DNA from: a virus
Reading direction: 5' to 3' (one strand)
DNA length: 64,000 nucleotides
IMG/VR virus record: IMGVR_UViG_3300026512_000003
Coordinates: 64,001-128,000 of that record
Program-made: the position numbers and the translations under genes
Notes under the pieces: model-generated
Told to the model about the DNA's origin: nothing
Seen by the model: the letters and a program-made list of their open reading frames with translations, nothing else
Database searches by the model: none
Shown: piece after piece, positions 1-64,000 of the stretch
Numbering within the stretch: the first letter of the stretch is position 1
Layout: every line of letters begins with the position of its first letter

Positions 1-166
1 TATCTACTTCTTCTTGCTGTTCAATATCATCAACATCTTCTTTTTTGTCTTCAGCTGTTTTATTGGACGCATATTTATTTTTTTCTACAAAAGAACTATC
101 TTCAAAATCAATTGCTTCTGTTGAGATAGAGTCTTCTGTTAAAGTTTCTTGTGCTACATCTTGCAT
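1..166 (-). CDS. Acidic hypothetical protein, 5' part only (runs off window)
   Basis: ATG at 166 after AAGGAAAG RBS; open frame MQDVAQETLTEDSISTEAIDFEDS... to window edge. Confidence 0.6.
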   Translation of the reverse strand, partial: MQDVAQETLTEDSISTEAIDFEDSSFVEKNKYASNKTAEDKKEDVDDIEQQEEVD

Positions 167-179
167 ATTTCTTTCCTTT

Positions 180-1601
180 TTATTGTTTTATCATGACGAC
201 AGCTTTTGTTTTTCCAAGTAGAAAACTTAACTCTAAGGCTTGTTTTAAAACAGTGCTGACAACTTTTGTAGGGTCGAGAGCTTTATTTTTATTACCACCG
301 CATTTCTCAAACAGAGCCAATCCTGCTTGATACAGATCTGTCTTCGTCTGTAAGCCTTTTAAAGCATCACGGTATGCTACGGCTCCTCCTGGAACCACTC
401 CACCTGCTAAAGCCAAGGAAACAGCATTTACGCAATCGTCAGCTCGATCTTTTCTTTCCACAAGAGAACTTTTACTGTCTCCTCCAAGAATTACGCTTAC
501 AGATTTTTGCTTCACAATCGAAGTTAAAATTTTATACATATCACGCTCTTCGTCAGTAGTGGCGTCACCCTGCAGTTCTAGGTATCTATTAGCTAAAAGA
601 TTACATTTGTCGCTATCTCCATTACCTATAAATCTAACACTATTTTTGTTCATAGAAAAATTTTGAATTTCTGGACATCTTTCGATATCAATATCACCTA
701 TCTCTATCCCTCTAGAATCTCCCAAAATTGAATCCTGACCACAAGCAGTACTTAATGCTTCAGCCAAAAGACTATTTCCTACCGCTGAACCACCATTGTA
801 GATAACAGGAGCAATATTAATAGAATGTCCATTGTTTAGCATCATAGTAGACAGTGAATTCACAGCGAAACCAGGTGCTATAATAATTAAATTTTCAATT
901 TCTGTCTCTACACATTTGTTTATCAAATTAAATACTGTATCCTCCCCTATAATTTCAGAATCAGAGATTACAACCGAAGCTTGGTCAAAAAATACCTCGT
1001 ATCCATTTGCTTTATGCAAAAAAGAATCATTCGCAAGGTACCCTGAAAATGCTATTCCATTATAAGTAGAGACAGCTGATTTATGACCAACTTTCATTTC
1101 CACAATAACAGTGCCTAGATTATCTTCGTCTGCTTTGTGGTAAGCATCCAATATAAGGCCTGCGAGTTCAGAGTCTCCAGCTACAGATGTTTCAGCAACT
1201 TGTAACAACTCTTTTGAGTTAATAGAAACAGGGACTGACATTTTCTTAAGATTATTTTCAATATTTTTCAAAATATTTGTTTTATTCATATAATCTTCAG
1301 CCTTAAACCTTTTGTAAATCTCATTTGCAAGTAATATTGTAGATGTTGTCCCATCTCCTACAATTGCAAGAGTATTTAAAGAAGCCTCTTTGATTATTTC
1401 AAGGACTCCGTTTTCTGAAAGATCATCAGAATAAAGAGATCTTAATACAGATACCCCATCTTTAGTTATTACAGATTTTTTTCCTGAAGTTAGGATTACA
1501 AAGTCGCCTTTTGCTCCATATGTCTGTTCAACAAGTAGCGCTGCTCCAGTAATGGCACTACCTACAATGTTACTTCTTGATTGTAAAGTTGCTTGAATCA
1601 T
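180..1601 (-). CDS. groEL: Phage-encoded GroEL-like chaperonin (Cpn60), shortened, no GGM tail
   Basis: YGAKG, ITKDGVSV, GDGTTS ATP-binding motif, ERKDRADD (D398 region), GGVVPGGA. Confidence 0.92.
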   Translation of the reverse strand: MIQATLQSRSNIVGSAITGAALLVEQTYGAKGDFVILTSGKKSVITKDGVSVLRSLYSDDLSENGVLEIIKEASLNTLAIVGDGTTSTILLANEIYKRFKAEDYMNKTNILKNIENNLKKMSVPVSINSKELLQVAETSVAGDSELAGLILDAYHKADEDNLGTVIVEMKVGHKSAVSTYNGIAFSGYLANDSFLHKANGYEVFFDQASVVISDSEIIGEDTVFNLINKCVETEIENLIIIAPGFAVNSLSTMMLNNGHSINIAPVIYNGGSAVGNSLLAEALSTACGQDSILGDSRGIEIGDIDIERCPEIQNFSMNKNSVRFIGNGDSDKCNLLANRYLELQGDATTDEERDMYKILTSIVKQKSVSVILGGDSKSSLVERKDRADDCVNAVSLALAGGVVPGGAVAYRDALKGLQTKTDLYQAGLALFEKCGGNKNKALDPTKVVSTVLKQALELSFLLGKTKAVVMIKQ

Positions 1602-1849
1602 TATTGAACTCCTGCAATGATATCTTCTGGAGTAATATAGACATAATCTTCATTTTCATATTCAAATTCCATTCCACTAAACCGAGCTATTAAATATTTC
1701 TCGTTTTTTTTCACATTTTCTACAGCACTTGAAAGGATAATCACCTCTAAAGGTTTCTCTTTATTTGAAGATGTTCTTTTTACTCCATTTTTGTTCTCGG
1801 TCTCTGTTCCAATTCTGCGACAAAGAATTCCTGAATAGGGAAATAACAT
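1601..1849 (-). CDS. groES: GroES-like co-chaperonin (Cpn10)
   Basis: ATG at 1849 follows AAAAGGAG; KEKPL, FSGMEF, YVYITPEDIIA align with Cpn10; directly upstream of groEL. Confidence 0.8.
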   Translation of the reverse strand: MLFPYSGILCRRIGTETENKNGVKRTSSNKEKPLEVIILSSAVENVKKNEKYLIARFSGMEFEYENEDYVYITPEDIIAGVQ

Positions 1850-1923
1850 AGTAGCTCCTTTTTTAAACATAAGTATAGCCATATATTCTTAAAAATCTTT
1901 GAATAAAAGCGAAGTATTAGGCA

Positions 1924-4900
1924 TTATCCCCTAGAAACTACAACTTTTTGTGTTGATGTTTTACTATTGATTTCTTTCAGCACAGCTAGTATCTGACCCC
2001 ATATATCTGTTAATGATGAGGTGCTTTTATCTTCTGATGAACCTACTTTTGAAGTTTTGGACATATCTGAAACCTTAGGACTAGAAACACCTACATTTAA
2101 ATCAAGTTTCGATTGGAAATCCTGAAGACTTTCTTTGTCTACGGCACCAGTTCCTCCATTGTGTCGAGCTTCTCTTTCTAAGGTATGTCGAATTTCTAAA
2201 TTTCTAGCATATTTTACAGCTTCTGTTTCAAAAGATTTTTTAGTCTCAACTTTTTTTATTTCTATATTTGCACTAGAATCTTTAGTGATATCGTAACTAT
2301 GTCTTCTGTGTTCTGTATGAGATACTATTGAATCATCAACATGAGTTAACCTTTTATTATTGTTTTCAGACTTCTTAGAGGAAACGCTATGAGAAACATC
2401 TATCTTAGTTGTTTTGGCTTCTGTTCTGAATACTTTAAGGCTAGAGAGTTCTATATTTTCATCTCTAACTTTAACAGACTCTTTTTTTCCTGTTAAATGA
2501 AGATAAATACTCGCTGTATTTTGTTCAATTTTTGCTAAATGATTTTCGATAGGACTTCCTCCACCATTTAGATTCTGAGAAAGCATACCTAGAGTTCCTC
2601 CAGTATTTCCAGACATATCAAACATCTGTCTAGCTATAGCCGAACCACTCTTCTTGTCATCCCCTGATAAAGCGTCTCTAGCTTCTAATAAGTTATTGTC
2701 GAAAGCTGTTCTATCCTCTGTCTTTTTAGCTTCAGCAACTTTTACATCTTTCATGATGTCTAAATTTGTTTTAGCATAATAATTACCATCTTTCCCTTTT
2801 TTTAATAATCCCATGATGGACTCTGCCATCTCTAGCTTGTTTTTAGAACCAAATGTTTCTCCAAAAGCTTTAGATGTTGCATCAGCTAGGTTAGTACCAG
2901 CTGCAATTTTAGAGGATTTTGTTGCAAATTCAGACAAGTTATCAACAATATGAGAATTTCCTGCAAGAGACATTACAGCACTTTCTTCTTTTTCTGATAA
3001 GTTAAATTTTTTAAGAATTTTCATTGAATGTATTTGGTCTGTAACAACAGATCTGTCTGTACCTCTAGCTTTGTAATCGTCAGATATTGTTTGAAGGGCC
3101 TCTGTCATAGAGTCTTTCTTTTTAGATCCACTAAATATAGTTGTTGCTCTAGATAGATCTTGAGATCCTAAGATTTCTTTTGACAATTTCCCCATTTGTC
3201 CTGTATGTTCTAAACTAAAAACCTCTGATGGGGAATATTGCCCTATAGCGGATGCTTCTGCGTTCTTCGTCAGTAAATTGCCTGCAGCTTTTTGAAAAGT
3301 AACAGCTTCATCTTTCGAGAAGCCTTTTTTTAGCAAACTATCATAAAATTCACTTTCTTTTAGGTCCTTTGCAAACTTCTGTCTTTCTTCTACAGTAACC
3401 TTTCCTTTATAATCATAACCCATTGATGATAAAACAGAATGCATACTGTATCCAGAATGCTTAATACTTTCAGCTCCTCTCAAATTTAGTTTTTCCTGAG
3501 CCTGATTGTATTCTCCGTAAGCTTTCTCTTTTATTCCTTTTGTGATACCAATTAAGCTATTTGCCCCTAATTTGCTTCTTGTGTCGGAGTCTATAGTATC
3601 ATAAATTTCTTTTCCATACTTAACAGTTGCTTTTTCTGTGCCGTATTGCTCAGACAGTTCATCAAAGCGATCTTGTTTAAAAAGATTTGCACCTATTATT
3701 TTTGAAACAACATTTTGTTTCTTTTTATAAGAAAGTTCTTGTAGTTCTGCATGAGATTTTGTCATACTCTTGACATTGCTACCTTGTTTCAATTTGTTTA
3801 AATCATACATACTCCAACCAGAAGCACTTGTTTCAAGTTCAGAGGCACCTTTTTTTGCTAGGTAATCAAAAGATGAGAAAAATTTATTGTCCTCATTCAT
3901 AATGTCTTTATTGAATTTCTCAGAAGATGAAATATTTAAAGAAGTGTCGACAAGTTTCTTAACTTGAGTAAGACTTTTTTTACCTTCAAGATCTTCTACT
4001 GATTGTAGTTCTTTTGCATGTATATCATTTAGGTTGTCGTTTTGATATTTATAACCATGTGCATATCTTATCATTGTGGAAGTTCTATTGCCATTGTATA
4101 TTTGCCATTTACCATGAGCTGCATTGTTTATGTAGTTAAAATCCTTGTCTCTAACATCGTCTTTTGTCCATCCAAGACCTCTACCAATAGCATGTAAACT
4201 ATCAAAAGAGTTAAGAAAAGTCCCAGCGTTATCTACTCCTGCTCCAACAGCAGAAAATATTCCATTTATATCGTGCTTCTGTTTTCCAACTGCATCTCTA
4301 GCTCTCTCGAGTGCAAACCCCTCGTCTGTACTACGAAATAAATTTCTTGTAGTATCTAAAAGAGTACCCTCATTTTTTTTCCTTACAGCTGCATATTTTA
4401 TAGCATTATCCATGTCTTCTGAGGTTACATCTCTTTTCTTTTCAAATCTATTTGTTCCAGAAAGAATAAACCAATCTAACCCTTGAGCTGTAGCAAGTTT
4501 TGCTTTTTCAATTCTATTTGCAAAAGTATTAGTTTTCCTAGAGTGACTTTCTTGTTCAATTTTCCTTGCGGCTTCATTTTGGTCTCTGTAAACAGAAATC
4601 CCTTTATTATACTCATCTGCGTAGTCTGAAACACCTTGATTATACTGTACATGGTTAATTGCACGGAATGTGGAATCTTCTTGTAGCCTAAAAACTTTTT
4701 CTTGTTGTTTTGCTAAAAACTCTGTATTTTTCTCATTTACATTAATTCTTGCGCTAGATGCTGAATTTGTCAGGGTTCTAGTGTCGCCTTGATATATAGC
4801 AGTCCATTCTGTTAATCCAAGTGCTCCAGAATTATGTAAGCTATCCGTTTTTTTCTGTAGACTTCCACCAGCTTCTACATATTCAGAAAGTCTTGACATG

Positions 4901-6114
4901 GCTTCGTTATCTTTTTTGTTTCGTTGTTTCTTTGTAAGTTTTCCCCATTTTTCATCACCACCAACAGATTCTATAGCATCTGCATGTGATAAGACTTCTA
5001 AAGCACTGACAGAAAGCACATTTTTTTCTAAAAAGCTATATCTTCCTTTCTCCCCTGAAGTAAAAGAAGCTGCCATATTAAAAGCATCCTGTTGTGCTTG
5101 TTTATGATCATCTTTATTCATAAAATGGCTACCTGCTCCAGAAGTAAATCCTCTATCCCCAAACATAGCAAGTTTCATGTATGTAGATGCTTTCATAACC
5201 CCAGCTTGTTCTTGGCTTTGACCCCTCTGAAGATTATGTTCCATATAATCTTTTTCTTTAACTCCTAAGGCTCGAGCAGTAACACCAAGCGCTCTTGCCG
5301 CTTCCATACCTTTTCTGTCACTAAGCCCTATACCATTAAGTTTTCTCATAGTGTCCATTATGACACCTATGTTAGAATCTCCCATTATTTCAACAAGGCT
5401 TTTTGCTGTTTGGGTCATTTCTTTCAGTTTACTTTTGATTCCAGAAGTATTAGTTGTTCCCTTAACTGCTCCTGTCCTAATACCTTCATCGAGTATTCTT
5501 CCTATTTGTCCCATACTCATAGATTGGTCCTGCATAAACATGTCTTCTATCCCAGAATTAACTTCTTTTGCTTGTTTCATGTTGTATCCGAAACTTCCAT
5601 AAGAAGATTTTGCATTTCCTAATCTCATAAGAGAGGAATGGGTATTTGCTATTCTATTTCCTCTCCTTGCTATTGATTCACCTACAAACCCTCCAATGGT
5701 ATCTCCAGCTACTGTTCCGAGTATCATGCCTGGAAGTCCACCAAGCTTAGAACCAACAAAGCCACCAAGTATACTACCTGACTCATCTATTAATCCCGCT
5801 TCAATAGATGTTTTAGCCCTAAAGCTAGAGTTTTCCATATGAGCTCTATAAAAACCTCCTTGAGATGCTTGTGGTGTAGGAACAATTCCCATAGTTTGCT
5901 TAAATGAATCCATGAAGTGATTTCTATATAACCCAGAATAAGGACCGTTAAGAGGACTTTGTTGTTGCCCACCAAAGACACTTTTCATTGTAGGAAGCGT
6001 GTCGTAAGACATGTAGCCTTGTGCTCCACTGGTCATCATTCCTGGTGTAGCAGTATATCCTTGCCATGGGTTCATATACATAGCACTAGTGGTTTGTTGC
6101 ATTAATGGGTCCAA
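1924..6114 (-). CDS. Tape-measure-like / ejected virion protein, 1396 aa
   Basis: Long, helical-looking, K/S/G/A-rich; N-terminal glycine zipper GSILGGFVGSKLGGLPGMILGTVAG; TTG start after AAGGAG; structural context. Confidence 0.5.
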   Translation of the reverse strand: MDPLMQQTTSAMYMNPWQGYTATPGMMTSGAQGYMSYDTLPTMKSVFGGQQQSPLNGPYSGLYRNHFMDSFKQTMGIVPTPQASQGGFYRAHMENSSFRAKTSIEAGLIDESGSILGGFVGSKLGGLPGMILGTVAGDTIGGFVGESIARRGNRIANTHSSLMRLGNAKSSYGSFGYNMKQAKEVNSGIEDMFMQDQSMSMGQIGRILDEGIRTGAVKGTTNTSGIKSKLKEMTQTAKSLVEIMGDSNIGVIMDTMRKLNGIGLSDRKGMEAARALGVTARALGVKEKDYMEHNLQRGQSQEQAGVMKASTYMKLAMFGDRGFTSGAGSHFMNKDDHKQAQQDAFNMAASFTSGEKGRYSFLEKNVLSVSALEVLSHADAIESVGGDEKWGKLTKKQRNKKDNEAMSRLSEYVEAGGSLQKKTDSLHNSGALGLTEWTAIYQGDTRTLTNSASSARINVNEKNTEFLAKQQEKVFRLQEDSTFRAINHVQYNQGVSDYADEYNKGISVYRDQNEAARKIEQESHSRKTNTFANRIEKAKLATAQGLDWFILSGTNRFEKKRDVTSEDMDNAIKYAAVRKKNEGTLLDTTRNLFRSTDEGFALERARDAVGKQKHDINGIFSAVGAGVDNAGTFLNSFDSLHAIGRGLGWTKDDVRDKDFNYINNAAHGKWQIYNGNRTSTMIRYAHGYKYQNDNLNDIHAKELQSVEDLEGKKSLTQVKKLVDTSLNISSSEKFNKDIMNEDNKFFSSFDYLAKKGASELETSASGWSMYDLNKLKQGSNVKSMTKSHAELQELSYKKKQNVVSKIIGANLFKQDRFDELSEQYGTEKATVKYGKEIYDTIDSDTRSKLGANSLIGITKGIKEKAYGEYNQAQEKLNLRGAESIKHSGYSMHSVLSSMGYDYKGKVTVEERQKFAKDLKESEFYDSLLKKGFSKDEAVTFQKAAGNLLTKNAEASAIGQYSPSEVFSLEHTGQMGKLSKEILGSQDLSRATTIFSGSKKKDSMTEALQTISDDYKARGTDRSVVTDQIHSMKILKKFNLSEKEESAVMSLAGNSHIVDNLSEFATKSSKIAAGTNLADATSKAFGETFGSKNKLEMAESIMGLLKKGKDGNYYAKTNLDIMKDVKVAEAKKTEDRTAFDNNLLEARDALSGDDKKSGSAIARQMFDMSGNTGGTLGMLSQNLNGGGSPIENHLAKIEQNTASIYLHLTGKKESVKVRDENIELSSLKVFRTEAKTTKIDVSHSVSSKKSENNNKRLTHVDDSIVSHTEHRRHSYDITKDSSANIEIKKVETKKSFETEAVKYARNLEIRHTLEREARHNGGTGAVDKESLQDFQSKLDLNVGVSSPKVSDMSKTSKVGSSEDKSTSSLTDIWGQILAVLKEINSKTSTQKVVVSRG

Positions 6115-6127
6115 AACAGCTCCTTTG

Positions 6128-6871
6128 TTAATTGTCTAAAATAACAGTGTGATTTGCTTCGATAATTATACTATTTTGTAACTCTTGATAAGCTTTTTTC
6201 AAGTGAATGATAAGCATCTGATTTTCAAATTCTATGTTCACAGGTGAATCTATTGGTTCGTCTATAGGAATCGAATCGCCTATTTCTTTTGAAAAAGCTA
6301 ATGGATATTTTAAGTTATATGTGTTTGTGTCTGTGGAAACAATATCTCTTTCTTGTGATATGTCAGTTATATCTTCTGTTTTTTTAGAAAAAGTTACTTG
6401 GATTCTTTCTTGAAGTAGTCTTAAATATTTATTCGAGCCAACCATGGTATGAATTTTACCTTCAATATCAATATTCTTTGAAAAGATTACTTGAAATAAA
6501 TTAGGATCCTGCTCTATTTGAGTTAGTAATACTGTTTTGTCCTCAGTAAACCATTCTAACGACTTATCAAAAGGACCACTCGCATCTACTTGATACCATG
6601 TGCCAAGTATATGAACCCTAGAAATAGTATTTGATATATCTTCACCAAAAAAATTTTCTAAAACAAACTCAGTGTCTGATATGCTTTTAATTATAGAAGG
6701 AAGAATAACTTTTCCAAGACCCATATTTTTTAAAGAAAAAATTATAGCCTGTTCTATATCTAAAATCATTTTTGTGCTAACTTGCACATAAGGATCTTCT
6801 TTGAAAATTTGAGCTCTATAAGGATAAAGTATGTTATAAGGTGACAACATCGCCAGTCTCTTCAATAACAA
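6128..6871 (-). CDS. Hypothetical virion/baseplate-region protein
   Basis: 247-aa ORF in co-oriented structural operon; true start may be ATG at 6850. Confidence 0.5.
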   Translation of the reverse strand: MLLKRLAMLSPYNILYPYRAQIFKEDPYVQVSTKMILDIEQAIIFSLKNMGLGKVILPSIIKSISDTEFVLENFFGEDISNTISRVHILGTWYQVDASGPFDKSLEWFTEDKTVLLTQIEQDPNLFQVIFSKNIDIEGKIHTMVGSNKYLRLLQERIQVTFSKKTEDITDISQERDIVSTDTNTYNLKYPLAFSKEIGDSIPIDEPIDSPVNIEFENQMLIIHLKKAYQELQNSIIIEANHTVILDN

Positions 6872-8075
6872 CAGTTAAAGCTTTCAGAAAAGATGCTTCT
6901 GGCGTAATCCATCTAGCTACAGAGTTTGTTCCTACATCAAATCCTTCTCTATTTAAGAGTGCTTTTTTCTTTGTTAAAGGATTTACATATAAATCAACTT
7001 CTGTTTTTATAACAAAATTGTGCATTTTAACAAGTTGTTCCCCTAACAATTCAATATTCTGTGAAAAAACATTACCTATAACAGCTTTTGAAAAAATCTT
7101 TTTTACAAGTTCTAAGCCACTCGTGTTACGAAGAAAAATGGTAGCTTTACCATATGTATGTCCTCTAAAAAAAATTTGATATGCAGGATATTGTAATTTA
7201 ATATCAGATTCTTGGAGGTCATCACTTTCATAATAATACCCTACAAACTGAAGACTTGAATTTGGAGGAATAGTAAAAGAGATTGCTTGGCTTTCACATC
7301 CTACATATGTTTCCAGAGAATCACACTTTACGCCATTTGTGTAGTTGAACATGTCAAAGTATGCCCATTTTCTTTTTTTAAGTTGTAGAACATCAGCATC
7401 ATCTGTAGTGCTTATTGAAAATGATTTTTTTATAAGAGTTGGTTTCGTTAGAATATCTAAAGTACCAGACACATTTCCACCCATCTTTAAGTTAGCTAAC
7501 AACGATATGTCTTCACCGGTTAATGGAGTATTTTCTAGCTCAAGAACAGGAATATCTTGCTTTAAATTCTCTACAACAAGAGGAGCAATAAATTTGCTCT
7601 TCCTAAATTTCTGTAACTCTATTGATGTTCTTAATAGATTAATACTTGCTCCATAGATACTTCCAAAAGAATAACCATATGTATCTAAAATGCTTCTTGA
7701 AATTTTTCCTATTTCTAATGTTGTCAAAGACATCTTACTCTCAATCAGCCCTACGAGTTCATGAGTTGTTTTTTCTTCTATATTTATCCCCATAGATGAT
7801 GCGAATGAACTAACTATTGTATCTATTGTTGTTTGCGAAATATCGGGGTTGTTTATAGTTTCAGTTAAACTAAAAGGTGTTGTCATTTGTGTGAGGCTAT
7901 AATTGTGAAAAAGCATTACATAAAAAAGGGGTTGTTCTAAAAAATTTTCTACTAAAACACTCTCATCGGTAGTCATATTTTGAGGTAACACTGACTGAAC
8001 CTGACGAACCACATCTGCATGAATAGCCTGCTTCATGTCATCGGAAACAACTAGCTCTAAATCTTTGAGTACCAC
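6834..8075 (-). CDS. Hypothetical virion/baseplate-region protein
   Basis: 413-aa ORF, tightly packed with neighbours. Confidence 0.55.
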   Translation of the reverse strand: MVLKDLELVVSDDMKQAIHADVVRQVQSVLPQNMTTDESVLVENFLEQPLFYVMLFHNYSLTQMTTPFSLTETINNPDISQTTIDTIVSSFASSMGINIEEKTTHELVGLIESKMSLTTLEIGKISRSILDTYGYSFGSIYGASINLLRTSIELQKFRKSKFIAPLVVENLKQDIPVLELENTPLTGEDISLLANLKMGGNVSGTLDILTKPTLIKKSFSISTTDDADVLQLKKRKWAYFDMFNYTNGVKCDSLETYVGCESQAISFTIPPNSSLQFVGYYYESDDLQESDIKLQYPAYQIFFRGHTYGKATIFLRNTSGLELVKKIFSKAVIGNVFSQNIELLGEQLVKMHNFVIKTEVDLYVNPLTKKKALLNREGFDVGTNSVARWITPEASFLKALTVVIEETGDVVTL

Positions 8076-9086
8076 TTACATTATCCCTAACATCTTGTCA
8101 TAATTATCTACCTTGCCTGCCACAGAAGCACCTGTTATCCCAGCACCTCCATAAAACATAGCTCTATCTAGACCATTTAATTTTTTTTTAGGGCCTTTTT
8201 TGAAAAGAGACAAAGTGGAATGTCCTATATCCTGTGCTTTGTTTATAGATTTTATTGTACCTTTTGTTGCTGAAAGTGCCCCTTTTCCAAGAGCTCCCAC
8301 TCCAGTCAACCCCCAATTTAATATTTTGGAAGTAAGCATAGCGATAGCTTCTTTGTCTGAACCTTCTTTTAATAGCATATCTAACTGATGAACAGAAGAG
8401 AGGGTGTCGACCATATTTGAATGCTTTTCCCCAGAGAATTCATCTGTAGCAACTTTCGTAAGAACTTGCTCATTCATATTTAATCTGTTCACTATTAAAG
8501 GAAGAGAGTCCACTAGGTCATGTTCCATTGCAACTTTTACTAAGCCTCTAACCTCTTCTTCTGAATTAAGACTGTTTGCTATTTTGTCACAAGCAAAATC
8601 AAGAGTTTCTTTTGCTTTAAATATTAAGCTATTCTCTCTTTTTTTGTTTGTCTCAGCCTGTATGTCTTGAGCTGAAGCTATCTTCGTCATAAGAAATTTG
8701 TCGTCAGCTTCTTTTAAGAGTGTCGTGCTTGAAGATGTTTTTGCTTTAAATCTTTTAGAAGACTGTAATACGAACATATCATCAGTAATAATAAATTCAG
8801 GACGAACACCACTCCCTACATCATCAGAGGCCGTCTTAGTTAAAACAGACGCTGTCTTCTGTATGGAGCTATTAGCAGCACTGTCTGTTGACGACGGAGT
8901 TATAACATCAAAAGAAATATCACCATCTGTGGATTTATCAGCAATTCTACTTAAAAAGAATTGCTTATTTACCTCTCTAGCTAAACTAACCTGATGTGTT
9001 TCATCTAAGGCTGCGGCTTCTTTGCTAAAATCAGTATACGGATCCTCAGAGGACGCTATTTGTATTGCCAATTGTTTAATGTCCAT
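8076..9086 (-). CDS. KxA-motif precursor protein with cationic glycine-rich C-terminal cargo (putative internal head/ejection protein)
   Basis: Nine K-x-A motifs in residues 1-247, then a basic amphipathic Gly-rich tail. Confidence 0.6.
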   Translation of the reverse strand: MDIKQLAIQIASSEDPYTDFSKEAAALDETHQVSLAREVNKQFFLSRIADKSTDGDISFDVITPSSTDSAANSSIQKTASVLTKTASDDVGSGVRPEFIITDDMFVLQSSKRFKAKTSSSTTLLKEADDKFLMTKIASAQDIQAETNKKRENSLIFKAKETLDFACDKIANSLNSEEEVRGLVKVAMEHDLVDSLPLIVNRLNMNEQVLTKVATDEFSGEKHSNMVDTLSSVHQLDMLLKEGSDKEAIAMLTSKILNWGLTGVGALGKGALSATKGTIKSINKAQDIGHSTLSLFKKGPKKKLNGLDRAMFYGGAGITGASVAGKVDNYDKMLGIM

Positions 9087-9101
9087 TCTCTCATCCTTGT
9101 T

Positions 9102-9144
9102 GTGTATTCTAGTGTTGCCACCGAAGTGACAACTAAGAATACAC
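9102..9144 (-). terminator. Strong intergenic hairpin with cUUCGg tetraloop (terminator or processing/stability element)
   Basis: Minus strand GTGTATTCT-TAG-TTGTCAC TTCG GTGGCAAC-ACT-AGAATACAC right after a stop codon; no U-tract. Confidence 0.55.
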
Positions 9145-10202
9145 TAGTTGCGCGCTCTATTGTATCCGTATGCAGCTCCAGCTCCAGCTCCAGCCAAAGC
9201 AGTTCCTGCTAATCCAGCAGCAGCTAAGTATTTGTTCTTTTTGCTAAGATTTCTTAGAGACCCTCTAAGAGATCCTCCTAATTCTTTTGCAGCTTCCGTC
9301 TTACCTTTACTGAGCCCTTCTGTATTACCTATACTACGCCAATGTTTGATAGTATCTTTTCTAGCAGCAGCGGCTGGACTAGTTTTTGCCCTCTTCGCTG
9401 CTTTTTGTTGAAGCTTGTATGCTTCCCTTTGTTCTGGTGTCATTCTGCGTTGAAAGTTTGTCTCACCATTCAGCTTTCGAGCTTTTTGAACTCTAGGAGT
9501 AACTGGTTTCTTTTTCCCAGGAACACTATACTCAGTATTTTTATAAAGCTCACGATTTGCGGCTATTCTTGCTTCTGTATTAGACATATCATTCAAGACA
9601 CCAGCTTCTTTGTCATACGCAATCATCGCATCTTCAGGGTGAACAACTTCTAAATCCATAAGGAAATCTTGAACTTGAGCAAGTTTGTCCTCCATATCAG
9701 CATCAAGATCACTATACTCACTCGCAATTTTTTCACCTTCTTCAGGAGACCCAATATTGTTTAGATCAGTAATTAAAGTAATTGCTGAAACAGGATCAAT
9801 GCCGTTTTCTTCTAAAAACGCATGAGCTTCTGCAACTTTATCTAAGTCTCTGTCAAGGGCAATCTCTTCCATTTGTCCATTTAGAGCTTCAGCCACTTTT
9901 TCATAGTCTTCAACTTCTAAGCCATAAGAAGCTAATTCAGCCATCGCATCTTCATCAGAATAGTTATCACTCGCCATCTTTTCAAAAACATTCACTGCAC
10001 CTAGCAGTGCACTTGGCTCAATTTCTTCTGCAATCTTAATAAGGTTCTCACCTGTGAAAAGATTTCCTTGTGTAAGGTTGTGATGAACGATTAAATCATT
10101 CACAGTCACTCCGCTGTCTTCAGCTACTTTTACCAGTCCGTCAAAATCAGCTGCGGCATCTGAAGCCATAGCAAAACTTTCAACTCTATCATAAAATGTC
10201 AT
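9144..10202 (-). CDS. KxA-motif scaffold-like precursor: acidic N-terminal 200 aa plus basic C-terminal cargo with terminal hydrophobic Gly/Ala helix
   Basis: All 8 lysines in residues 1-200 are in K-x-A; C-terminus LAAAGLAGTALAGAGAGAAYGY. Confidence 0.65.
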   Translation of the reverse strand: MTFYDRVESFAMASDAAADFDGLVKVAEDSGVTVNDLIVHHNLTQGNLFTGENLIKIAEEIEPSALLGAVNVFEKMASDNYSDEDAMAELASYGLEVEDYEKVAEALNGQMEEIALDRDLDKVAEAHAFLEENGIDPVSAITLITDLNNIGSPEEGEKIASEYSDLDADMEDKLAQVQDFLMDLEVVHPEDAMIAYDKEAGVLNDMSNTEARIAANRELYKNTEYSVPGKKKPVTPRVQKARKLNGETNFQRRMTPEQREAYKLQQKAAKRAKTSPAAAARKDTIKHWRSIGNTEGLSKGKTEAAKELGGSLRGSLRNLSKKNKYLAAAGLAGTALAGAGAGAAYGYNRARN

Positions 10203-10257
10203 TATGCATTCCTTGTGTGTTAAGATTTTTGCGTATTCTCTGTGAAATACTTAAGGT

Positions 10258-10286
10258 ATTGTAACTAAAAGATATGAAAAAAGCAA
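10258..10286 (-). promoter_or_regulatory. Sigma70-type promoter
   Basis: TTGCTT-N17-TACAAT upstream of 10202 start. Confidence 0.55.
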
Positions 10287-10307
10287 TAAATTTATAAGAG
10301 GGTTGTG

Positions 10308-10336
10308 TAATTCCTTGGGAGACTCCCAAGAAATTA
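10308..10336 (-). terminator. Hairpin downstream of the 277-aa gene
   Basis: TAATTTCTTGGGA-GTC-TCCCAAGGAATTA inverted repeat 7 nt after stop. Confidence 0.55.
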
Positions 10337-10342
10337 AGAGGA

Positions 10343-11176
10343 CTACGCTTCTCTTAAGTAAGAAACACGACAAGTTTTGCCGTCATAATCACCAGAAGTT
10401 GCAGGGACAAGCTTCCATTCAGTAGCAGAATCTCCAGCAGTAACATCAACAACATCAAATGTTCCATCATCTACTTCAACTTCAGCAGTTAACCCTACAA
10501 TAGAACCTAGCACATCATGAGCAACAGTAAAGTCGTCACCAGTAATAGCAAGACCAGTCTCTACTTCCATTACAGTAACAGAACCTTTATTGTCAATAAG
10601 GCTTTTTAATGTCTTTCCTTGCTCAGCAGACAATGGAGCTTCTGTTCCACCAGTTGTAAGATCATCAACAATTGAAGATTTTAAAACTAGAGTATCTGTA
10701 TCAATGTCTTGTCCAAGAATTTGAAGTAATTTCCAACCGTCACCTTCTTTGTACATATATGCAGCTGATTGACCTTCAAAGTCACCTAAATCAGTGTCTC
10801 CTGTAGTATCAAGAACATATGCAATCATTGTTTCAAAAGGATCAGAAATTTCATTTCTTGCATCAATTGTATCAACCATGATTGAATCATCTACAGATGC
10901 AACATAAGATTTAATTTTATCAACAGACCAAGTAGTGTCAGAACCATCAGTAGCAGTATCATCAATCATACCATCAGTAGTCTGCTCTACAGCATCAAGT
11001 CTCGATGTAATATCATCAGAAAATGTTTTAAAAGCAGCAGTAGCCACAACAGTAGTTGCATTGTTAGCATCTAAGACATCACTCAAAGTTGCTTTGATTG
11101 CAGCTTTTTCTAATTTTAATCCGAGCGCAGACTCTAAGCCACTTACGGCCCCTATTCTTCTTCTATGTAAACTCAT
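10343..11176 (-). CDS. Acidic virion structural protein (fibre/decoration-like)
   Basis: IDDTATDGSDTTWSVDKIK and IVDDLTTGGTEAPLSAEQGKTLK resemble phage tail-fibre repeat motifs; strong RBS, own promoter and hairpin. Confidence 0.6.
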   Translation of the reverse strand: MSLHRRRIGAVSGLESALGLKLEKAAIKATLSDVLDANNATTVVATAAFKTFSDDITSRLDAVEQTTDGMIDDTATDGSDTTWSVDKIKSYVASVDDSIMVDTIDARNEISDPFETMIAYVLDTTGDTDLGDFEGQSAAYMYKEGDGWKLLQILGQDIDTDTLVLKSSIVDDLTTGGTEAPLSAEQGKTLKSLIDNKGSVTVMEVETGLAITGDDFTVAHDVLGSIVGLTAEVEVDDGTFDVVDVTAGDSATEWKLVPATSGDYDGKTCRVSYLREA

Positions 11177-11206
11177 GGTTTACCTCCTGTGTTTTTTTGA
11201 AATGTC

Positions 11207-11215
11207 ATTATATCA
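11207..11215 (-). promoter_or_regulatory. Extended -10 promoter (TGnTATAAT)
   Basis: TGATATAAT about 30 nt upstream of 11176 ATG. Confidence 0.55.
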
Positions 11216-11224
11216 CACTTTCTT

Positions 11225-11536
11225 TTAATCTTCTACATTTTCATATACAAACTTTAATTTCAAATAAAGGTTTCTTTTTTTTGTTCCATCTATAGTTGAT
11301 ACATGAACAAAAAGCGTATTTTGCGTTGTTACTATACTTTCGGTATCAAATAAAAAAGTTAGTTGACCGTCGTTCGAATCTGTTGGTTCAACTTGAAGAA
11401 CAAGATCAGTAAGTCCTTCTGAAAAACTCTTTGTTTTATACATAGCTAACATTGAGTTTGTCAGTGTATGCTCTGTATTTTCAAAGGACACGGTAAGCTC
11501 AACAGTGTTTCCGATAGTTATATATTTTGTGATCAT
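11225..11536 (-). CDS. Small beta-sandwich structural protein (BppU N-terminal-like)
   Basis: Alternating beta pattern ITIGNTVELTVSF...DGQLTFLF; RBS AAGGAG. Confidence 0.4.
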   Translation of the reverse strand: MITKYITIGNTVELTVSFENTEHTLTNSMLAMYKTKSFSEGLTDLVLQVEPTDSNDGQLTFLFDTESIVTTQNTLFVHVSTIDGTKKRNLYLKLKFVYENVED

Positions 11537-11548
11537 TATAAACTCTCC

Positions 11549-12874
11549 TTAGTATGGACTATATTGAATACTTGTTGAAAGTATACCATTTTGTGCTATG
11601 ACCGATTGCCCTGTAATAAAATATTTTCCTGAAGGTGGTAGAACAAAGGTAGATTCTTCTGAAAAGCCTCCACTAGAGAAGACACCGGTAGGAATTTCAA
11701 TGGAACTAGTAAAGCTTATCTTTTCAAAGCACTCACCCACTACACCGTCAACAGTAACGCTCATAGGACGAGCTAAAGCAAGAGCTTTCAAGGCAGTTGC
11801 TTTCTGAAGATATTCAAGGAGTTTTACTGTGATTTCCGTAACTACCCCAGAATAATTTTCCACTATTTCTTCAGTTCCTGCTTCCCATGGCTTATTTTTT
11901 TTGGTTATAGCTCCTTTTACAGGCTTGCAAACTATAGGTTTGTTAAGAAAAGTAAGCTCTTGATTAGACAACTTGAATACATCTATCCGGAGCAAAGAAG
12001 GTACAGAATCGACCTGTAAATTTGCTACTTCTCCTACTGCTATAGATCTTCCAAAATCATACTCAAAAGCTTGTGTAAAATAGTGAGCACTTCCTTTCAT
12101 AGAGGAATTTTCCATTATCGCTTGTGTCATATTTGAAGATGCCTGACTATTTGCTAAATCAGAATCTATTATTGTACCTTCTCCAGATAAGTGTAATGTT
12201 TGTGTTTTAGGAAGAGCTCTAAAATCAGTTGACATTGATCCTTCTATTATGTCTTCCATACTGATTTCGCTTTCATTTTCTTTAGGTGAGAACAATCTTA
12301 ACACAAACTTGTCATTTGAAGTTTGGTCTATATATAAATTAAGCCCCCTATACACAGTAGATAAGAAACTTGCTATTGTAAATTTTGTTGTTCGACCAAC
12401 CTGATTTATCATTTCTACTGAAGGCTTAAAAAATTCATCAATATTTTTAAAGAGTTCTATCACTTCTGGATCAGCTACGAAAGTGTAACTAGATTCTCCA
12501 GATATAACGATATCTGCTAAGGTAGATAGTGCAGTATTTATGTCAAGAATGCTATTCCCTAATTGCATAGCTTCTTCAGGCGACATAATTTTATATGGAG
12601 TGTTTACATCTTCTGTTGCAGAAACAATAATCACTTTTTGCAGATCTTGGATAATTGCCGGAATAAAGGTTGCTGCAGAAGTTGTTCCTCCTGTAGAAAA
12701 ATTTGTTCCTGAAGAGGCTAATAAATATCCTTCAGGAGGGACAACCGTTGTTCCAAGAAAACAAGTTACAGAAAGTGTAAAAAAATTTATAATTCCATTA
12801 AAAGTACTTCTTGCTTCTACGGAGATTACTTCTTCTCCTATAACAGACTCAACTAAATCACTCCCTACTCCCAT
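11549..12874 (-). CDS. Putative baseplate hub-like protein
   Basis: 441 aa; C-terminal GKYFITGQSV...STSIQY resembles gp27/gpD hub ends; context. Confidence 0.35.
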   Translation of the reverse strand: MGVGSDLVESVIGEEVISVEARSTFNGIINFFTLSVTCFLGTTVVPPEGYLLASSGTNFSTGGTTSAATFIPAIIQDLQKVIIVSATEDVNTPYKIMSPEEAMQLGNSILDINTALSTLADIVISGESSYTFVADPEVIELFKNIDEFFKPSVEMINQVGRTTKFTIASFLSTVYRGLNLYIDQTSNDKFVLRLFSPKENESEISMEDIIEGSMSTDFRALPKTQTLHLSGEGTIIDSDLANSQASSNMTQAIMENSSMKGSAHYFTQAFEYDFGRSIAVGEVANLQVDSVPSLLRIDVFKLSNQELTFLNKPIVCKPVKGAITKKNKPWEAGTEEIVENYSGVVTEITVKLLEYLQKATALKALALARPMSVTVDGVVGECFEKISFTSSIEIPTGVFSSGGFSEESTFVLPPSGKYFITGQSVIAQNGILSTSIQYSPY

Positions 12875-14211
12875 TCCACAATCTCCACTATGCTTGTTTG
12901 CATTTTTACTACATCTAATAAATTTTCTACTGTACCAATTGCAGATTCTGTGTTAATAATCATAGGTCTGTTCGAAAATACTTTTTGTGTTTCCGATATA
13001 TATAAAGAGTGATTTTGAGTTACTTTCGTAAAAAGGTCTTCTTTGTGAAAAAGTTGATTATTTTTCAAGTAAAGCAAAACCGAACCGATATTTACAACAT
13101 CTGAAAATGTGAGTGCAAAATCATGAGCTTCAGCATTTTCTATTTTCAGTTGGTTATCTTCAGTGTATACACCTAAAACTCTTTTTAAAGCAACAGGAAG
13201 ATTGCTAATAGTCACATCTACTTCATCATGCAAACCTTTTGAAATTTCCGATACTTCTAATAGATTTGTAGGAACCCCTAGAAGATTTAACATATCGCTA
13301 GAAAAAAGCTGGGTATTTGTTATAGCTGAGCTTGTTTGTGCTATTGTTATGTTTGAAGATAAAAAAGACTGAGCTGTAGATGCTATTTGTTCTAGTAAAT
13401 CCTCAGTACATACAGTATCATCTGAATCTGTTGTCCCTATTCGAATAGGCATCCAATTGCTACCATCCTTAAACAGGCAAACGCTTCCTATATTAGTAGG
13501 AGTAACTAAACTTGTAGAGATAGAACATGAGGTTGCATTAACATTAGAGGCCACCACAAGAGGAATATCGTTAGTAATAGATATGTTGTCATTTGCAACT
13601 GAAACAACATTGCTGATTAACACCTCAGATGAAGCAGATAATGTTTTTTTATCGAGATTAATAGCGCTCATCTTTTTTGCCATTTCCAATGAAACTCCAG
13701 AATTCATATCGGAGCTATCAGAATGAGATATAACCTTCCGTGTAATAAACGGAGCTTTTTTTGTTAAAAAATTGTCTTCATAATATTTAATATCAACAAT
13801 ATCATCATCTTCAAAAGATAAATCTTGAGAGTACATAAGTTCTATTTGAGGACTTGTCTCGTCTTTTTTAATAAAATCTTCTGCTAAATATTCAATTTGT
13901 GAGGTAGTGATTTTTTTTGGGAAAAGTGAGAAATCTGATACTGTAGCATGCTCATTAATTATCAGTTCACCAATTGCGTTCTCAATGTATATTCCAGCTG
14001 GAGCTTCAACTATTCTTGATGTAGGTACAGTATTAAGGATACCGATCTGAATTGATTCTATATCTGTAGAATGCCGAACAAGATTACATGTTGCATTCTG
14101 TCTAGCAAAGATAGTATTATCAATCAGCTCTTGAAGTGACACAGAAACACCTATTGATGAAACCCTTATAAAGTCAACTATAGATTTGTATTTTGTAAAA
14201 TCAAATTTCAT
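12865..14211 (-). CDS. Hypothetical baseplate-region protein
   Basis: 448-aa ORF with AAGGAG RBS in structural operon. Confidence 0.5.
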   Translation of the reverse strand: MKFDFTKYKSIVDFIRVSSIGVSVSLQELIDNTIFARQNATCNLVRHSTDIESIQIGILNTVPTSRIVEAPAGIYIENAIGELIINEHATVSDFSLFPKKITTSQIEYLAEDFIKKDETSPQIELMYSQDLSFEDDDIVDIKYYEDNFLTKKAPFITRKVISHSDSSDMNSGVSLEMAKKMSAINLDKKTLSASSEVLISNVVSVANDNISITNDIPLVVASNVNATSCSISTSLVTPTNIGSVCLFKDGSNWMPIRIGTTDSDDTVCTEDLLEQIASTAQSFLSSNITIAQTSSAITNTQLFSSDMLNLLGVPTNLLEVSEISKGLHDEVDVTISNLPVALKRVLGVYTEDNQLKIENAEAHDFALTFSDVVNIGSVLLYLKNNQLFHKEDLFTKVTQNHSLYISETQKVFSNRPMIINTESAIGTVENLLDVVKMQTSIVEIVEWE

Positions 14212-14221
14212 TGAGTACTCC

Positions 14222-14896
14222 TTAAACTTCGGCTAAAACATGCTTATTCAGATCAAAAGTTTGTTGCTCTAAATCAGATGTTTTTTTATATAGATTTCTA
14301 TCTAATGCAGGAAAAGGAAGAGCGCTTTTAAAAATATTAGCTGCTTCTTGGTCCTGTATTCGCATATTATATATTGTGGATGTTTTTGTTCCAGGTCTCA
14401 TAGTGTACCATTTTCCAACTTTAAAGTCACAAGTAAAAACAAAACCCTCGCTGTTATTAATCACTATTTTATCTTTAGATGAAAGAACATAAATAAAGAG
14501 TCTTGTTTTTTTTGGGAAAACCTCAGCTATCCCTTTTGCTTTTGCTTGCTCTTTAGCATAACCTCCTCTTTCAAGTTTTGCTCCGACCGAAGGAAGCTCA
14601 TACACATCTGTTAAATCTTCTTTTGCTAAAATCTTACCTCTTTTTACAGATATTTCATATGTAGAAATAAAAACACCTATGTTGATGTTATCTGCTTTTT
14701 TTGGTGAGGTTAGAAAAAACATTCTTGCATTTTTGTCATACCTCAATCCTGCAATATGTTTAGATTTGTCTTTGTATTCCACATTTCTAACATCCATAAA
14801 ACCAATTATACTTTTTCCTCTAAGTGCTGTTGCTATTCCAGAAGCTTTATCTTTGTAGTACTTAGACAAGCTTGCATTTATTACTATATTCGCCAT
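14222..14896 (-). CDS. Basic hypothetical protein
   Basis: 224-aa ORF, translationally coupled. Confidence 0.55.
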   Translation of the reverse strand: MANIVINASLSKYYKDKASGIATALRGKSIIGFMDVRNVEYKDKSKHIAGLRYDKNARMFFLTSPKKADNINIGVFISTYEISVKRGKILAKEDLTDVYELPSVGAKLERGGYAKEQAKAKGIAEVFPKKTRLFIYVLSSKDKIVINNSEGFVFTCDFKVGKWYTMRPGTKTSTIYNMRIQDQEAANIFKSALPFPALDRNLYKKTSDLEQQTFDLNKHVLAEV

Positions 14897-15207
14897 TAAT
14901 ATTCTCCATGTGTATATTTTATTTCAAAAGGGAAAATATTCCCTTTAAAGATATGCTGACATTCGAATAAAATAGAACCATACGATTGAACTGAATTCAC
15001 GACTTTTAGATTTCTTATTCTTAAAATATTGCGTAAAACAACCCCAATATTAGAAACATCAGACAGCCCATACATAAACATGTTTAGTTTCTTTAACTCA
15101 AGAGGTGGTGTTTTTGGCAAAATGCCTTTTTTATTATCGAAACGATCTAAACTTCTTGTATCAGAAAGAACATTTGTCTCATAAAGAGACACTATTTGAG
15201 TATTCAT
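14896..15207 (-). CDS. Hypothetical protein
   Basis: 103 aa, RBS AAGGAA. Confidence 0.5.
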   Translation of the reverse strand: MNTQIVSLYETNVLSDTRSLDRFDNKKGILPKTPPLELKKLNMFMYGLSDVSNIGVVLRNILRIRNLKVVNSVQSYGSILFECQHIFKGNIFPFEIKYTHGEY

Positions 15208-15216
15208 TATTGTTCC

Positions 15217-15423
15217 TTAATATTGGTATGTCACTAGCTTTGTCAGCACGCCATACTGATCCCAGTTTTCAATTTCGGACAGTAGCATTTTTTCGGTGTC
15301 TGTGGCAATCAAAGTAAGCAACTCCTCATACATAGCAATGTCATCAGTATCATTTAAGATAAACTGTTGAACTCTTATTCTAGGAGGCTTAGAAGTAAAT
15401 AAGTACTTCTTTACCCAACGCAT
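15217..15423 (-). CDS. Hypothetical protein
   Basis: 68 aa, TAATG coupling. Confidence 0.5.
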   Translation of the reverse strand: MRWVKKYLFTSKPPRIRVQQFILNDTDDIAMYEELLTLIATDTEKMLLSEIENWDQYGVLTKLVTYQY

Positions 15424-15623
15424 TATTGTCTTCCAATCTTTTGATCAAGGAAACTAAATAAACGGCTCATATTGGCATATGCTTCTTTGCTGCATCTATA
15501 TAATTTTCTTTTTATTATTTGCAAATCACTTAAAGTGATATTATCGGCTAACCATGCTACTCTTTTTTCCTCAAGCAAATTTCTCATTTTTGTGCAACTC
15601 ATTGATTGTATATCTATTGCCAT
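15423..15623 (-). CDS. Hypothetical protein
   Basis: 66 aa, RBS AAGGAG. Confidence 0.5.
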   Translation of the reverse strand: MAIDIQSMSCTKMRNLLEEKRVAWLADNITLSDLQIIKRKLYRCSKEAYANMSRLFSFLDQKIGRQ

Positions 15624-15639
15624 GATTACATTCTCCTTT

Positions 15640-15861
15640 TTATTCGACTATAATATCTGCAATTGTCTCATAAAGTCGCTTCGAATGACCTTTTGCTAGC
15701 AAAGAATCACAATGTCCAAGAATATCTCTGTTTGTTATCCCATCTTTTTCAGAAAAAGGTTTTCTTTCACTTGATTTAGTATCCACAAAAAAATTATATA
15801 CTTTTGACAAAGAAGATAATTCCTTTTGAGATAGATTCTGTTGCTGTTTCGCTATTTTCAT
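15640..15861 (-). CDS. Hypothetical protein
   Basis: 73 aa, RBS AGGGAG. Confidence 0.5.
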   Translation of the reverse strand: MKIAKQQQNLSQKELSSLSKVYNFFVDTKSSERKPFSEKDGITNRDILGHCDSLLAKGHSKRLYETIADIIVE

Positions 15862-15881
15862 AATTTCAACTCCCTACTTAG

Positions 15882-18800
15882 TTATGCTGTATGATATGTC
15901 ATATAATCTTGACTAGTATGTGTTTTTCCAAAAATATCTATAAACTTTACTTTAAATTGAACTTCACCTGAGCCATCTCCAGAATAGGTAGCTTTAAAAG
16001 TATTTCCTGGATTACTGGTTTCAACTAAAGTAAGCTTAGTAATATCAAAGTCAGAGATAGTACTTGAAACATCCTCGAAACCTACTGCATTCATGTCTTT
16101 TAGTAAAAGTCCATCAGGCGTGAAACCAAGAAAAGCTTTATAAGGAAAATCTTGTCCAAAATCAACAGACGAAGAACATTCAATTAAAATAATCACATCT
16201 TCATCTGAACGAACATGCACATCTAACTCCATTTTTTTTGAAGAGCCATTAAGAGATGCTGAGAAATATGACAGAATTTCTTGTTTTTTAAATATATCGT
16301 TTTCTTGTACAAAACACGCTTCTTTAAAAAGTGTGCCAGACATAGTTGGAAAAACATTACTAAAAGCATCTTCTATATCCGTAGAATAAGAAAATGCTTT
16401 TGAGCCAGAAATTAAGCATATCCAAACAAGAAACCAATCATAAGGTAGTAAATCTGTTTTCTCCTCATCATCAGTAAATAAAAGCCCTGTAATTGAATCA
16501 AAATTTGTCTTCCAATCAGAGTAAGCAATACTATCCCCTTTACTTTTTAAATAAAAGAATATTTTTAAAAAAATTGTATGTAGAGCATTTTTATGATTAG
16601 TGTTATTTTGTGTCATAATAGTATTTAGTAGAAGAAGTGTTCCGAGTTCCTCTTTTGTTAAGACAGTTGTGTATGAATGATAAAGCGTTTGTAGCATAGA
16701 CTTAGCGCTATTTATAGAGACTATGTCTCCCCCATCAGTAATCTCAACAGCATCCATTAAAATACTCCATAGGGAATCTTTATGTTTTTTTGAATATCCT
16801 GAAAGAGAATGGTTTATAGCCAGACTTAAACTATCAGCAAAATATCCTTTTCTTACTATCTCACCATAACAGTAATCCTCAGCAGAAGAATCACTTATTT
16901 TTGCTTGAAGTTGATATTTCGTTATTTTATGTTGGCATAAAGACAATGGAACTTTTTCTTCAAGATATCTATCTTGTATATAAAGACTTTTATTGCTTTC
17001 TATGTTGGATATCTCAAAATCTCCTTGAAAAAGAAGAGCTGTATAACTATCTATTAACATGCTAGCATCAAACGGATATACTTTTTCTGTTAAAGGCAAT
17101 GCCATTTTTCTAAAGTTTCTAAAATACAAATCTTTCACTGTTACATGAGAATCTATAGGAACACCATCTATGCCATAATTGTTATCTGGACTATCTTCAG
17201 GGTCATCTGTTCCAAAAAGTTCTATTGCTAGGTCTTCTTGCACAAAAAATTCAGTGAGATAATAGTATGGTGCCACAAAAGCACTTGCTAATGCAATAAA
17301 GCGTTCTTCTCGTAGATCATCGTCAAGAGAAGCCGCTAATCTAAAAAGAAATGTGTATTGTTTTTTGCTATATTTCTTTTGAGGTACCCTTGCATCCATA
17401 ACAAAGTTTTCAATAGTTTCCTCCGATACTCCATAGCTGTCTTCAATCCAGCATTTTTCATAGTTAGAAAAAAAAGCTTTCTTGTCGGCATGTTTTTTGA
17501 CACTTATATCTTCAGTACACAGAGCGTTTAGACTACCAAAAATTTTATTCCCCTTGTATAGTCTTTCAGATAAAATTTCAGAAAAAGTGTTGTTTTCAGT
17601 TCCAAGAATTTTTTTCTCGTATACCACAGGAGCAATCGTTGTGAGAACCTCTCGGAGGGAATCTTTTGTAGCTAAACAATTAGAGCCTGCTTCTGCAAAA
17701 AACCATCTATCGGCTAGACCAGCTTGAGTAGAATTAAAAGGAGTTTCTATAACTGCACTTCCTCTAGGTACAGGATTAATACCCTCTGAAGAATGAATTA
17801 GATTTTCTGAACTAGCATTGATTATTTTAGATGCTTTTCTAATAAATCTACCTACAGAACAAACACTGTTTTCACTTGATGAAATTGGATGAGAAAGTAT
17901 TGGTCTGAAAACATTTGAGGGGTTTGCTAAAATACCATCAAATGTAAGTTGTTGAGCCTCATATTTATTTAAAGGCATTTTCTTATGATAGATTTGCCCA
18001 TGTTGTTTTTTTAAAAATGAAAGCTCAAACGAATCTAATTTAGGAAGTTCTTTAAGATCATTTCTCAAAATAGTGTTTCTTTCTACAGGGATAGTGTAAT
18101 TATTTTCGCCAGAGTTTGACAAGGTTATCTGTTCCCCAGCCGTCGTTGCAGTCAATACTATTTTTGCACCTTCTGTATTAGAATTCATAGAGAGATTTGC
18201 ATCATTTATTTTGGTCTCAAAAAGAGAAGCTAGTTCGCTTTCTGAACTCACTGCTTCCTGAGAGGCATCAATCGCCGTTTCGGTATCTGCTAATGTAATA
18301 GAAAAAGTATCTTCTTTGTTGAATTTAACAATTGTACATTCTGAAATTTGAGGGGTTGCTGCATTATAATTAGAAATATCAGTAACTTCGACTTGCCATG
18401 TATCCCCAGAGACAAAAGAAACATCAGCATCTCTAGTAAAGGAAATTTGCATCTTACTCTGAAACTGTTCCAATGTGACTGTGTCATTATAGGGATATTC
18501 GTCATCGTCCTTAAATCCATCCATCTTTATTACTTCAAACGGAGCTTCATCAAAAGTATTAACAAGATCAACGATATCAGCAATCAATGGATATACAACA
18601 TCTGAGCCATCATGCTCAAAAGTAATCGTTATTTTTTTTCCTCCACTGTCTGTATCAGAAGCCTCTATAGTTAAATCGTGTTCATCTGAAGGAGTAATCA
18701 TTTCCACTATATATTCTACATCTTCAGTTTCATCCCGAACTAACCAGTTAAAAACTTTATCACCATCATCATCCTTAAAAAGCATAGAGTAATATCCCAT

Positions 18801-19700
18801 TGTTGCTACAATGTCAATTCCGTCAACTTCAGCCAAAGCATCTTCAAGACCCGCTTCAATATCATCCAATGTATCATCAGTAGCATAAGTGTAAGTATAA
18901 TCTGTTCCATCTATTCTAATGGAATGATTCACTTCTTTTAATCTAATCAAGTTAATAATAGTAACATCGTCTGTTCCAGCTACAGGTTCCTGTGTTGTTA
19001 CAAATTGAGATATTTTAGAGCCACTACCATTTAATTCTGCATCTGTTAAATTTTGATTTATCTCTCCAACAGTTGCATCAGATAGCTCTATCCCTGCAAT
19101 ATCTTTCTCGAAAGAAAGTTTGATGTTTTTCATTCTACCAAATCTAGGGAGTATATTAAACCTGTTAGAAAAGGAGTTTCTTGAAATCATATAGTTTGGG
19201 CTTAGAACATCTTCTGATACAATACTTTTGGTTACAGCAATCTGTTCTCCCGTTTTAAAAATTGCATTACTTTTTTTTGAAAGCTGTTTTTTTGTTAGTG
19301 TGTTGGAAATCCAGGAATATTCAGTACTTATTTTATCGTCAAGTGTTATTTTTTTTGGAACAAAAGTACTTATCATTTTATTTTTAATATTTGCACCTGT
19401 CCATGCATCTTGAGATTGAGAAGTATAAGCAGACGCAACAACAGAAATGTCACTTGTCTCTAGGTGAAATTTATTTCCAGTTCCTATCTCTGTGTCACTT
19501 ATTGATTTTATAATTCCAACAAGTTCTTTTGTGACTATTTTTTTGTTGCTCATCCCTAACCCCTGTTTAAAATAATTATTTTTGTCTTTTTGCAGTTTAC
19601 TCATCATATTATCAAAGCTACAGACAATGCCTTCAACACTTTTTGAAAGACCTTGAAGACTTCTCCCAACAGATAGTGCTTCATGTTCCTGAGAGGTCAT
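15882..19700 (-). CDS. Large virion structural protein with acidic beta-rich insert domains
   Basis: 1272 aa; residues about 230-540 are D/T/E-rich with sheath-insert/Ig-like patterns (SIRIDGTDYTYTYATDDTLDDIEAGL; KIVLTATTAG). Confidence 0.5.
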   Translation of the reverse strand: MTSQEHEALSVGRSLQGLSKSVEGIVCSFDNMMSKLQKDKNNYFKQGLGMSNKKIVTKELVGIIKSISDTEIGTGNKFHLETSDISVVASAYTSQSQDAWTGANIKNKMISTFVPKKITLDDKISTEYSWISNTLTKKQLSKKSNAIFKTGEQIAVTKSIVSEDVLSPNYMISRNSFSNRFNILPRFGRMKNIKLSFEKDIAGIELSDATVGEINQNLTDAELNGSGSKISQFVTTQEPVAGTDDVTIINLIRLKEVNHSIRIDGTDYTYTYATDDTLDDIEAGLEDALAEVDGIDIVATMGYYSMLFKDDDGDKVFNWLVRDETEDVEYIVEMITPSDEHDLTIEASDTDSGGKKITITFEHDGSDVVYPLIADIVDLVNTFDEAPFEVIKMDGFKDDDEYPYNDTVTLEQFQSKMQISFTRDADVSFVSGDTWQVEVTDISNYNAATPQISECTIVKFNKEDTFSITLADTETAIDASQEAVSSESELASLFETKINDANLSMNSNTEGAKIVLTATTAGEQITLSNSGENNYTIPVERNTILRNDLKELPKLDSFELSFLKKQHGQIYHKKMPLNKYEAQQLTFDGILANPSNVFRPILSHPISSSENSVCSVGRFIRKASKIINASSENLIHSSEGINPVPRGSAVIETPFNSTQAGLADRWFFAEAGSNCLATKDSLREVLTTIAPVVYEKKILGTENNTFSEILSERLYKGNKIFGSLNALCTEDISVKKHADKKAFFSNYEKCWIEDSYGVSEETIENFVMDARVPQKKYSKKQYTFLFRLAASLDDDLREERFIALASAFVAPYYYLTEFFVQEDLAIELFGTDDPEDSPDNNYGIDGVPIDSHVTVKDLYFRNFRKMALPLTEKVYPFDASMLIDSYTALLFQGDFEISNIESNKSLYIQDRYLEEKVPLSLCQHKITKYQLQAKISDSSAEDYCYGEIVRKGYFADSLSLAINHSLSGYSKKHKDSLWSILMDAVEITDGGDIVSINSAKSMLQTLYHSYTTVLTKEELGTLLLLNTIMTQNNTNHKNALHTIFLKIFFYLKSKGDSIAYSDWKTNFDSITGLLFTDDEEKTDLLPYDWFLVWICLISGSKAFSYSTDIEDAFSNVFPTMSGTLFKEACFVQENDIFKKQEILSYFSASLNGSSKKMELDVHVRSDEDVIILIECSSSVDFGQDFPYKAFLGFTPDGLLLKDMNAVGFEDVSSTISDFDITKLTLVETSNPGNTFKATYSGDGSGEVQFKVKFIDIFGKTHTSQDYMTYHTA

Positions 19701-21491
19701 TTAGTCTTCCAAATTCTCTAATCTATCATAAATGTCATCAAAGTTGTTTTTCTGACTATTTGTTAGTGCTACTATTTTATCTCTAACGACCTCTTGACCT
19801 TCTATGAGAGCCTCTACACTATCCATAATATCAGTAATTAATGCTGATGCTTTTGTTTGCATCACAGAAACATCATTATCTCTATATATAACTTCTAAAG
19901 GAACAAGTAACGGATCTGTTTCATCAGTAATTTCTACAAAATCAATTTCAAAAGCAGAACAGTTTCTAATATATAATGCAATACGACAGTCACTGTAAGC
20001 TGCTTCGGATAAGTTCATATGTGATCCTTGCATTTTTTCAGAATAACCACCAAATAATTTTCTACAAGAAGTAACTTTACCTATTGGACTAAAACTAACA
20101 GTCATCTCATATTTTTCCTCTCCATTTGTAATAAGAGAACCTTCTAATGGAATATGTCCACTAGTCATCCCTGTTCCTTTTATGTCGTATATGAAATCTT
20201 GCCCACTTTTGTCTTTTGAAAGGATTGTTCCTTTCATTACTTCGGGAATCGCTTCAAAAAGTGTATCATGATTATTACTGCCTACAATAATTGGCCAAGA
20301 ATGATCAGAAATATCACTAAATGTTTGCATTGACTCAGGAAGTGATCCTTTTTGGATACCAAACATTATATTGAATCCACCTCTCTCTTGAAGCATTGGG
20401 TAGTTTTCAAAAGCATCATTCCAACTGTTTGCTGTTTTTTTACTACCAGATGTACCTGTCAACACATCATTAACACTACTAGGAACATTACCTATTTCAA
20501 CAAAACTAAGATTGTTTACAATCCCGATAGACCAACCATTTCCAGCTACCACATCTAAGAAAAAATTTCCATTCTCCCCAGTAATAGTATTAGTTCCATC
20601 CACATCTTTGCCCCAGGTAATAATCTCACCATTCTCTGTGATAGCACTTATTATTTGTTCTCCACAAGATACTTTTTTCGCAGTAATATTAGGCTTGTCA
20701 TCAACTTGCCCAAACTCATTATCTCCAAAAATATCAAAAGTACCATCTGTATGTAGAAGTGCAAGATTGTTGCCTTGCCCTGTAATTTGCACTGCTTTAT
20801 TGTCATCCCCTATATCTAAACCAATCACTGATACATTTCCTGAGTTAAAAATAGCTGCATAGAAATCTTCACCTGCACAAATATCAACTATCATATTCTC
20901 ATCTACCGTAGTCCATTCTGTTGGGAGAGCCAAATCTCCATCTCTATCGGAACCATAAAAAGTAACTGTGCCATTTTGTCTGAGTGCAATAGTAAAACCT
21001 GCGCCAGTTGCAATTTGAGAAATAGTTTCTAAGTCTTCAAGGTCTAGCTCAGCATTATCATTTGAACCTTGAAATCCAAATAGAGAACCTGATTTCACAA
21101 TAGTGTGAGTAGAAGAAGTGTCTACCCCATAAAAAGTTCTTCTTTGATATGAGTCTACATTCTCTCGGCGATCTTCTTTTTGACACCCATCAGACAAATC
21201 ATTTCCTGACCAGAGGTTATCACTATTGGGAGCCTTAGTAAGGAAAGCAAAATTGTCTCCAAATGAACTTCCAAAAGTACCAGAACGAACAAAAGGAGAA
21301 AAAGGCTGTGCTTTAAACACAATTCTTAATGTTTTGTTTGCTGCTGATAAGTCGAAAGATTCTCGAGAAACAATACCAATCAAATAATCATCTGTTTCTT
21401 CTCTTTCTATGAATAAAGAGCCATCTGTTCTTGCTTGCACTGCATTGCTATTTGAAACAAAGTCAGAACTAGTTAATACGGTAGTCGCCAT
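19701..21491 (-). CDS. RCC1/BLIP-II repeat beta-propeller protein with C-terminal coiled coil (putative fibre/receptor-binding)
   Basis: Repeats QIATGAGFTIALRQNGTVTFYG, DICAGEDFYAAIFNSGNV, KVSCGEQIISAITENGEIITWG. Confidence 0.75.
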   Translation of the reverse strand: MATTVLTSSDFVSNSNAVQARTDGSLFIEREETDDYLIGIVSRESFDLSAANKTLRIVFKAQPFSPFVRSGTFGSSFGDNFAFLTKAPNSDNLWSGNDLSDGCQKEDRRENVDSYQRRTFYGVDTSSTHTIVKSGSLFGFQGSNDNAELDLEDLETISQIATGAGFTIALRQNGTVTFYGSDRDGDLALPTEWTTVDENMIVDICAGEDFYAAIFNSGNVSVIGLDIGDDNKAVQITGQGNNLALLHTDGTFDIFGDNEFGQVDDKPNITAKKVSCGEQIISAITENGEIITWGKDVDGTNTITGENGNFFLDVVAGNGWSIGIVNNLSFVEIGNVPSSVNDVLTGTSGSKKTANSWNDAFENYPMLQERGGFNIMFGIQKGSLPESMQTFSDISDHSWPIIVGSNNHDTLFEAIPEVMKGTILSKDKSGQDFIYDIKGTGMTSGHIPLEGSLITNGEEKYEMTVSFSPIGKVTSCRKLFGGYSEKMQGSHMNLSEAAYSDCRIALYIRNCSAFEIDFVEITDETDPLLVPLEVIYRDNDVSVMQTKASALITDIMDSVEALIEGQEVVRDKIVALTNSQKNNFDDIYDRLENLED

Positions 21492-21493
21492 AA

Positions 21494-21862
21494 TTATGCT
21501 CCTATCTCATGTCTAAAACGATTATCTAGTTGCTCAAAAATAGCATCTCCTAAAGTAGTTGCAATTGTAGATATGTAAGCTAAATCAGAATTACCAGCTT
21601 CTTCAGCAATCTTAATGATGTCTTCAGGTGTAGTAGCCTGTTCCATTTGAGAAGCAACTTTTTCTAGAGTTTCGCTTAAATCAAGTGGCGCACCTATCTC
21701 TTGTTCTATTTGAGTCGCAACATCTAGTGTTTCCTCAGCTTCTTTTACTAAAGCAGTTCCTTGTGCAAGTGAGCTTAAGCTAAGATCTTTAGCACTCGCT
21801 GTTTTTTGTAACGACTGTTCTTCGCTTACTGATTGAATTAGATTACCTATATTTACTTCCAT
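21494..21862 (-). CDS. Small acidic KxA-motif protein (scaffold/core-like)
   Basis: LQKTA, LVKEA, LEKVA, IIKIA: 4 of 5 lysines. Confidence 0.6.
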   Translation of the reverse strand: MEVNIGNLIQSVSEEQSLQKTASAKDLSLSSLAQGTALVKEAEETLDVATQIEQEIGAPLDLSETLEKVASQMEQATTPEDIIKIAEEAGNSDLAYISTIATTLGDAIFEQLDNRFRHEIGA

Positions 21863-21875
21863 TTTGTATTCCTTT

Positions 21876-22406
21876 TTAGTTTGGTTTAGAGTAGATACCT
21901 TGAATAATTAGTGTTATTTTACCTAAAATCTGGCAAGAACTCAAGACAGATCCCTCACCTTCAAGTTTTTCTGTTTGACCCCAAAGTACAAGATCTGCTC
22001 CAGATATATTAGGATGTTCTGTCTTTAAGGCACCCATTGCGGATGTTAAAAGTGTCTCAACAACGATATTGCTTATTTTTTCTGTCTCTAAATAAGAGTT
22101 CCCTACACAAGTGAATTGAATAGGGTAGTCTATAACATGCATAGTGTTGTAAATATTTGAATTTGTATTGACATCGAATATTTTTTGTTCATTCATCATA
22201 AGAGATTTTGGTACATGAGACAATTGTCCTCTTTCTATAATAACAAGAGGTGCCCTCTGTGGATTTTTTTTAAACGAATCTCTCACCACTATTTCTGTAT
22301 CCGTATTTCCAAGATTAGCAAACTCTTCAGACAAAAACTTTTTATAAATAGAAAGCATATCTCTGAATAGTAAAAGCCTATCTCCAGTATCTCCTCTAAC
22401 AAACAC
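21876..22406 (-). CDS. Putative tail completion/neck protein
   Basis: PLVIIERG...YPIQFTCVGNSYLETEKISNIV pattern resembles tail-terminator folds. Confidence 0.35.
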   Translation of the reverse strand: MFVRGDTGDRLLLFRDMLSIYKKFLSEEFANLGNTDTEIVVRDSFKKNPQRAPLVIIERGQLSHVPKSLMMNEQKIFDVNTNSNIYNTMHVIDYPIQFTCVGNSYLETEKISNIVVETLLTSAMGALKTEHPNISGADLVLWGQTEKLEGEGSVLSSCQILGKITLIIQGIYSKPN

Positions 22407-22409
22407 AAC

Positions 22410-22865
22410 TTACTCTTTTATATGATACTTATCAGACAAAGCTTTTTTGTATGCTTTTGCCCTATCTGTATCTTTGCCTACAAGGTTTTCTCTTGCTCCT
22501 TGCTGTTTATTATATTCACTTCGCTGTTTTTTTAAAGATAACACTCCTGAAGCAAGAGCTCCAAGACCTCCAATAATCCCTTTTTTTCTTGTTGCAGAAA
22601 AAATTTTTCCAGAGTCTTTGTTAATTAAAGTATTACCCATTAGGTAAGCAAGCGATCCACCTGTAGCAATATCTTTTGTCGTCTCTTCTGAAGAAGAGGG
22701 AGCTGAACGCTTACCTTTTACATCTGCTAATAATTCGAGTTGTGCAAGTCTCTTATTTTCTAAAGAACCCTGGTCATCTGCTATTTTGTCCCCAGTTACA
22801 GGATCAAAATTTTCAAAAGCAAGTAGTCCTATTTTTTTATTTTTATTTTTCTTATATTTCTGCAT
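22410..22865 (-). CDS. Basic glycine-zipper protein (putative ejection protein)
   Basis: IATGGSLAYLMG and GIIGGLGALASGVL segments; one GDKIA site. Confidence 0.5.
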   Translation of the reverse strand: MQKYKKNKNKKIGLLAFENFDPVTGDKIADDQGSLENKRLAQLELLADVKGKRSAPSSSEETTKDIATGGSLAYLMGNTLINKDSGKIFSATRKKGIIGGLGALASGVLSLKKQRSEYNKQQGARENLVGKDTDRAKAYKKALSDKYHIKE

Positions 22866-22866
22866 C

Positions 22867-23472
22867 TTATATTTCCCTAATCGAAGTGTCGTATGACTTT
22901 TGTGCTGAACCTAGCAAGCCATAAGTATTTTGAAAAGCGTTATTGCTTCTCCCTCCTCTTTGTTGAATCTCTGCAAGGTTTTTGCTAGTTGCTATATCAA
23001 CTCCACCAACAGCATGTGCTGTTGTCAAAAAAGTTGTAGCAAGTTCAGGATCTTTAGCTGCTCTAGGAGCGATAGTGTGAGCACTGTTCAGCCAATTTCT
23101 TAGTTTGCTATCTTTTACAGTTCTCAATGAAGGATTTGTTTGCTTTGCATATGCAATTAAGCCTGGTACTTTTTTCCTAAATTTCATATCATTATATTCA
23201 TCTGTCAAAGCTTCTGCACCAAGCCCAACTCCTGTTAGGGCTACAGCCATTGGTACAGCTTCAGCTAAAGCTGTTCCAATATGACCAAAACTAAAAGAAG
23301 CTTCTTTTTGTATTTCGTCTGAAATTGTAGGACTGTCTTTAAGCATTTTCAGCAAAGTATTCGCTTGTGCAATTTTTACAAAAGTTGTTTCAGAATCTTC
23401 TGAGAATCCATTTTTTTCAACTTCTTCCGCTAATTTTATTAATATCTTTTCCATATTATTAATGTCCTTCAT
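22867..23472 (-). CDS. KxA-motif precursor with hydrophobic helix after last KEA
   Basis: LIKLA, FVKIA, IQKEA then SFSFGHIGTALAEAVPMAVALTGVGLGA. Confidence 0.6.
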   Translation of the reverse strand: MKDINNMEKILIKLAEEVEKNGFSEDSETTFVKIAQANTLLKMLKDSPTISDEIQKEASFSFGHIGTALAEAVPMAVALTGVGLGAEALTDEYNDMKFRKKVPGLIAYAKQTNPSLRTVKDSKLRNWLNSAHTIAPRAAKDPELATTFLTTAHAVGGVDIATSKNLAEIQQRGGRSNNAFQNTYGLLGSAQKSYDTSIREI

Positions 23473-23785
23473 CTGTACTTATTGTTTTTTCTGTTATCTC
23501 TAATAAACGGTTGTGTTCATTTATTAGTAATAATAGCTCTTTTATTCTTTCTTTTCTCTGAATACACTTAGCTGATATTTTTTCAAGATCGTTTTTTGAA
23601 ATCACAAATTTGTTAATATCCATCTTTTTTATTGTGATATTAATATCGGTAAGTGCATCTGATTCCGATACATAAATTTTCTCTCCAACAGGAATTAATG
23701 ATTGCTGATGAACCACAGTACTACATCCAGCGAATAACAGACTAAAGAGAAAGAGTAATGCTTTGTTCTTTTTGCGCATGTTCAA
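23459..23785 (-). CDS. Outer-membrane spanin-like lipoprotein (o-spanin)
   Basis: Signal peptide with lipobox LFAG-C; overlaps 3' end of upstream TM/coiled-coil gene. Confidence 0.65.
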   Translation of the reverse strand: MNMRKKNKALLFLFSLLFAGCSTVVHQQSLIPVGEKIYVSESDALTDINITIKKMDINKFVISKNDLEKISAKCIQRKERIKELLLLINEHNRLLEITEKTISTDEGH

Positions 23786-24041
23786 TCTCCTGTATTGCTT
23801 TTTTAATTTCTTTACTCGACGAGATTTTATTTTGAAGTATTTTTTTTGCAGTTTCTCTATGTAATCCAGCTCTTTTTTCTTGAATGAGCATTTTCTTTGT
23901 AGAGGCTTTCACATTTTCTTTCAAAATATTATTTTCTTGAGACAAAGCGTCAATCTTTGACTGTTTAATGTTACTACTTATTTTAAAATAAGCGGTAACT
24001 ATACTTAAAACAGCCATAATGGCAATTGTTATATCAGACAT
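23742..24041 (-). CDS. Inner-membrane spanin-like protein (i-spanin)
   Basis: Single N-terminal TM helix plus coiled coil, between holin and lipoprotein. Confidence 0.6.
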   Translation of the reverse strand: MSDITIAIMAVLSIVTAYFKISSNIKQSKIDALSQENNILKENVKASTKKMLIQEKRAGLHRETAKKILQNKISSSKEIKKAIQEIEHAQKEQSITLSL

Positions 24042-24285
24042 CTTCAGTTACTTTTTCTTGAAGAGATGTTGTAGTTACTGTTCGCAAATAAGCACCTATT
24101 CCTGCGATAAGTATCATAAATACACCAAAACTTCCTTGAGAACCAAATAAAGATTCTATTTTTCCTGAATACAATTGAATTGCTCCTACTAATGCAAGTC
24201 CAATATTAAACAACATTGTTTTACTTTTCACAACTATCTTTGTAGTCTTTACTAATTTTTTCTTTGCTTTATTAAAAAAGTTCAT
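24034..24285 (-). CDS. Putative holin
   Basis: 83 aa, basic N-terminus, two TM helices, KSKT..FN and LRTVTT motifs. Confidence 0.6.
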   Translation of the reverse strand: MNFFNKAKKKLVKTTKIVVKSKTMLFNIGLALVGAIQLYSGKIESLFGSQGSFGVFMILIAGIGAYLRTVTTTSLQEKVTEDV

Positions 24286-24303
24286 AGAATTATCCTTTAT
24301 TTG

Positions 24304-26046
24304 CTATAGTCTTCCAAGTAGAAGCTGGGCTCTATCGGAATGAATGTTTGATAAATTTTCATTATCACCTGAAGTTACATTTTGAGAGAGACCTTTTTTG
24401 ATTCCTCTGTAATTAATTTGTTGCCATATACTTTTCCCATTCATAGGGCGTTGTTCGTATGTTTTAAAAATTGTTTCATAATTCGGCTTGGAATGAGAGA
24501 CAGAGATTTCTTTTACACCGGCTTTTCTCAAATTAGAAATAGTGTCTTTTGTGATTTTATGGCCAATACTGTAATGTAGTTTTGGTTCAGCAAGAAACTT
24601 TTTAACTATTTGTCTGTCTCCCACTTTCATATTTACAATATTACTTCCTTTTAAATCACCAATGGATTCATCATAAGTCATCAAAGAATGCTCTCCATTA
24701 AGACCTTTTGGCTTAATAAGGTTTAGATACCCTCTACTAATAACTTCTAAATTTCTCTTATCTATTACGCCTCCGGTAGACTTTTGTAAAGCATTTGATA
24801 AGTAATGACGAGCTTCTACTACCCCTCTGTGTAAAAGGATATCTTTAGTGGAAGCTATTCCGTTTGTTAGGATATCTCCCTCTTCCACTGTATGTCCAAC
24901 TGAAACCTTTGGAGAAATTCCTGGAATTACATAATGATCTTTCCCAGCAATCGTCATGTTATATCCACCCGTAGGGAGCTTGGAGATTTTCGTTACAGTT
25001 CCTTGAGTGGTAGCTACAGTTGCTTTTCCTTTAAATTTCTCGGTAGAATTTAATAGAATTTTAGTTGCTTCAAAACCACTTGGAATATGGGAAGATTCTT
25101 TTCCTGCAACATTATGTTTAGCACTTAATACTAACTGTGTTGCTTTTTCAGCTAATGACTGAGAAGATTCTATTCCTATATTATGCCCAGTGTTATGAAA
25201 TTGCCCTGTTGAATTTTTTCCAAAACATAAAGCACAAACCCCATGTTTCGCTCGGCATGTTTCAACTGTTCTGGCAACGACATTCTTAACTCCCTTTGAT
25301 TTAAGAGATTTCAAATATTGTTCATCTAAGACTTTGTTTGTCTTAGCTTCAACTCTTCCTATTAAGTCACGATCATTTATAGAAAACAATTTTCCATTAG
25401 TTGTCCCACAATCATGCATAACAACTTTTAAATCTTCAGTGTTAGCAATTAGTACTTTTCCCATTGCCCCTGGTTCTGAAGTTGAAACAGCTGCTTGTAC
25501 TGCAGCATATCTAGCTTGTCCCCCTGAAGCATATTGTTCATGGGCACTTAGTCCATTTGATAAACTATTTTTTATCAAAAAAGGATATGGTTCGGAATTC
25601 ATATCAACAGCAAAACCTACAGCTCCTGTAACCCTTGTTGCAGTAGAAGGATTTCCTCTAGCTTTAGATAAAGCTTGAATTACAATACCATTGTTTTTGT
25701 TTTTAAGTGTCATACCTTGCAACTTGTTAAATGTTGAAATTAGATGTCTCTTTGCTTCCTTCTCTGGAAGTCTCGATATAATCTTGTCTTGCACATCTAA
25801 AAAGTTTTTGATTTCCTTGTGATTGCTTAGGTGCAAATCATTAATACCCATGTTGTGACCACTCAGATAAGCTAACTCTTCCCCAAGATCTCCAATTTTG
25901 TGTATGTTCTCAGAATATTGCAAAGGATATTTTTTTGCAAACGATTGAAGTCTTGCATTCACTTTTGGCTTGGTTAAAGGAGCATCACTGTTTTTAAAAT
26001 GAAGCTCCGTAGGTAGATATTTGTTTATCTCTCGAATGGAAGTCAT
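24304..26046 (-). CDS. RNA polymerase beta' subunit, C-terminal half (RpoC2-like split subunit)
   Basis: SKARG funnel, bridge-helix equivalent, DCGT, Zn site C..VCALC, trigger loop GIESSQSLAEKATQLVLSAKH, DKRNLEVI; no NADFDGD. Confidence 0.9.
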   Translation of the reverse strand: MTSIREINKYLPTELHFKNSDAPLTKPKVNARLQSFAKKYPLQYSENIHKIGDLGEELAYLSGHNMGINDLHLSNHKEIKNFLDVQDKIISRLPEKEAKRHLISTFNKLQGMTLKNKNNGIVIQALSKARGNPSTATRVTGAVGFAVDMNSEPYPFLIKNSLSNGLSAHEQYASGGQARYAAVQAAVSTSEPGAMGKVLIANTEDLKVVMHDCGTTNGKLFSINDRDLIGRVEAKTNKVLDEQYLKSLKSKGVKNVVARTVETCRAKHGVCALCFGKNSTGQFHNTGHNIGIESSQSLAEKATQLVLSAKHNVAGKESSHIPSGFEATKILLNSTEKFKGKATVATTQGTVTKISKLPTGGYNMTIAGKDHYVIPGISPKVSVGHTVEEGDILTNGIASTKDILLHRGVVEARHYLSNALQKSTGGVIDKRNLEVISRGYLNLIKPKGLNGEHSLMTYDESIGDLKGSNIVNMKVGDRQIVKKFLAEPKLHYSIGHKITKDTISNLRKAGVKEISVSHSKPNYETIFKTYEQRPMNGKSIWQQINYRGIKKGLSQNVTSGDNENLSNIHSDRAQLLLGRL

Positions 26047-26057
26047 AAGGCTATCTC

Positions 26058-26579
26058 TTAATCTCCGTCATCTTCAGACAGATTATCTATTTTGGCTTGA
26101 ATTGCTGCAACCAAATCAGTAAGACCCTGTTTTGTTGACATAATTATATCTCTAGGACTTTTCTCAATATGATTAAGAAGAATCTTCTGATCTGTAATAA
26201 GAGGCGAACTTGTATCAGTAGCAATTTGCTGTGCAAGTGCAGGTAACGCATAATCTTTAAAGAACACACTATTTGGATTGTATGATATATGCAATTTACT
26301 TGTCAAATCTGGTGAACAATTGAATACATATCCACCTTGAATATTTTTCTTTAAAGAAATTGTAACATCAGGTGCATCAGTATTTGTTGTGATGAGATCT
26401 TCAATTGTTGTGATAGCAGTAGCTATTTCTGTAACTGAAGAAGATAATTGCTGAACAGTTCCACTTAAGCATTGCAAATAGCATAAGTTTAATTGAACAT
26501 CATAAATATTGTTCGGTTCCCAGAGAGTGTAGTTACATTTTTGTAACTCAGCCTGTATTTTTTCCGAAGTTGTTGCCAT
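26058..26579 (-). CDS. Hypothetical protein
   Basis: 173 aa, RBS CAGGAG, own promoter. Confidence 0.55.
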   Translation of the reverse strand: MATTSEKIQAELQKCNYTLWEPNNIYDVQLNLCYLQCLSGTVQQLSSSVTEIATAITTIEDLITTNTDAPDVTISLKKNIQGGYVFNCSPDLTSKLHISYNPNSVFFKDYALPALAQQIATDTSSPLITDQKILLNHIEKSPRDIIMSTKQGLTDLVAAIQAKIDNLSEDDGD

Positions 26580-26620
26580 AATAGGTCTCCTGTTTTTTAA
26601 ATATCGAAATTTACTTTGCT

Positions 26621-26636
26621 ATTATATCAAAAAAAC
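26621..26636 (-). promoter_or_regulatory. Extended -10 promoter with upstream T-tract
   Basis: TTTTTTTGATATAAT upstream of the 173-aa gene and RNAP gene. Confidence 0.55.
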
Positions 26637-26644
26637 TACATTTT

Positions 26645-28015
26645 CTAAAGAGTTACAGCCGATGAGCCAAGCCTATCTACCTTAATTCCTCTACCTCCAC
26701 CTGCAATAAGAGTAGAATCTGCAGCATTTAATTCAATTTTACTACCTGCAAAGATAGAAAAGTCTTCTGTAACGGAAATTGACAGACTACCATCCCAAAT
26801 TATATTAGAAATAGGAACTCTATCACCACAAAATCCTGTAGCAGTCTTGCTTATGTTTATATTAGGAATAATAACATTATTAAAACTTAATTCGGAAACC
26901 TCTGAGTAAAGTGCTGATTTATTTGAAGAAGTCCATTGCCTAGAACATAGAGTTCCAAGAGTAGAGGCATATACCCTTTTATTTGCTGAATATTCAGTAA
27001 CATTACCATTTTGTGTTCTTATAGATAAAAAAGAAATCTTGTATACTTGACCACCTATTTTTATCTCAGGTTTTTTTATTTGTCCGATTGTTTCACTTTG
27101 GCAATCTGGAACACGAACAAAGGAAAGAGGTTCTGAATCTCCAGAAGTCGATAAGTCGAAGCTAATGGATTCTATAGATTTATCTCTGTATGCAGATTGT
27201 GTATAGGAAAAAAGTTCTGTAACATCTCCCACAGAACTAAAAATATCAGAAAAAGCACTCATGCTTCCTGAAAATTCAATCTTTTTTATTTGCAATGTCA
27301 ATAGGATTTCAGATAATTGTAATCCAAAAAATTTTAAAAAAGGCTGATAAGAACTGTTTGCTATTGTTTCTAAAAAGGCTTGAGTGTATGTTTTATTAGG
27401 TACATAATTATTGTTCTGAGTTCTCATATTGGATTCGGGCATCATAAGATCATAAATAGACTGTTTTATTTCATCTAAATCAACAGGAGAATCTACAGAA
27501 AAGTTTGCAATTTCCAATCTTATAGTAATGTCATCAGGAAGAGATGATACAAAGACATGCCTACCTTGTAATGATGCAAAATGAATAGAAAATTGTTCGC
27601 TTACTCCATCATCTCGTAATATAAATTTTGAAGTAGGTGAAACAACTAATCCCACTTCTCTATCTGAGATATATACAATTTCACCTGTCTCACCCTTAAT
27701 ACTATTAGTAATAGGAGGTAGGTCTGCATAACTAGAACCCATAATCTCTCCAACTGTACCTGAAGACATATCAGTAGAAGGAGTGTCGAAATAAAAGTTC
27801 ACGAATTTACTATCGTTTATCTCTCGATAAACAGGTTTTGCTTTGCGTATTTTAAGAACTCCATTCTCTGAAATAAGTTCCACACCCTCATGTAAAGAAA
27901 ATTTATCTTGGATATTATCCATCTTTACAATATTAGTTATCCCTTCCCCAGTAGTAACTGTTATTTCCCTAGATTCATTTGAAACAGCAGTAATATATCC
28001 CTTAGTTATTTTCAT
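26645..28015 (-). CDS. Putative baseplate central spike (gpV/gp5-like)
   Basis: N-terminal OB-fold-like KGYITAVSNESREITV; C-terminal beta-helix-like SLSISVTEDFSIFAGSKIELNA. Confidence 0.4.
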   Translation of the reverse strand: MKITKGYITAVSNESREITVTTGEGITNIVKMDNIQDKFSLHEGVELISENGVLKIRKAKPVYREINDSKFVNFYFDTPSTDMSSGTVGEIMGSSYADLPPITNSIKGETGEIVYISDREVGLVVSPTSKFILRDDGVSEQFSIHFASLQGRHVFVSSLPDDITIRLEIANFSVDSPVDLDEIKQSIYDLMMPESNMRTQNNNYVPNKTYTQAFLETIANSSYQPFLKFFGLQLSEILLTLQIKKIEFSGSMSAFSDIFSSVGDVTELFSYTQSAYRDKSIESISFDLSTSGDSEPLSFVRVPDCQSETIGQIKKPEIKIGGQVYKISFLSIRTQNGNVTEYSANKRVYASTLGTLCSRQWTSSNKSALYSEVSELSFNNVIIPNINISKTATGFCGDRVPISNIIWDGSLSISVTEDFSIFAGSKIELNAADSTLIAGGGRGIKVDRLGSSAVTL

Positions 28016-28020
28016 GATAT

Positions 28021-29274
28021 TTACCTATACACGATTTGTTCGTATCCTTCTGGCGAAATACCAATAAGTGCACTCGCATAACCTTTATCTATCATATCCA
28101 TATACTTTGGATTTGGCTCTCCTCTTGACATAGAAAGCCATCCAGTATTCCCTGTTGTTGTCGAGTTTCCATCAGGGAAAACAATCTTATACTCAGGATA
28201 TTCCCTCTGTCTGAGATTTTTTCTTTGAGCCTTTCTTAGTTCTTTGTCAGCCGCTGTTTTTAAAAGATAAGTTCTCGTGCTTAACTTACTTAGTGTTTCA
28301 TTTGAGTACATTTCTAAAGATGCTTCTTTAAGAAAAGGGCACTCTTGAGCAGAGAGAGCTTGATCTAATAACATAGTAATAATAGTATCTTTTCTCGCTT
28401 CTGATTTAAGTTTAGGAAATTCGGAATGATGAATACTACTTGCAAGAAACATTGCCTCTTCAGGGAGAAGTTGAATATTATGAGATCTAACAAGCTTTAT
28501 TATTGTTTTTTTAGGAAATCTATCTCTAAAAGTAGATAATTCCTTAGGACTAACAGCTTCAGGCATAGTGTCTATTGCTTCAATCCTTTTAATAAGCTCC
28601 GCTGTTTTGCTTTCCAATAGATTTTCAGCACTAGCAACCTTCTGAAACAAAGCATGCCCTTGAGCATCAGCCGGTCTTCTTACTATAGATATGTCAAAAA
28701 AATTCATAGGGGGCTTATTTATTGCATAGACTATTTGTCCATTTGGCATTTGCTGGTGCATCATAAACTTTAAATGGTCGCATCTGTTTGCTATAGACCC
28801 CTTAGTTATGGCTCCACAAAAAGAACAAATTTCTTGGGGTACTCGCACGCCCATGGACACCTTATATCGCATTCCACTTTTAATCCCTTCGTATATGTCA
28901 GGCGCTTTGTTTTTTGAAATTTCCAAAATGAGTTCTACTCTATGCATATGAGAGTTATAAATAGCTTTAAGTACCTTACCTAGTGTTTTACTTGGGTCTT
29001 TATTGTCATGTTGCATAAAGATACCAGCAGTTTCAAATGTTTTATAATATTCTTGAAGGTCTTTTTCATAAAAGAAATCACCATTATTGTTTTCTCCGTA
29101 GTAATCACCTGCACCCATTGCAATAACAAGCAAATAGGCATGGTCTTTTTTCTGTTTTATTTCCTCAAGGGGGTTGCTTTCTGCAGTTTTTTGAAGAGGA
29201 CAGTTTCCCCCAAAACAACTAGCATGTCCTATTTCTATATTCTCTATTGTGAAGTCTATTCTTTTTTCTAACAT
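28021..29274 (-). CDS. Prohead (maturation) protease, HK97/assemblin-type, with Zn-finger insert
   Basis: NNNGDFF, His89 (MQHD), Ser140 (VSMG), CSFC..C.H, FFDISIVRRPAD matching the EvSlV..PA motif. Confidence 0.75.
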   Translation of the reverse strand: MLEKRIDFTIENIEIGHASCFGGNCPLQKTAESNPLEEIKQKKDHAYLLVIAMGAGDYYGENNNGDFFYEKDLQEYYKTFETAGIFMQHDNKDPSKTLGKVLKAIYNSHMHRVELILEISKNKAPDIYEGIKSGMRYKVSMGVRVPQEICSFCGAITKGSIANRCDHLKFMMHQQMPNGQIVYAINKPPMNFFDISIVRRPADAQGHALFQKVASAENLLESKTAELIKRIEAIDTMPEAVSPKELSTFRDRFPKKTIIKLVRSHNIQLLPEEAMFLASSIHHSEFPKLKSEARKDTIITMLLDQALSAQECPFLKEASLEMYSNETLSKLSTRTYLLKTAADKELRKAQRKNLRQREYPEYKIVFPDGNSTTTGNTGWLSMSRGEPNPKYMDMIDKGYASALIGISPEGYEQIVYR

Positions 29275-29282
29275 ATTTTTCC

Positions 29283-29495
29283 CTAATAAATAATCTGTGC
29301 GTTTGTTTCTAAGTCTCTTATAATCTGAGTAACTCTATTGAAAGATATTTTTGACTCTGAAAAACAGTTGTCGTCAATATTAACTTCAATAGAATTGCTA
29401 CTAGTTCTAGTAACATGATGTGTAACTTTTTTTATTTCTCTTAAAAGAGAATCAGAGATTTTCTCTGACTCACCTAATTTTACCACAATTATCAT
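29283..29495 (-). CDS. Hypothetical protein
   Basis: 70 aa, ATGA coupling. Confidence 0.45.
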   Translation of the reverse strand: MIIVVKLGESEKISDSLLREIKKVTHHVTRTSSNSIEVNIDDNCFSESKISFNRVTQIIRDLETNAQIIY

Positions 29496-30679
29496 GATGT
29501 TGCGCTGTCCCAGTTCATTTCTATGTCATTGTCTAAAACAAGAATAGAGAAAGTATTAGGTTCATATATTTTAAGCTCTTCGTTATAAGAACATAATGGG
29601 AGATCATTTTGACTTTCTAATTCTGTCATATAATCTGGAGTGTATACAAAATTACATTCTCTTCCAGAAAATTTATCAACTCCAGAAATAAAAGATACAG
29701 GATAATCAACACCTGAAGCTTCTTTTAGCATAGGAATAAGAGTGTTGCCTACTGTGGCTATTTTTCCATCTTCAGTAGCTGGGATATTTAAAAATGCAAG
29801 ATTCCATTGATTCTTAAGAAGTTTAAGAGCACCTTTTTCAATTTGAGAGTTGACATGAGAAATGACAAGTTTTTTGTCCTCTTCTGAATAAGCATCACCT
29901 GTAAGTTGTATCACGACACCTGATACACTACTAGTAAGGTCAAATTTGATACCAGTCATATCTCTAACAGAACTAAGTAGTGTAATAGGTATAGAAAGAG
30001 AATATTCTATAGAACTAACCTTTGAAACAATTTGGTAATTAGAAGAATAAACAGTGCTTTTTAAATCAACATTTGGAAGTGAATCTTTTTCTACAAGGAA
30101 CGAGAGAGCCTCTACTGTGATTCCTTGGAGAATAGATGTGCGTAGTAGAAAGTCTTTTGTTGATAGTTTACTTTTAATGAAAATTGGGTTGTCTTCTATG
30201 GAAATTTTCGTCGCATAGTAGGGTTTGGCTTGAAAAACATTCATTGTTGTTCTTAAAGGAAAAGAGAAATCAAGGTTAGAGATGTCTGCTTTTAAAGAAA
30301 ATGAGAAATCAAGGTTATTGATGTCTGTTTTGGTGCAAATGTTTGTATTTAAAAGCACCTCAGGTAAATCTATTTCTATAATTTCATTTTTAGAACTAAC
30401 TATAGTTTGTTTTACAGTACCGTCTATAATCTCATTTTTAGAACTAACTATAGTTTGTTTTACAGTACCGTCTATAATCTCGCCATATATATTTTGAGTA
30501 GCAATAGAATTTTCAAAAACAGTTCCGCTAATGTGTTGTTGCATCTCGGTAACTTCATTAGATATAACATTGGAATTTACAGAAAAGCTTAAATCATTCT
30601 CAAAAACTGTGAACATTGCAGGATAATTAGGGGTACAAACCCCCATTCTACTTTGCATAAAAGGTAGGTTTGTAATCAT
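29492..30679 (-). CDS. Structural hypothetical protein with internal tandem duplications
   Basis: 395 aa; IIDGTVKQTIVSSKNE x2; NLDFSF x2. Confidence 0.55.
   Translation of the reverse strand: MITNLPFMQSRMGVCTPNYPAMFTVFENDLSFSVNSNVISNEVTEMQQHISGTVFENSIATQNIYGEIIDGTVKQTIVSSKNEIIDGTVKQTIVSSKNEIIEIDLPEVLLNTNICTKTDINNLDFSFSLKADISNLDFSFPLRTTMNVFQAKPYYATKISIEDNPIFIKSKLSTKDFLLRTSILQGITVEALSFLVEKDSLPNVDLKSTVYSSNYQIVSKVSSIEYSLSIPITLLSSVRDMTGIKFDLTSSVSGVVIQLTGDAYSEEDKKLVISHVNSQIEKGALKLLKNQWNLAFLNIPATEDGKIATVGNTLIPMLKEASGVDYPVSFISGVDKFSGRECNFVYTPDYMTELESQNDLPLCSYNEELKIYEPNTFSILVLDNDIEMNWDSATS
30384..30479. repeat. Perfect 48-bp tandem duplication (in-frame, 16 aa)
   Basis: TCATTTTTAGAACTAACTATAGTTTGTTTTACAGTACCGTCTATAATC twice. 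Confidence 0.9.
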
Positions 30680-30688
30680 TTTATACTC

Positions 30689-32587
30689 CTATAGAGCGTT
30701 TACTGAAAAATCGTATTTCAACCAGTTTTCGCCATCTGTAAAAACAAATCTGTCTTCACCACTTACTTTACAAAGAATAATATCTTGAGCAAATCTTAGA
30801 TCTGTTATTTCAGCAGAGATATCAACAATTGTTGCATCAATTTTAACTTCTTTAAGCTCAGAAGCATCTGTTAATACAATCAATCTATCTCTTAAAACAA
30901 ATATGTCTGTAGCAACTATATCAGATGTTGTAGTATATTCTTCAAGACCATCTTTTGTTACTTTCTGAATTTTACCATCAGTATCTAATGCAAGCATAAT
31001 ACCATTGAAAATGACAGCTTTTGAGAGAGCATCTTTGTTCTCAGCCAACTTGCCTACAATTGCTTGTTTATCTTCACCTAGATTTCCAATAAAATAGAAA
31101 TTCGCAGAAGTTCTGATAATTATCGCATTTTCCGTAACAGAAACTGATTGTATTTCTTCTTCACCAATATTTATGTCAGTAACAAATTTTGAAGAAATTA
31201 CTTTCCCTTCTTCTGTTATCCCAACAACATGTCCAACAACATCTCTTAAAAATTGATAACTATAGTCAGTAAATTTAGTGTATAAATTTAAACTATTAGC
31301 GTCTTCAACAACAATTTGTGCAAAAAGATCGAGAGCTAAAGCTGAACCATTGTTTAAAACAACAGGAGCAGAGAATACTCTTTCATCGAGATTATTTTTC
31401 GAAACGCTACCAACTTTTGTCTCAGAAAAATCGCTTAAACTAACAAGAAGTTGTTTTAAAGCAAGATTGTCATCAGCATAATCAACAGTTAATGTTCCAT
31501 CTTTTAAGAGAGCACTGTATTTTTGAGTCACTGACATTTTTGCTAATATTGCTTCTTTGAATGGAACTTGAAGACTAGATGTAAAATTAGCTTTACCAAA
31601 AAATCTAACCAAATCTCTATTTCTTACAAAAGCATTTCTTACATCAACAAGAGAATCATCAAAAAAGATATTAGAAACTGTGACAACAGAATCGAGGCCA
31701 AGTTCTTTGGAAGCAATTACTCCAAAATTTTCATCATTATTAATAATGTGAGTAAACATTTTAGAATCTTCTACAGAAATCATAGCTTTTACAGATAATA
31801 CTGCTGAAAGATATCCTTCATCCTCATCTAAAGTGGTTATAGTATCATCATTTTCTGCAATTTCATCAAGATTAAGACTACTAAAAATAAACATCATTCT
31901 AGATTGTACACCGAATATAGAAGATTGTTCTATTTCTGCAGCTTCTGAAACTTCCAAAATTGTTGTCATTGCAGGTGTGTCTTCAGCCAAAAATTTAAGG
32001 TCTTTGTATCTAGTAAAATCTAAACCTGCCTTGTTTGCTACAATTTTAACATAAGCTTTTTCTGCTGTTTGTATAGCGTGAGTATAGTCATCAGGATATG
32101 TTGTAGCAATATGATCTGTAAGGTCAGTATCTGTAAGCAATTTATCCCAAAAACTACCATTGTTAAAAAGAGCTTTTTTAAAGTTACTATCATTTGAGTT
32201 GAAAATAATGTCTAGTACATCAGCTGTAAAAAATAAAGCTGAAAAAGTTTCATCTTCAAAAAGTCCTTCAGCAAATCCATCAACATTAAATGCTATTAGT
32301 TTGCCATCAACAAAGATATTCCCACCACTTTCTGTAACTTCTTTTCCATCTGCGGTTTCATAATCTTTATAGCCTTGTTTTAAAACATCTTTTAGGCTGT
32401 CAAAACTGTCTTCTGACAGTTTAAAATTAAGTAAAGACTGTAATTTTTTTCTAAGAGCTACTGAAGAAACAATATTTTTCAGCGCATCCAAGGTTAAATC
32501 ATTATCGTAGATACTTGTTAGTATACTCACATCAGGAAGCTCCTGAATAATATTAGAATCTGTTATTTGTGTTGTAAAGTTTGCCAT
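30689..32587 (-). CDS. Acidic structural protein; helical N-terminus, beta-propeller-like C-terminus
   Basis: 632 aa; C-terminal blades such as HVVGITEEGKV, MLALDTDGKI. Confidence 0.5.
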   Translation of the reverse strand: MANFTTQITDSNIIQELPDVSILTSIYDNDLTLDALKNIVSSVALRKKLQSLLNFKLSEDSFDSLKDVLKQGYKDYETADGKEVTESGGNIFVDGKLIAFNVDGFAEGLFEDETFSALFFTADVLDIIFNSNDSNFKKALFNNGSFWDKLLTDTDLTDHIATTYPDDYTHAIQTAEKAYVKIVANKAGLDFTRYKDLKFLAEDTPAMTTILEVSEAAEIEQSSIFGVQSRMMFIFSSLNLDEIAENDDTITTLDEDEGYLSAVLSVKAMISVEDSKMFTHIINNDENFGVIASKELGLDSVVTVSNIFFDDSLVDVRNAFVRNRDLVRFFGKANFTSSLQVPFKEAILAKMSVTQKYSALLKDGTLTVDYADDNLALKQLLVSLSDFSETKVGSVSKNNLDERVFSAPVVLNNGSALALDLFAQIVVEDANSLNLYTKFTDYSYQFLRDVVGHVVGITEEGKVISSKFVTDINIGEEEIQSVSVTENAIIIRTSANFYFIGNLGEDKQAIVGKLAENKDALSKAVIFNGIMLALDTDGKIQKVTKDGLEEYTTTSDIVATDIFVLRDRLIVLTDASELKEVKIDATIVDISAEITDLRFAQDIILCKVSGEDRFVFTDGENWLKYDFSVNAL

Positions 32588-32605
32588 TTGTATTCTCCTT
32601 TGTTA

Positions 32606-32893
32606 TTAAGCGTCTTCACCAGTAGATAATACCCACTTAGTTCCATTATACCATATAGGTTTGTTTAGGTCTGTATCAAAATATGAAAAACCACTTGCCT
32701 CAGTTAAATCAGGTCTATTCGCTGAAGGTCCAGCAAAATAAGAGCCTGCTTGTTTAATTACTACTGCATCAGATGTTTCATCTGTAAAGTATTTTATTGT
32801 CTTGTCGTTAAGGTCTGTTATTTGACAAGGGTATAATAACCCACTTCTATCAAAATCACTACCTTGACCAACTGGTATTGTATAAAAAGTCAT
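32606..32893 (-). CDS. Small fibre/spike-associated protein
   Basis: GPSANRP...GFSYFDTDLNKPIWYNGTKW, a module common in tail fibres/spikes. Confidence 0.6.
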   Translation of the reverse strand: MTFYTIPVGQGSDFDRSGLLYPCQITDLNDKTIKYFTDETSDAVVIKQAGSYFAGPSANRPDLTEASGFSYFDTDLNKPIWYNGTKWVLSTGEDA

Positions 32894-32906
32894 CTATTCT
32901 CCTTTG

Positions 32907-33512
32907 TTATCCAGAAAAGACTTCAAAGTCTTCCTGTCCAATGTTTGAAATTTGTCCACCTAAACTAGCAAGTGATTGTAGTGTAGATTGAAAGCCATCG
33001 TGTACTTTGTCTATTACATCATTTAAATTAATATCCGTCACTCTATATTGAACTCCTTTTGTAGCAATGTTTAAACTAGGATTTGAAAAATAAAGTGCAT
33101 ATGAACCTGTAAGGTTATGTGTCATCTCTATTTTATAAATACCTGTATTTCCAACTTGAGTTAGTTGGGTATCAACTTCTATTCCTTGTCTTAAAGGGAA
33201 TTTCAATACTATGCCATCTTCATTAATTTCATAAATGAAATACATTTCTCCATTTGTATCAGTAAAAACCATTCCACTTTCTAAATTACTATTGCTAATT
33301 GGGATATTCTTACTTCCTTTTGCAACAGATGTAGCAACTGTAGCAGATTTTGGCTCAGCTATCTCTTCCATTACCTCTGAAACAGGAGTATCTATTAGTT
33401 GCACTTCAGAAGTGCTCAAATTTAGCATTTTAGTTACAAAACCATCTGCTCCAAAGTGTTTTTGATGACTATTTAGTTCAACAAAAAATGTCTCACCTAC
33501 TCTCTTATCCAT
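32907..33512 (-). CDS. Structural hypothetical protein
   Basis: 201 aa, RBS AAGGAG. Confidence 0.5.
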   Translation of the reverse strand: MDKRVGETFFVELNSHQKHFGADGFVTKMLNLSTSEVQLIDTPVSEVMEEIAEPKSATVATSVAKGSKNIPISNSNLESGMVFTDTNGEMYFIYEINEDGIVLKFPLRQGIEVDTQLTQVGNTGIYKIEMTHNLTGSYALYFSNPSLNIATKGVQYRVTDINLNDVIDKVHDGFQSTLQSLASLGGQISNIGQEDFEVFSG

Positions 33513-33522
33513 AAATTACTCC

Positions 33523-33972
33523 TTAACTTGTTGTTATTGACCATTCTTCACTAGATGAAACACCATCTAATCCAGAAAGATCTATATCTGAAGATACTGC
33601 ACCTACAGAAGATGCACTTACTATATCAACTAGGTTCGATACAGACATCATAATAGTAACTTTATAATCACCTAATGTGTCAACTATTGGGTCTTCTCCA
33701 TTACTAGAAAAAAGATTTCCATTAATAATAAGTCTGTGATCACCTTCGAAAGGACGAATTTTCCATCCATTTTCAAGGAAATAAGTAACACCTAGATTTT
33801 TTAAAGGTAACTTATTTCCACCAACAGTAGACATCGCTTGAAGATATTTAGCGTTGTCTTCTCTTCTAACCCATTTTTTCCACTCGATATAAAGATCTGT
33901 TTGTAAATCAAGAAATGTTTCTCCTGGATTAACCACAATTAACTTCTGAGCTCCTTCAAAAGAAATTTTCAT
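33523..33972 (-). CDS. Phage structural protein
   Basis: DLYIEWKKW...VGG...YFLENGWKIRP...INGNLF motif pattern typical of phage tail-associated proteins. Confidence 0.55.
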   Translation of the reverse strand: MKISFEGAQKLIVVNPGETFLDLQTDLYIEWKKWVRREDNAKYLQAMSTVGGNKLPLKNLGVTYFLENGWKIRPFEGDHRLIINGNLFSSNGEDPIVDTLGDYKVTIMMSVSNLVDIVSASSVGAVSSDIDLSGLDGVSSSEEWSITTS

Positions 33973-34274
33973 GACAACACTCCTACTTGTAAACTTTCTT
34001 TATTTTCAAGTGACATTATATCATCTATAATTGTAATATCAGCTGTCTGAATAACTTCTGGCAAACCTGAACTATTAATACATAAACCCACTTCGTTAAT
34101 CAATGGAATTCTTGCTCCATCAACAACATTAAATTTTTGAATAACAGAGCCTGTTTTGTTTTTAACGATAACCCCATCCGTAGAAGGAATTGCTTCCCCT
34201 CCGATAAGGTCTTTAATACATTGTACTTCTACGATAAGATGAGCTAACATTTTTTTAGTACTAGTCAATTCCAT
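33969..34274 (-). CDS. Hypothetical protein
   Basis: 101 aa, RBS AAGGAG. Confidence 0.5.
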   Translation of the reverse strand: MELTSTKKMLAHLIVEVQCIKDLIGGEAIPSTDGVIVKNKTGSVIQKFNVVDGARIPLINEVGLCINSSGLPEVIQTADITIIDDIMSLENKESLQVGVLS

Positions 34275-34286
34275 ATTCTCTCCTTT

Positions 34287-36497
34287 TTATAATTTAATTA
34301 CACCATGGTCTGGCTCAGCTAATAAAGAAAAAATATTTATTTGTCCTCTATCAAAAACCTGAGAAAACACTTTGTTTTTAGCAATATTTGAACCTGCAAA
34401 GACCAAAGTCATTTCTATTGGTTGATTAGGTTCTCTTCCATTACTAGTATCTCCAGCAAAATCATATGTAAATTTGATAAAGTCTCTACCTGATATTTTC
34501 CCTGAGATACTGTTTCCGTCCGCATCTTTTACCAATACTGCATCGTCTGTTCCATATCCATCTGTATAAAAAAGTGAGTATCTAGCATCAATATCCATAG
34601 AAGCAATTTCATTAAAATTTATAACCCCATGTTCCACATCTAATGGATAGATCACCTGAGAATCGTTAGTAGCTATAGACACTGTTTTTACTTTTGCAGA
34701 ATCCGAATTTTCTAAAAGAGTGACTCTTACTTTCATAAGAAATCCGACATTAGTGTCGATGACTTCTGAAGAGAGGTTTTCTCCAGTTAATGTTTTGAAA
34801 TCTGAATATTCTCCATTTGTTTCAATCGAATATTCTAAAGAAAGGTTAGATAGATCCTGACCATCTATCTCAGGGTCTTCATCGGTGAAAGTAACACCTT
34901 TTATCCTATAAGGAGTATTCACAATAATTGTGTCTCCTTTTGATGACAATCTAGCAGAACCTGCATTGTCAAATTTTACCGTTTCCGAAAACATATCTAG
35001 AAAAAAACCACTGTCTATACTTGGATCGTCTTGTCTCATAGCAAAAATGAGTTTACCAGTATTGTCTGGACCATATTGTTGTGCAAAGTTGCTTCCAATA
35101 CTATTAGGCTTATCTAGTTCAAAGTTAGAGATACCTACCCCTTTGATATGAACATTAGGGGCTTCAACTTTCAAAATCTTATCAGAAGGTGTTGTTATAT
35201 TTTGAAGGAGAATACCATTGTTTTTATTTGGAACTAAGAAAGGTTCATCTTTTTTACAACCTTCAAAGTAAAGTTCGGAAATTCTACTTCCAAAACTAAC
35301 ATTACAAGCAATAACATTATTTGCATTTGAACTATTTATTACTGTTTTTACAATATCTATTTTTGGTGAGTTTAGTAGATTTATATAACTCAACGCCGCT
35401 CCACCATTTTCTAATATAGTAGTTTCGCGGAAAACTATTGAATTTGAGCTTTCTATCATTATGTTGTATGTTCCAACAGAAGAATCCTCAACCTTTAAAG
35501 TATTGTCAATAAGAGTAGTTTTTTCAAATCTGCTTTGAGATGAGTCTTTTACTGAAAATGAACCTCCCACAGAAAGAGTATTTGTAGCTTTAATATTAGA
35601 GCTTGCAAGGATCGAAACAGGATGATCGGATGAGCTATTTCTTTTAGCAACAATTCCATATACTTTATTTAAAGTTACTCTTTTTGAATAGTTCACAGAT
35701 AGACCTGTAGATGCAACAGAACAAGCAGTAACATTATCTAAGGTAACATTTGAACTATAAGCAACCATTACCCCTGAGCTAGAGTCGCTTCTAAAAGTTC
35801 CATGCGTGTCTAGGATAGTGGCATCAGTTAAGTATCTAAGATAAACAGCTCCTGGAAGAGAAACATGATTCATATTTAAAGCACCCATTCCATCAAAGCC
35901 CATATCAAAATCACAAAAAGACATATTTTTTAAAGATAAAGTTCCACCTTCGTAATCAATAAATTTTGCTGCTTTTGTTGATGAAAAAGGATCTTCAGTA
36001 GATAAAACTATATTAGGTATAACAATATTACAATTTGCATCAGGAACGCAAGAGTTGCCATCTGTGTCAGAAAAAGAGATAACACCATCAACCCATTTAA
36101 ATACTCTTCCTAACTTTTTATCATCAGGGAAAGAATCAAAATCAAGTTTACTAACATCAGGCATGTTTATGCAGTACCATGGGTGATAGTCATTTTCTCC
36201 TGAAGTTTCTTCTATCCAAATAATTCCGGAAGGATGAGTGTCTTGCCAATCATTTATAGTTTGCCCTCTTGTCCCATCAGTAGAACCTAGAGAAATAAGT
36301 TTTCCTTCAATATTTAATGTACCATATGATTTAACATCCACGGTAGCACTACTATCAAAGACAAATAACCATCCATCTTCTGTTTCGTTTTTAATATCAA
36401 GAGTACCATCAAGCACTCTAATTTTAGAAATCTGCTCACTTGGTTGCGAATCTACAACAACACTGTCTCCATTTTCTACAACATATTCTATTGACAT
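34287..36497 (-). CDS. Right-handed parallel beta-helix protein (tailspike/depolymerase-like)
   Basis: Periodic repeats SSNVTLDNV, SKRVTLNKV, SSNIKATNT, SNSIVFRET in the central region. Confidence 0.65.
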   Translation of the reverse strand: MSIEYVVENGDSVVVDSQPSEQISKIRVLDGTLDIKNETEDGWLFVFDSSATVDVKSYGTLNIEGKLISLGSTDGTRGQTINDWQDTHPSGIIWIEETSGENDYHPWYCINMPDVSKLDFDSFPDDKKLGRVFKWVDGVISFSDTDGNSCVPDANCNIVIPNIVLSTEDPFSSTKAAKFIDYEGGTLSLKNMSFCDFDMGFDGMGALNMNHVSLPGAVYLRYLTDATILDTHGTFRSDSSSGVMVAYSSNVTLDNVTACSVASTGLSVNYSKRVTLNKVYGIVAKRNSSSDHPVSILASSNIKATNTLSVGGSFSVKDSSQSRFEKTTLIDNTLKVEDSSVGTYNIMIESSNSIVFRETTILENGGAALSYINLLNSPKIDIVKTVINSSNANNVIACNVSFGSRISELYFEGCKKDEPFLVPNKNNGILLQNITTPSDKILKVEAPNVHIKGVGISNFELDKPNSIGSNFAQQYGPDNTGKLIFAMRQDDPSIDSGFFLDMFSETVKFDNAGSARLSSKGDTIIVNTPYRIKGVTFTDEDPEIDGQDLSNLSLEYSIETNGEYSDFKTLTGENLSSEVIDTNVGFLMKVRVTLLENSDSAKVKTVSIATNDSQVIYPLDVEHGVINFNEIASMDIDARYSLFYTDGYGTDDAVLVKDADGNSISGKISGRDFIKFTYDFAGDTSNGREPNQPIEMTLVFAGSNIAKNKVFSQVFDRGQINIFSLLAEPDHGVIKL

Positions 36498-36507
36498 CTA
36501 TTTTCTC

Positions 36508-36909
36508 CTAATTGTTTTTTTTATTTACTAGGCTACCAAGATTGTAATTAATTCCAGAAGAAAGTAAACCTTGTGCTGCTCCAGCAACAGTATTGGGGAC
36601 TGCTTTTTTAGTTCCATTTTGAAGAATACCTTTTTCTAATCCACCTATGGCACCACCAGCTAGACTACCATAAAAAGTATCCTTTAGCGTGTCGACACCA
36701 GTGTCTTTAGAAATAGCCCCACTTACAGCAGTAGAACCACCAGCTAGTCCAGATAAGCCATGTTTATATTTGTGTCCCTGTATTAGTCCAAGCATATTTT
36801 GCGACACTTGACCTTTTCTTCCAAAAGATGCTTGAACAAACCCTTGTTCAGCACCTCGCAAAAAAGCATTTTTGTGCTGTTTTTTTTTAGATTCTTTCTT
36901 GTGAGACAC
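36508..36909 (-). CDS. Basic glycine-zipper protein (putative ejection/membrane-active)
   Basis: GLSGLAGG, GSLAGGAIGGL, AGAAQGLLSSG; K-rich termini; GTG start after AGGAG. Confidence 0.55.
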   Translation of the reverse strand: MSHKKESKKKQHKNAFLRGAEQGFVQASFGRKGQVSQNMLGLIQGHKYKHGLSGLAGGSTAVSGAISKDTGVDTLKDTFYGSLAGGAIGGLEKGILQNGTKKAVPNTVAGAAQGLLSSGINYNLGSLVNKKNN

Positions 36910-36938
36910 TTTTTCTCCTACAGTACTTTTGCAAAGAA

Positions 36939-36971
36939 AGTATAGCTAAAATATACAAAAAAAGCTATAAT
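36939..36971. promoter_or_regulatory. Divergent -10 elements at the strand switch
   Basis: Minus strand GCTATACT (TATACT 36939-36944); plus strand GCTATAAT (TATAAT 36966-36971). Confidence 0.5.
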
Positions 36972-36998
36972 ACTAAAATAACTTTATGGAGAAATTTT

Positions 36999-37301
36999 AT
37001 GTCTACTTATCATAACACAAAAGAATATAGGGTTTTTAGAGCCTTAGTTATACGGAGAGATAAGATTTGCCAAATTTGCAAAAGTAGAAAAAATAGGCAA
37101 GTTCATCACAAGAACAGTGCTAGTTATTTTAAAAAGGAGCGTTATAATGTTGAAAACGGTGTTTGCCTTTGTAAAGGCTGTCATACTCAATTTCACACAA
37201 ATTTCAAAAGGTCGTTCAGAGAAAAATGCACAGAGTACGATTTCAGGAATTTCGAAGAATTATCCAAATATCTCATCTCAAAAGGATCAGAGAAGCACTA
37301 A
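36999..37301 (+). CDS. HNH endonuclease
   Basis: RD..CQIC, QVHHKN, NGVCLCKGCHTQFH. Confidence 0.88.
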   Translation: MSTYHNTKEYRVFRALVIRRDKICQICKSRKNRQVHHKNSASYFKKERYNVENGVCLCKGCHTQFHTNFKRSFREKCTEYDFRNFEELSKYLISKGSEKH

Positions 37302-37854
37302 AAAGGTAGCTCTGGTTGTAGGACATGAGGAATATAGGCAAGGAGCTATAGGGGCAAAAGGCATATCCGAATGGATATTCTGGAAAGCTTTCTTAGAGGA
37401 AAACATAGCAGAGTTTGCAAAAGTATGCGATGTTAAAATATTTCTAAGAGACTCTAAGACTTCTGGCTACAATGCAAAGATGAGACAGCTTCATCATCGG
37501 ATTGATGATTGGGGTGCAGATATAACAATATCATTTCATTTTAATGCAAGTGCTAGTTCAAAAGCCTCAGGGTTCGAAGTACTTGCTTATGCAAAATCAG
37601 ATGTTTCAAAAAAGATTGCGAAAATATTTATTGATGAATTTGAAAAAAATGAGCTTGGAAGAAATAGAGGTCTAAAACCTGTCACTAGAAAGGAAAGAGG
37701 AGGAGGATTTTTAGCCAAAGGAAAATCAAAATGCATACTCGTTGAACCTTTTTTCGCAAAAGATCAAGGTGAATTTATGCCAAAAAAAGCCAAGCGAAGA
37801 GCTCTAGCAAAAGCTATTTCAGACGGAATAGCACAATCCCTAAACCTAGTATAA
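37147..37854 (+). CDS. N-acetylmuramoyl-L-alanine amidase (Amidase_3) endolysin
   Basis: VGH..E, SFHFNA, GFEVL, ILVEPFF; ATG 37147 with AAGGAG 7 nt upstream. Confidence 0.88.
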   Translation: MLKTVFAFVKAVILNFTQISKGRSEKNAQSTISGISKNYPNISSQKDQRSTKKVALVVGHEEYRQGAIGAKGISEWIFWKAFLEENIAEFAKVCDVKIFLRDSKTSGYNAKMRQLHHRIDDWGADITISFHFNASASSKASGFEVLAYAKSDVSKKIAKIFIDEFEKNELGRNRGLKPVTRKERGGGFLAKGKSKCILVEPFFAKDQGEFMPKKAKRRALAKAISDGIAQSLNLV

Positions 37855-37869
37855 TCACATAAAAACTAT

Positions 37870-37892
37870 CTCCTGTGACTGCCTCACAGGAG
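37870..37892 (+). terminator. Hairpin after endolysin
   Basis: CTCCTGTGA-CTGCC-TCACAGGAG, 9-bp perfect stem. Confidence 0.6.
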
Positions 37893-38123
37893 TACAACCC
37901 ACAAGCAAAAAACCACCACTTATCTATCAAAAAACCAACCAATAAATCTTGGGAAAAATCAACATTTTTGTGGCATATATAGATGTAAGAGATATACCTT
38001 ACACAAGAATTTCTATTGTATAGAGATTGTACTGTGAGGTAAAAAGTGTTCTTTTTTAGAGGACGAAAATGGTCGTTGAGCGACAAAGGTTTCATAGCCT
38101 AAAACTTTTTGAAGGAGTAAATT

Positions 38124-38246
38124 ATGAGCGCACAAGAAATTAACCAAAGAGTAGAAGAAATTAAAAAATCTGCTGAGGCGAAAAACCTCAGAATATCAAA
38201 AGCGCAAATCAAAGCGCAACTGGTATTACAAACAGCTGGGATTTAA
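38124..38246 (+). CDS. 40-aa early peptide (not in ORF track)
   Basis: GAAGGAG RBS; MSAQEINQRVEEIKKSAEAKNLRISKAQIKAQLVLQTAGI. Confidence 0.6.
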   Translation: MSAQEINQRVEEIKKSAEAKNLRISKAQIKAQLVLQTAGI

Positions 38247-38381
38247 AACCCCAGCTTCAAACAAAAGCATAACATTAAAAATAAGTTTTTTACGAAAACC
38301 TTATTTGTGATGTTATATCAAAGAAGCATAGTACTAAGGCTGTACTATTTACTACCCCGTCTAACGGGAAGAAAGGTCATC

Positions 38382-38570
38382 ATGAAAAAGTTTAATTCTA
38401 AACGAGTGTATGCTATGGCGGATAACTGCAATGTTATCCAATACTACGCATTTGGACGAGTAGATCGACTATATGCTGAGATAACCCTAGGTCTCAAAAG
38501 CATAGGAGATCGATTGATTGGTAAAGATAATAAGTACGAAGCAAAAAGAAAATTAGCTGAAGAGCTCTAA
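38382..38570 (+). CDS. Small early protein (62 aa)
   Basis: AGAAAGG RBS before ATG 38382. Confidence 0.5.
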   Translation: MKKFNSKRVYAMADNCNVIQYYAFGRVDRLYAEITLGLKSIGDRLIGKDNKYEAKRKLAEEL

Positions 38571-38647
38571 TACTTCGCCAAGCTGGGCGTAAAATGGAGC
38601 AACAAAGAGGTCTTTTCTCCTAAGAGTTAAGGTGTCCCCTCTTTGAA

Positions 38648-38735
38648 AAAAGCATACATTTAAGAACATCCTCGCTTAGTAATCTAGACGATGTGACTCT
38701 CAGACGAGAGGCGATGTTCTTAAATGTGTGTTTTT
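38648..38735 (+). other. Long intergenic stem-loop (23-bp stem), RNase III site-like or ncRNA
   Basis: AAAAGCATACATTTAAGAACATC pairs with GATGTTCTTAAATGTGTGTTTTT with two G-U pairs. Confidence 0.6.
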
Positions 38736-38807
38736 AGGCCGCATTAGTTTGCTACAAATCCACAAGAGTGGTCGCAGTCATGCGTTCCAAATATTAAGGA
38801 GGAAGAA

Positions 38808-39197
38808 ATGAAAGTAGAATTAAAAGAAACTAAAAATAGTTTTGGGGAAATGGTAAACCATATTTTTATAGATGGCGTAAAAAAAGCATCTCTTGTAATA
38901 GAAAAAGATGCTGTTGAGGTTGCTTTTTTAAGCGTAAACAACACAGAAATTGTGGATCGTTTTGAAATAGACAATCCAAACAGGAAGAATACAAGAGGGT
39001 ACATGGATACCCTTATTGGTATTGTGGCTGCGAATAGCAGCAATCTCGGTGAAAAACACGCCGAGTACATAAGAAATAACCGAGAAACAATGTTATCAAA
39101 TGATAACAGATGTTTCAGGATGGTTAAAAAAGAGGGGAGTGGGGAAGACTATGAAAAAGAGTACACTGTACTCTTGACGGGAGACTGTAATGACTGA
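38808..39197 (+). CDS. Early hypothetical protein
   Basis: 129 aa, AAGGAGG RBS. Confidence 0.65.
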   Translation: MKVELKETKNSFGEMVNHIFIDGVKKASLVIEKDAVEVAFLSVNNTEIVDRFEIDNPNRKNTRGYMDTLIGIVAANSSNLGEKHAEYIRNNRETMLSNDNRCFRMVKKEGSGEDYEKEYTVLLTGDCND

Positions 39198-39306
39198 TGT
39201 AATAATTACAGGCTCCGTCCTGCTGACAGTAGGTGCCGTGGGTTATATCCTAGGGCTTGTAATAATAGAAGCTTTTGGAGAAGATGCTCTTCAAAAGTTT
39301 TTTTAA
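39190..39306 (+). CDS. 38-aa single-TM peptide (not in ORF track)
   Basis: GGGAG RBS; MTDVIITGSVLLTVGAVGYILGLVIIEAFGEDALQKFF. Confidence 0.5.
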   Translation: MTDVIITGSVLLTVGAVGYILGLVIIEAFGEDALQKFF

Positions 39307-39318
39307 AAGGAGTAGAGA

Positions 39319-39489
39319 ATGAAAATTTTTTATAAAAAAAAAGAGTTGGGAGAACTCTCTGGTGGTGATTTGCGCCACCTAAAAAAAACTCTTAAAAATG
39401 AGAGAGTCAGATACAATGACGACTCTCTCGTCATTCAAACAAAAAAAGGGCTGGAAATTGCCCAAAGAGAGTTCTGGGAACTCTCTTGA
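39319..39489 (+). CDS. 56-aa ORF built on five tandem hairpins (not in ORF track)
   Basis: AAAAGGAG RBS; MKIFYKKKELGELSGGDLRHLKK...REFWELS. Confidence 0.5.
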   Translation: MKIFYKKKELGELSGGDLRHLKKTLKNERVRYNDDSLVIQTKKGLEIAQREFWELS

Positions 39490-39615
39490 AAATCCCGCCC
39501 AGCTGAGGGCGTAAAAATCAGCCTTACCTTCCCCCTTCAGGGCGAGTGCTTTTTGCATTCGTTCTGGAGGGGGGGGAAGTGTTTTATTTTCTTAGCTTAC
39601 ACGAAAGGAAAAGGT

Positions 39616-40014
39616 ATGCGATTAACTAATTTGACCCCACATAAAATAGTGATGATTATGGCTGGTGGAGAGAAAATAACTTTTAAACCTGCTAAAGTTG
39701 AGCAGTTATTAAGAGTTATTACAACAAGCGTTGTTACTGACAGAGTTGGAGGAATTTCTATTTTAAAGCCAACACATGAGGTAACTGGAAATATTCCAGA
39801 AGAAATAGAAGGTCACTATTATATTGTTTCAAAACAAGTGGCACAAGCGTTAAAAGGGCGAAAAGATTTTGTGTATCCAACAAATGTTGTACATAAAAAA
39901 GAACTCATTAGCGTTATTGATCAATATGGAAAGGAAATTGTAGACAATGATGATATTCCGGTTAAGAAATTTGTTACTCATATTGATGGGTGTGGTGCAC
40001 TGAGTTTGCCATGA
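39616..40014 (+). CDS. NLTPH-family protein (possible Crn4-like ring nuclease)
   Basis: NLTPH, LRV, GNIPE, YYIVS, R.DFVYP; ATG 39616 after AAAGGAAAAGG. Confidence 0.5.
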   Translation: MRLTNLTPHKIVMIMAGGEKITFKPAKVEQLLRVITTSVVTDRVGGISILKPTHEVTGNIPEEIEGHYYIVSKQVAQALKGRKDFVYPTNVVHKKELISVIDQYGKEIVDNDDIPVKKFVTHIDGCGALSLP

Positions 40015-40190
40015 GTAGTTTGAACTTAGAAAGATCTATCTGTACAGACTTAAAAAGAATATATGAGATAGACAAGGATTTATATAAAGCTGGAATTATT
40101 TCTAGAGATAGAGTAGATAAAAGCTTTTTAAAATACAATATACAAAAGGCTAAGGTACTTTTTGAATGGAGGAAAAAAAGTGAAAATTAG
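40011..40190 (+). CDS. Hypothetical protein
   Basis: ATGA coupling with upstream gene. Confidence 0.45.
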   Translation: MSSLNLERSICTDLKRIYEIDKDLYKAGIISRDRVDKSFLKYNIQKAKVLFEWRKKSEN

Positions 40191-40530
40191 TTTTAGAAAA
40201 ATATTAACCGATTGGGTATATGAATGCAATGATTGCAACAATGTATCAAGTGATACTAAAGAAAGCAAACGCATATGGGAAAAAAATGGATGCCCAAACT
40301 GTAGTGGTGATAATTTTAGCAAATTATATGATCTCGTTGCTGTATTTAAAGATGATTTTGGTGAATTAGAAAGCTATATGCATGTTGGACAACATAGCGA
40401 TGCTTCAAATTCATTCGTAAAAGAATGCACAACTGAATCTGATATAACAATTGATTGCCATGGTGATTTAAAAAAAGAACTAGAATCCATAGGGTATGAT
40501 GTTGAAAAAGTTAATTATGAAGATTTATAA
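40180..40530 (+). CDS. Zn-ribbon protein
   Basis: CNDC...CPNC plus SYMHVGQH motif; GTG after GGAGG. Confidence 0.55.
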   Translation: MKISFRKILTDWVYECNDCNNVSSDTKESKRIWEKNGCPNCSGDNFSKLYDLVAVFKDDFGELESYMHVGQHSDASNSFVKECTTESDITIDCHGDLKKELESIGYDVEKVNYEDL

Positions 40531-40539
40531 GGAAAAAAA

Positions 40540-41094
40540 ATGACAGAAACAGAATTAGAGAGCTATGTTACGGTAGCAGAAAGAGTTAAGATATTTGTAA
40601 ATGAATATCAGCCAAGAGGAATGTTTATGAAAACATCTCACTATTGGCAGCCTGTAGATAACGATATGATGATAATTTTTACCACTGAAATTTTTGCTAG
40701 AAATTCAAAAGGCAAAGAATTTTTGTTAGTAAATGCAACAGCATGTGAAAATGTCTCTAGAAACAAAAACTCAACTGTCGATCCAGTTCGGTTTTGCGAG
40801 ACTTCTTCCAGAGGTAGAGCCTTGAGTGCTCTCGGCATAGAAATCATCAAAGGGTTATCTTCTCTAGAAGATATTAGTACTGACAGGGATTATTCAGGGA
40901 AAAATAAAAAGAAAGAAACTGTGCCTAAACAGGATTTAGTTCCTCTTCTAAAAAGATTAAAGGTGAATTTTTTAGAAACAGATGAAACTCTTGAATTCAA
41001 AATAAAAGATGTCTCTGAAAAAACTCTTGACATATTAAAAAAGAAAGGCTTTTCTATTGGTGCAGTTACGGCAACATATATTAAAAAAGGATAA
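40540..41094 (+). CDS. Single-strand annealing protein (Rad52/Sak-like)
   Basis: YVTVAERV...CETSSRGRALSALG; adjacent to exonuclease. Confidence 0.6.
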   Translation: MTETELESYVTVAERVKIFVNEYQPRGMFMKTSHYWQPVDNDMMIIFTTEIFARNSKGKEFLLVNATACENVSRNKNSTVDPVRFCETSSRGRALSALGIEIIKGLSSLEDISTDRDYSGKNKKKETVPKQDLVPLLKRLKVNFLETDETLEFKIKDVSEKTLDILKKKGFSIGAVTATYIKKG

Positions 41095-41097
41095 AAA

Positions 41098-41301
41098 ATG
41101 AAGGTGATATTGTTATTGTTGTGTACAACTATTCTTTTTGGGCTTAGTGTAACTTTTACACTACCAAAGATTTGTACAGCAGAATTAATTCATAAAAAAA
41201 ATGGAAAAGTGGTTTATGTAGAAAAAGTTGACTGTAAAACAGTTCAAACAAAAGAAGGTATAGTTTATCAAACTGCACCTAGAAAAGAGAAAGGCAAGTA
41301 A
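41098..41301 (+). CDS. Small secreted/membrane protein
   Basis: Hydrophobic N-terminal signal-like helix. Confidence 0.5.
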   Translation: MKVILLLLCTTILFGLSVTFTLPKICTAELIHKKNGKVVYVEKVDCKTVQTKEGIVYQTAPRKEKGK

Positions 41302-42449
41302 TGGATTTTTTTAACAATATAATGGGAAAAGCTTTTAAAGTAAGACAAGAGGATACTAAGTATTCTAGAATGACTCTCGATGGCATTAAAGCAAAACTAG
41401 GTGCGAGCGATATAGCACTATGTGCAAGAAAAGCGGCATATGATGTCATTGTTGGTTCAAAATCTAGAACCCTTTCGGAGTTTTTTAGAATGTCTAAAGG
41501 AAATATTGCTGAGGGTGTTGTAGAACAAAATCTAGACACTTTAAGCGTTCCTTATGAAAGACAAGGTGAGTATACAGGAAAAGGCACATATGATTTTATG
41601 GTAGTCCATCCAGATATACTGATAAAAGTTCAGGATTTGAAAAAAGTGGATGATCCAGAAGTTAAAAAATGGTATATTTATGCATTGAAAAACAAATACA
41701 AATATTTGTTAGTTGAATTAAAAACAACTAATGGAATACCTGTTAATGTCCATGATTACTGGGAAAAACAAACTAATATTCAAATGGATATAATTGCCCA
41801 AGAAATTGGAATAGAGCCAGAGGAAATTGGTACAATAGTTTATGCTATTGAACTTAATGATGGTAACACAAAAGAATTTCCAATCAAATATGATCTCGAG
41901 GTCACTACGCTAGCTTTAGAGGAAGCAATGTTTTGTTTAGATGTAATCCAAGACTATTTCGATTGGTCTAATGGAGATAAAGAAAACAGAGAGTTTGAAA
42001 TACAAAATGTTCCAAGAAGAGTTGGAAGTGCCTGTATGTTATGCGATCACACTGATGATTGTCTTTCAAAAACAGAAGCAATCGAACTTGAAGATAATTA
42101 TAATTCAACTCTTGAATACATCGCTAAATACAATGCTGAGAAGAAAAATATAGATAAAAATAAAGGCGATATTAAAAATCTTTTGCTTAAACTTGGTGCA
42201 AAAAAAGCCTTTACTAAGGATTTTGAGGTATCATTACGAGGTGGAAATAAAAAAAAAGTAATAGATCCAAGTAAATTTTCAGATAAAGAAAAACTGGAAA
42301 TTGCAAAAAAACTTCCAGATTATATATCAGTAAGCGCAAAGCTAGATGGAGCTAAAGTACCAAAAGATATGGAATGGATAAATTCTGATGATAAATATAT
42401 AGACAAAACAACTTCTGTTTCTATGATTATCAAAGATAAAAAAGGATAA
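41301..42449 (+). CDS. Cas4/YqaJ-like PD-(D/E)XK exonuclease
   Basis: LCARK, HPDI, ELKT, Q...Q, CMLC.....C (Fe-S-type cysteines). Confidence 0.75.
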   Translation: MDFFNNIMGKAFKVRQEDTKYSRMTLDGIKAKLGASDIALCARKAAYDVIVGSKSRTLSEFFRMSKGNIAEGVVEQNLDTLSVPYERQGEYTGKGTYDFMVVHPDILIKVQDLKKVDDPEVKKWYIYALKNKYKYLLVELKTTNGIPVNVHDYWEKQTNIQMDIIAQEIGIEPEEIGTIVYAIELNDGNTKEFPIKYDLEVTTLALEEAMFCLDVIQDYFDWSNGDKENREFEIQNVPRRVGSACMLCDHTDDCLSKTEAIELEDNYNSTLEYIAKYNAEKKNIDKNKGDIKNLLLKLGAKKAFTKDFEVSLRGGNKKKVIDPSKFSDKEKLEIAKKLPDYISVSAKLDGAKVPKDMEWINSDDKYIDKTTSVSMIIKDKKG

Positions 42450-42452
42450 AAT

Positions 42453-43520
42453 ATGCATAAACTAGAGGAATTACTACTAACTAGTCAGCCTCTTGTGTTG
42501 AAGCCAGAGTTGGCTGTCGCTATTGGATTAAATGAAGCCATAGCTTTACAACAATTACAATATTGGCTTATTATTAAGAAAAAATCAGGTGACCCAAGAG
42601 CTAAAATAGATGGATATTATTGGGTTTGGAATTCTATTGAATCTTGGTCAGAACAATTTCCTTTTTGGAGCAAAAGAACAATAAAAAGGACATTTGCTTC
42701 ATTAGAAAAACAAGGTCTTATTTTAGTAAAAAAACTTTCTCTAGATAAAACAGATAGAACAAATTACTACACAATAAAATATGAATGTCTTGACCATGGG
42801 GACAAAATGACCCAATGGGAAAATAAGGGACAGAATGACCCAATCCCATTGGGACAAAATGGCACAATGCCATTGGGACAAAATGGCACAATGGATGGGG
42901 ACAAAATGACCCAATCCAATTTAACAGAGACTACTCATAAGACTACAACAGAGACACCTCAAATTTCCGTAAGCGAAAAGTTTGAGCAAACTCCTCTTAC
43001 TGAAATTCAAGAACAAGCTCTAGAAGTTGTTGAAAAACTTGAAAATAATTTACTATCTGAAGTTCCAAAGTTTAAACCGCTAACTGAAGCACAAAAAAAG
43101 AAGTGGATGAAAGACATTGATTTAGCTATCCGTAAAGATAATATTACCAAGGAAGAAATCTTGGGAGTAGTAGATTGGATATACACAAATCCTAAAGGCT
43201 CATTTTGGATTCCAAATATAATGTCAGGAGCTAAACTTCGTAAACAGCTCCCTAAGCTTCTATACGACTCAAAAATACCTAAGCCTAGGAAAGACATTAA
43301 AGAGATGCTTTTCGAAGCGTATGGCATAGGTAATGTGTTTTTAAAGGCTATTAATAGCAGAATAGATAGAACGATATCTGTTTGTCTTAACGGAGAGCAC
43401 CCTTTTTTAGAATATACCAATTATAATACAGGTGATAAATTACAAGGCGAATTTCTAAAAAAAGTTGAAAAATATGTTGCTGAACACATAGATTCAATTA
43501 TAAAAGGAGACAAACAATGA
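42453..43520 (+). CDS. Phage replication initiator (winged-helix, lambda O-like organisation)
   Basis: IGLNEAIALQQLQYW, WVWNSIESWSEQFPFWSKRTIKR; C-terminal FWIPNIMSGAKLRKQ; internal iterons. Confidence 0.8.
   Translation: MHKLEELLLTSQPLVLKPELAVAIGLNEAIALQQLQYWLIIKKKSGDPRAKIDGYYWVWNSIESWSEQFPFWSKRTIKRTFASLEKQGLILVKKLSLDKTDRTNYYTIKYECLDHGDKMTQWENKGQNDPIPLGQNGTMPLGQNGTMDGDKMTQSNLTETTHKTTTETPQISVSEKFEQTPLTEIQEQALEVVEKLENNLLSEVPKFKPLTEAQKKKWMKDIDLAIRKDNITKEEILGVVDWIYTNPKGSFWIPNIMSGAKLRKQLPKLLYDSKIPKPRKDIKEMLFEAYGIGNVFLKAINSRIDRTISVCLNGEHPFLEYTNYNTGDKLQGEFLKKVEKYVAEHIDSIIKGDKQ
42799..42915 (+). repeat. Five 18-bp iterons (putative replication origin)
   Basis: GGGACA(A/G)AATG(A/G)C(C/A)CAAT starting at 42799, 42827, 42851, 42875, 42898. 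Confidence 0.85.
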
Positions 43521-43999
43521 ATGTAAACATGTTTCATATATTCTCACCTACAGAGGACGAAGATAAGACGATGATGGCAGATGGAGTAATTACCATGGCA
43601 AAAAATCAAACAGAAAAAGGAATTTTTACTAACTATTCCTCGGTATATTATCTTAAGATACAAAGCAAAAAAAGAGTGCAGCTGTCTGGAAACAAAATAG
43701 ATAATGCTTATCTAATAAATCTTAGTTCGAGGGATGTTAAAAGTATTTTAAAACAGTTTAATGGTGGTCATAAAATACAAATAGATAAAGTAGCAGAAGA
43801 TAATACAAAAACTTTACATATGCTTATTTCTCAGTCGGTAGTTGATATTACGGTATCAAAAAATGGTCAAAGCGATACATGTAGAATTAGCAAAAATGAT
43901 TTAGAATTATTTTTGTCAGAATTGAAAGATTACATGTATTTGACCGAAACAAAACTTATAGATCTAAAAGCCATGGTAATTTTAAGGGCAAGTAGATGA
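43517..43999 (+). CDS. Hypothetical protein between initiator and helicase
   Basis: 160 aa, ATGA coupled on both sides. Confidence 0.6.
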   Translation: MNVNMFHIFSPTEDEDKTMMADGVITMAKNQTEKGIFTNYSSVYYLKIQSKKRVQLSGNKIDNAYLINLSSRDVKSILKQFNGGHKIQIDKVAEDNTKTLHMLISQSVVDITVSKNGQSDTCRISKNDLELFLSELKDYMYLTETKLIDLKAMVILRASR

Positions 44000-45306
44000 T
44001 CAATACAGTCCCTATGGAAAAAACTATAATATCAACAATAATGTCTGATGTTAAAATGATAGAATCAGTAATGGATTTTTTACATACAGAACATTTTTTT
44101 GATGAGGTATGTTCAGAATTATATGGACTGGCTCTTACTGCGTATCTAGCAAAAGTTCCGTTTGATGAAACTTTTATAATCAGTAAATTTCCCGATAGGC
44201 AGGAAGATGTTATTGGAATAATGACTTTTACCCCAATTGGCAGAGAAAGTATTGTTAAACAAGCACAGCTAGTTATTAAAACAGCGAAAGATAGAGCAAT
44301 TATTACTAATTTAGATAATGCGAAGGCTACTATCCTTGCTGGGAAAGACTATGATTTTTCATCGCTACTTCAGGTTGAAATGACTCAAAAATTGGAAATA
44401 AAATCTAATAAGGAAATCATTCATGAGATGGAAGAGAAAATAAACAACCCTGTAAAAGATCATGGTGTAGGGCTCAACGATGTAGATAGGTTTATAACGA
44501 TAGCGCCGGGATCTTTATGTGTACTAGCTGCTAGGCCAAGTATGGGAAAGACGGCTATGGTAATTACTACGATATTGCATCTCCTTAAAAACGGAGAAGG
44601 ATCACTATTTTTTTCGCTTGAAATGCCAAGAGATACAATTATGGCGAGGGCTATTGCAAATAAGGCTGATGAAGATCTATCTAACATAAAAAAAGGCCAA
44701 CTTAAAAATTACCAAGCGTATAAAGAGGCTAAAGATTATCTTGCAAATACAGATGATTTTATGATAGTTGACACAGCTTTAGATCATAACCAGATTTACA
44801 ATCATGCAACAACAATTCTTCGTAGAAATCCAAATATAAAAAATGTGTTTGTTGATCACATTGGATATATAAAAGATCCCGGTGGTTATCAAAATACACA
44901 CCTTAGGATAGGAGATATAACAAAGACATTTAAGCGACTTGCAAAAGAAATGAATGTAAAATTCTGGGTATTATCTCAATTAAGTAGATCTATTGAAAGT
45001 AGACCAAACAAAAGACCACAGCTATCAGATCTTAGGGAGTCGGGTTCTATAGAAGAAGATGGCGATTTGATTATTGGTTTATATAGAGACAGCTACTATA
45101 AAGTGAGAGAGGAGGGTACAAGAGAAGAGTCAGTTAATCCCGCAGAGGTAATAGTTTTAAAAAATAGGGATGGCGAAGTTGGAATAGCTCATACGAAATT
45201 TGTTGGACCTACTGTTAAATTTACAGATAGGGTTGCTGCAGTTGAAACTGTGTATGAATATATTCCTAATGAAGATGATTTAAAGATTGAGCTACCAATT
45301 CTATAA
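43996..45306 (+). CDS. dnaB: Replicative DNA helicase DnaB
   Basis: AARPSMGKT, FSLEM, VDHIG, LSQLSR, RPQLSDLRESGSIEEDGD, KNRDG. Confidence 0.95.
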   Translation: MINTVPMEKTIISTIMSDVKMIESVMDFLHTEHFFDEVCSELYGLALTAYLAKVPFDETFIISKFPDRQEDVIGIMTFTPIGRESIVKQAQLVIKTAKDRAIITNLDNAKATILAGKDYDFSSLLQVEMTQKLEIKSNKEIIHEMEEKINNPVKDHGVGLNDVDRFITIAPGSLCVLAARPSMGKTAMVITTILHLLKNGEGSLFFSLEMPRDTIMARAIANKADEDLSNIKKGQLKNYQAYKEAKDYLANTDDFMIVDTALDHNQIYNHATTILRRNPNIKNVFVDHIGYIKDPGGYQNTHLRIGDITKTFKRLAKEMNVKFWVLSQLSRSIESRPNKRPQLSDLRESGSIEEDGDLIIGLYRDSYYKVREEGTREESVNPAEVIVLKNRDGEVGIAHTKFVGPTVKFTDRVAAVETVYEYIPNEDDLKIELPIL

Positions 45307-45315
45307 GGAGAAAAT

Positions 45316-45525
45316 ATGGTAAACACAGTGAATATGAAAAATATTCCTCTTGAAAAAGTAGGGGAACAAGTGTCTGAAGTGATTAGAAAGACAGGACTAA
45401 AGCCAAAGTATATTGTGATTGATGAAATTCAACATGGTGAACTTATTAAAAAAGAGGGGCTTGTTAAAGTAAAAGCAAAAAGAGTTGTTAAGTGGAAAGG
45501 TATGAGCGTGCTAGTAAGTAACTAG
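45316..45525 (+). CDS. Hypothetical protein
   Basis: 69 aa, AAGGAG RBS. Confidence 0.55.
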   Translation: MVNTVNMKNIPLEKVGEQVSEVIRKTGLKPKYIVIDEIQHGELIKKEGLVKVKAKRVVKWKGMSVLVSN

Positions 45526-45782
45526 CTCGCTTTTACTTTGTCTTTAAATGACTTGGATGATTTAAAGTGGATTACTTTTGAATCAATTTTATAGTCTTGG
45601 CCACCTATTGAACTTGTTCTTTTTAAAGAAGAAACATTAAAAGAGCCAAGATTTGGAATACTAAAGCCTTCTCTGTTGGCAACTTCTGATGTCAAAAGAG
45701 AAGTAAAAGTATCAACTGTTGTTTTTGCTTGCTTCTTAGTACAATTTAGTTTTAGAGCAAGTTTGTCAATAAAAGCTTTCAC
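45522..45782 (-). CDS. HU/IHF-family DNA-binding protein
   Basis: FIDKLA...TKKQAKTTVD...FSIPNLGSFNV...IHFKSSKSFKDKV. Confidence 0.85.
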   Translation of the reverse strand: MKAFIDKLALKLNCTKKQAKTTVDTFTSLLTSEVANREGFSIPNLGSFNVSSLKRTSSIGGQDYKIDSKVIHFKSSKSFKDKVKAS

Positions 45783-45845
45783 GAGATATCCTTGTTTTTT
45801 AAATATAGGGTATTTTATCGAAAAAAATAATTAAAAGGAAGAGAA

Positions 45846-46283
45846 ATGAGTTTTTTAAGAGATGCTAATCTTGAAATTAGTAAAAAAACGAGTAATAATC
45901 TAGTTATTCTAATACAATATAGAACAAAAAAGGTAATTGAGGCTATAAGTAGTAATGATGCAAAAGAATGTTTGTATCGTCTAGCTAAGCTATCAATGAT
46001 GTCAAATGATATCTATGTGCATAGATTTGCACTTGCTGAAGATTTAGATGAAGTAAGAGAGTATTCAGATGCAATGGATATTTTCTCAGAAAATGTACGG
46101 GAAGTAGCAAGTGCTTCTTTGTTGTTTTTAGAAGAGAAATACAAATCTTTTGTTACAAAAGAAAAATTGCAACAGTTTATTGACTATGCAAGCAAAAATA
46201 AAATCACAAGAAAAACAATAAAGAAACAGTTGAAATTAATAATTCCAACAGCTGCTCCTATAAAAAAAAGAGGTGTTAGATGA
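45846..46283 (+). CDS. Hypothetical protein
   Basis: 145 aa, AAGGAAG RBS. Confidence 0.6.
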   Translation: MSFLRDANLEISKKTSNNLVILIQYRTKKVIEAISSNDAKECLYRLAKLSMMSNDIYVHRFALAEDLDEVREYSDAMDIFSENVREVASASLLFLEEKYKSFVTKEKLQQFIDYASKNKITRKTIKKQLKLIIPTAAPIKKRGVR

Positions 46284-48580
46284 GTGAATTAGAAAAACTT
46301 TTCGAGAACCCACCAATAACACAAGTTACAAAAAAAGGTGGTTATTTAGCAAATGTAGACATGAGTAAAATCACAGAAGAAGCAAAAGGTGCTTGTAAGG
46401 ATTTGGAGCATGTTAATTATGAAGAATTAATAATTGATGCACACATTTCATGGAAAGAAGGAATGACAACTTCTGAACTTCAAGAAGTGTTAATAAAAAC
46501 AGCAATAAATAAAATCAGTGCAGAAAGATCTAGTTGGACATTTGTTGCAGCAAGACTCACTTTAAGGAGGATGTATCATGATGTTGGAAGGTTGTATGGT
46601 AACAAGAAGGGTAAAAGATATCCTTCGCTAGAGCAATATATAAAAGTTGCAATGTCTACAGGAAAATACCACAAATCGTTTTGGAAAAAATTTGATTTAG
46701 AGTTATTAAACAAACAGATTGATGAGACAAGAGATCTCCAGTTTAATTATCTTGGAATAAAAACATATTTAGATAGATATGCTATATGCAATATGAAAGG
46801 TGCCTTGGTAGAACTTCCTCAACATATGTTTATGGGAATTGCAATGTTTTTAGCCCAAAAAGAGGATGATTGTAATAAGTGGGCAATAATTTTTTACAAC
46901 AAAATAAGTAAGTTTAATGTCATGCTTGCAACCCCAACACTGTCTAATGCAAGATTAAACAGACATCAATTATCAAGTTGTTTTGTTGGAGGACACTCAG
47001 ATAGTTTAAGTGATATTTTTAGAGGATATGACACAAAAGCAACAATTTCAAAATACGGAGGTGGAATAGGATGGGATTGGACTCAGACAAGAGCCTCTGG
47101 TGGTGATATTGATGGTTATATTGGCGTGGCAAAAGGTACAACATCTTTTCTTAAAATTGATAATGACATTGCTATTGCTGTAGATCAGCTTGGTGTAAGA
47201 AAAGGAAGCTTTGCTCCGTATATGCAGGATTGGCATATGGATATTTTCGAGTTTTTAAAACTTAAAGAGGCAGGTGGTGAAGATAGAAAAAGAGCGAGGG
47301 ACCTAAACCTTGCTTTATGGATGTCAGATGAATTTATGAGAAGAGAATCTGAAAATAAGGATTGGACATTATTTGATCCAGCAGAAGTTCCACATTTGAA
47401 TGAGCTTCATGGTGATGCTTTTACGGTAGCATATTTGAAAGCTGAAAAAGATCCTACTCTTAGAAAAAGAGTAGTTCCTGCAAGATTGATTTTCGGAGAA
47501 GCGATGAGGCTTGCTTTTAAATTTGGTATGCCATTTATAGGTTTTAAAGATGCTGTAAATAAAGGCAATATGAATTCAAATACAGGGATAATAAGATGCT
47601 CTAACTTGTGTACAGAAATACTTCAAGTAACCGAACCATCAAAAGATATTATAAAAATAACTTTTAATGATAATGAAAAAAGAGAATATCTTGAAAAAAC
47701 AAGGCTGAAATCTGTAAAAGCTAAAGATATTGAGCTAGGTGATATTATAGATGGTAAAATAGTTACTAAAAAAGAAAGCTCTTTTACTAAAGAAAGGATG
47801 GCAATATGTAATCTTGGTTCTGTCCATTTAGCTAAATATGTAAAGAGTGCTCTTGCTGAAAGAAAAGATACTATTTTTACAATGATTAGAATGCTCGATA
47901 ATGTTATAGATAATAATTTGTACACAAAAGACTCCATAAGAGACACAGCTTTTGCAACTAGAGCTATTGGAATGGGTGTGATGGGAGAGATGGAAGCTCT
48001 TGCTGATGCAAAAATTTACTTTGGAAGCGAAGAGCATTTGCTGTGGATAGATGAGGTTTATTCGGAAATAAGAAAATTTGCAGAAGAAGCGTCTCAAACT
48101 CTAGCAAAAGAAAAAGGTGTTTTCCCAGAATATTCTATGTCTGATTGGGAGAAACCAATGAGAAATGCGTATTTGATGGCAATCGCCCCAACAAGTTCAA
48201 TAGCTATTTTTGTTGGGACAACTAACTGTATTGAGCCTGTTTTTGATAGATTCTGGTATGAGGAGAATATGGAAGGAATTGTTCCTATGACTGCTCCAGG
48301 GCTAAATGTAGAAAACTACGCATACTATCAGTCTGCTTACGATATACCTTTTGAAAAACAAGCAGTTGCAGTAGCTACGAGACAAAAGTATATAGATCAA
48401 GGACAGTCATTTAATATACATATAAGACCTGATGACATAAAAGAAGTTAGTGACATGGCAAAAATGTATAGATATGCATGGATGCTAGGTATAAAAACAA
48501 TATATTATGTGCGATCTCAAGCACCAGAAGCTGACAATTTAGTAATAGATAGAAAAATGGAGTGTACAGGATGTCAATAG
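46280..48580 (+). CDS. nrdA: Class Ia ribonucleotide reductase alpha subunit
   Basis: ATP cone, ATPTLSN, LSSCF, SNLCTEI, CNLGS, IAPTSS, TIYYVR, C-terminal CTGC. Confidence 0.96.
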   Translation: MSELEKLFENPPITQVTKKGGYLANVDMSKITEEAKGACKDLEHVNYEELIIDAHISWKEGMTTSELQEVLIKTAINKISAERSSWTFVAARLTLRRMYHDVGRLYGNKKGKRYPSLEQYIKVAMSTGKYHKSFWKKFDLELLNKQIDETRDLQFNYLGIKTYLDRYAICNMKGALVELPQHMFMGIAMFLAQKEDDCNKWAIIFYNKISKFNVMLATPTLSNARLNRHQLSSCFVGGHSDSLSDIFRGYDTKATISKYGGGIGWDWTQTRASGGDIDGYIGVAKGTTSFLKIDNDIAIAVDQLGVRKGSFAPYMQDWHMDIFEFLKLKEAGGEDRKRARDLNLALWMSDEFMRRESENKDWTLFDPAEVPHLNELHGDAFTVAYLKAEKDPTLRKRVVPARLIFGEAMRLAFKFGMPFIGFKDAVNKGNMNSNTGIIRCSNLCTEILQVTEPSKDIIKITFNDNEKREYLEKTRLKSVKAKDIELGDIIDGKIVTKKESSFTKERMAICNLGSVHLAKYVKSALAERKDTIFTMIRMLDNVIDNNLYTKDSIRDTAFATRAIGMGVMGEMEALADAKIYFGSEEHLLWIDEVYSEIRKFAEEASQTLAKEKGVFPEYSMSDWEKPMRNAYLMAIAPTSSIAIFVGTTNCIEPVFDRFWYEENMEGIVPMTAPGLNVENYAYYQSAYDIPFEKQAVAVATRQKYIDQGQSFNIHIRPDDIKEVSDMAKMYRYAWMLGIKTIYYVRSQAPEADNLVIDRKMECTGCQ

Positions 48581-49680
48581 AAAAAAAATATAATATGGTT
48601 AAAGCAAGTGAAGTAACTTTAGACACAGAAATTACAGAACTTGTTTTGTTTAATCCAGAACCAACAGTGTGTAACTCTTCTGCTGCTCCTATTGGTTCAA
48701 ATGTTGATGGAATTATAGACACCTCAGTTGGCCCTCAATGGGCAATGAAGCTATGGGATGTAATGAGATCAAATGACTGGTTTCCAGCAGAAGCAGATAC
48801 TAGCTCAGATGGTGCAGAGTATGTAAAGCTTGACGAAGCACACAAAAGAGCATATGATTTAGCTATTTCATCTCTTATATACAACGACAGTGTTCAGACT
48901 CGCAACCTTGCAAACAACATGATACCATATATAACTGATGGTAAAATAGTCATGGTGCTCACAAGGCAAGCCTTTGAAGAAGCAAACCACACTATTTCCT
49001 ATTCGGTGTTGCTAACAGATGTTTCCCCAAATAAAGATGAAATTTATGAGCTTTATCGAAAGGACGAATTTCTCAAAGAAAGAAACCAATACTTAGATGA
49101 GCTATATGGCGAATTAGCCTATTCAAAAGGAGAAAAAACAACAGTAAGAATCTTAATTAGAGCAATGATAGCAAATAATATTTTGGAGTCTATTATGTTT
49201 TATGCAGGTTTTGTGTTTTTTTGGTATCTTGGAATAAGAATGCCTGGGACAGCAAAAATGATTTCTTTTATTGCAAGAGATGAGAGAACTCATGTTGTGC
49301 TATTTAGGCAACTTCTTAAAAGTACATTAAAAAGTTACCCCGGAATAGACAAAGGCGAAGTTGAACAAATGCTTAGAGAAGAAGTACATAAAGCAACAGA
49401 AAATGAAAAACGATGGCTGAAGTACTTTACGGGTGGAAAAATTGCTGAATTTTCAGAAAAAGCTATCTCTGCATATATAGAAGATAAAGCTAACCAAATT
49501 ACAGAAGGATTTGGCTTTAATAAAATATATCCAAAAATAGGATATAATCCTTTAATGGCTTTTGAAAAGGCTTACGATAAGCCAAATGAGCAAAAGACAA
49601 ATCAGCTAGAAATGAATCCTACAACATATGATGTAAGAACACTTCCTATGGAAGATTATTTAGAAGGGGGCGAAATATGA
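48571..49680 (+). CDS. nrdB: Class Ia ribonucleotide reductase beta subunit
   Basis: DSVQ, EEANH..SY (radical Tyr), LESIMFYAGF, DERTH. Confidence 0.93.
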   Translation: MSIEKKYNMVKASEVTLDTEITELVLFNPEPTVCNSSAAPIGSNVDGIIDTSVGPQWAMKLWDVMRSNDWFPAEADTSSDGAEYVKLDEAHKRAYDLAISSLIYNDSVQTRNLANNMIPYITDGKIVMVLTRQAFEEANHTISYSVLLTDVSPNKDEIYELYRKDEFLKERNQYLDELYGELAYSKGEKTTVRILIRAMIANNILESIMFYAGFVFFWYLGIRMPGTAKMISFIARDERTHVVLFRQLLKSTLKSYPGIDKGEVEQMLREEVHKATENEKRWLKYFTGGKIAEFSEKAISAYIEDKANQITEGFGFNKIYPKIGYNPLMAFEKAYDKPNEQKTNQLEMNPTTYDVRTLPMEDYLEGGEI

Positions 49681-49774
49681 AAAAAATTATTGCATGCTAA
49701 TTGCTTAAAAGATTTATTAATATGTGCTAGCTGAAAAGCTAGCCAAATAAACAAAAAAACAATAAGGAAAAGAA

Positions 49775-50281
49775 ATGGATTTTAGTTACACAGATGGAGT
49801 ACTGAAATATAAAGGCAAAAAATGTGGGACTGCTGTTGTTTATGAGGATGGAAAGGTTGATGTAGAGATTGTTGTAAAAACAGCAAAAAAAGCATGGGAT
49901 GATGCAGCCTTGACTGAACAAGAAGTTTGGGATCTTGTCGATTATAAAGTTGAAGTTGGTTTAAAAAAAGAGACAGACTCTACAACTGAAGTTGAAACAA
50001 AAACTGAAGAAGCTAAAAATGTTGAAGAAGCTAAAAATGTTGAAGAAGCTAAAAATGTTGAAGAAGTTGAAAAATCTGAAGTGAAACCAGAAAATGAACA
50101 GCTTAAAAAATTAAAAGAAAGAGCAAAAGAAGAAAATCTAGTTTTAGCAAAAACAGAAGATGGCTTATACATGCTCCTTAAACCTCAGTTCGAAGATTAT
50201 GATGGAGACGATATAATTGAAGCGTCAAAACCAGAAGAACTTATTGGAAAGAGTAATATTGTTGAAATTATCGTAGGGTAA
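49775..50281 (+). CDS. Acidic hypothetical protein with (EEAKNV)3 repeat
   Basis: 18-bp repeat GAAGAAGCTAAAAATGTT x3 near 50006-50059. Confidence 0.6.
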   Translation: MDFSYTDGVLKYKGKKCGTAVVYEDGKVDVEIVVKTAKKAWDDAALTEQEVWDLVDYKVEVGLKKETDSTTEVETKTEEAKNVEEAKNVEEAKNVEEVEKSEVKPENEQLKKLKERAKEENLVLAKTEDGLYMLLKPQFEDYDGDDIIEASKPEELIGKSNIVEIIVG

Positions 50282-50291
50282 TTTTTAGTAA

Positions 50292-50323
50292 AAAGGGGGA
50301 AGAATGTTTTCCCCTTATTTTTT
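50292..50323 (+). terminator. Intrinsic terminator
   Basis: AAGGGGGA...TTCCCCTT followed by ATTTTTT. Confidence 0.65.
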
Positions 50324-50343
50324 AAGAAAATAAGGATAGATAA

Positions 50344-50715
50344 GTGGAAGAAATTAAAGTAGGAGAATTGCTTGGATTTAAAAAAAAAGGAAGTAAACAA
50401 ATTTTTTTAAATCTTTGTCCACACTCAGTGGAAATACTAACTGTAGAAGGTATTTTTAGTATACCCCAAAGTGGGACAGTAGCTAGAGTTGAAAAGAGAT
50501 ATTGCGAGGAAAAGGTGCATTCCGGAATTCCAATTGAATCTCCAAAATTTGGAAAAGTACATGGACTACCAGATGCGAAAGAAAATGTTATGTATATAGT
50601 ATCAGGGATAGTTTTAAATGCATTAGGTGATAACAGAAAGAGAGATGTGTGTGCTATTGGAAGTAGAATAACACAGGGAAATATTAAGGTAGCAACTTCA
50701 TTTAGAATATTATAG
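50344..50715 (+). CDS. Second NLTPH-family protein (NLCPH variant)
   Basis: NLCPH...IPQSGTVARV...VHGLPD...MYIVS...RDV. Confidence 0.55.
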   Translation: MEEIKVGELLGFKKKGSKQIFLNLCPHSVEILTVEGIFSIPQSGTVARVEKRYCEEKVHSGIPIESPKFGKVHGLPDAKENVMYIVSGIVLNALGDNRKRDVCAIGSRITQGNIKVATSFRIL

Positions 50716-50725
50716 AAGGACTACT

Positions 50726-52333
50726 ATGATTAGCAATTCTACAATTGAAGAATTAAAAAGCAAGATTGATGTCTTAGAAGTTGCAGAGCTATTTGTAGAG
50801 CTAAAAAAAGCGGGGAGTATATATAAGGGGCTGTCTCCTTTTGGTTTTGAGAAAACACCTTCTTTTGTTGTTTCACCATCAAAAAATATATGGAATGATT
50901 TTTCATCTGGAGTAGGTGGAGATGCAATAAAATTATTTCAACTTGTAAACAATATGACTTTCCCTGAAGCTGTTGAAGAGCTTTGTGAAAAATATAATGT
51001 AACAATGGTTAATGACAATGTTACTAAAAATGTACTTTCTAGAAGTGAGTTAGAACAATATTCAAAATGGTGTTGTGAAAATTTGAAAAAAAGCGAAATA
51101 CAAACTAAGTATTTAAAAAATCGTGGACTAACTATAGAAACTATAGAAAAATTTCAAATAGGATTATCCCCATCTTCAAGAGAGGTTGTAGATTTTGTAA
51201 AAAGTAATTTTTTGAATGTGCAAAATTGTATAGATGTTGGGATTATAGACAATGGCGAGAGAGGTCTTTATGCCAGATTTATAGACAGAATAATGTTCCC
51301 AATTTTTGATGTAAGGGGAAAAATCTGTGGTTTTAGTGGTAGAACAATTAATGGTCATGTTGCAAAATACATTAATACTAGAGATACAGAACTGTTTAAA
51401 AAATCAGCTTTGTTATATGGGTTTAATTTTGCAAGAGAAAAAATATCAAAAAAAAACTTTTTTATTCTGAGTGAAGGGCAAATAGATATTGCTTTGCAAC
51501 ATCAAGTCGGCATAAAATATGCTATAGCATCAATGGGAACAGCTCTAACAGAAATACATGTAAAAGCAATAAAGAGGGTTGCTAATAAAGGGATTGTTGC
51601 TTATGACGGGGATCCTGCTGGAATTAAGGCAGCTATAAAAGCTTGCGGATTGTTTATGAAAAACGGCGTTGAAGTTAGGGTTGTGTTGCTGGATGATGGT
51701 CAAGATCCAGCAGATATGATTTCCCAAGGAAAATCTCTAAAATATTGGGAACTTTTAAAAAAAGGAATAAAGGCAATAGATTTTTGTGTTGCGAGAATAC
51801 TTGGGCAATTTGATATTAAAAACCCGTATCAAGTAGAAGAGGCACAAAAAGAGCTTTCTCTTTTTGCAAAAAATATGCCAGAGGCAATAGAAAAAGAGAT
51901 ATTGAATATTGGGGAACAAAAAACAAATTGTAAAATCCTTAAAACAGTTGAAAAGTATGTAAAACCCAAAAAAAGTACTTTGAGCTTAAAAGAAAAAGAA
52001 CTTCTTAAATATGTGCTTGAAAATAAACATGAACTTGGAAAAATAATTTCCATAAAAAAATGTTTCTCAAATATCGAAGTAATTCAACTTCTAGAAGATG
52101 GTAAATTTGAGGATACTAGGCTAACAGAAATAATACTCGATGAGGACATATGGTTACATGAGACTATTGATGAGGAGGTGTTGCTTTTTAAAATAGAATG
52201 TCTTCAAAAACATATTCAGAAACTTCCAAAAATGAAACTGTCTTCGATAAGAAGAGCAACTTTAATAAGGGATGGTCAAAATAAACTTAGAGGTTTAAGA
52301 AATGAGTTAAAGGAGCAAAGAGGTGATAATTAG
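50726..52333 (+). CDS. dnaG: DNA primase DnaG
   Basis: EKTPSF, RIMFPI, FSGR, KYINT, EGQID, MGTALT, YDGDPAG, DPAD. Confidence 0.95.
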   Translation: MISNSTIEELKSKIDVLEVAELFVELKKAGSIYKGLSPFGFEKTPSFVVSPSKNIWNDFSSGVGGDAIKLFQLVNNMTFPEAVEELCEKYNVTMVNDNVTKNVLSRSELEQYSKWCCENLKKSEIQTKYLKNRGLTIETIEKFQIGLSPSSREVVDFVKSNFLNVQNCIDVGIIDNGERGLYARFIDRIMFPIFDVRGKICGFSGRTINGHVAKYINTRDTELFKKSALLYGFNFAREKISKKNFFILSEGQIDIALQHQVGIKYAIASMGTALTEIHVKAIKRVANKGIVAYDGDPAGIKAAIKACGLFMKNGVEVRVVLLDDGQDPADMISQGKSLKYWELLKKGIKAIDFCVARILGQFDIKNPYQVEEAQKELSLFAKNMPEAIEKEILNIGEQKTNCKILKTVEKYVKPKKSTLSLKEKELLKYVLENKHELGKIISIKKCFSNIEVIQLLEDGKFEDTRLTEIILDEDIWLHETIDEEVLLFKIECLQKHIQKLPKMKLSSIRRATLIRDGQNKLRGLRNELKEQRGDN

Positions 52334-52814
52334 CAATAAGTCAAACAGAGCATATAATGGGCTTTTGAATGAAATAAGAAAAAAGTTTTTTAAAGATTTT
52401 TCTGTTAAAGACTTTAGGAAGATGATAAAGCAAATGGATCCGGAATACCCAATTAATAGTGATGGTACATATATAAGTATGACTACTATTACTGAAGTAC
52501 AGTTAAAAAAACATATGAGTTTTATTAAGCTATTTGCATACAAAAGAGGGTACCGAGTTGAAAGCTTAACTGAAGTGGAAAACATAATCTTTTTGGAGTC
52601 TAAAATAGATACTAGAATAATAGGAATGCCTGTTGAAGAAGATGGAATGTATACAGCAGTAGTTGTGTGCTCTAACTGTGGTATGGCTACAAAAAAAGGA
52701 CTTACTAAAAATAGGCTTAATCAACTTCGACGGATAGAAAAAAAAGAAGAAGCAGAGCAAAAAGGAGTGAATAGTTTTACTTGTATGTGTTGCTATGGAA
52801 AATATGGAGTATGA
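52323..52814 (+). CDS. Hypothetical protein with Cys cluster
   Basis: CSNC...CMCC. Confidence 0.55.
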   Translation: MIISNKSNRAYNGLLNEIRKKFFKDFSVKDFRKMIKQMDPEYPINSDGTYISMTTITEVQLKKHMSFIKLFAYKRGYRVESLTEVENIIFLESKIDTRIIGMPVEEDGMYTAVVVCSNCGMATKKGLTKNRLNQLRRIEKKEEAEQKGVNSFTCMCCYGKYGV

Positions 52815-53118
52815 CATGATTATTGTTTTTATAGTTATACTTGGCTTGGGAATTATCTTTGGTGAAAAAACATTTATGATTCTAACAGGGTTCTTTTTGT
52901 TGTTGTTCGGAATAGAATTTGTATTTAAAGGGTTAACAGAATATACTGAAGCAAAATTAAAAATCATAGGTTTCTCTTTGATAGTTATAGGGTTCTTAAC
53001 AATCTTTTTAACACAATTTTTTGGGCTAGCTTTATTTGCTACAGGAATATTTGCTTGCATTAAGGTACTTATAATATGGTTGATTATTATTGAAAGGAGA
53101 TATTGTGACATGGGGTAA
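52795..53118 (+). CDS. Multi-pass membrane protein
   Basis: Three to four hydrophobic helices. Confidence 0.55.
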   Translation: MENMEYDMIIVFIVILGLGIIFGEKTFMILTGFFLLLFGIEFVFKGLTEYTEAKLKIIGFSLIVIGFLTIFLTQFFGLALFATGIFACIKVLIIWLIIIERRYCDMG

Positions 53119-53650
53119 AAAAAAATATAAGCCAGTGGACTTAAACGAACCAAATGATAATATTGTTATATATCCCTCTCTTAATAGGGAAGTTAGACAT
53201 GCATCATTTCAAAACAAAAGAAATGCTGGGGCAAAAGTAGCGATTGAGCGTGGTATGAGAAAAGTTGCAAAAAAGAATGTCCTTATAATTAAGGAATATA
53301 TGAGTTTTCTACACAGTATTAGTCACATGAATATAGAGGTTCACCATTGGAAATTAAGGAGTGAGATACAAAGAAATGACTATTTTATATGTTGCCTTAC
53401 GCCTGAGGAACACAAGGCAGTTCATGCGAATGGACCGAAGAAGTTCGTAGAAGATAGAGGTATGGAAAATTTACTTTTGGATTCTGCTAATTTGTTTGCT
53501 AAATGGATACAGACTGAGGAAGCACAAAAGCACAAGAACTTCGTTGAGTATTATGGAATGCTGAAAAACATACATCAGAAGCCAACAGATTTTGAGTATG
53601 TATTAGAATGTACAAGAGATTGTGTAAATGAAATAAGGTATAAGAGATAA
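53105..53650 (+). CDS. Putative HNH-like/DUF968-type nuclease
   Basis: EVHHW...CCLTPEEHKAVH; GTG after AAGGAG. Confidence 0.4.
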   Translation: MTWGKKKYKPVDLNEPNDNIVIYPSLNREVRHASFQNKRNAGAKVAIERGMRKVAKKNVLIIKEYMSFLHSISHMNIEVHHWKLRSEIQRNDYFICCLTPEEHKAVHANGPKKFVEDRGMENLLLDSANLFAKWIQTEEAQKHKNFVEYYGMLKNIHQKPTDFEYVLECTRDCVNEIRYKR

Positions 53651-53801
53651 GAGTAGAAATGAAAACCTATAATTAAATTAATGTAGGAATGGTAAAGAAA
53701 ACAAGGACAGCTTCGATATTAAATAGAATGCTGAACAAAAAAGGGTCTATTTGTAAAACAGAAGTAGATACCTAAAATATACAGTCTTAAAGGATAAATA
53801 A

Positions 53802-54074
53802 ATGGAAGTAAATAATATGAAAATAAAAAAAATAGATGACGAAATGTCTGTTGTTGAGGGTGTTATAAAAGGGGACAATGCTTTCATGTTAGCTCAAGGC
53901 TCAAAGTGCCTAATAAATGCTGAAATTATAGATGAATTTTCTACTAGTAGTGCTTTAAAAATCACTTTTATGGGAGAAAAAGGATTAGTGACAGCGATAG
54001 TAAAGCCATGTTCAATAGCTAGAGTTGATAGTAAAATTGGAAAAAAATTTTGTCAAATAAGTATCAGGTTGTAG
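53802..54074 (+). CDS. Hypothetical protein
   Basis: 90 aa, AAGGA RBS. Confidence 0.5.
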   Translation: MEVNNMKIKKIDDEMSVVEGVIKGDNAFMLAQGSKCLINAEIIDEFSTSSALKITFMGEKGLVTAIVKPCSIARVDSKIGKKFCQISIRL

Positions 54075-54076
54075 CA

Positions 54077-54979
54077 ATGAATGTATTAAGTCTATTTAAT
54101 GGAATTTCTGTAGGAAGAATGGCATTAGATAAAGCTGATATAAGTGTGTCTAGCTATTTTTCGTCAGAAATAAAACCAAATGCATTAGAATTTTGCAAAA
54201 GACATTTTCCTGAGGACGAAAAAAACTGTTTAGGAGATATCACAAAAATAGATAGTTCAAAATTGCCAAAGATTGATCTTCTTATAGGTGGTAGTCCTTG
54301 TCAAGATTTTAGTCAAGCCAATGCAATAAGGCGTGGGGTGGAAGGGAAGAAATCAGGTCTTTTTTACGAATATGTAAGACTTTTAAATGAGCTGAAACCG
54401 AGATGGTTTTTACTTGAGAATGTTTCGATGAAAAAAGAGCATGAAAATATTATTACCGAGGAACTTGGAGTGGAGCCAGTAGTAATCAACAGTAAGCTTG
54501 TGTCAGGGCAACTTCGCAAAAGGTTATATTGGACAAACATTCCACAAAATGAAGAACTCAAGGATAAGGGAATTATATTACAGGATGTATTGGACAGTGG
54601 ATATACAGACAGAAAAAAAGCAAGATGCTTACTCGTGTCTGATAGTAGACCTTTGGCTACTCCTGTTAAAATGTTTCATAGATATCATGCAACAGGATTT
54701 ACGACCCTTGTGTTTAAAGATAAGATTCATTACATAAAATGTATGGCACATTATAGAAAAAACTTTCCAGAAAAAACAGCGTTATCTATAGATAGAAGCA
54801 ATATAGATACTAGTATTTACAATGGAATAAGGTATTTAAATAAGAGGGAACGGGCTAGGTTGCAAAATATTGATGAAAAGTATGTAGAAAATATGGTAGA
54901 GAATGAAGTTTCTGGATTGTTAGGGGATAGTTGGACCCTTGATGTAATAGTACACTTAATAAAAGGGATAAAAAAATGA
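54077..54979 (+). CDS. DNA (cytosine-5)-methyltransferase
   Basis: VLSLFNG, GGSPCQD, LLENV, QLRKRLYW, LGDSW. Confidence 0.92.
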   Translation: MNVLSLFNGISVGRMALDKADISVSSYFSSEIKPNALEFCKRHFPEDEKNCLGDITKIDSSKLPKIDLLIGGSPCQDFSQANAIRRGVEGKKSGLFYEYVRLLNELKPRWFLLENVSMKKEHENIITEELGVEPVVINSKLVSGQLRKRLYWTNIPQNEELKDKGIILQDVLDSGYTDRKKARCLLVSDSRPLATPVKMFHRYHATGFTTLVFKDKIHYIKCMAHYRKNFPEKTALSIDRSNIDTSIYNGIRYLNKRERARLQNIDEKYVENMVENEVSGLLGDSWTLDVIVHLIKGIKK

Positions 54980-56202
54980 AAATTGCAGGAATTAGGATAG
55001 AAAATTATAAAAACATAGAGTTGGCTGAGTTAGAACTAGATAGTAAAATGAATATTATTAGTGGGAAAAATGGAGCGGGCAAAAGCTCTGTAATTGAGGC
55101 TATGATAGATGCTATTAAAGGAAAACAAAGTTTAGGGAAAAACCCTGAAAGGAAAATAAACAAAGGTAAAGACAAAGCTGTAATACAGCTTGAGACAAAC
55201 GAGTTGTATATAACAAGAACTATTACCCCAAAAGATGTGTATCTTAAGGCTGAGAGGATAGATGGAAAGCCTGTGACACAGACAGATTTAAACAACTTAT
55301 TTGAAGAAAGTACAATTCAAATAACAAAAATGTTACATTTAAGTCCGAAGGAGCAAATCGACTTTGTTAAAGAAATTGCAAAGATAGATACTTCAGAGGT
55401 TGAAAATAAATACAAACAAGTGTATGACGAGAGAACTTTCGACAATAGAATGCTTAAGCAAAAAAAAGCAATTCTTGATGATCTTGGCGAAGTACCAAAA
55501 GTAAAAAGTGTTGATTCTATGGAAATCAGTAATGGTCTTCAAGAAGCACTGGCGAAAAATGCTGCTATAACGAAAAAGATAACCAGGAAGAAAGAGCTTA
55601 GGGCAAAAATGGATGATACTACTTTGAAAATTGTAGAGATCCAAGCCGCTTTAAAAAAGCAAGAGGAATATCTAAAAGATCTTCAAAGACAAGAAATTGA
55701 AATAGTAGAAACAGAAGAGATGCTTATAGACACTACTGAGTTTTCTAAAAAGCTAGAGCAGGCTGATGAAATAAACAGGCAAGCAAGAAAATATGCTGAG
55801 TATAAGAAGATTTCAATCGAAGTTATGCAGGCGAAGAAAAAAGTAGAGAAAAGAAATGATGATTTGGAAAATTTACTCAAAGAAAGAGAAGCTATTATTG
55901 CTAATGCAAATCTTCCTTTTAATGGAATAGAATTTGATAAAAATCTTGGTGTTGTAATCAAAAGAATTCCATTTAGTGAACATTCTACAGCAGAAAAAAT
56001 ATCTATAATGGCGAAGATATACGCTAAGCAAAATCCATTACTCAAAGTCATATATATTAAAGACGGCTCATTGTTGGACAATGAAACGATGAAGGAAATA
56101 GTGGAAGACCAAGAGTTGGGGGATTATCAGTTTTTGATTGAATTAGTTGGTGAAACAGAAAATTCAATCATTATAAGAGAGGGAGTTATTGTAGAGCAAT
56201 AA
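54976..56202 (+). CDS. SMC/Rad50-like ATPase
   Basis: GKNGAGKSS Walker A, coiled coil, STAEK signature, IYIKDGSLLD. Confidence 0.82.
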   Translation: MKIAGIRIENYKNIELAELELDSKMNIISGKNGAGKSSVIEAMIDAIKGKQSLGKNPERKINKGKDKAVIQLETNELYITRTITPKDVYLKAERIDGKPVTQTDLNNLFEESTIQITKMLHLSPKEQIDFVKEIAKIDTSEVENKYKQVYDERTFDNRMLKQKKAILDDLGEVPKVKSVDSMEISNGLQEALAKNAAITKKITRKKELRAKMDDTTLKIVEIQAALKKQEEYLKDLQRQEIEIVETEEMLIDTTEFSKKLEQADEINRQARKYAEYKKISIEVMQAKKKVEKRNDDLENLLKEREAIIANANLPFNGIEFDKNLGVVIKRIPFSEHSTAEKISIMAKIYAKQNPLLKVIYIKDGSLLDNETMKEIVEDQELGDYQFLIELVGETENSIIIREGVIVEQ

Positions 56203-56236
56203 GTACCAATATTGTTAAATTTATTAAGGAGACGAA

Positions 56237-57826
56237 ATGAAGTATAAAGAAAATGTCAGAGAAATGCACATAGGTGCGATAAAGTCTTTTTTCAAGGTGG
56301 ACAAGTGCCCTAATAAAGAGCTAGAAATAAGAGATTTGTCTACTGCCGTAGCATGTTGGTATGCGTATAAGTGGCAAACGGCAGAAGAGAAATTATCTTC
56401 TATCAAAGAATATTCTTCAAAGACAAAAAATGCGATTGTTAAGAACAAAAGAGATACTCTTTTTATATCAAGATGTACTATTGATGGGAAAGAATATTCT
56501 TTTGACGACTCACGAAGAGCAACAGAAGCTTTTGGTGAATATAGAATGAGAAAAATTATCGCAGAACCATGGAAGTATGTGTCTTCTATTAGCGTGTATA
56601 GAGACCAGATTGAACCAATTTGCATTGTTGATATTGGGTTCCCAGAGGATGCTACAGATACAAGCATTGAAGATACTGTACGAGGAGTTTTTGAGGAGGC
56701 AGGGTATACTGTAGTCGGAACTCAATATGATATTTACGAATTAGAAGACATTGACGGAGTGTTTGGTATTAGCAATAGAGATAGATGGTTTGCTGAGGTT
56801 GGAGATAATACTGTCCTTAATCCTGATTGGGAGGAAGTTGTAAATGTAGATTGTAGAGTCTATTACGCAACAAATACTGTAATAGACGATTATTGGAATT
56901 TTGAGCATCAACACAATATGGAATATATTAGTGATTATCTTGATCCGGATGAAAAATGTTCTGTATATGAAAGAGCTGGAAAAGACTGGTATATTGCACC
57001 AACTCTTATTTCCGAAGAAAAAAATGTTGATTATATTCAAGAAAATGAAGGTGAGATAAATGAATCTGAATACAGCTTTGACGATTTAACAGAACAATCG
57101 TTTTTGACTATTGTTTATTTTAAAAATAACTATAGAGAAGAACAAAATAAAATAGCAGAGTTTCTGAATGAGACAGTAACGGACCTAAATATGAAAGGTA
57201 TTGTAGATAACTTTATAACTGACAATGAAGAACTCTTTGACTATTTAGAGGAAGAATATGGAATAAACAGATGGGATATAGCATCTGAAATAGAGCCTAA
57301 AGATGTCTTAGAAACAGCGGTGTTGTTAGCAATGGATAACTATATGACAACAGCAATAAACATTGAAAATGATCGTTTATTAAAAAAAATGTTTAGAGTT
57401 GTGGACCGTATAGGGATGGTTGTTCAAAAGGACGAATTTGGCTATTTTGTAGGATGGAATAATGAAAAATATCATTTTAGTATAACAGAATACCTTGTAG
57501 ATGTTGTTTGTGGAAATGTTACAAACAAAGAGTTTATTCGTAAGATTATAAAAAGTACTTTGGCTAAAAAAGCAAAGAAGATAGAAGAGAAAGAATTGTG
57601 TGAAAAAGCCACTAAAGTCTTTGTGGGTATAGATGATTCTACATCTTCAGGAAATTGTTCTTTTGGTACAAGACAATTTGCTTATAGATATGGTATTGAC
57701 ACAACAAAAATAGGTGGAATAAGAGGAGATGTAGTTCTTGATTATGAGTTCACCTCTTATACAAAAAGAGCTGTTCAGGCAGCAATATTAAGGATGGAAA
57801 ATGGAAACAATAACAGTATCAATTAA
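56237..57826 (+). CDS. Acidic hypothetical protein, 529 aa
   Basis: Long ORF with AAGGAG RBS; C-terminal SGNCSFGT motif. Confidence 0.65.
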   Translation: MKYKENVREMHIGAIKSFFKVDKCPNKELEIRDLSTAVACWYAYKWQTAEEKLSSIKEYSSKTKNAIVKNKRDTLFISRCTIDGKEYSFDDSRRATEAFGEYRMRKIIAEPWKYVSSISVYRDQIEPICIVDIGFPEDATDTSIEDTVRGVFEEAGYTVVGTQYDIYELEDIDGVFGISNRDRWFAEVGDNTVLNPDWEEVVNVDCRVYYATNTVIDDYWNFEHQHNMEYISDYLDPDEKCSVYERAGKDWYIAPTLISEEKNVDYIQENEGEINESEYSFDDLTEQSFLTIVYFKNNYREEQNKIAEFLNETVTDLNMKGIVDNFITDNEELFDYLEEEYGINRWDIASEIEPKDVLETAVLLAMDNYMTTAINIENDRLLKKMFRVVDRIGMVVQKDEFGYFVGWNNEKYHFSITEYLVDVVCGNVTNKEFIRKIIKSTLAKKAKKIEEKELCEKATKVFVGIDDSTSSGNCSFGTRQFAYRYGIDTTKIGGIRGDVVLDYEFTSYTKRAVQAAILRMENGNNNSIN

Positions 57827-58097
57827 TTATGATGTGAAAATCCCAAAAAAATTTCAAGAAGCTTCTCCTGAAGAAATTCTAAGTTGGGTTGAAGAAGAAT
57901 ATTCCTTAAAAGGGGAAAGGTTACTTCAAAATATGGATAGTGAGCTGGATACAATAGAAGTAACACATATTGATGATAAAGAAATGGGAGGCATTGATAC
58001 AGCATATGGGCAAGAGGTAGTTGAGAAGAGAAAATCAACTTATCGTTTAATCCTCGATGGTCAGCCAAATTCATATGCTATAAAAAAACAAATATAA
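57801..58097 (+). CDS. Hypothetical protein
   Basis: 98 aa. Confidence 0.5.
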   Translation: METITVSINYDVKIPKKFQEASPEEILSWVEEEYSLKGERLLQNMDSELDTIEVTHIDDKEMGGIDTAYGQEVVEKRKSTYRLILDGQPNSYAIKKQI

Positions 58098-58114
58098 GAT
58101 AACAGGAGAGGAAA

Positions 58115-58747
58115 ATGCCTAATTGGTCAAATACAACAATGGAATTTAAGGGCAACAAAAGTGTATTAGAAAAAATCGAGACAGCCGTAAGAGAAAATAA
58201 TCTTAGTTGTTTAGGACTAGAGGAACCCTTGGATAATCCTAAATGGGAGAACTATGTTAATGAGAATGGAGAACCTTGCACAGGATTATGGCATGAATGG
58301 CATATTCAGTATTGGGGTACTAAATGGGAAATGGAAATATCAAACATAGAAAACATAGATGGAATTTTGACTATAAGTGGACAGTGTGCTTGGAATGGTC
58401 CAAATAAATGGTTTAAATATATTTCCCAAAAATTTAAGTTGTCATCTACATATACAGATTGGGAAACTGGGGCGGACTTTTTTGAGGTTATTGAATATAA
58501 AAAAGGCGAATTGATAAAAGAGGCTACTGTAGAGTTACTATCGAAGGAAGCATACACTTATATCGCAACCGACGCTTTCTCAGGATATGAGTATGTGTTA
58601 TATGAAAGTAAAAATCTTGAAGATGCTAGTCAAAAGTTTCCTGAAGTTTTCAATAAAGCAAAACTTATGGGGATTTCAAACAAGGAAGTCGAAAATATAT
58701 TATTCGAAGTAGGAGCAGAATATGGGGAAGAAGAGCAAGTTTCTTAA
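58115..58747 (+). CDS. DUF1281/YubB-like ferredoxin-fold protein
   Basis: MPNW...WGTKW...AW.GP motifs. Confidence 0.65.
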   Translation: MPNWSNTTMEFKGNKSVLEKIETAVRENNLSCLGLEEPLDNPKWENYVNENGEPCTGLWHEWHIQYWGTKWEMEISNIENIDGILTISGQCAWNGPNKWFKYISQKFKLSSTYTDWETGADFFEVIEYKKGELIKEATVELLSKEAYTYIATDAFSGYEYVLYESKNLEDASQKFPEVFNKAKLMGISNKEVENILFEVGAEYGEEEQVS

Positions 58748-58973
58748 AAAAAATCCAAGACAAGGTGATTTGTTTAAGGGTACAGTGTTTGAAAGAGGTC
58801 CTGATGTCGATCCTGTGCAAGTATATAGAGATAATCTTGCTGTTGTTGGCTTTGAAGGTTTAATTAGTCTTGAAGTTGTCAATAAAAGTACTGGAAAGGT
58901 TGCAAAAATTGATTTAAAAAAAGATAGTATTAAAGCAATGCTAGAATATTTACACATTTTAAAAAAAGGATAG
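58722..58973 (+). CDS. Hypothetical protein
   Basis: 83 aa, AGGAG RBS. Confidence 0.5.
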   Translation: MGKKSKFLKKNPRQGDLFKGTVFERGPDVDPVQVYRDNLAVVGFEGLISLEVVNKSTGKVAKIDLKKDSIKAMLEYLHILKKG

Positions 58974-58977
58974 ATTT

Positions 58978-59142
58978 ATGAATTTGATATTGAAAGTTAA
59001 ATTTGGGAAAGAAGTGGAGGAGATAGTTATAGCAGATGTGAAGTTTTATAGTTTCGAAAGAAATTTCATTGCTGTACATAGAAATAATGGAAAAAAAATA
59101 TATATTAAGACAGGTGCTCTATATCAGCTAAAGGAGGAATAA
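58978..59142 (+). CDS. 54-aa hypothetical protein (not in ORF track)
   Basis: AAAGGA RBS; MNLILKVKFGKEVEEIVIADVKFYSF... Confidence 0.45.
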   Translation: MNLILKVKFGKEVEEIVIADVKFYSFERNFIAVHRNNGKKIYIKTGALYQLKEE

Positions 59143-59225
59143 TGTTAGAAAAGAAAACGATATGGCTTAGTGCAGTTGCGATAGTAATTGCTTCTTTGAT
59201 TCAATTAATTTTAGAATGGAGTTGA
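59142..59225 (+). CDS. 27-aa membrane peptide (not in ORF track)
   Basis: AAGGAGG RBS, TAATG coupling; MLEKKTIWLSAVAIVIASLIQLILEWS. Confidence 0.45.
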   Translation: MLEKKTIWLSAVAIVIASLIQLILEWS

Positions 59226-59226
59226 G

Positions 59227-59472
59227 ATGACAGATTGGATAAAAACACTCAATAATGTAATCTTTAGATGTCCTAAAGATAAAGTCACTATGTCAATAAA
59301 AGATGTTAATGAAATTAGAAGTGAACTAGTAAAGTTGACAAAAGATGTTGAATATAGAAAAAAAGAGATTGCGAGATTAAAAGCTGAAAACATGAGGCTT
59401 ACAGGTAAAACAATAGAATTAGCAGAAGCTAATGAGGCAATAGACATATATAAAATAAACGAGGTGGTGTGA
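59227..59472 (+). CDS. Coiled-coil hypothetical protein
   Basis: 81 aa. Confidence 0.5.
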   Translation: MTDWIKTLNNVIFRCPKDKVTMSIKDVNEIRSELVKLTKDVEYRKKEIARLKAENMRLTGKTIELAEANEAIDIYKINEVV

Positions 59473-59684
59473 TGAAAATAAAAACATATGCAACGCATAT
59501 CTTAAAGCAAAGAGATATGGAAAACATAGAGATGACGATAAAAAAACTTGGATTTAAAAAACGAGACTACAGAATAGTGCATTTTGGCAATTTATGGGAG
59601 CTGAAAATCATAAATAAAGAGTTGCATTGGCTTGTAAAATCTATCTCAAAGTTAGAGAGAATAAAAAAAGTAAAAAGGAAATAA
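59469..59684 (+). CDS. Basic hypothetical protein
   Basis: 71 aa, GAGG RBS. Confidence 0.5.
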   Translation: MMKIKTYATHILKQRDMENIEMTIKKLGFKKRDYRIVHFGNLWELKIINKELHWLVKSISKLERIKKVKRK

Positions 59685-59686
59685 AC

Positions 59687-60400
59687 ATGTTTAATAAAGT
59701 TATAATATTAGGAAATCTTACTAGAGATATTGAGTTGAAGTATTTACAATCAGGTACAGCAGTAGCAGGCTGCGGAATTGCATCTTCTCGAAAATGGAAA
59801 AGTCAAGACGGACAACAAAGAGAAGAGACAATGTTTGTCGACTTGTCTTTTTTTGGGAGAACAGCAGAAGTTGCGAATCAATATTTACACAAAGGTAGTA
59901 AATGTCTGATAGAAGGTAGATTAAAATTAGATCAATGGACAGATCAAAATGGACAAAAAAGATCAAAGCATACCGTACAGGTAGAAGAAATGAAGATGTT
60001 AGACTCTAGGCCTCAGCAAAGTGGACAGCAACAAGGAGGATATCAACAACAAGGAGGATATCAGCAACAAGGCAACTATCAGCAACAAGGCAACTATCAG
60101 CAACAAGGCAACTATCAGCAACAAGGCAACTATCAGCAGCAACCACAAGCATACCAACCTCCACCAACGCAATATGTAGATGCAAATGGTAATCCAATAA
60201 CTGAAGAGCAATATAAGCAGAATATGCAACAGCAAGCTCCACAACAGCAAGCTCCACAACAGCAAGCTCCACAACAGCAAGCTCCACAACAGCAAGATCC
60301 ACAACAGCAAGCTCCACAACAGCAAGCTCCACAACAGCAAGATCCAGTTGTAGAAAATATCCCTGTTATAGATGTTGATGAGGACGAAATCCCTTTTTAA
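59687..60400 (+). CDS. ssb: Single-stranded DNA-binding protein with Q-rich linker
   Basis: MFNKVIILGNLTRD, EGRLKLDQW, acidic tail DEDEIPF. Confidence 0.95.
   Translation: MFNKVIILGNLTRDIELKYLQSGTAVAGCGIASSRKWKSQDGQQREETMFVDLSFFGRTAEVANQYLHKGSKCLIEGRLKLDQWTDQNGQKRSKHTVQVEEMKMLDSRPQQSGQQQGGYQQQGGYQQQGNYQQQGNYQQQGNYQQQGNYQQQPQAYQPPPTQYVDANGNPITEEQYKQNMQQQAPQQQAPQQQAPQQQAPQQQDPQQQAPQQQAPQQQDPVVENIPVIDVDEDEIPF
60026..60346 (+). repeat. Coding tandem repeats in SSB linker
   Basis: 18-bp (QQQG[G/N]Y) units and 18-bp (QQQ[A/D]P-type) units. Confidence 0.85.
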
Positions 60401-60429
60401 TATTAGGTAACCATAAAGAAGGAGTAAAA

Positions 60430-60612
60430 ATGGAATATTGTACATCCCCTTTGAAAAAAAAGGGGCTATGTGATGATTGTAAAAGAGATATTAAAATTTG
60501 GGAAATGAATAATGAAACAAAAATTCTTCCAGATCCAATCGTCACAGTGGTAAAAAATTTAAAAACTAAAAAAAATGTTTGGAAATGCGAGAAGAAAATA
60601 AAAAAGGATTAG
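60430..60612 (+). CDS. Small Cys-rich protein
   Basis: C...CDDC...C; AAGGAG RBS. Confidence 0.5.
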   Translation: MEYCTSPLKKKGLCDDCKRDIKIWEMNNETKILPDPIVTVVKNLKTKKNVWKCEKKIKKD

Positions 60613-60613
60613 C

Positions 60614-60865
60614 ATGACAATTTTAGAATTTGAAGAATTTGTAATGGATGTTTTTGTAACTAAAGGTTGGGCTAAAGAGCATTTAGAAAGTGGACTTTCT
60701 ACAAAAAGTTGGTTTAAAGTGAAATATACAAGTCTCTATAAGAAAAAAGAGATTGAAGTTATTAGAGAAATCAATAAAAAAACCATATGTCTGGTATCGG
60801 ATGATAATTTTAATGATGCCTTCAAGAAATGTTTAAAAATGATAGAAAAAATAGAGGAGAAATAA
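60614..60865 (+). CDS. Hypothetical protein
   Basis: 83 aa. Confidence 0.5.
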   Translation: MTILEFEEFVMDVFVTKGWAKEHLESGLSTKSWFKVKYTSLYKKKEIEVIREINKKTICLVSDDNFNDAFKKCLKMIEKIEEK

Positions 60866-60870
60866 AAGAA

Positions 60871-61401
60871 ATGAAAACACATCCATTGATAGAAAAAAAT
60901 TGCACAAATGGACACAGTCAAAATATCCTAAATGAAGAGAGTTATTTTATAGTGCTAGAACAGTATGCTAAAAAAAAACAAGAACTTAGAGATATAAAAG
61001 AGAAGCTTGTTGAGTTAGGACAAAATAAAGTAAAAAAAGAGTTTCTTTTATTGTTACAGAAAAAAAGTTCCGAAGGAGATAAAAACGCTATTGTTATTAT
61101 AAGCCAACTTGAAAAATTCTTTGGTAAGGAAAAATTTGATATTTCTATGAACAGAGATGAGTTAGAGTATGATAACTACATTACTAGATGTGAATATTTG
61201 ACCTTTTCACAAGGTTTTACAGAGCGTTTTTTAATTATAAATAAAGACCTTGACTTTGAAATAACAGATATTACAGAGAAAGATGAATTGTTTCTTGACA
61301 AAGAAGGAGAAGAGATTGTTGATGGAGAGATAGATTGGTTAATAGATTTTTTCTATGCTCAAAACAATGAAATTATAGAAGTCTACGAAAAAAGGGGTTA
61401 A
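60871..61401 (+). CDS. Hypothetical protein
   Basis: ATG 60871 (MKTHPL) downstream of GAGGAG. Confidence 0.5.
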   Translation: MKTHPLIEKNCTNGHSQNILNEESYFIVLEQYAKKKQELRDIKEKLVELGQNKVKKEFLLLLQKKSSEGDKNAIVIISQLEKFFGKEKFDISMNRDELEYDNYITRCEYLTFSQGFTERFLIINKDLDFEITDITEKDELFLDKEGEEIVDGEIDWLIDFFYAQNNEIIEVYEKRG

Positions 61402-61403
61402 AA

Positions 61404-61694
61404 ATGACAACAATAGAAGATGTAAGAAGAGTAGTACATGAAATGGACTTGTATCAAGTAGTGGTTATCCATATGACTGAGTTAGAAAAGCTATATCAAT
61501 TTCTAACAAAAGAACAAGCGGAAAAACTGTTTATAAAAGAGGCTAAGAGCTGGTACAATGAAGATGGGCTCGAAGAATTTGTTGGTGATGATGGTCAGTA
61601 TGATATAGAAATTTTAGAAGAGTATTATGGTAGCGAGCCATATCTTGACAATGAAGATCTGGCACATGTTTTCATGGAGCCAATGAATATATAA
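61404..61694 (+). CDS. Acidic hypothetical protein
   Basis: 96 aa. Confidence 0.5.
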   Translation: MTTIEDVRRVVHEMDLYQVVVIHMTELEKLYQFLTKEQAEKLFIKEAKSWYNEDGLEEFVGDDGQYDIEILEEYYGSEPYLDNEDLAHVFMEPMNI

Positions 61695-61736
61695 GGCACT
61701 TTTGTGCCTTGTTTGATAAGAAAAAAAGAGGTAAAG

Positions 61737-62645
61737 ATGAGACACCCAATATATAAATACGAGATGCTTCCAGTACAAAAGGCTGCGACGCTACTTGCAA
61801 ACAATAAATGTAGTCTTGATACGGCTTGCAATATGGCTCTTCAAGGAGTTGGAGATATGACAGTGCTGTCTAAGAGGATGAAGAGTGCATCAGAAAGTCT
61901 TTTACGGGTAAAGTTAACAGCGCTTGCTCTAATGATTAGCGAAGGACATGTTTTTATAGATGCTGCATCAGACGATTGGAACTCAGCTGTTTCTCAAAAC
62001 ACTATAAAGAAAATGAGCCCAGCTTTTTTAAAATTTCCATTTACTAGTGGAGCTATTGAATTGAACGATATGGTCTATCATTTTGTAACAAAGGAAGATA
62101 GAATACTTCTTGTTTTTATGCATAGCAAAGAAATGGATAATATGATAAGAGATGGGTATACAGAAGAAGAGGTGATGAACAAAATAGAGAATGATGAGGA
62201 AATGCCTTTTTTTAACTGTATAGATATAGAGTTTAAGGAAAAAACAGTAGAAGAAAGCATAATGAAAAGGAATACATATTTTGCTTCAAAGGACCGTTTA
62301 AAAAAAGTAGAAGAGGAAATCATATTTAACTTTTTGTCTGTAATGATGTTTATAACATTGAAAAGAAACACAGAGGAAGTGCGAGAAAAAATAGCAAAAG
62401 GAAAGCATAGCAAAAAGAGCAATGTCCCGAAACACAATATCAGAGTTGTAAATGTTAGGCAAATAGCAAAGAAAGGTTTGCCTCCGACAGGAAAGAAAAA
62501 CCAAAAAAGCGATAAGACATGGATGGTGAGAGGGCATTGGCGAAATCAGTTTTATGCTTCAGAAGACATAAACAAACCAAAATGGATTGAGCCATATTGG
62601 AAGGGCGATGGAAAAGAAGTTCTTAGCAAAATTTACAAAACATAA
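61737..62645 (+). CDS. Phage protein with C-terminal VRGHWR motif
   Basis: WMVRGHWRNQ...WIEPYWKG; ATG after GAGG. Confidence 0.6.
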   Translation: MRHPIYKYEMLPVQKAATLLANNKCSLDTACNMALQGVGDMTVLSKRMKSASESLLRVKLTALALMISEGHVFIDAASDDWNSAVSQNTIKKMSPAFLKFPFTSGAIELNDMVYHFVTKEDRILLVFMHSKEMDNMIRDGYTEEEVMNKIENDEEMPFFNCIDIEFKEKTVEESIMKRNTYFASKDRLKKVEEEIIFNFLSVMMFITLKRNTEEVREKIAKGKHSKKSNVPKHNIRVVNVRQIAKKGLPPTGKKNQKSDKTWMVRGHWRNQFYASEDINKPKWIEPYWKGDGKEVLSKIYKT

Positions 62646-62699
62646 AAAAGCAAAAGTAGTAAAGTCGAAAATAAACAATCCATAAAGGAGGGTTGGGAA

Positions 62700-62855
62700 A
62701 TGTTTTGTAAAACAAAAGAGTCTATCGTAGGAAAATTTTAGATATTCGTAACTTTTGTAATTGTAGCACTTACTATAAGTATATTGTTAAGTTTTGTCAA
62801 AAAAAGACAAGAGATAGTTTTAGATGTGAGTAAAAGATTAAATAAAAAAGGATGA
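62700..62855 (+). pseudogene. Small TM-protein ORF interrupted by an in-frame TAG
   Basis: AAGGAGG RBS; MFCKTKESIVGKF*IFVTFVIVALTISILLSFVKKRQ... Confidence 0.4.
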
Positions 62856-62858
62856 GAC

Positions 62859-63530
62859 ATGCTTAGTAAAAAAGCAATTAGAAAACATATAAATATCATG
62901 AAATGGTGGTCTGACCAACCGTGTGATTCACATTTGTGGGCGAAAGGTAAGCGTGATAAAAGTTGGAGAAGAGTGGATGAGCCTGATTGGCTTGAAGATG
63001 ACATATATGTGCAAGGCGACTACAATGAAAATGCAAGAAAAGCACTTGTTGATGGGAAGAATATTATTAAAATATATCAAGAAGTTTCGGTAGATAGAAA
63101 TATTGTAACTTGCAAAGAAAGAGCTTTTGAGATAGAAGATGGTTGGAAGTATCTTCCTGAAACTATTTTTAATCTTGATAGTGTTAAAGAGGGCGATTGG
63201 ATAATCAACACTAAGGCTGGATGTACGAAGCGAAAGTCCCCGTTTAGAGCAGAAAAAAAATGGATCGAACAAAGACCAGGAGGGAATACTAAATTGACTG
63301 GAGATGATACAGATTTTGAATTCTGGGAGCCAAAAGAAGGTGAGCTTGCTTGGTATGGAGGAACATTGGCACGACACAAGAAAAAAGCAGGTGAACTGTA
63401 TATTGGAGAGCCAGTAGCTATGGGTGTAGAGGTCTGTGCAAATATGGAAAGCCTTGAGCCTTTTTTTGGAAAGTTGCCAAAAGCATTAGAAACAGAGGAG
63501 GATATAGAAAATGGCTATATATGGGGATGA
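62859..63530 (+). CDS. Hypothetical protein
   Basis: 223 aa, W-rich. Confidence 0.6.
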   Translation: MLSKKAIRKHINIMKWWSDQPCDSHLWAKGKRDKSWRRVDEPDWLEDDIYVQGDYNENARKALVDGKNIIKIYQEVSVDRNIVTCKERAFEIEDGWKYLPETIFNLDSVKEGDWIINTKAGCTKRKSPFRAEKKWIEQRPGGNTKLTGDDTDFEFWEPKEGELAWYGGTLARHKKKAGELYIGEPVAMGVEVCANMESLEPFFGKLPKALETEEDIENGYIWG

Positions 63531-63753
63531 TAAACATTTAGACGGAGTTGAATACCTTTCTAGAGTAGAAGAGTTGACGAGAGAAGAGCAGGAAGTAGAA
63601 AATGCCCTCAAGTGGTTTGAAGAGAATAATATAAAGGCATATAAAGATGGAGGAAATGTTTTTGTAGAGATGGACAATGAAAGAGAAACACACATAATGA
63701 TTAGTAGTTCTGAAGTCTCTTACAGAAGCGATCTGTACTTAGAAGGAGACTAA
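63511..63753 (+). CDS. Acidic hypothetical protein
   Basis: 80 aa, GAGGAGG RBS. Confidence 0.55.
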   Translation: MAIYGDDKHLDGVEYLSRVEELTREEQEVENALKWFEENNIKAYKDGGNVFVEMDNERETHIMISSSEVSYRSDLYLEGD

Positions 63754-63754
63754 A

Positions 63755-64000
63755 ATGTACAAGTATGTAAAGAACGGTGCTGCAGAAGTAGTAGAAGCCT
63801 TGGTGCGTGGTGAACTGATAATGCTTCCTCAACACTTCTATGCAGAGGCATTTAAAATGAAAGAGGATGGGAGTGGCAAAAGTCTCATAGTGGATGTTTC
63901 ATCAGGTGAGAAAGTAGAAGACTTAGAGGTGCTTGGCCTTTTATTGAGTGATGATTCTTTAAAATGGAGAGTTCTTCCGAGTGAATTTGAGGATGCTACT
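63755..64000 (+). CDS. Hypothetical protein, truncated by window end
   Basis: AAGGAG RBS, open to end. Confidence 0.5.
   Translation, partial: MYKYVKNGAAEVVEALVRGELIMLPQHFYAEAFKMKEDGSGKSLIVDVSSGEKVEDLEVLGLLLSDDSLKWRVLPSEFEDAT

Follow-up and report, generated by a model that had tools for sequence, protein, structure and literature searches.

The neighbouring 352- and 336-amino-acid (aa) open reading frames (ORFs) described here probably code for scaffold-like precursors of the prohead interior that are cut by the phage's prohead protease to leave basic internal head proteins, a reading to which we give a probability of roughly 0.6. Both lie in the window, the 64,000-nucleotide stretch of phage DNA that was analysed. 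The acidic, helical N-terminal parts of these proteins, scaffold- or core-like, would bring them into the assembling head, where each precursor would offer eight to nine sites of the form [LFMIY]-x-K-x-A (phi-x-K-x-A; the K-x-A motif) to the phage's own putative assemblin-fold maturation protease. Cleavage after assembly, probably just after the Ala, as at the Ala-Ser bond cut by herpesvirus assemblins, would reduce the acidic part to peptides of 15 to 36 residues and free the basic, Gly/Ala-rich C-terminal chains (152 and 89 residues), which may remain alongside the packaged DNA as internal head proteins, and would probably exit with it at infection. A 201-aa protein may follow a like logic with a short leader of 58 residues. 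We infer the cleavage, the exact scissile bond, and the head location, retention, and ejection of the products; any action of the tails on membranes or DNA is speculation. Coordinates are given in Table 1.

Table 1. Motif-bearing and related features in the window
Feature	Position	Strand	Remarks
336-aa ORF	8076-9086	-	Nine K-x-A motifs
336-aa ORF, residues 1-247	8346-9086	-	Acidic (net -13), mostly helical, nine K-x-A
336-aa ORF, final K-E-A, residues 245-247	8346-8354	-	K and A alone kept in the family
336-aa ORF tail, residues 248-336	8076-8345	-	89 aa, net +9, Gly/Ala-rich
352-aa ORF	9144-10202	-	Neighbour of the 336-aa ORF; uncultured phage, genome 165 kb
352-aa ORF, residues 1-200	9603-10202	-	Acidic module, net -39, eight K-x-A
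352-aa ORF, final D-K-E-A, residues 198-200	9603-9611	-	Charge switch point; same in 7/7 family members
352-aa ORF basic tail, residues 201-352	9144-9602	-	From K+R and D+E counts
352-aa ORF, residues 325-347	9162-9230	-	23-residue uncharged Gly/Ala segment, then basic C-terminus
122-aa acidic protein	21494-21862	-	Net -16, four K-x-A, without basic tail; candidate scaffold/core-like substrate
151-aa basic protein	22410-22865	-	Net +12, Gly-rich uncharged segment; adjoins the 201-aa ORF; free-standing cargo-type product
201-aa ORF	22867-23472	-	Homologue of Arash gp221 and D181 0276
201-aa ORF leader, last K-E-A at residues 56-58	23299-23307	-	58 residues, three K-x-A
201-aa ORF, residues 64-86	23215-23283	-	Uncharged segment, then conserved ~110-aa domain
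Prohead (capsid maturation) protease, 417 aa	28021-29274	-	PHROG, homologue annotation, fold matches
133-aa basic Gly-rich protein	36508-36909	-	Net +12, K-N-A at residues 13-15

The ORFs and their sequences are as the original prediction described them, and so is the change of composition right after the last motif, with net charge passing from -39 to +21 in the 352-aa protein and from -13 to +9 in the 336-aa protein, and with the homologues behaving alike. Residues 1 to 200 of the 352-aa protein contain 49 Asp plus Glu against 10 Lys plus Arg, and residues 201 to 352 contain 11 against 32. A check of the charge profile, proposed with that prediction, places the cumulative minimum near the last motif in both proteins, at residue 210 of the 352-aa protein (last K-E-A, residues 198 to 200) and at residue 244 of the 336-aa protein, directly before its K-E-A (residues 245 to 247). 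The eight K-x-A motifs of the 352-aa acidic module have conserved spacing (27/31/19/27/20/36/15/25 residues), the charge switches at the last of them in all six homologues, and the middle Glu of the final K-E-A is unchanged throughout the family. The C-terminus of this family has a 20- to 23-residue uncharged segment between basic residues and an aromatic and basic end; the uncharged run exceeds that in shuffled sequences in six of seven members (median P=0.007). Homologues P0009, P0010, and P0012 are tandem polyproteins, in which the basic unit has K-E-A upstream and K-[EQ]-A-S downstream.

Among 22 aligned sequences of the 336-aa family, a set that includes the window's own protein, the charge minimum falls exactly on the acidic residue preceding the final K-x-A in 13. 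The middle residue of that final motif is V, I, L, K, A, or E, and the residue after it is hydrophobic or Gly. K-E-A as the final motif holds for all three window proteins and for the 352-aa family, but the 336-aa family keeps Lys and Ala alone, and K-E-A was rejected as a strict rule. The best-conserved stretch of the 336-aa family is residues 1 to 65, and an AF2 model has pLDDT values of 80 to 90 at residues 1 to 50 and 120 to 250 and below 40 in the tail, whose sequence conservation is low and whose structure is not predictable. That the acidic region, not the putative cargo, is the best-conserved and most confidently folded part points to a scaffolding or targeting function for that region itself. 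A search of 1.84 billion representatives with an HMM of the 336-aa family returned 29 proteins, every one in that family, and a BFVD fold search with the AF2 model gave no match at E<0.1. The 352-, 336-, and 201-aa proteins had no tblastn match at E<=0.1 in 50,697 phage records, neither they nor their tails fell in any Pfam or PHROGs family even at E<=5, and the ESM Atlas, the models of which are themselves poor (pLDDT about 0.53), offered no usable look-alike.

The 201-aa protein departs in part from the original description: an uncharged segment does follow its last K-E-A, but the charge contrast around this motif is weak (-4/+4). A word-based search with this protein returned itself alone, and a scan of viral contigs gave no match. 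The K-x-A motif is also carried by scaffold-like ORFs of 100, 122, and 324 aa. The genome contains at least eight small Gly/Ala-rich products with net charges of +9 to +29, the 133-aa protein has the highest glycine-zipper density in the genome, and small basic proteins begin with M-x(1-4)-K-x-A leaders of 5 to 8 residues. BLASTP detects no homology between the 352-aa tail and the free-standing basic ORFs, so that the cargo class is one of composition and leader, not of descent. The acidic pro-region had been proposed to neutralise its cargo; charge neutralisation is evidently not required, because like cargo exists as free-standing genes with leaders of a mere 5 to 8 residues, and one relative has the acidic module without a tail.

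The motif is enriched 6- to 13-fold in five ORFs over the genome background of 0.25 per 100 aa. Compared with composition-preserving shuffles, phi-x-K-x-A occurs 6 times versus 0.99 in the 352-aa ORF (P=4e-4), 8 versus 0.91 in the 336-aa ORF (P<2e-4), and 3 versus 0.58 in the 201-aa ORF (P=0.018). The core is Lys plus Ala, both invariant, and the residue following the Ala is S, E, A, or G, with Ser the commonest. In the 352-aa alignment the Lys and Ala columns of the motif are 82% identical versus 31% for other K/A columns, and the three such comparisons gave 0.82 versus 0.31, 0.45 versus 0.24, and 1.0 versus 0.5. The motif position is invariant among homologues with 25 to 45% identity, and the precursor proteins share 31 to 44% identity between phages whose capsid proteins are 82 to 87% identical. 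Glutamate sites of the T4 type (L/I-x-E) or the phiKZ type (S/A/G-x-E) were considered and rejected; A-x-E fits a minority of sites. The proposal that the motif is a processing signal agrees with its placement, the final copy bordering the acidic leader and the predicted basic Gly/Ala-rich product, and, judged by sequence, the K-x-A tag probably tells the phage's head-maturation protease where to cut.

A K-E-A is present at residues 26 to 28 of the capsid protein in all eight capsid sequences compared, including those of Salmonella phage Arash and Vibrio phage D181 at 29% identity. The protease itself has five K-x-A sites, at residues 29 to 31 before the catalytic domain, at 212 to 214 and 223 to 225 directly after it, and at 316 to 318 and 339 to 341, and all five are invariant in four homologues. 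It matches PHROG 18299 (head maturation protease; E=3e-13), and the homologues retrieved by tblastn carry capsid or head maturation protease annotations. The best Foldseek matches of the protease model are herpesvirus assemblins (probability 0.9 to 0.97, E about 1e-2), and a VIA-wide fold comparison over 48,161 chains has the varicella-zoster virus (VZV) protease (Z 6.2) and T4 gp21 (Z 6.1) as its top two; the model is poor (pLDDT 52.6), and these matches fall short of proving homology. A first single-sequence scan with the protease gave no match, phmmer gave none among PDB sequences, and hhalign detected no relation to T4 gp21. The phage thus appears to encode an assemblin-fold prohead protease, as predicted from sequence and a low-confidence model. 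K-V-A-S and K-I-A-S copies are also present at the C-terminal part of Bacillus phage G gp19.

The cultured relatives Arash and D181 also carry the K-x-A motif. The 201-aa ORF matches Arash gp221 (E=9e-5), the 336-aa family is collinear with Arash gp220 (hhalign E=7e-4, a weak match with a probability of 26%), and the link to Arash gp223 is weak (probability 5%). Purified Arash virions yielded 203 to 550 spectra for gp220, gp221, gp223, gp224, gp225, and gp242, with gp220, gp221, gp223, and gp224 reported as virion proteins at 222 to 355 spectra (PMC10585845, Table 2); these detections concern orthologues or analogues of the window's proteins, and the supplement is a gene table only. The Arash preparation lists 116 proteins, and contamination is therefore possible; coverage of the multi-motif proteins is very high and, if reliable, implies that leader peptides are still in the preparation (PMC10585845). 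Acidic multi-motif and basic Gly-rich proteins are coded by adjacent genes in Arash (gp223/gp224) and D181 (0278/0279), and the acidic multi-motif and basic parts form a single chain in the window's 352-aa protein. Such fusion/fission, in which acidic scaffold-like modules are joined to basic products or separated from them, suggests that packaged cargo is exchanged at protease sites, which bears on the evolution of internal and ejected proteins.

What the freed tails would do can be read in two ways. They may be charge-neutralising internal proteins that condense DNA and have no part at the membrane, like T4 IPI-III or adenovirus VII/mu; the Gly/Ala segments would then be flexible linkers or self-association patches. 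This is a tentative reading that we put somewhat short of even odds. The net charges of the small Gly/Ala-rich products are consistent with it, as are a 165-kb genome to pack and tails that are poorly ordered, fast-evolving, and conserved in composition only, but it leaves the conserved uncharged segment and the aromatic/basic end of the 352-aa family unexplained, and searches of the Pfam/PHROGs type found no DNA-binding domain. The original prediction went further and proposed that the freed basic glycine-zipper peptides form a channel, depolarise, or disrupt the host membrane on ejection, with the acidic leader keeping them harmless in the manner of prepro-antimicrobial peptides. The tails are indeed cationic and Gly/Ala-rich, the uncharged C-terminal segment of the 352-aa family has basic flanks, the tape-measure-like protein encoded next door holds similar Gly-rich segments, and charge is roughly balanced in the 336-aa protein, yet the physical properties of the tails argue against a membrane activity of this kind, and we consider it doubtful. 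The 336-aa tail, described as amphipathic and antimicrobial-peptide-like, has a maximal hydrophobic moment of 0.51 against 0.40 +/- 0.07 in shuffles (P=0.10) and a moment of 0.28 over its first 18 residues, and maximal moments do not exceed composition-matched shuffles generally (P=0.10 to 0.21; family medians 0.11 and 0.13). Nor does the supposed second Gly zipper stand out, small-xxx-small-xxx-small periodicity being no greater than in shuffles (median P 0.26 in the 336-aa family and 0.33 in the 352-aa family), and the uncharged run of the 336-aa family is likewise no longer than expected. The best 19-residue Kyte-Doolittle means are 0.7 to 1.7, mostly under the transmembrane level (1.41 for the 352-aa protein, 0.7 to 1.7 in the 336-aa family, and 1.56 for the 201-aa protein), neither a glycine-zipper nor a holin family of Pfam gave a match at a threshold as loose as E<=5, and equally basic products occur without any acidic leader.

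Two further readings dispense with cleavage or with the head. K-x-A could be a helix-capping unit or a motif for docking to capsid or protease, with the proteins remaining intact and the basic tail anchoring a scaffold-like protein to DNA or membrane. Several motifs of the 336-aa protein do fall inside confident AF2 helices, a helix-turn unit of ~30 residues bounded by the motif recurs, with weak significance, in the 352-aa protein, Arash gp223, and D181 0278, and the high virion coverage of the Arash multi-motif proteins fits intact chains. This is nonetheless distinctly unlikely, as it does not explain the single copy at the capsid protein N-terminus, the copies flanking the protease catalytic domain, or the short M-x-K-x-A leaders on unrelated basic proteins, and helical scaffolds such as T4 gp22 do get cut at many sites. 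Alternatively, the 352- and 336-aa proteins could assemble together with the tape measure, as chaperones or as parts of a channel, since their genes adjoin a tape-measure-like gene in this genome, not the head module, and the order 277 aa, 352 aa, 336 aa, 413 aa, 247 aa, tape-measure-like, GroES is kept in three related contigs. We regard this as highly improbable: the motif is common to the capsid protein, the protease, and scaffold-like proteins, the probable Arash and D181 counterparts are flanked on one side by the capsid gene and on the other by that of a large structural protein of the head module (Arash gp218, D181 0273), and in contig L006 the protease gene is upstream of the 352- and 336-aa genes at a distance of ~2.4 kb, three ORFs from them. 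In comparison with a scaffold of the T4 gp22 type, the two proteins are acidic and helical with eight to nine sites; adjacency to the protease and capsid genes is absent in this genome and present for the analogues Arash gp223 and D181 0278.

If the cuts are confirmed, they would define a new specificity class of head-maturation protease, Lys-x-Ala, nearer to the Ala-Ser rule of herpesviruses than to the Glu-based cleavage in T4 and phiKZ, and sequence alone would suffice to predict the proteome of mature virions in a phage clade that is poorly annotated. The cultured phages Arash and D181 make the cleavage idea directly testable, and foreign proteins might be targeted into capsids, as with the T4 capsid targeting sequence (CTS). 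A long shot is that a widespread clade of 140- to 190-kb phages, including Arash and Vibrio phages, uses a herpesvirus-like Lys-x-Ala-Ser code to load, and then free from polyproteins and acidic scaffold fusions, a set of basic glycine-rich peptides that evolve fast, a capsid-borne arsenal of prepro-peptides that would act after ejection on the host envelope (by channel formation or depolarisation) or on host DNA.

The system looks like a new version of the way phages load and trim internal head proteins. The T4 prohead protease gp21 cuts IPI-III and Alt, which have capsid targeting sequences, and the core proteins gp22, gp67, and gp68, at L/I-x-E sites, after the Glu, and the leaders in T4 have 10 to 20 residues. 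In T4, cargo enters the prohead core, the head protease trims it at a short motif found on the capsid protein as well, an acidic scaffold is shredded to small peptides, and the basic internal proteins remain DNA-associated and are injected; we propose the same course here. Here, however, the motif is phi-x-K-x-A, leaders range from 5 to 247 residues with up to eight or nine sites, a single chain joins the scaffold-like module to the basic product, and no sequence similarity to gp21 is detectable. It is established for SPN3US that N-terminal propeptides can be long and contain several protease motifs, and in SPN3US and phiKZ the C-terminal part is the mature head protein and the protease cuts itself after the catalytic domain (PMC5694885, PMC10052503). 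The resemblance lies in ejection and inner-body proteins with long N-terminal propeptides that are cut by gp245 or gp175, but the motif there is A/S/G-x-E and the mature parts are large and folded, not short basic Gly/Ala-rich tails. We know of no tandem acidic/basic polyproteins reported for SPN3US or phiKZ.

Herpesvirus assemblins cut (V/L/I)-x-Ala-Ser between Ala and Ser; they are the best structural matches of the protease, and the motif here has an invariant Ala that is most often followed by Ser, but it also requires a Lys at the second position before the Ala and a hydrophobic residue at the second position before that Lys; each substrate carries many sites, and the scissile bond is the one we propose. 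Adenovirus pVI, pVII, and pre-mu are cut by the viral protease inside the capsid, giving basic DNA-bound peptides and a membrane-lytic peptide from protein VI; this is alike by analogy only, in freeing basic peptides within a capsid, and involves an unrelated cysteine protease and a different motif in a eukaryotic virus. Prepro-antimicrobial peptides, such as defensins, share the acidic leader followed by a cationic product released by proteolysis, whereas here amphipathicity is not above chance, cargo exists free-standing, and the leader is the conserved, folded part.

The 352-aa and 336-aa proteins, both encoded on the minus strand, change in composition at their last K-x-A motif, the proposed head-protease processing signal, in line with the original prediction, and the change recurs in homologues. 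The 352-aa protein has 10 K+R and 49 D+E in residues 1 to 200 and 32 K+R and 11 D+E in residues 201 to 352, with the last K-E-A at 198-200 and the cumulative-charge minimum ten residues later, at 210; in the 336-aa protein the net charge switches from -13 to +9, the minimum lying at 244 and K-E-A at 245-247. The switch lies at the last motif in 6/6 homologues of the 352-aa protein, and among the 22 aligned 336-aa family sequences (the window's protein counted), 13 have it exactly on the acidic residue that precedes the last K-x-A. The 201-aa protein had been grouped with these; an uncharged segment does follow its K-E-A (residues 56-58), but the charge contrast is only weak. The final motif had been described as K-E-A each time, and every member of the 352-aa family does have E in the middle, but in the 336-aa family this position holds V, I, L, K, A or E. 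Within this genome, the middle E is present in 7/10 final sites versus 5/32 internal sites (Fisher P=0.002), and it is also invariant in the capsid protein.

The source is a large tailed phage, represented by a single contig (165,427 bp, G+C 33%) that codes for GroEL and a C-terminal RNA polymerase beta' fragment, with the large terminase and capsid protein genes located directly upstream of the window. Judged by capsid protein, protease, and polymerase, the nearest cultured relatives are Vibrio phages D69, D148, and D181 and Salmonella phage Arash (∼29 to 44% identity), and far closer uncultured relatives are present in IMG/VR (capsid proteins 82 to 87% identical). The tape-measure-like protein is weakly similar to Arash gp4, which ranks second by spectra among Arash virion proteins. 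Neither the 277-aa nor the 224-aa protein belongs to an assigned family; both are probably core parts of the tail or neck. Three small overlapping ORFs, flanked by the RNA polymerase fragment and the 201-aa ORF, look like a candidate holin/i-spanin/o-spanin cassette, which hints at a Gram-negative host.

Features of the phage and its relatives; coordinates are those of the window (bases 64001-128000 of the contig) unless marked genome (whole contig) or assigned to a related contig
Feature	Coordinates	Strand	Remarks
Tape-measure-like protein, 1396 aa	1924-6114	-	Gly-rich hydrophobic N-terminal region; 13 glycine-zipper patterns
336-aa protein	8076-9086	-	
352-aa protein	9144-10202	-	
277-aa protein	10343-11176	-	51% identical to relatives; neighbours 23-33%
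224-aa protein	14222-14896	-	63-65% identical to relatives; neighbours 23-33%
596-aa protein	19701-21491	-	Structural block; RCC1-like beta-propeller repeats (Pfam RCC1_2, E=2.5e-13)
201-aa protein	22867-23472	-	
Three overlapping ORFs	23459-24285	-	83 aa, hydrophobic core; 99 aa, N-terminal membrane helix; 108 aa, lipoprotein-type signal with Cys at its end
Prohead protease	28021-29274	-	
Basic protein	genome 9216-9884		Charge +29
Basic protein	genome 11214-11783		Charge +20
Basic protein	genome 19010-19282		Charge +9; M-x(1-4)-K-x-A start
Basic protein	genome 157163-157423		M-x(1-4)-K-x-A start
790-aa protein	genome 157436-159808 (window numbering 93436-95808)	+	Outside the window
Basic protein	L005 11420-11680		M-x(1-4)-K-x-A start
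Phage G gp19	L012 11841-12743		Protease homologue

In fuller form the motif reads [LFMIY]-x-K-x-A-[S/E/A/G]; its density is 0.25 per 100 aa genome-wide and 1.5 to 3.3 per 100 aa in five ORFs. Counts exceed those of composition-preserving shuffles in the 352-aa (6 versus 0.99), 336-aa (8 versus 0.91), and 201-aa (3 versus 0.58) proteins. Seven proteins make up the 352-aa family, and 1.84 billion proteins contain 29 representatives of the 336-aa family. Both families share 20 to 45% identity with the window's proteins, yet few columns are invariant and the motif K and A belong to these: identity in motif K/A columns is 82%, versus 31% for other K/A columns, in the 352-aa family and 45% versus 24% in the 336-aa family. 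Motif-to-motif fragment lengths are conserved in the acidic module. The capsid protein has one copy, at residues 26-28, in 8/8 capsid sequences compared (including Arash and D181). Arash (53% G+C) shows an equal background density, and four of its proteins reach ∼3 per 100 aa; the D181 pattern is the same. Small, strongly basic proteins, including D181 0279, start with M-x(1-4)-K-x-A, and because just 5 to 8 residues precede the motif, cleavage would occur at K-x-A or just after it.

Further small, very basic Gly/Ala-rich proteins are encoded far from the 352-aa and 336-aa ORFs (the first three basic proteins in the table); two have K-x-A leaders, and one ends as the 352-aa protein does, with a Gly/Ala run, an aromatic residue, and a basic end. 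The 790-aa protein contains eight phi-x-K-x-A copies in two clusters (P<2e-4 versus shuffles) and a long acidic Gln-rich stretch, and shows weak similarity to gp218, a virion protein of Arash; an 86-aa basic ORF before its gene starts M-D-T-V-K-E-A.

The acidic and basic parts are organized as modules. Three 352-aa homologues are tandem polyproteins, ordered as an acidic module, K-E-A, a basic unit with a Gly/Ala segment, K-[EQ]-A-S, a second acidic module, K-E-A, and a second basic unit; a related contig, L006, codes for the acidic module alone (212 aa, net -35), and two relatives have an additional basic gene (82 to 86 aa) between the 352-aa and 336-aa ORFs. In Arash and D181, the protease gene is followed directly by an acidic multi-motif gene (gp223, 0278) and then a basic Gly-rich gene (gp224, 0279), and, with weak significance, a unit of ∼30 residues recurs in these acidic proteins and in the 352-aa protein. 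Arash gp220 can be aligned collinearly with the 336-aa family (hhalign E=7e-4, probability 26%), and the alignment takes in the last K-x-A and the Phe behind it; the 201-aa protein matches gp221 (E=9e-5). Purified virions are reported to contain all of these Arash proteins, with 203 to 550 spectra, in a preparation listing 116 proteins at gene rather than peptide level (PMC10585845, Table 2).

An AF2 model of the 336-aa protein (22 sequences) has confident helices at 1-50 and 120-250 and a tail with pLDDT <40, indicating that the acidic part is the folded, conserved part. The basic tails had been proposed to be amphipathic, antimicrobial-peptide-like, and built on glycine zippers; their amphipathicity is within that of shuffles (P=0.10 to 0.21; family medians 0.11 to 0.13), as is their small-xxx-small periodicity, so neither character is borne out. 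Their best 19-residue hydropathy is 0.7 to 1.7, and the only feature above shuffles is a C-terminal uncharged Gly/Ala run in 6/7 members of the 352-aa family. The free-standing basic ORFs have no detectable sequence homology to the tails.

The prohead protease, whose identity rests on a PHROG match, annotated homologues, and two structure searches, has one motif copy before the catalytic domain, two directly behind it, and two in the C-terminal part, which is divergent; each of the five is invariant in four homologues. Foldseek matches to its model are mostly herpesvirus assemblins, and in an independent VIA-wide search of 48,161 chains, VZV protease (Z 6.2) and T4 gp21 (Z 6.1) ranked first and second; as the model is weak (pLDDT 52.6), these matches are supportive but not conclusive. 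Assemblins cleave Ala|Ser, which fits a motif core of Ala and then Ser. Bacillus phage G gp19 has two K-[VI]-A-S copies at its end, but K-x-A is absent from that phage's capsid protein; use on the capsid protein may have come later than the code itself. Protease residues 150-167 contain a C-x-x-C...C-x-H cluster in the catalytic domain (C150, C153, C165, and H167 invariant in 4 homologues) that looks like a small putative zinc-binding insert and, if so, would be unusual among assemblin-fold proteases.

Judged from sequence, the anatomy of the 352-aa, 336-aa, and 201-aa putative precursors matches the known scheme of T4, with its capsid targeting sequences, internal proteins, and shredded core, and of SPN3US/phiKZ, with long propeptides bearing several sites. 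What sets it apart from both is a new motif, the fusion of scaffold-like with basic modules, and a family of Gly/Ala-rich basic products.

Follow-up and report, generated by a model that had tools for sequence, protein, structure and literature searches.

An Arash-type phage RNA polymerase in two chains and its stand-alone beta' C-terminal subunit

The beta' C-terminal chain and the surrounding genes

The window analysed here is a stretch of 64,000 nucleotides, bases 64001-128000 of a viral contig of 165,427 bp (33% GC, about 88% complete). Positions are those of the window unless the full contig is named. An open reading frame (ORF) at 24304..26046 on the minus strand encodes a chain of 580 aa with rim helices, F-loop, bridge helix, second zinc site, trigger loop, jaw and rear clamp, and its end coincides with the last conserved beta' block. 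The ORF matched Pfam Rpb1_5 (E 2.7e-11), solved bacterial beta' structures (E 7e-30) and TIGR02386 (E 1e-41, residues 8-447), and its predicted structure (pLDDT 83) matched beta' folds with a TM of about 0.6. The DxDGD catalytic motif was not found in it. These results agree with a preliminary description, which had called it a stand-alone beta' C-terminal subunit without NADFDGD. The ORF is a true beta' C-terminal half. It belongs to an Arash-type phage RNA polymerase of two chains and is a typical member of its family. Two further traits named in that description were also confirmed. The chain is very basic (pI 9.64), and it is more cellular than phiKZ-type subunits, since AR9 gp154 matched it with an E of only 7e-7 and its tree stem was 0.42 versus 2.19. 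In the alignment, profile position 21 corresponds to Synechococcus RpoC2 residue 12 and position 12 to E. coli beta' residue 584. The chain starts near E. coli beta' residue 573, about 10 residues ahead of the equivalent of the RpoC2 start, so that the proposed RpoC2-like boundary was nearly right, but the stretch quoted as the start begins at residue 24, not residue 1.

The gene has a head protease block on one side and, on the other, a probable lysis cassette. Directly upstream, after a gap of 11 nt, is a gene of 173 aa with no assigned function (26058..26579, minus strand), which is syntenic in close relatives. The head-maturation protease (28021..29274, minus strand), a homolog of Arash gp222 (E 3e-13), belongs to the same minus-strand block. 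Directly downstream, after 18 nt, three small genes (23459..24285, minus strand) encode a holin-like protein judged from hydrophobicity, a protein of 99 aa and an Rz-like spanin with a weak match (E 2.6e-4). An extended -10 promoter-like site with a T run, TG and TATAAT (26621..26635, minus strand) is placed 50 nt ahead of the 173-aa gene and is probably a late promoter for host sigma70. A like site was present there or ahead of the beta' C-terminal gene in only 2 of 8 related loci. Elsewhere in the window, a chaperonin-like gene (180-1601; Cpn60_TCP1, E 1e-22) stands among structural genes. GC skew flips at 38095-38808, where two intergenic stretches hold several hairpins; this region may be a genome end, an origin or an RNA element.

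The bridge helix (25438..25536, minus strand; residues 171-203) and the trigger helix and loop (25114..25179, minus strand; residues 290-311) include the stretches quoted in the preliminary description, which are present at residues 171-199 and 296-311. Conservation was scored in about 140 intein-free cores of roughly 30% identity. R179 and G193 of the bridge helix are invariant (100%), K197 is 99-100% and T189 about 70% conserved, and we take these residues to be the counterparts of E. coli R780, G794, R798 and T790, respectively. Between the two motifs lies the second zinc site (25225..25410, minus strand), with C213, C264, C271 and C274 each at least 96% conserved, which encloses a small beta/alpha module (residues 216-262). 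Q304 and H311 of the trigger loop are kept in 99% of the cores. R933 is replaced by S or N, and F935 by K in 94% of two-chain forms, while F survives in about half of the forms with an N-terminal extension, most of which are one-chain. With the second zinc site, the bridge helix and a trigger loop bearing Gln and His, the 580-aa chain has the features of a two-barrel RNA polymerase.

The bridge helix and trigger loop had been described as diverged. Gln and His are indeed kept and Arg lost, and the divergence is family-wide. Inteins persist in essential motifs, and insertions of more than 100 aa, which is intein-sized, were found in 60 of 148 representatives. The trigger loop took 40 of them, the bridge helix 25 and another site 1. 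Thus 65 of the 66 fall in these two motifs, and intein ends and Hint or LAGLIDADG domains were recognised in them. The trigger-loop ending LSAKH is identical in AR9 gp154, and the KH loop also occurs in Machias, RP13 and two other phages. The AR9 core enzyme is active (PMC7598289). In E. coli R933A, catalysis is only 4-fold slower, and Pol II N1082S is viable (PMC3325174). Because of the conservation across the family, the AR9-like ending and the clustering of inteins, the trigger loop is, to judge from sequence, a working variant common to phage enzymes and not a product of decay, and for the same reasons the two-chain enzyme is very probably catalytically active.

A second copy of the 216-262 module (24481..24645, minus strand; residues about 468-522) is inserted where bacteria have none. 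The two copies were related by HHalign (98.5%, E 1.8e-15), and 128 of 131 rows matched at E<0.01 compared with 0 of 277 control slices. This family-specific duplication is common to one-chain and two-chain forms and absent from bacteria. The Arash particle protein gp7 (L033:7425-8105) carries a stand-alone second-zinc module (E 5e-10 to residues 205-275 of the 580-aa chain), and no homolog of gp7 was found in the 165,427-bp contig.

The partner chain, the sigma gene and related polymerases

The preliminary description regarded the subunit as part of a phage multisubunit RNA polymerase, isolated from its partners within the 64 kb, and proposed a search of the rest of the genome for beta and N-terminal beta' genes. 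When the whole genome was scanned for motifs, a single ORF had both catalytic signatures. It encodes a chain of 1411 aa at 20278-24513 of the full contig (plus strand; locus L001:6278-10513), in which a whole beta is fused to the N-terminal half of beta', and it ends 59 aa past the first catalytic Asp. The DxDxD triad of the beta' barrel and the two lysines of the beta barrel are both intact on this chain. The 1411-aa and 580-aa chains cover positions 162-484 and 558-1046 of the TIGR02386 profile, respectively, and do not overlap. The isolation of the subunit therefore holds inside the 64-kb window but not in the genome, as the partner lies outside the window and ends 39.5 kb before its start. 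The absence of partner subunits, which would have spoken against the original reading, is thereby excluded. A sigma-like gene of 206 aa, also outside the window (full contig 59834-60454, plus strand; locus L005:7834-8454), was recognised by comparison with Arash gp10 and by Pfam and belongs to the sigma70 family, although a TIGR02937 profile search missed it. With a catalytic partner and a sigma gene in the same genome, the assignment to a phage multisubunit polymerase is borne out.

The contig holds one whole beta and a single polymerase set. Neither alpha nor omega was found in the contig, and this absence taken alone is weak because the contig is about 88% complete. All 4 complete related genomes have the partner, as do 8 of 11 related records. 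Sigma was found in 12 of 13 records. A full alpha was found in none of 13, a set that includes the 4 complete IMG/VR genomes, Arash and D69. An ORF of 146 aa with an alpha C-terminal domain only was seen in two related phages (G006:121148-121366 and G009:3375-3593). Residues 760-1411 of the partner and 1-330 of the 580-aa chain were used for a complex prediction, which scored 0.75 against 0.00 for the best control, with at least 91% of contacts agreeing between runs and a partner pLDDT of at least 79. A mark of 0.75 was reached by 58 of 80 solved pairs and 2 of 110 mismatched pairs, and the predicted complex may pass owing to its likeness to solved polymerases. The two chains are homologous to beta and beta', complementary, conserved, and found together in related genomes.

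Among cultured phages, Salmonella phage Arash and Vibrio phages D69, D148 and D181 are the nearest relatives, and they have the same layout. About 40 metagenomic proteins are 47-62% identical to the 580-aa chain, and gene order is conserved where it was checked. Viral contigs yielded nothing to a single-sequence query; an alignment query worked. At 50% identity, 728 clusters scored E<1e-30, though bacterial beta' may be among them. The best 150 representatives appear to be of the Arash-type family, comprising stand-alone beta' C-terminal chains and one-chain forms. The one-chain relatives, of which there are at least 30, hold beta and both halves of beta' in about 2000-2100 aa, or more with inteins. 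In them the C-terminal half begins about 55-100 aa past the catalytic Asp, near the point where two-chain partners end, which is mostly 90-93 aa past the first Asp. One clade of beta' C-terminal chains has an N-terminal extension of 220-260 aa (P0097, P0177 and P0180), with a NUDIX domain in P0097, and P0057 and its kin have a C-terminal extension of about 450 aa with no assigned function.

In trees of both chains, the family forms one clade (97-99) that includes Arash and D69 and is apart from bacteria and from the YerA41/Carin-5 group. The tree of the C-terminal chain, with long branches and an unresolved base, also separates it from AR9/Machias and TM30/RP13. These trees exclude most near-copies and the rows in which intein excision failed; the outgroups were few, and bacterial rpoB-rpoC contigs deposited as phages (L014, L027 and L028) served among them. 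Descent from cyanobacterial RpoC2 or a Helicobacter-type fused RpoBC was rejected because these profiles scored 63 and 57 bits versus 142 for RpoC; neither kind was in the trees.

Probable late synthesis and packaging, and the position of the split

Our data make it probable that the two chains form an Arash-type RNA polymerase that is made late, packaged and used early. The 1411-aa chain would supply beta and the catalytic barrel, and the 580-aa chain would close the secondary channel and give the bridge helix, trigger loop, jaw and rear clamp. The phage sigma would direct initiation, with alpha and omega unused. Both chains would be made late by the host enzyme from extended -10 promoters, packed into the head and delivered together with the DNA, and the delivered enzyme would transcribe a block of about 50 kb of small and replication genes, which lacks promoters of this kind.

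Extended -10 sites 25-58 nt ahead of starts numbered 11, where 1.1 were expected; 10 of the 11 are outside the small-gene block and one is within it. Two relatives gave 16 versus 1.3 and 12 versus 1.4, the genomes being related and not independent. The sites are nearly all outside the block of small co-oriented genes and head the operons of both the 580-aa chain and its partner. A plain sigma70 scan was at chance level (80 versus 75), and only sites positioned ahead of starts were enriched. As both polymerase genes are among late genes behind host-type extended -10 promoters, they are probably synthesised late. The extended -10 form matches the Campylobacter promoter consensus (PMC3824568). 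The best matches of the phage SSB are Campylobacterota proteins (60-76% identical), which suggests that Campylobacterota are the likely host group; a comparison of the primase gave no host signal. Since no phage-specific early promoter was found, with k-mer counts and EM giving nothing shared, early transcription by the phage enzyme is something that we infer. TATAAG was not enriched in the contig or in relatives G001 and G003. In intergenic DNA of the small-gene block (window 37800-64000 and beyond; contig 101-152 kb), 13 copies of TGT[AC]AAA are on the coding strand and none is on the opposite one, a bias that is absent from G001 and G003.

Virion packaging, which the preliminary description had proposed, is made probable by particle proteomics of Arash and by the late-operon context. 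In Arash particles gp206 was the most detected protein (128 peptides) and gp216 the fifth (40), and sigma gp10 was listed (24) (PMC10585845). Spectra per residue were 2.3, 2.0 and 2.0 for gp206, gp216 and gp10, compared with 1.5 for the portal and 0.7-1.0 for two helicases. Unique peptides per 100 aa numbered 6.6-10 for the three proteins, as for portal and capsid, and <1 for the two helicases. These values suggest that gp206, gp216 and gp10 are about equimolar in the particle. The terminase and a second sigma are absent from the particle list; the preparation held 116 proteins including reductase, ligase and primase, and carry-over is allowed for by its authors (PMC10585845). The second sigma, gp196 (L007:10441-11478), has no clear homolog in the contig. 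By analogy with Arash, the closest cultured system with such evidence although only 27% identical to the window chain, it is quite probable that the enzyme is packaged in the particle and has an early role. Several head-block proteins and the protease carry hydrophobic-x-K-x-A repeats (window 8076-10202, 21494-21862, 22867-23472 and 28021-29274), and no K-x-A series was found in the 580-aa chain, the partner or sigma. K-x-A sites were rejected as a packaging signal. Basic pI was rejected too, because Arash gp216 has a pI of 6.8.

The same two-chain enzyme might instead remain unpackaged and be synthesised after infection, reading middle or late genes with its own sigma, perhaps from extended -10 promoters. 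It is the only polymerase in the genome, a sigma70-family sigma could read TATAAT-type boxes, the Arash proteome is impure, and the missing early promoter is also compatible with this explanation. However, both genes are in structural or lysis operons outside the replication block, Arash gp206 heads the particle list and the three Arash proteins appear near-equal in amount, and the small-gene block is almost devoid of host-type extended -10 start sites. We therefore regard an unpackaged enzyme as unlikely.

Independence from alpha is, from comparison with AR9 and related genomes, highly probable. The phage core could borrow host alpha, and omega, after entry to form a hybrid enzyme, as bacterial cores need alpha (PMC7618050) and the two chains are far more bacterial-like than phiKZ subunits. 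This is improbable, because the split and a local deletion in the window phage are at the beta'-alpha contact known from AR9 (PMC9209446), whose core is active without alpha (PMC7598289). The deletion leaves about 60 aa from the catalytic Asp to the start of the C-terminal chain, compared with about 112 in Acinetobacter, and the 580-aa chain stops short of the bacterial C-terminal tail.

The preliminary description explained the split by passage through the tail, and this part of it was not supported. Virion polymerases are believed to be unfolded when they go through the tail (PMC7598289), and selection for shorter chains that fit the tail tube would agree with the mixture-model trees, in which one-chain forms are basal and the split may be derived. 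FastTree, however, placed the one-chain forms in one clade, and their monophyly was not rejected by the AU test (p 0.43); taken together, the trees fit either order of fusion and split. The same seam is used by both virion and non-virion enzymes of jumbo phages, including the non-virion ones of AR9 and phiKZ, and by cyanobacteria (PMC7598289, PMC9209446), and also in YerA41, RP13 and EP_H11. Chain length is no barrier, since the partner has 1411 aa, two-chain partners reach 2797 aa with inteins and one-chain relatives have about 2050 aa; the gene of one such relative follows a portal gene, as Arash gp206 does. Selection by the tail tube is improbable. In AR9 the seam lies at the beta'-alpha contact (PMC9209446), and we consider it most likely a place where enzymes without alpha tolerate a break. 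A split at this natural seam would be tolerated and would be no adaptation to the tail, and the seam would have been opened repeatedly by alpha-less phage enzymes and cyanobacteria. That the 580-aa chain is a catalytically irrelevant decoy or modulator of host polymerase is very improbable: the trigger-loop Arg and Phe and several bridge-helix residues differ from bacteria, but an intact catalytic partner co-occurs, key residues are invariant in about 140 sequences of roughly 30% identity, and the same motif works in AR9 and is where inteins cluster.

Relation to known polymerases

Arash (OQ632216; PMC10585845), with gp206, gp216 and sigma gp10, and D69, D148 and D181 share the two-chain layout and seam of the window phage. 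The Arash type also has the KH trigger loop, the duplicated module and the sigma homolog, and Arash is homologous in portal, capsid, protease and terminase as well. The chains of Arash and the Vibrio phages are 27-31% identical to those of the window phage. Unlike Arash, where the polymerase genes are about 5 kb apart on the same strand, the window phage has them 64 kb apart on opposite strands; its partner has about 30 aa less past the barrel, its two chains are strongly basic, and a second sigma was not found. The Arash paper annotates gp206 as 'beta' and does not mention the fusion (PMC10585845).

The phiKZ/AR9 polymerases (AR9 gp154, phiKZ gp74) resemble that of the window phage in having a stand-alone beta' C-terminal chain, a split after the barrel and no alpha or omega, and AR9 gp154 shares the trigger-loop ending. 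They differ in that beta is split too, into 2-3 chains, which makes 4-5 chains in all. They also have two paralogous sets and an insertion domain in the trigger loop, and a sigma gene is not recognisable in them, whereas the window phage has a whole beta fused to the N-terminal half of beta', one set and no insertion. Grouping with AR9/Machias was not recovered in the tree, where they form a separate long branch. The mReC RNA polymerases (PMC7481178) and those of YerA41, Carin-5, RHph_TM30 and RP13 are also cell-like polymerases in tailed phages of 150-200 kb; YerA41 and RP13 also split beta', and RP13 has the KH loop. In these phages beta is separate from beta', and the cultured ones fall outside the family clade (97-99). 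The mReC definition (Weinheimer and Aylward 2020) asks for beta and beta' as separate chains of at least 800 aa, with the catalytic motif in beta', which differs from the layout found here, and the 580-aa chain, lacking that motif, would fail such a screen. The cyanobacterial RpoC2 profile TIGR02388 gave 63 bits against a cut-off of 467, compared with 142 bits for ordinary RpoC. RpoC2 carries a large trigger-loop insertion that the window chain lacks, and RpoC1 runs about 100 aa past the end of the phage partner. The common seam, with starts within about 10 residues of each other, is therefore probably convergent and not due to descent. A bacterial core polymerase has an encoded alpha dimer and omega, which the window phage lacks; its layout is that of the Arash type, in which beta is fused to the N-terminal half of beta' and the C-terminal half is separate or fused.

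Alpha-less and virion-delivered multisubunit polymerases, and the same split site, are already known. A literature search, with subscription journals mostly outside its scope, found no paper describing the Arash-type architecture. In the literature searched, the fusion of beta to the N-terminal half of beta' with its one-chain sister form, the breadth of the family and its true sigma partner were not described. New here are the trigger-loop match with AR9, the map of intein positions, the duplicated module and the arguments against tail passage as the cause of the split. As a tentative wider view, the Arash type may represent an undescribed large phage family with a minimal holoenzyme of one or two core chains and sigma, which would be ejected and refold without alpha. 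It might have arisen from a one-chain form by a single split at the alpha seam, and in two-chain forms the K two places further on in the trigger loop might replace the lost Arg. An enzyme of three genes, with 25-30% identity to bacterial polymerase and a cultured carrier, is a simple system in which to study the purpose of alpha, the refolding of a polymerase after ejection and the action of a trigger loop that has lost its arginine.
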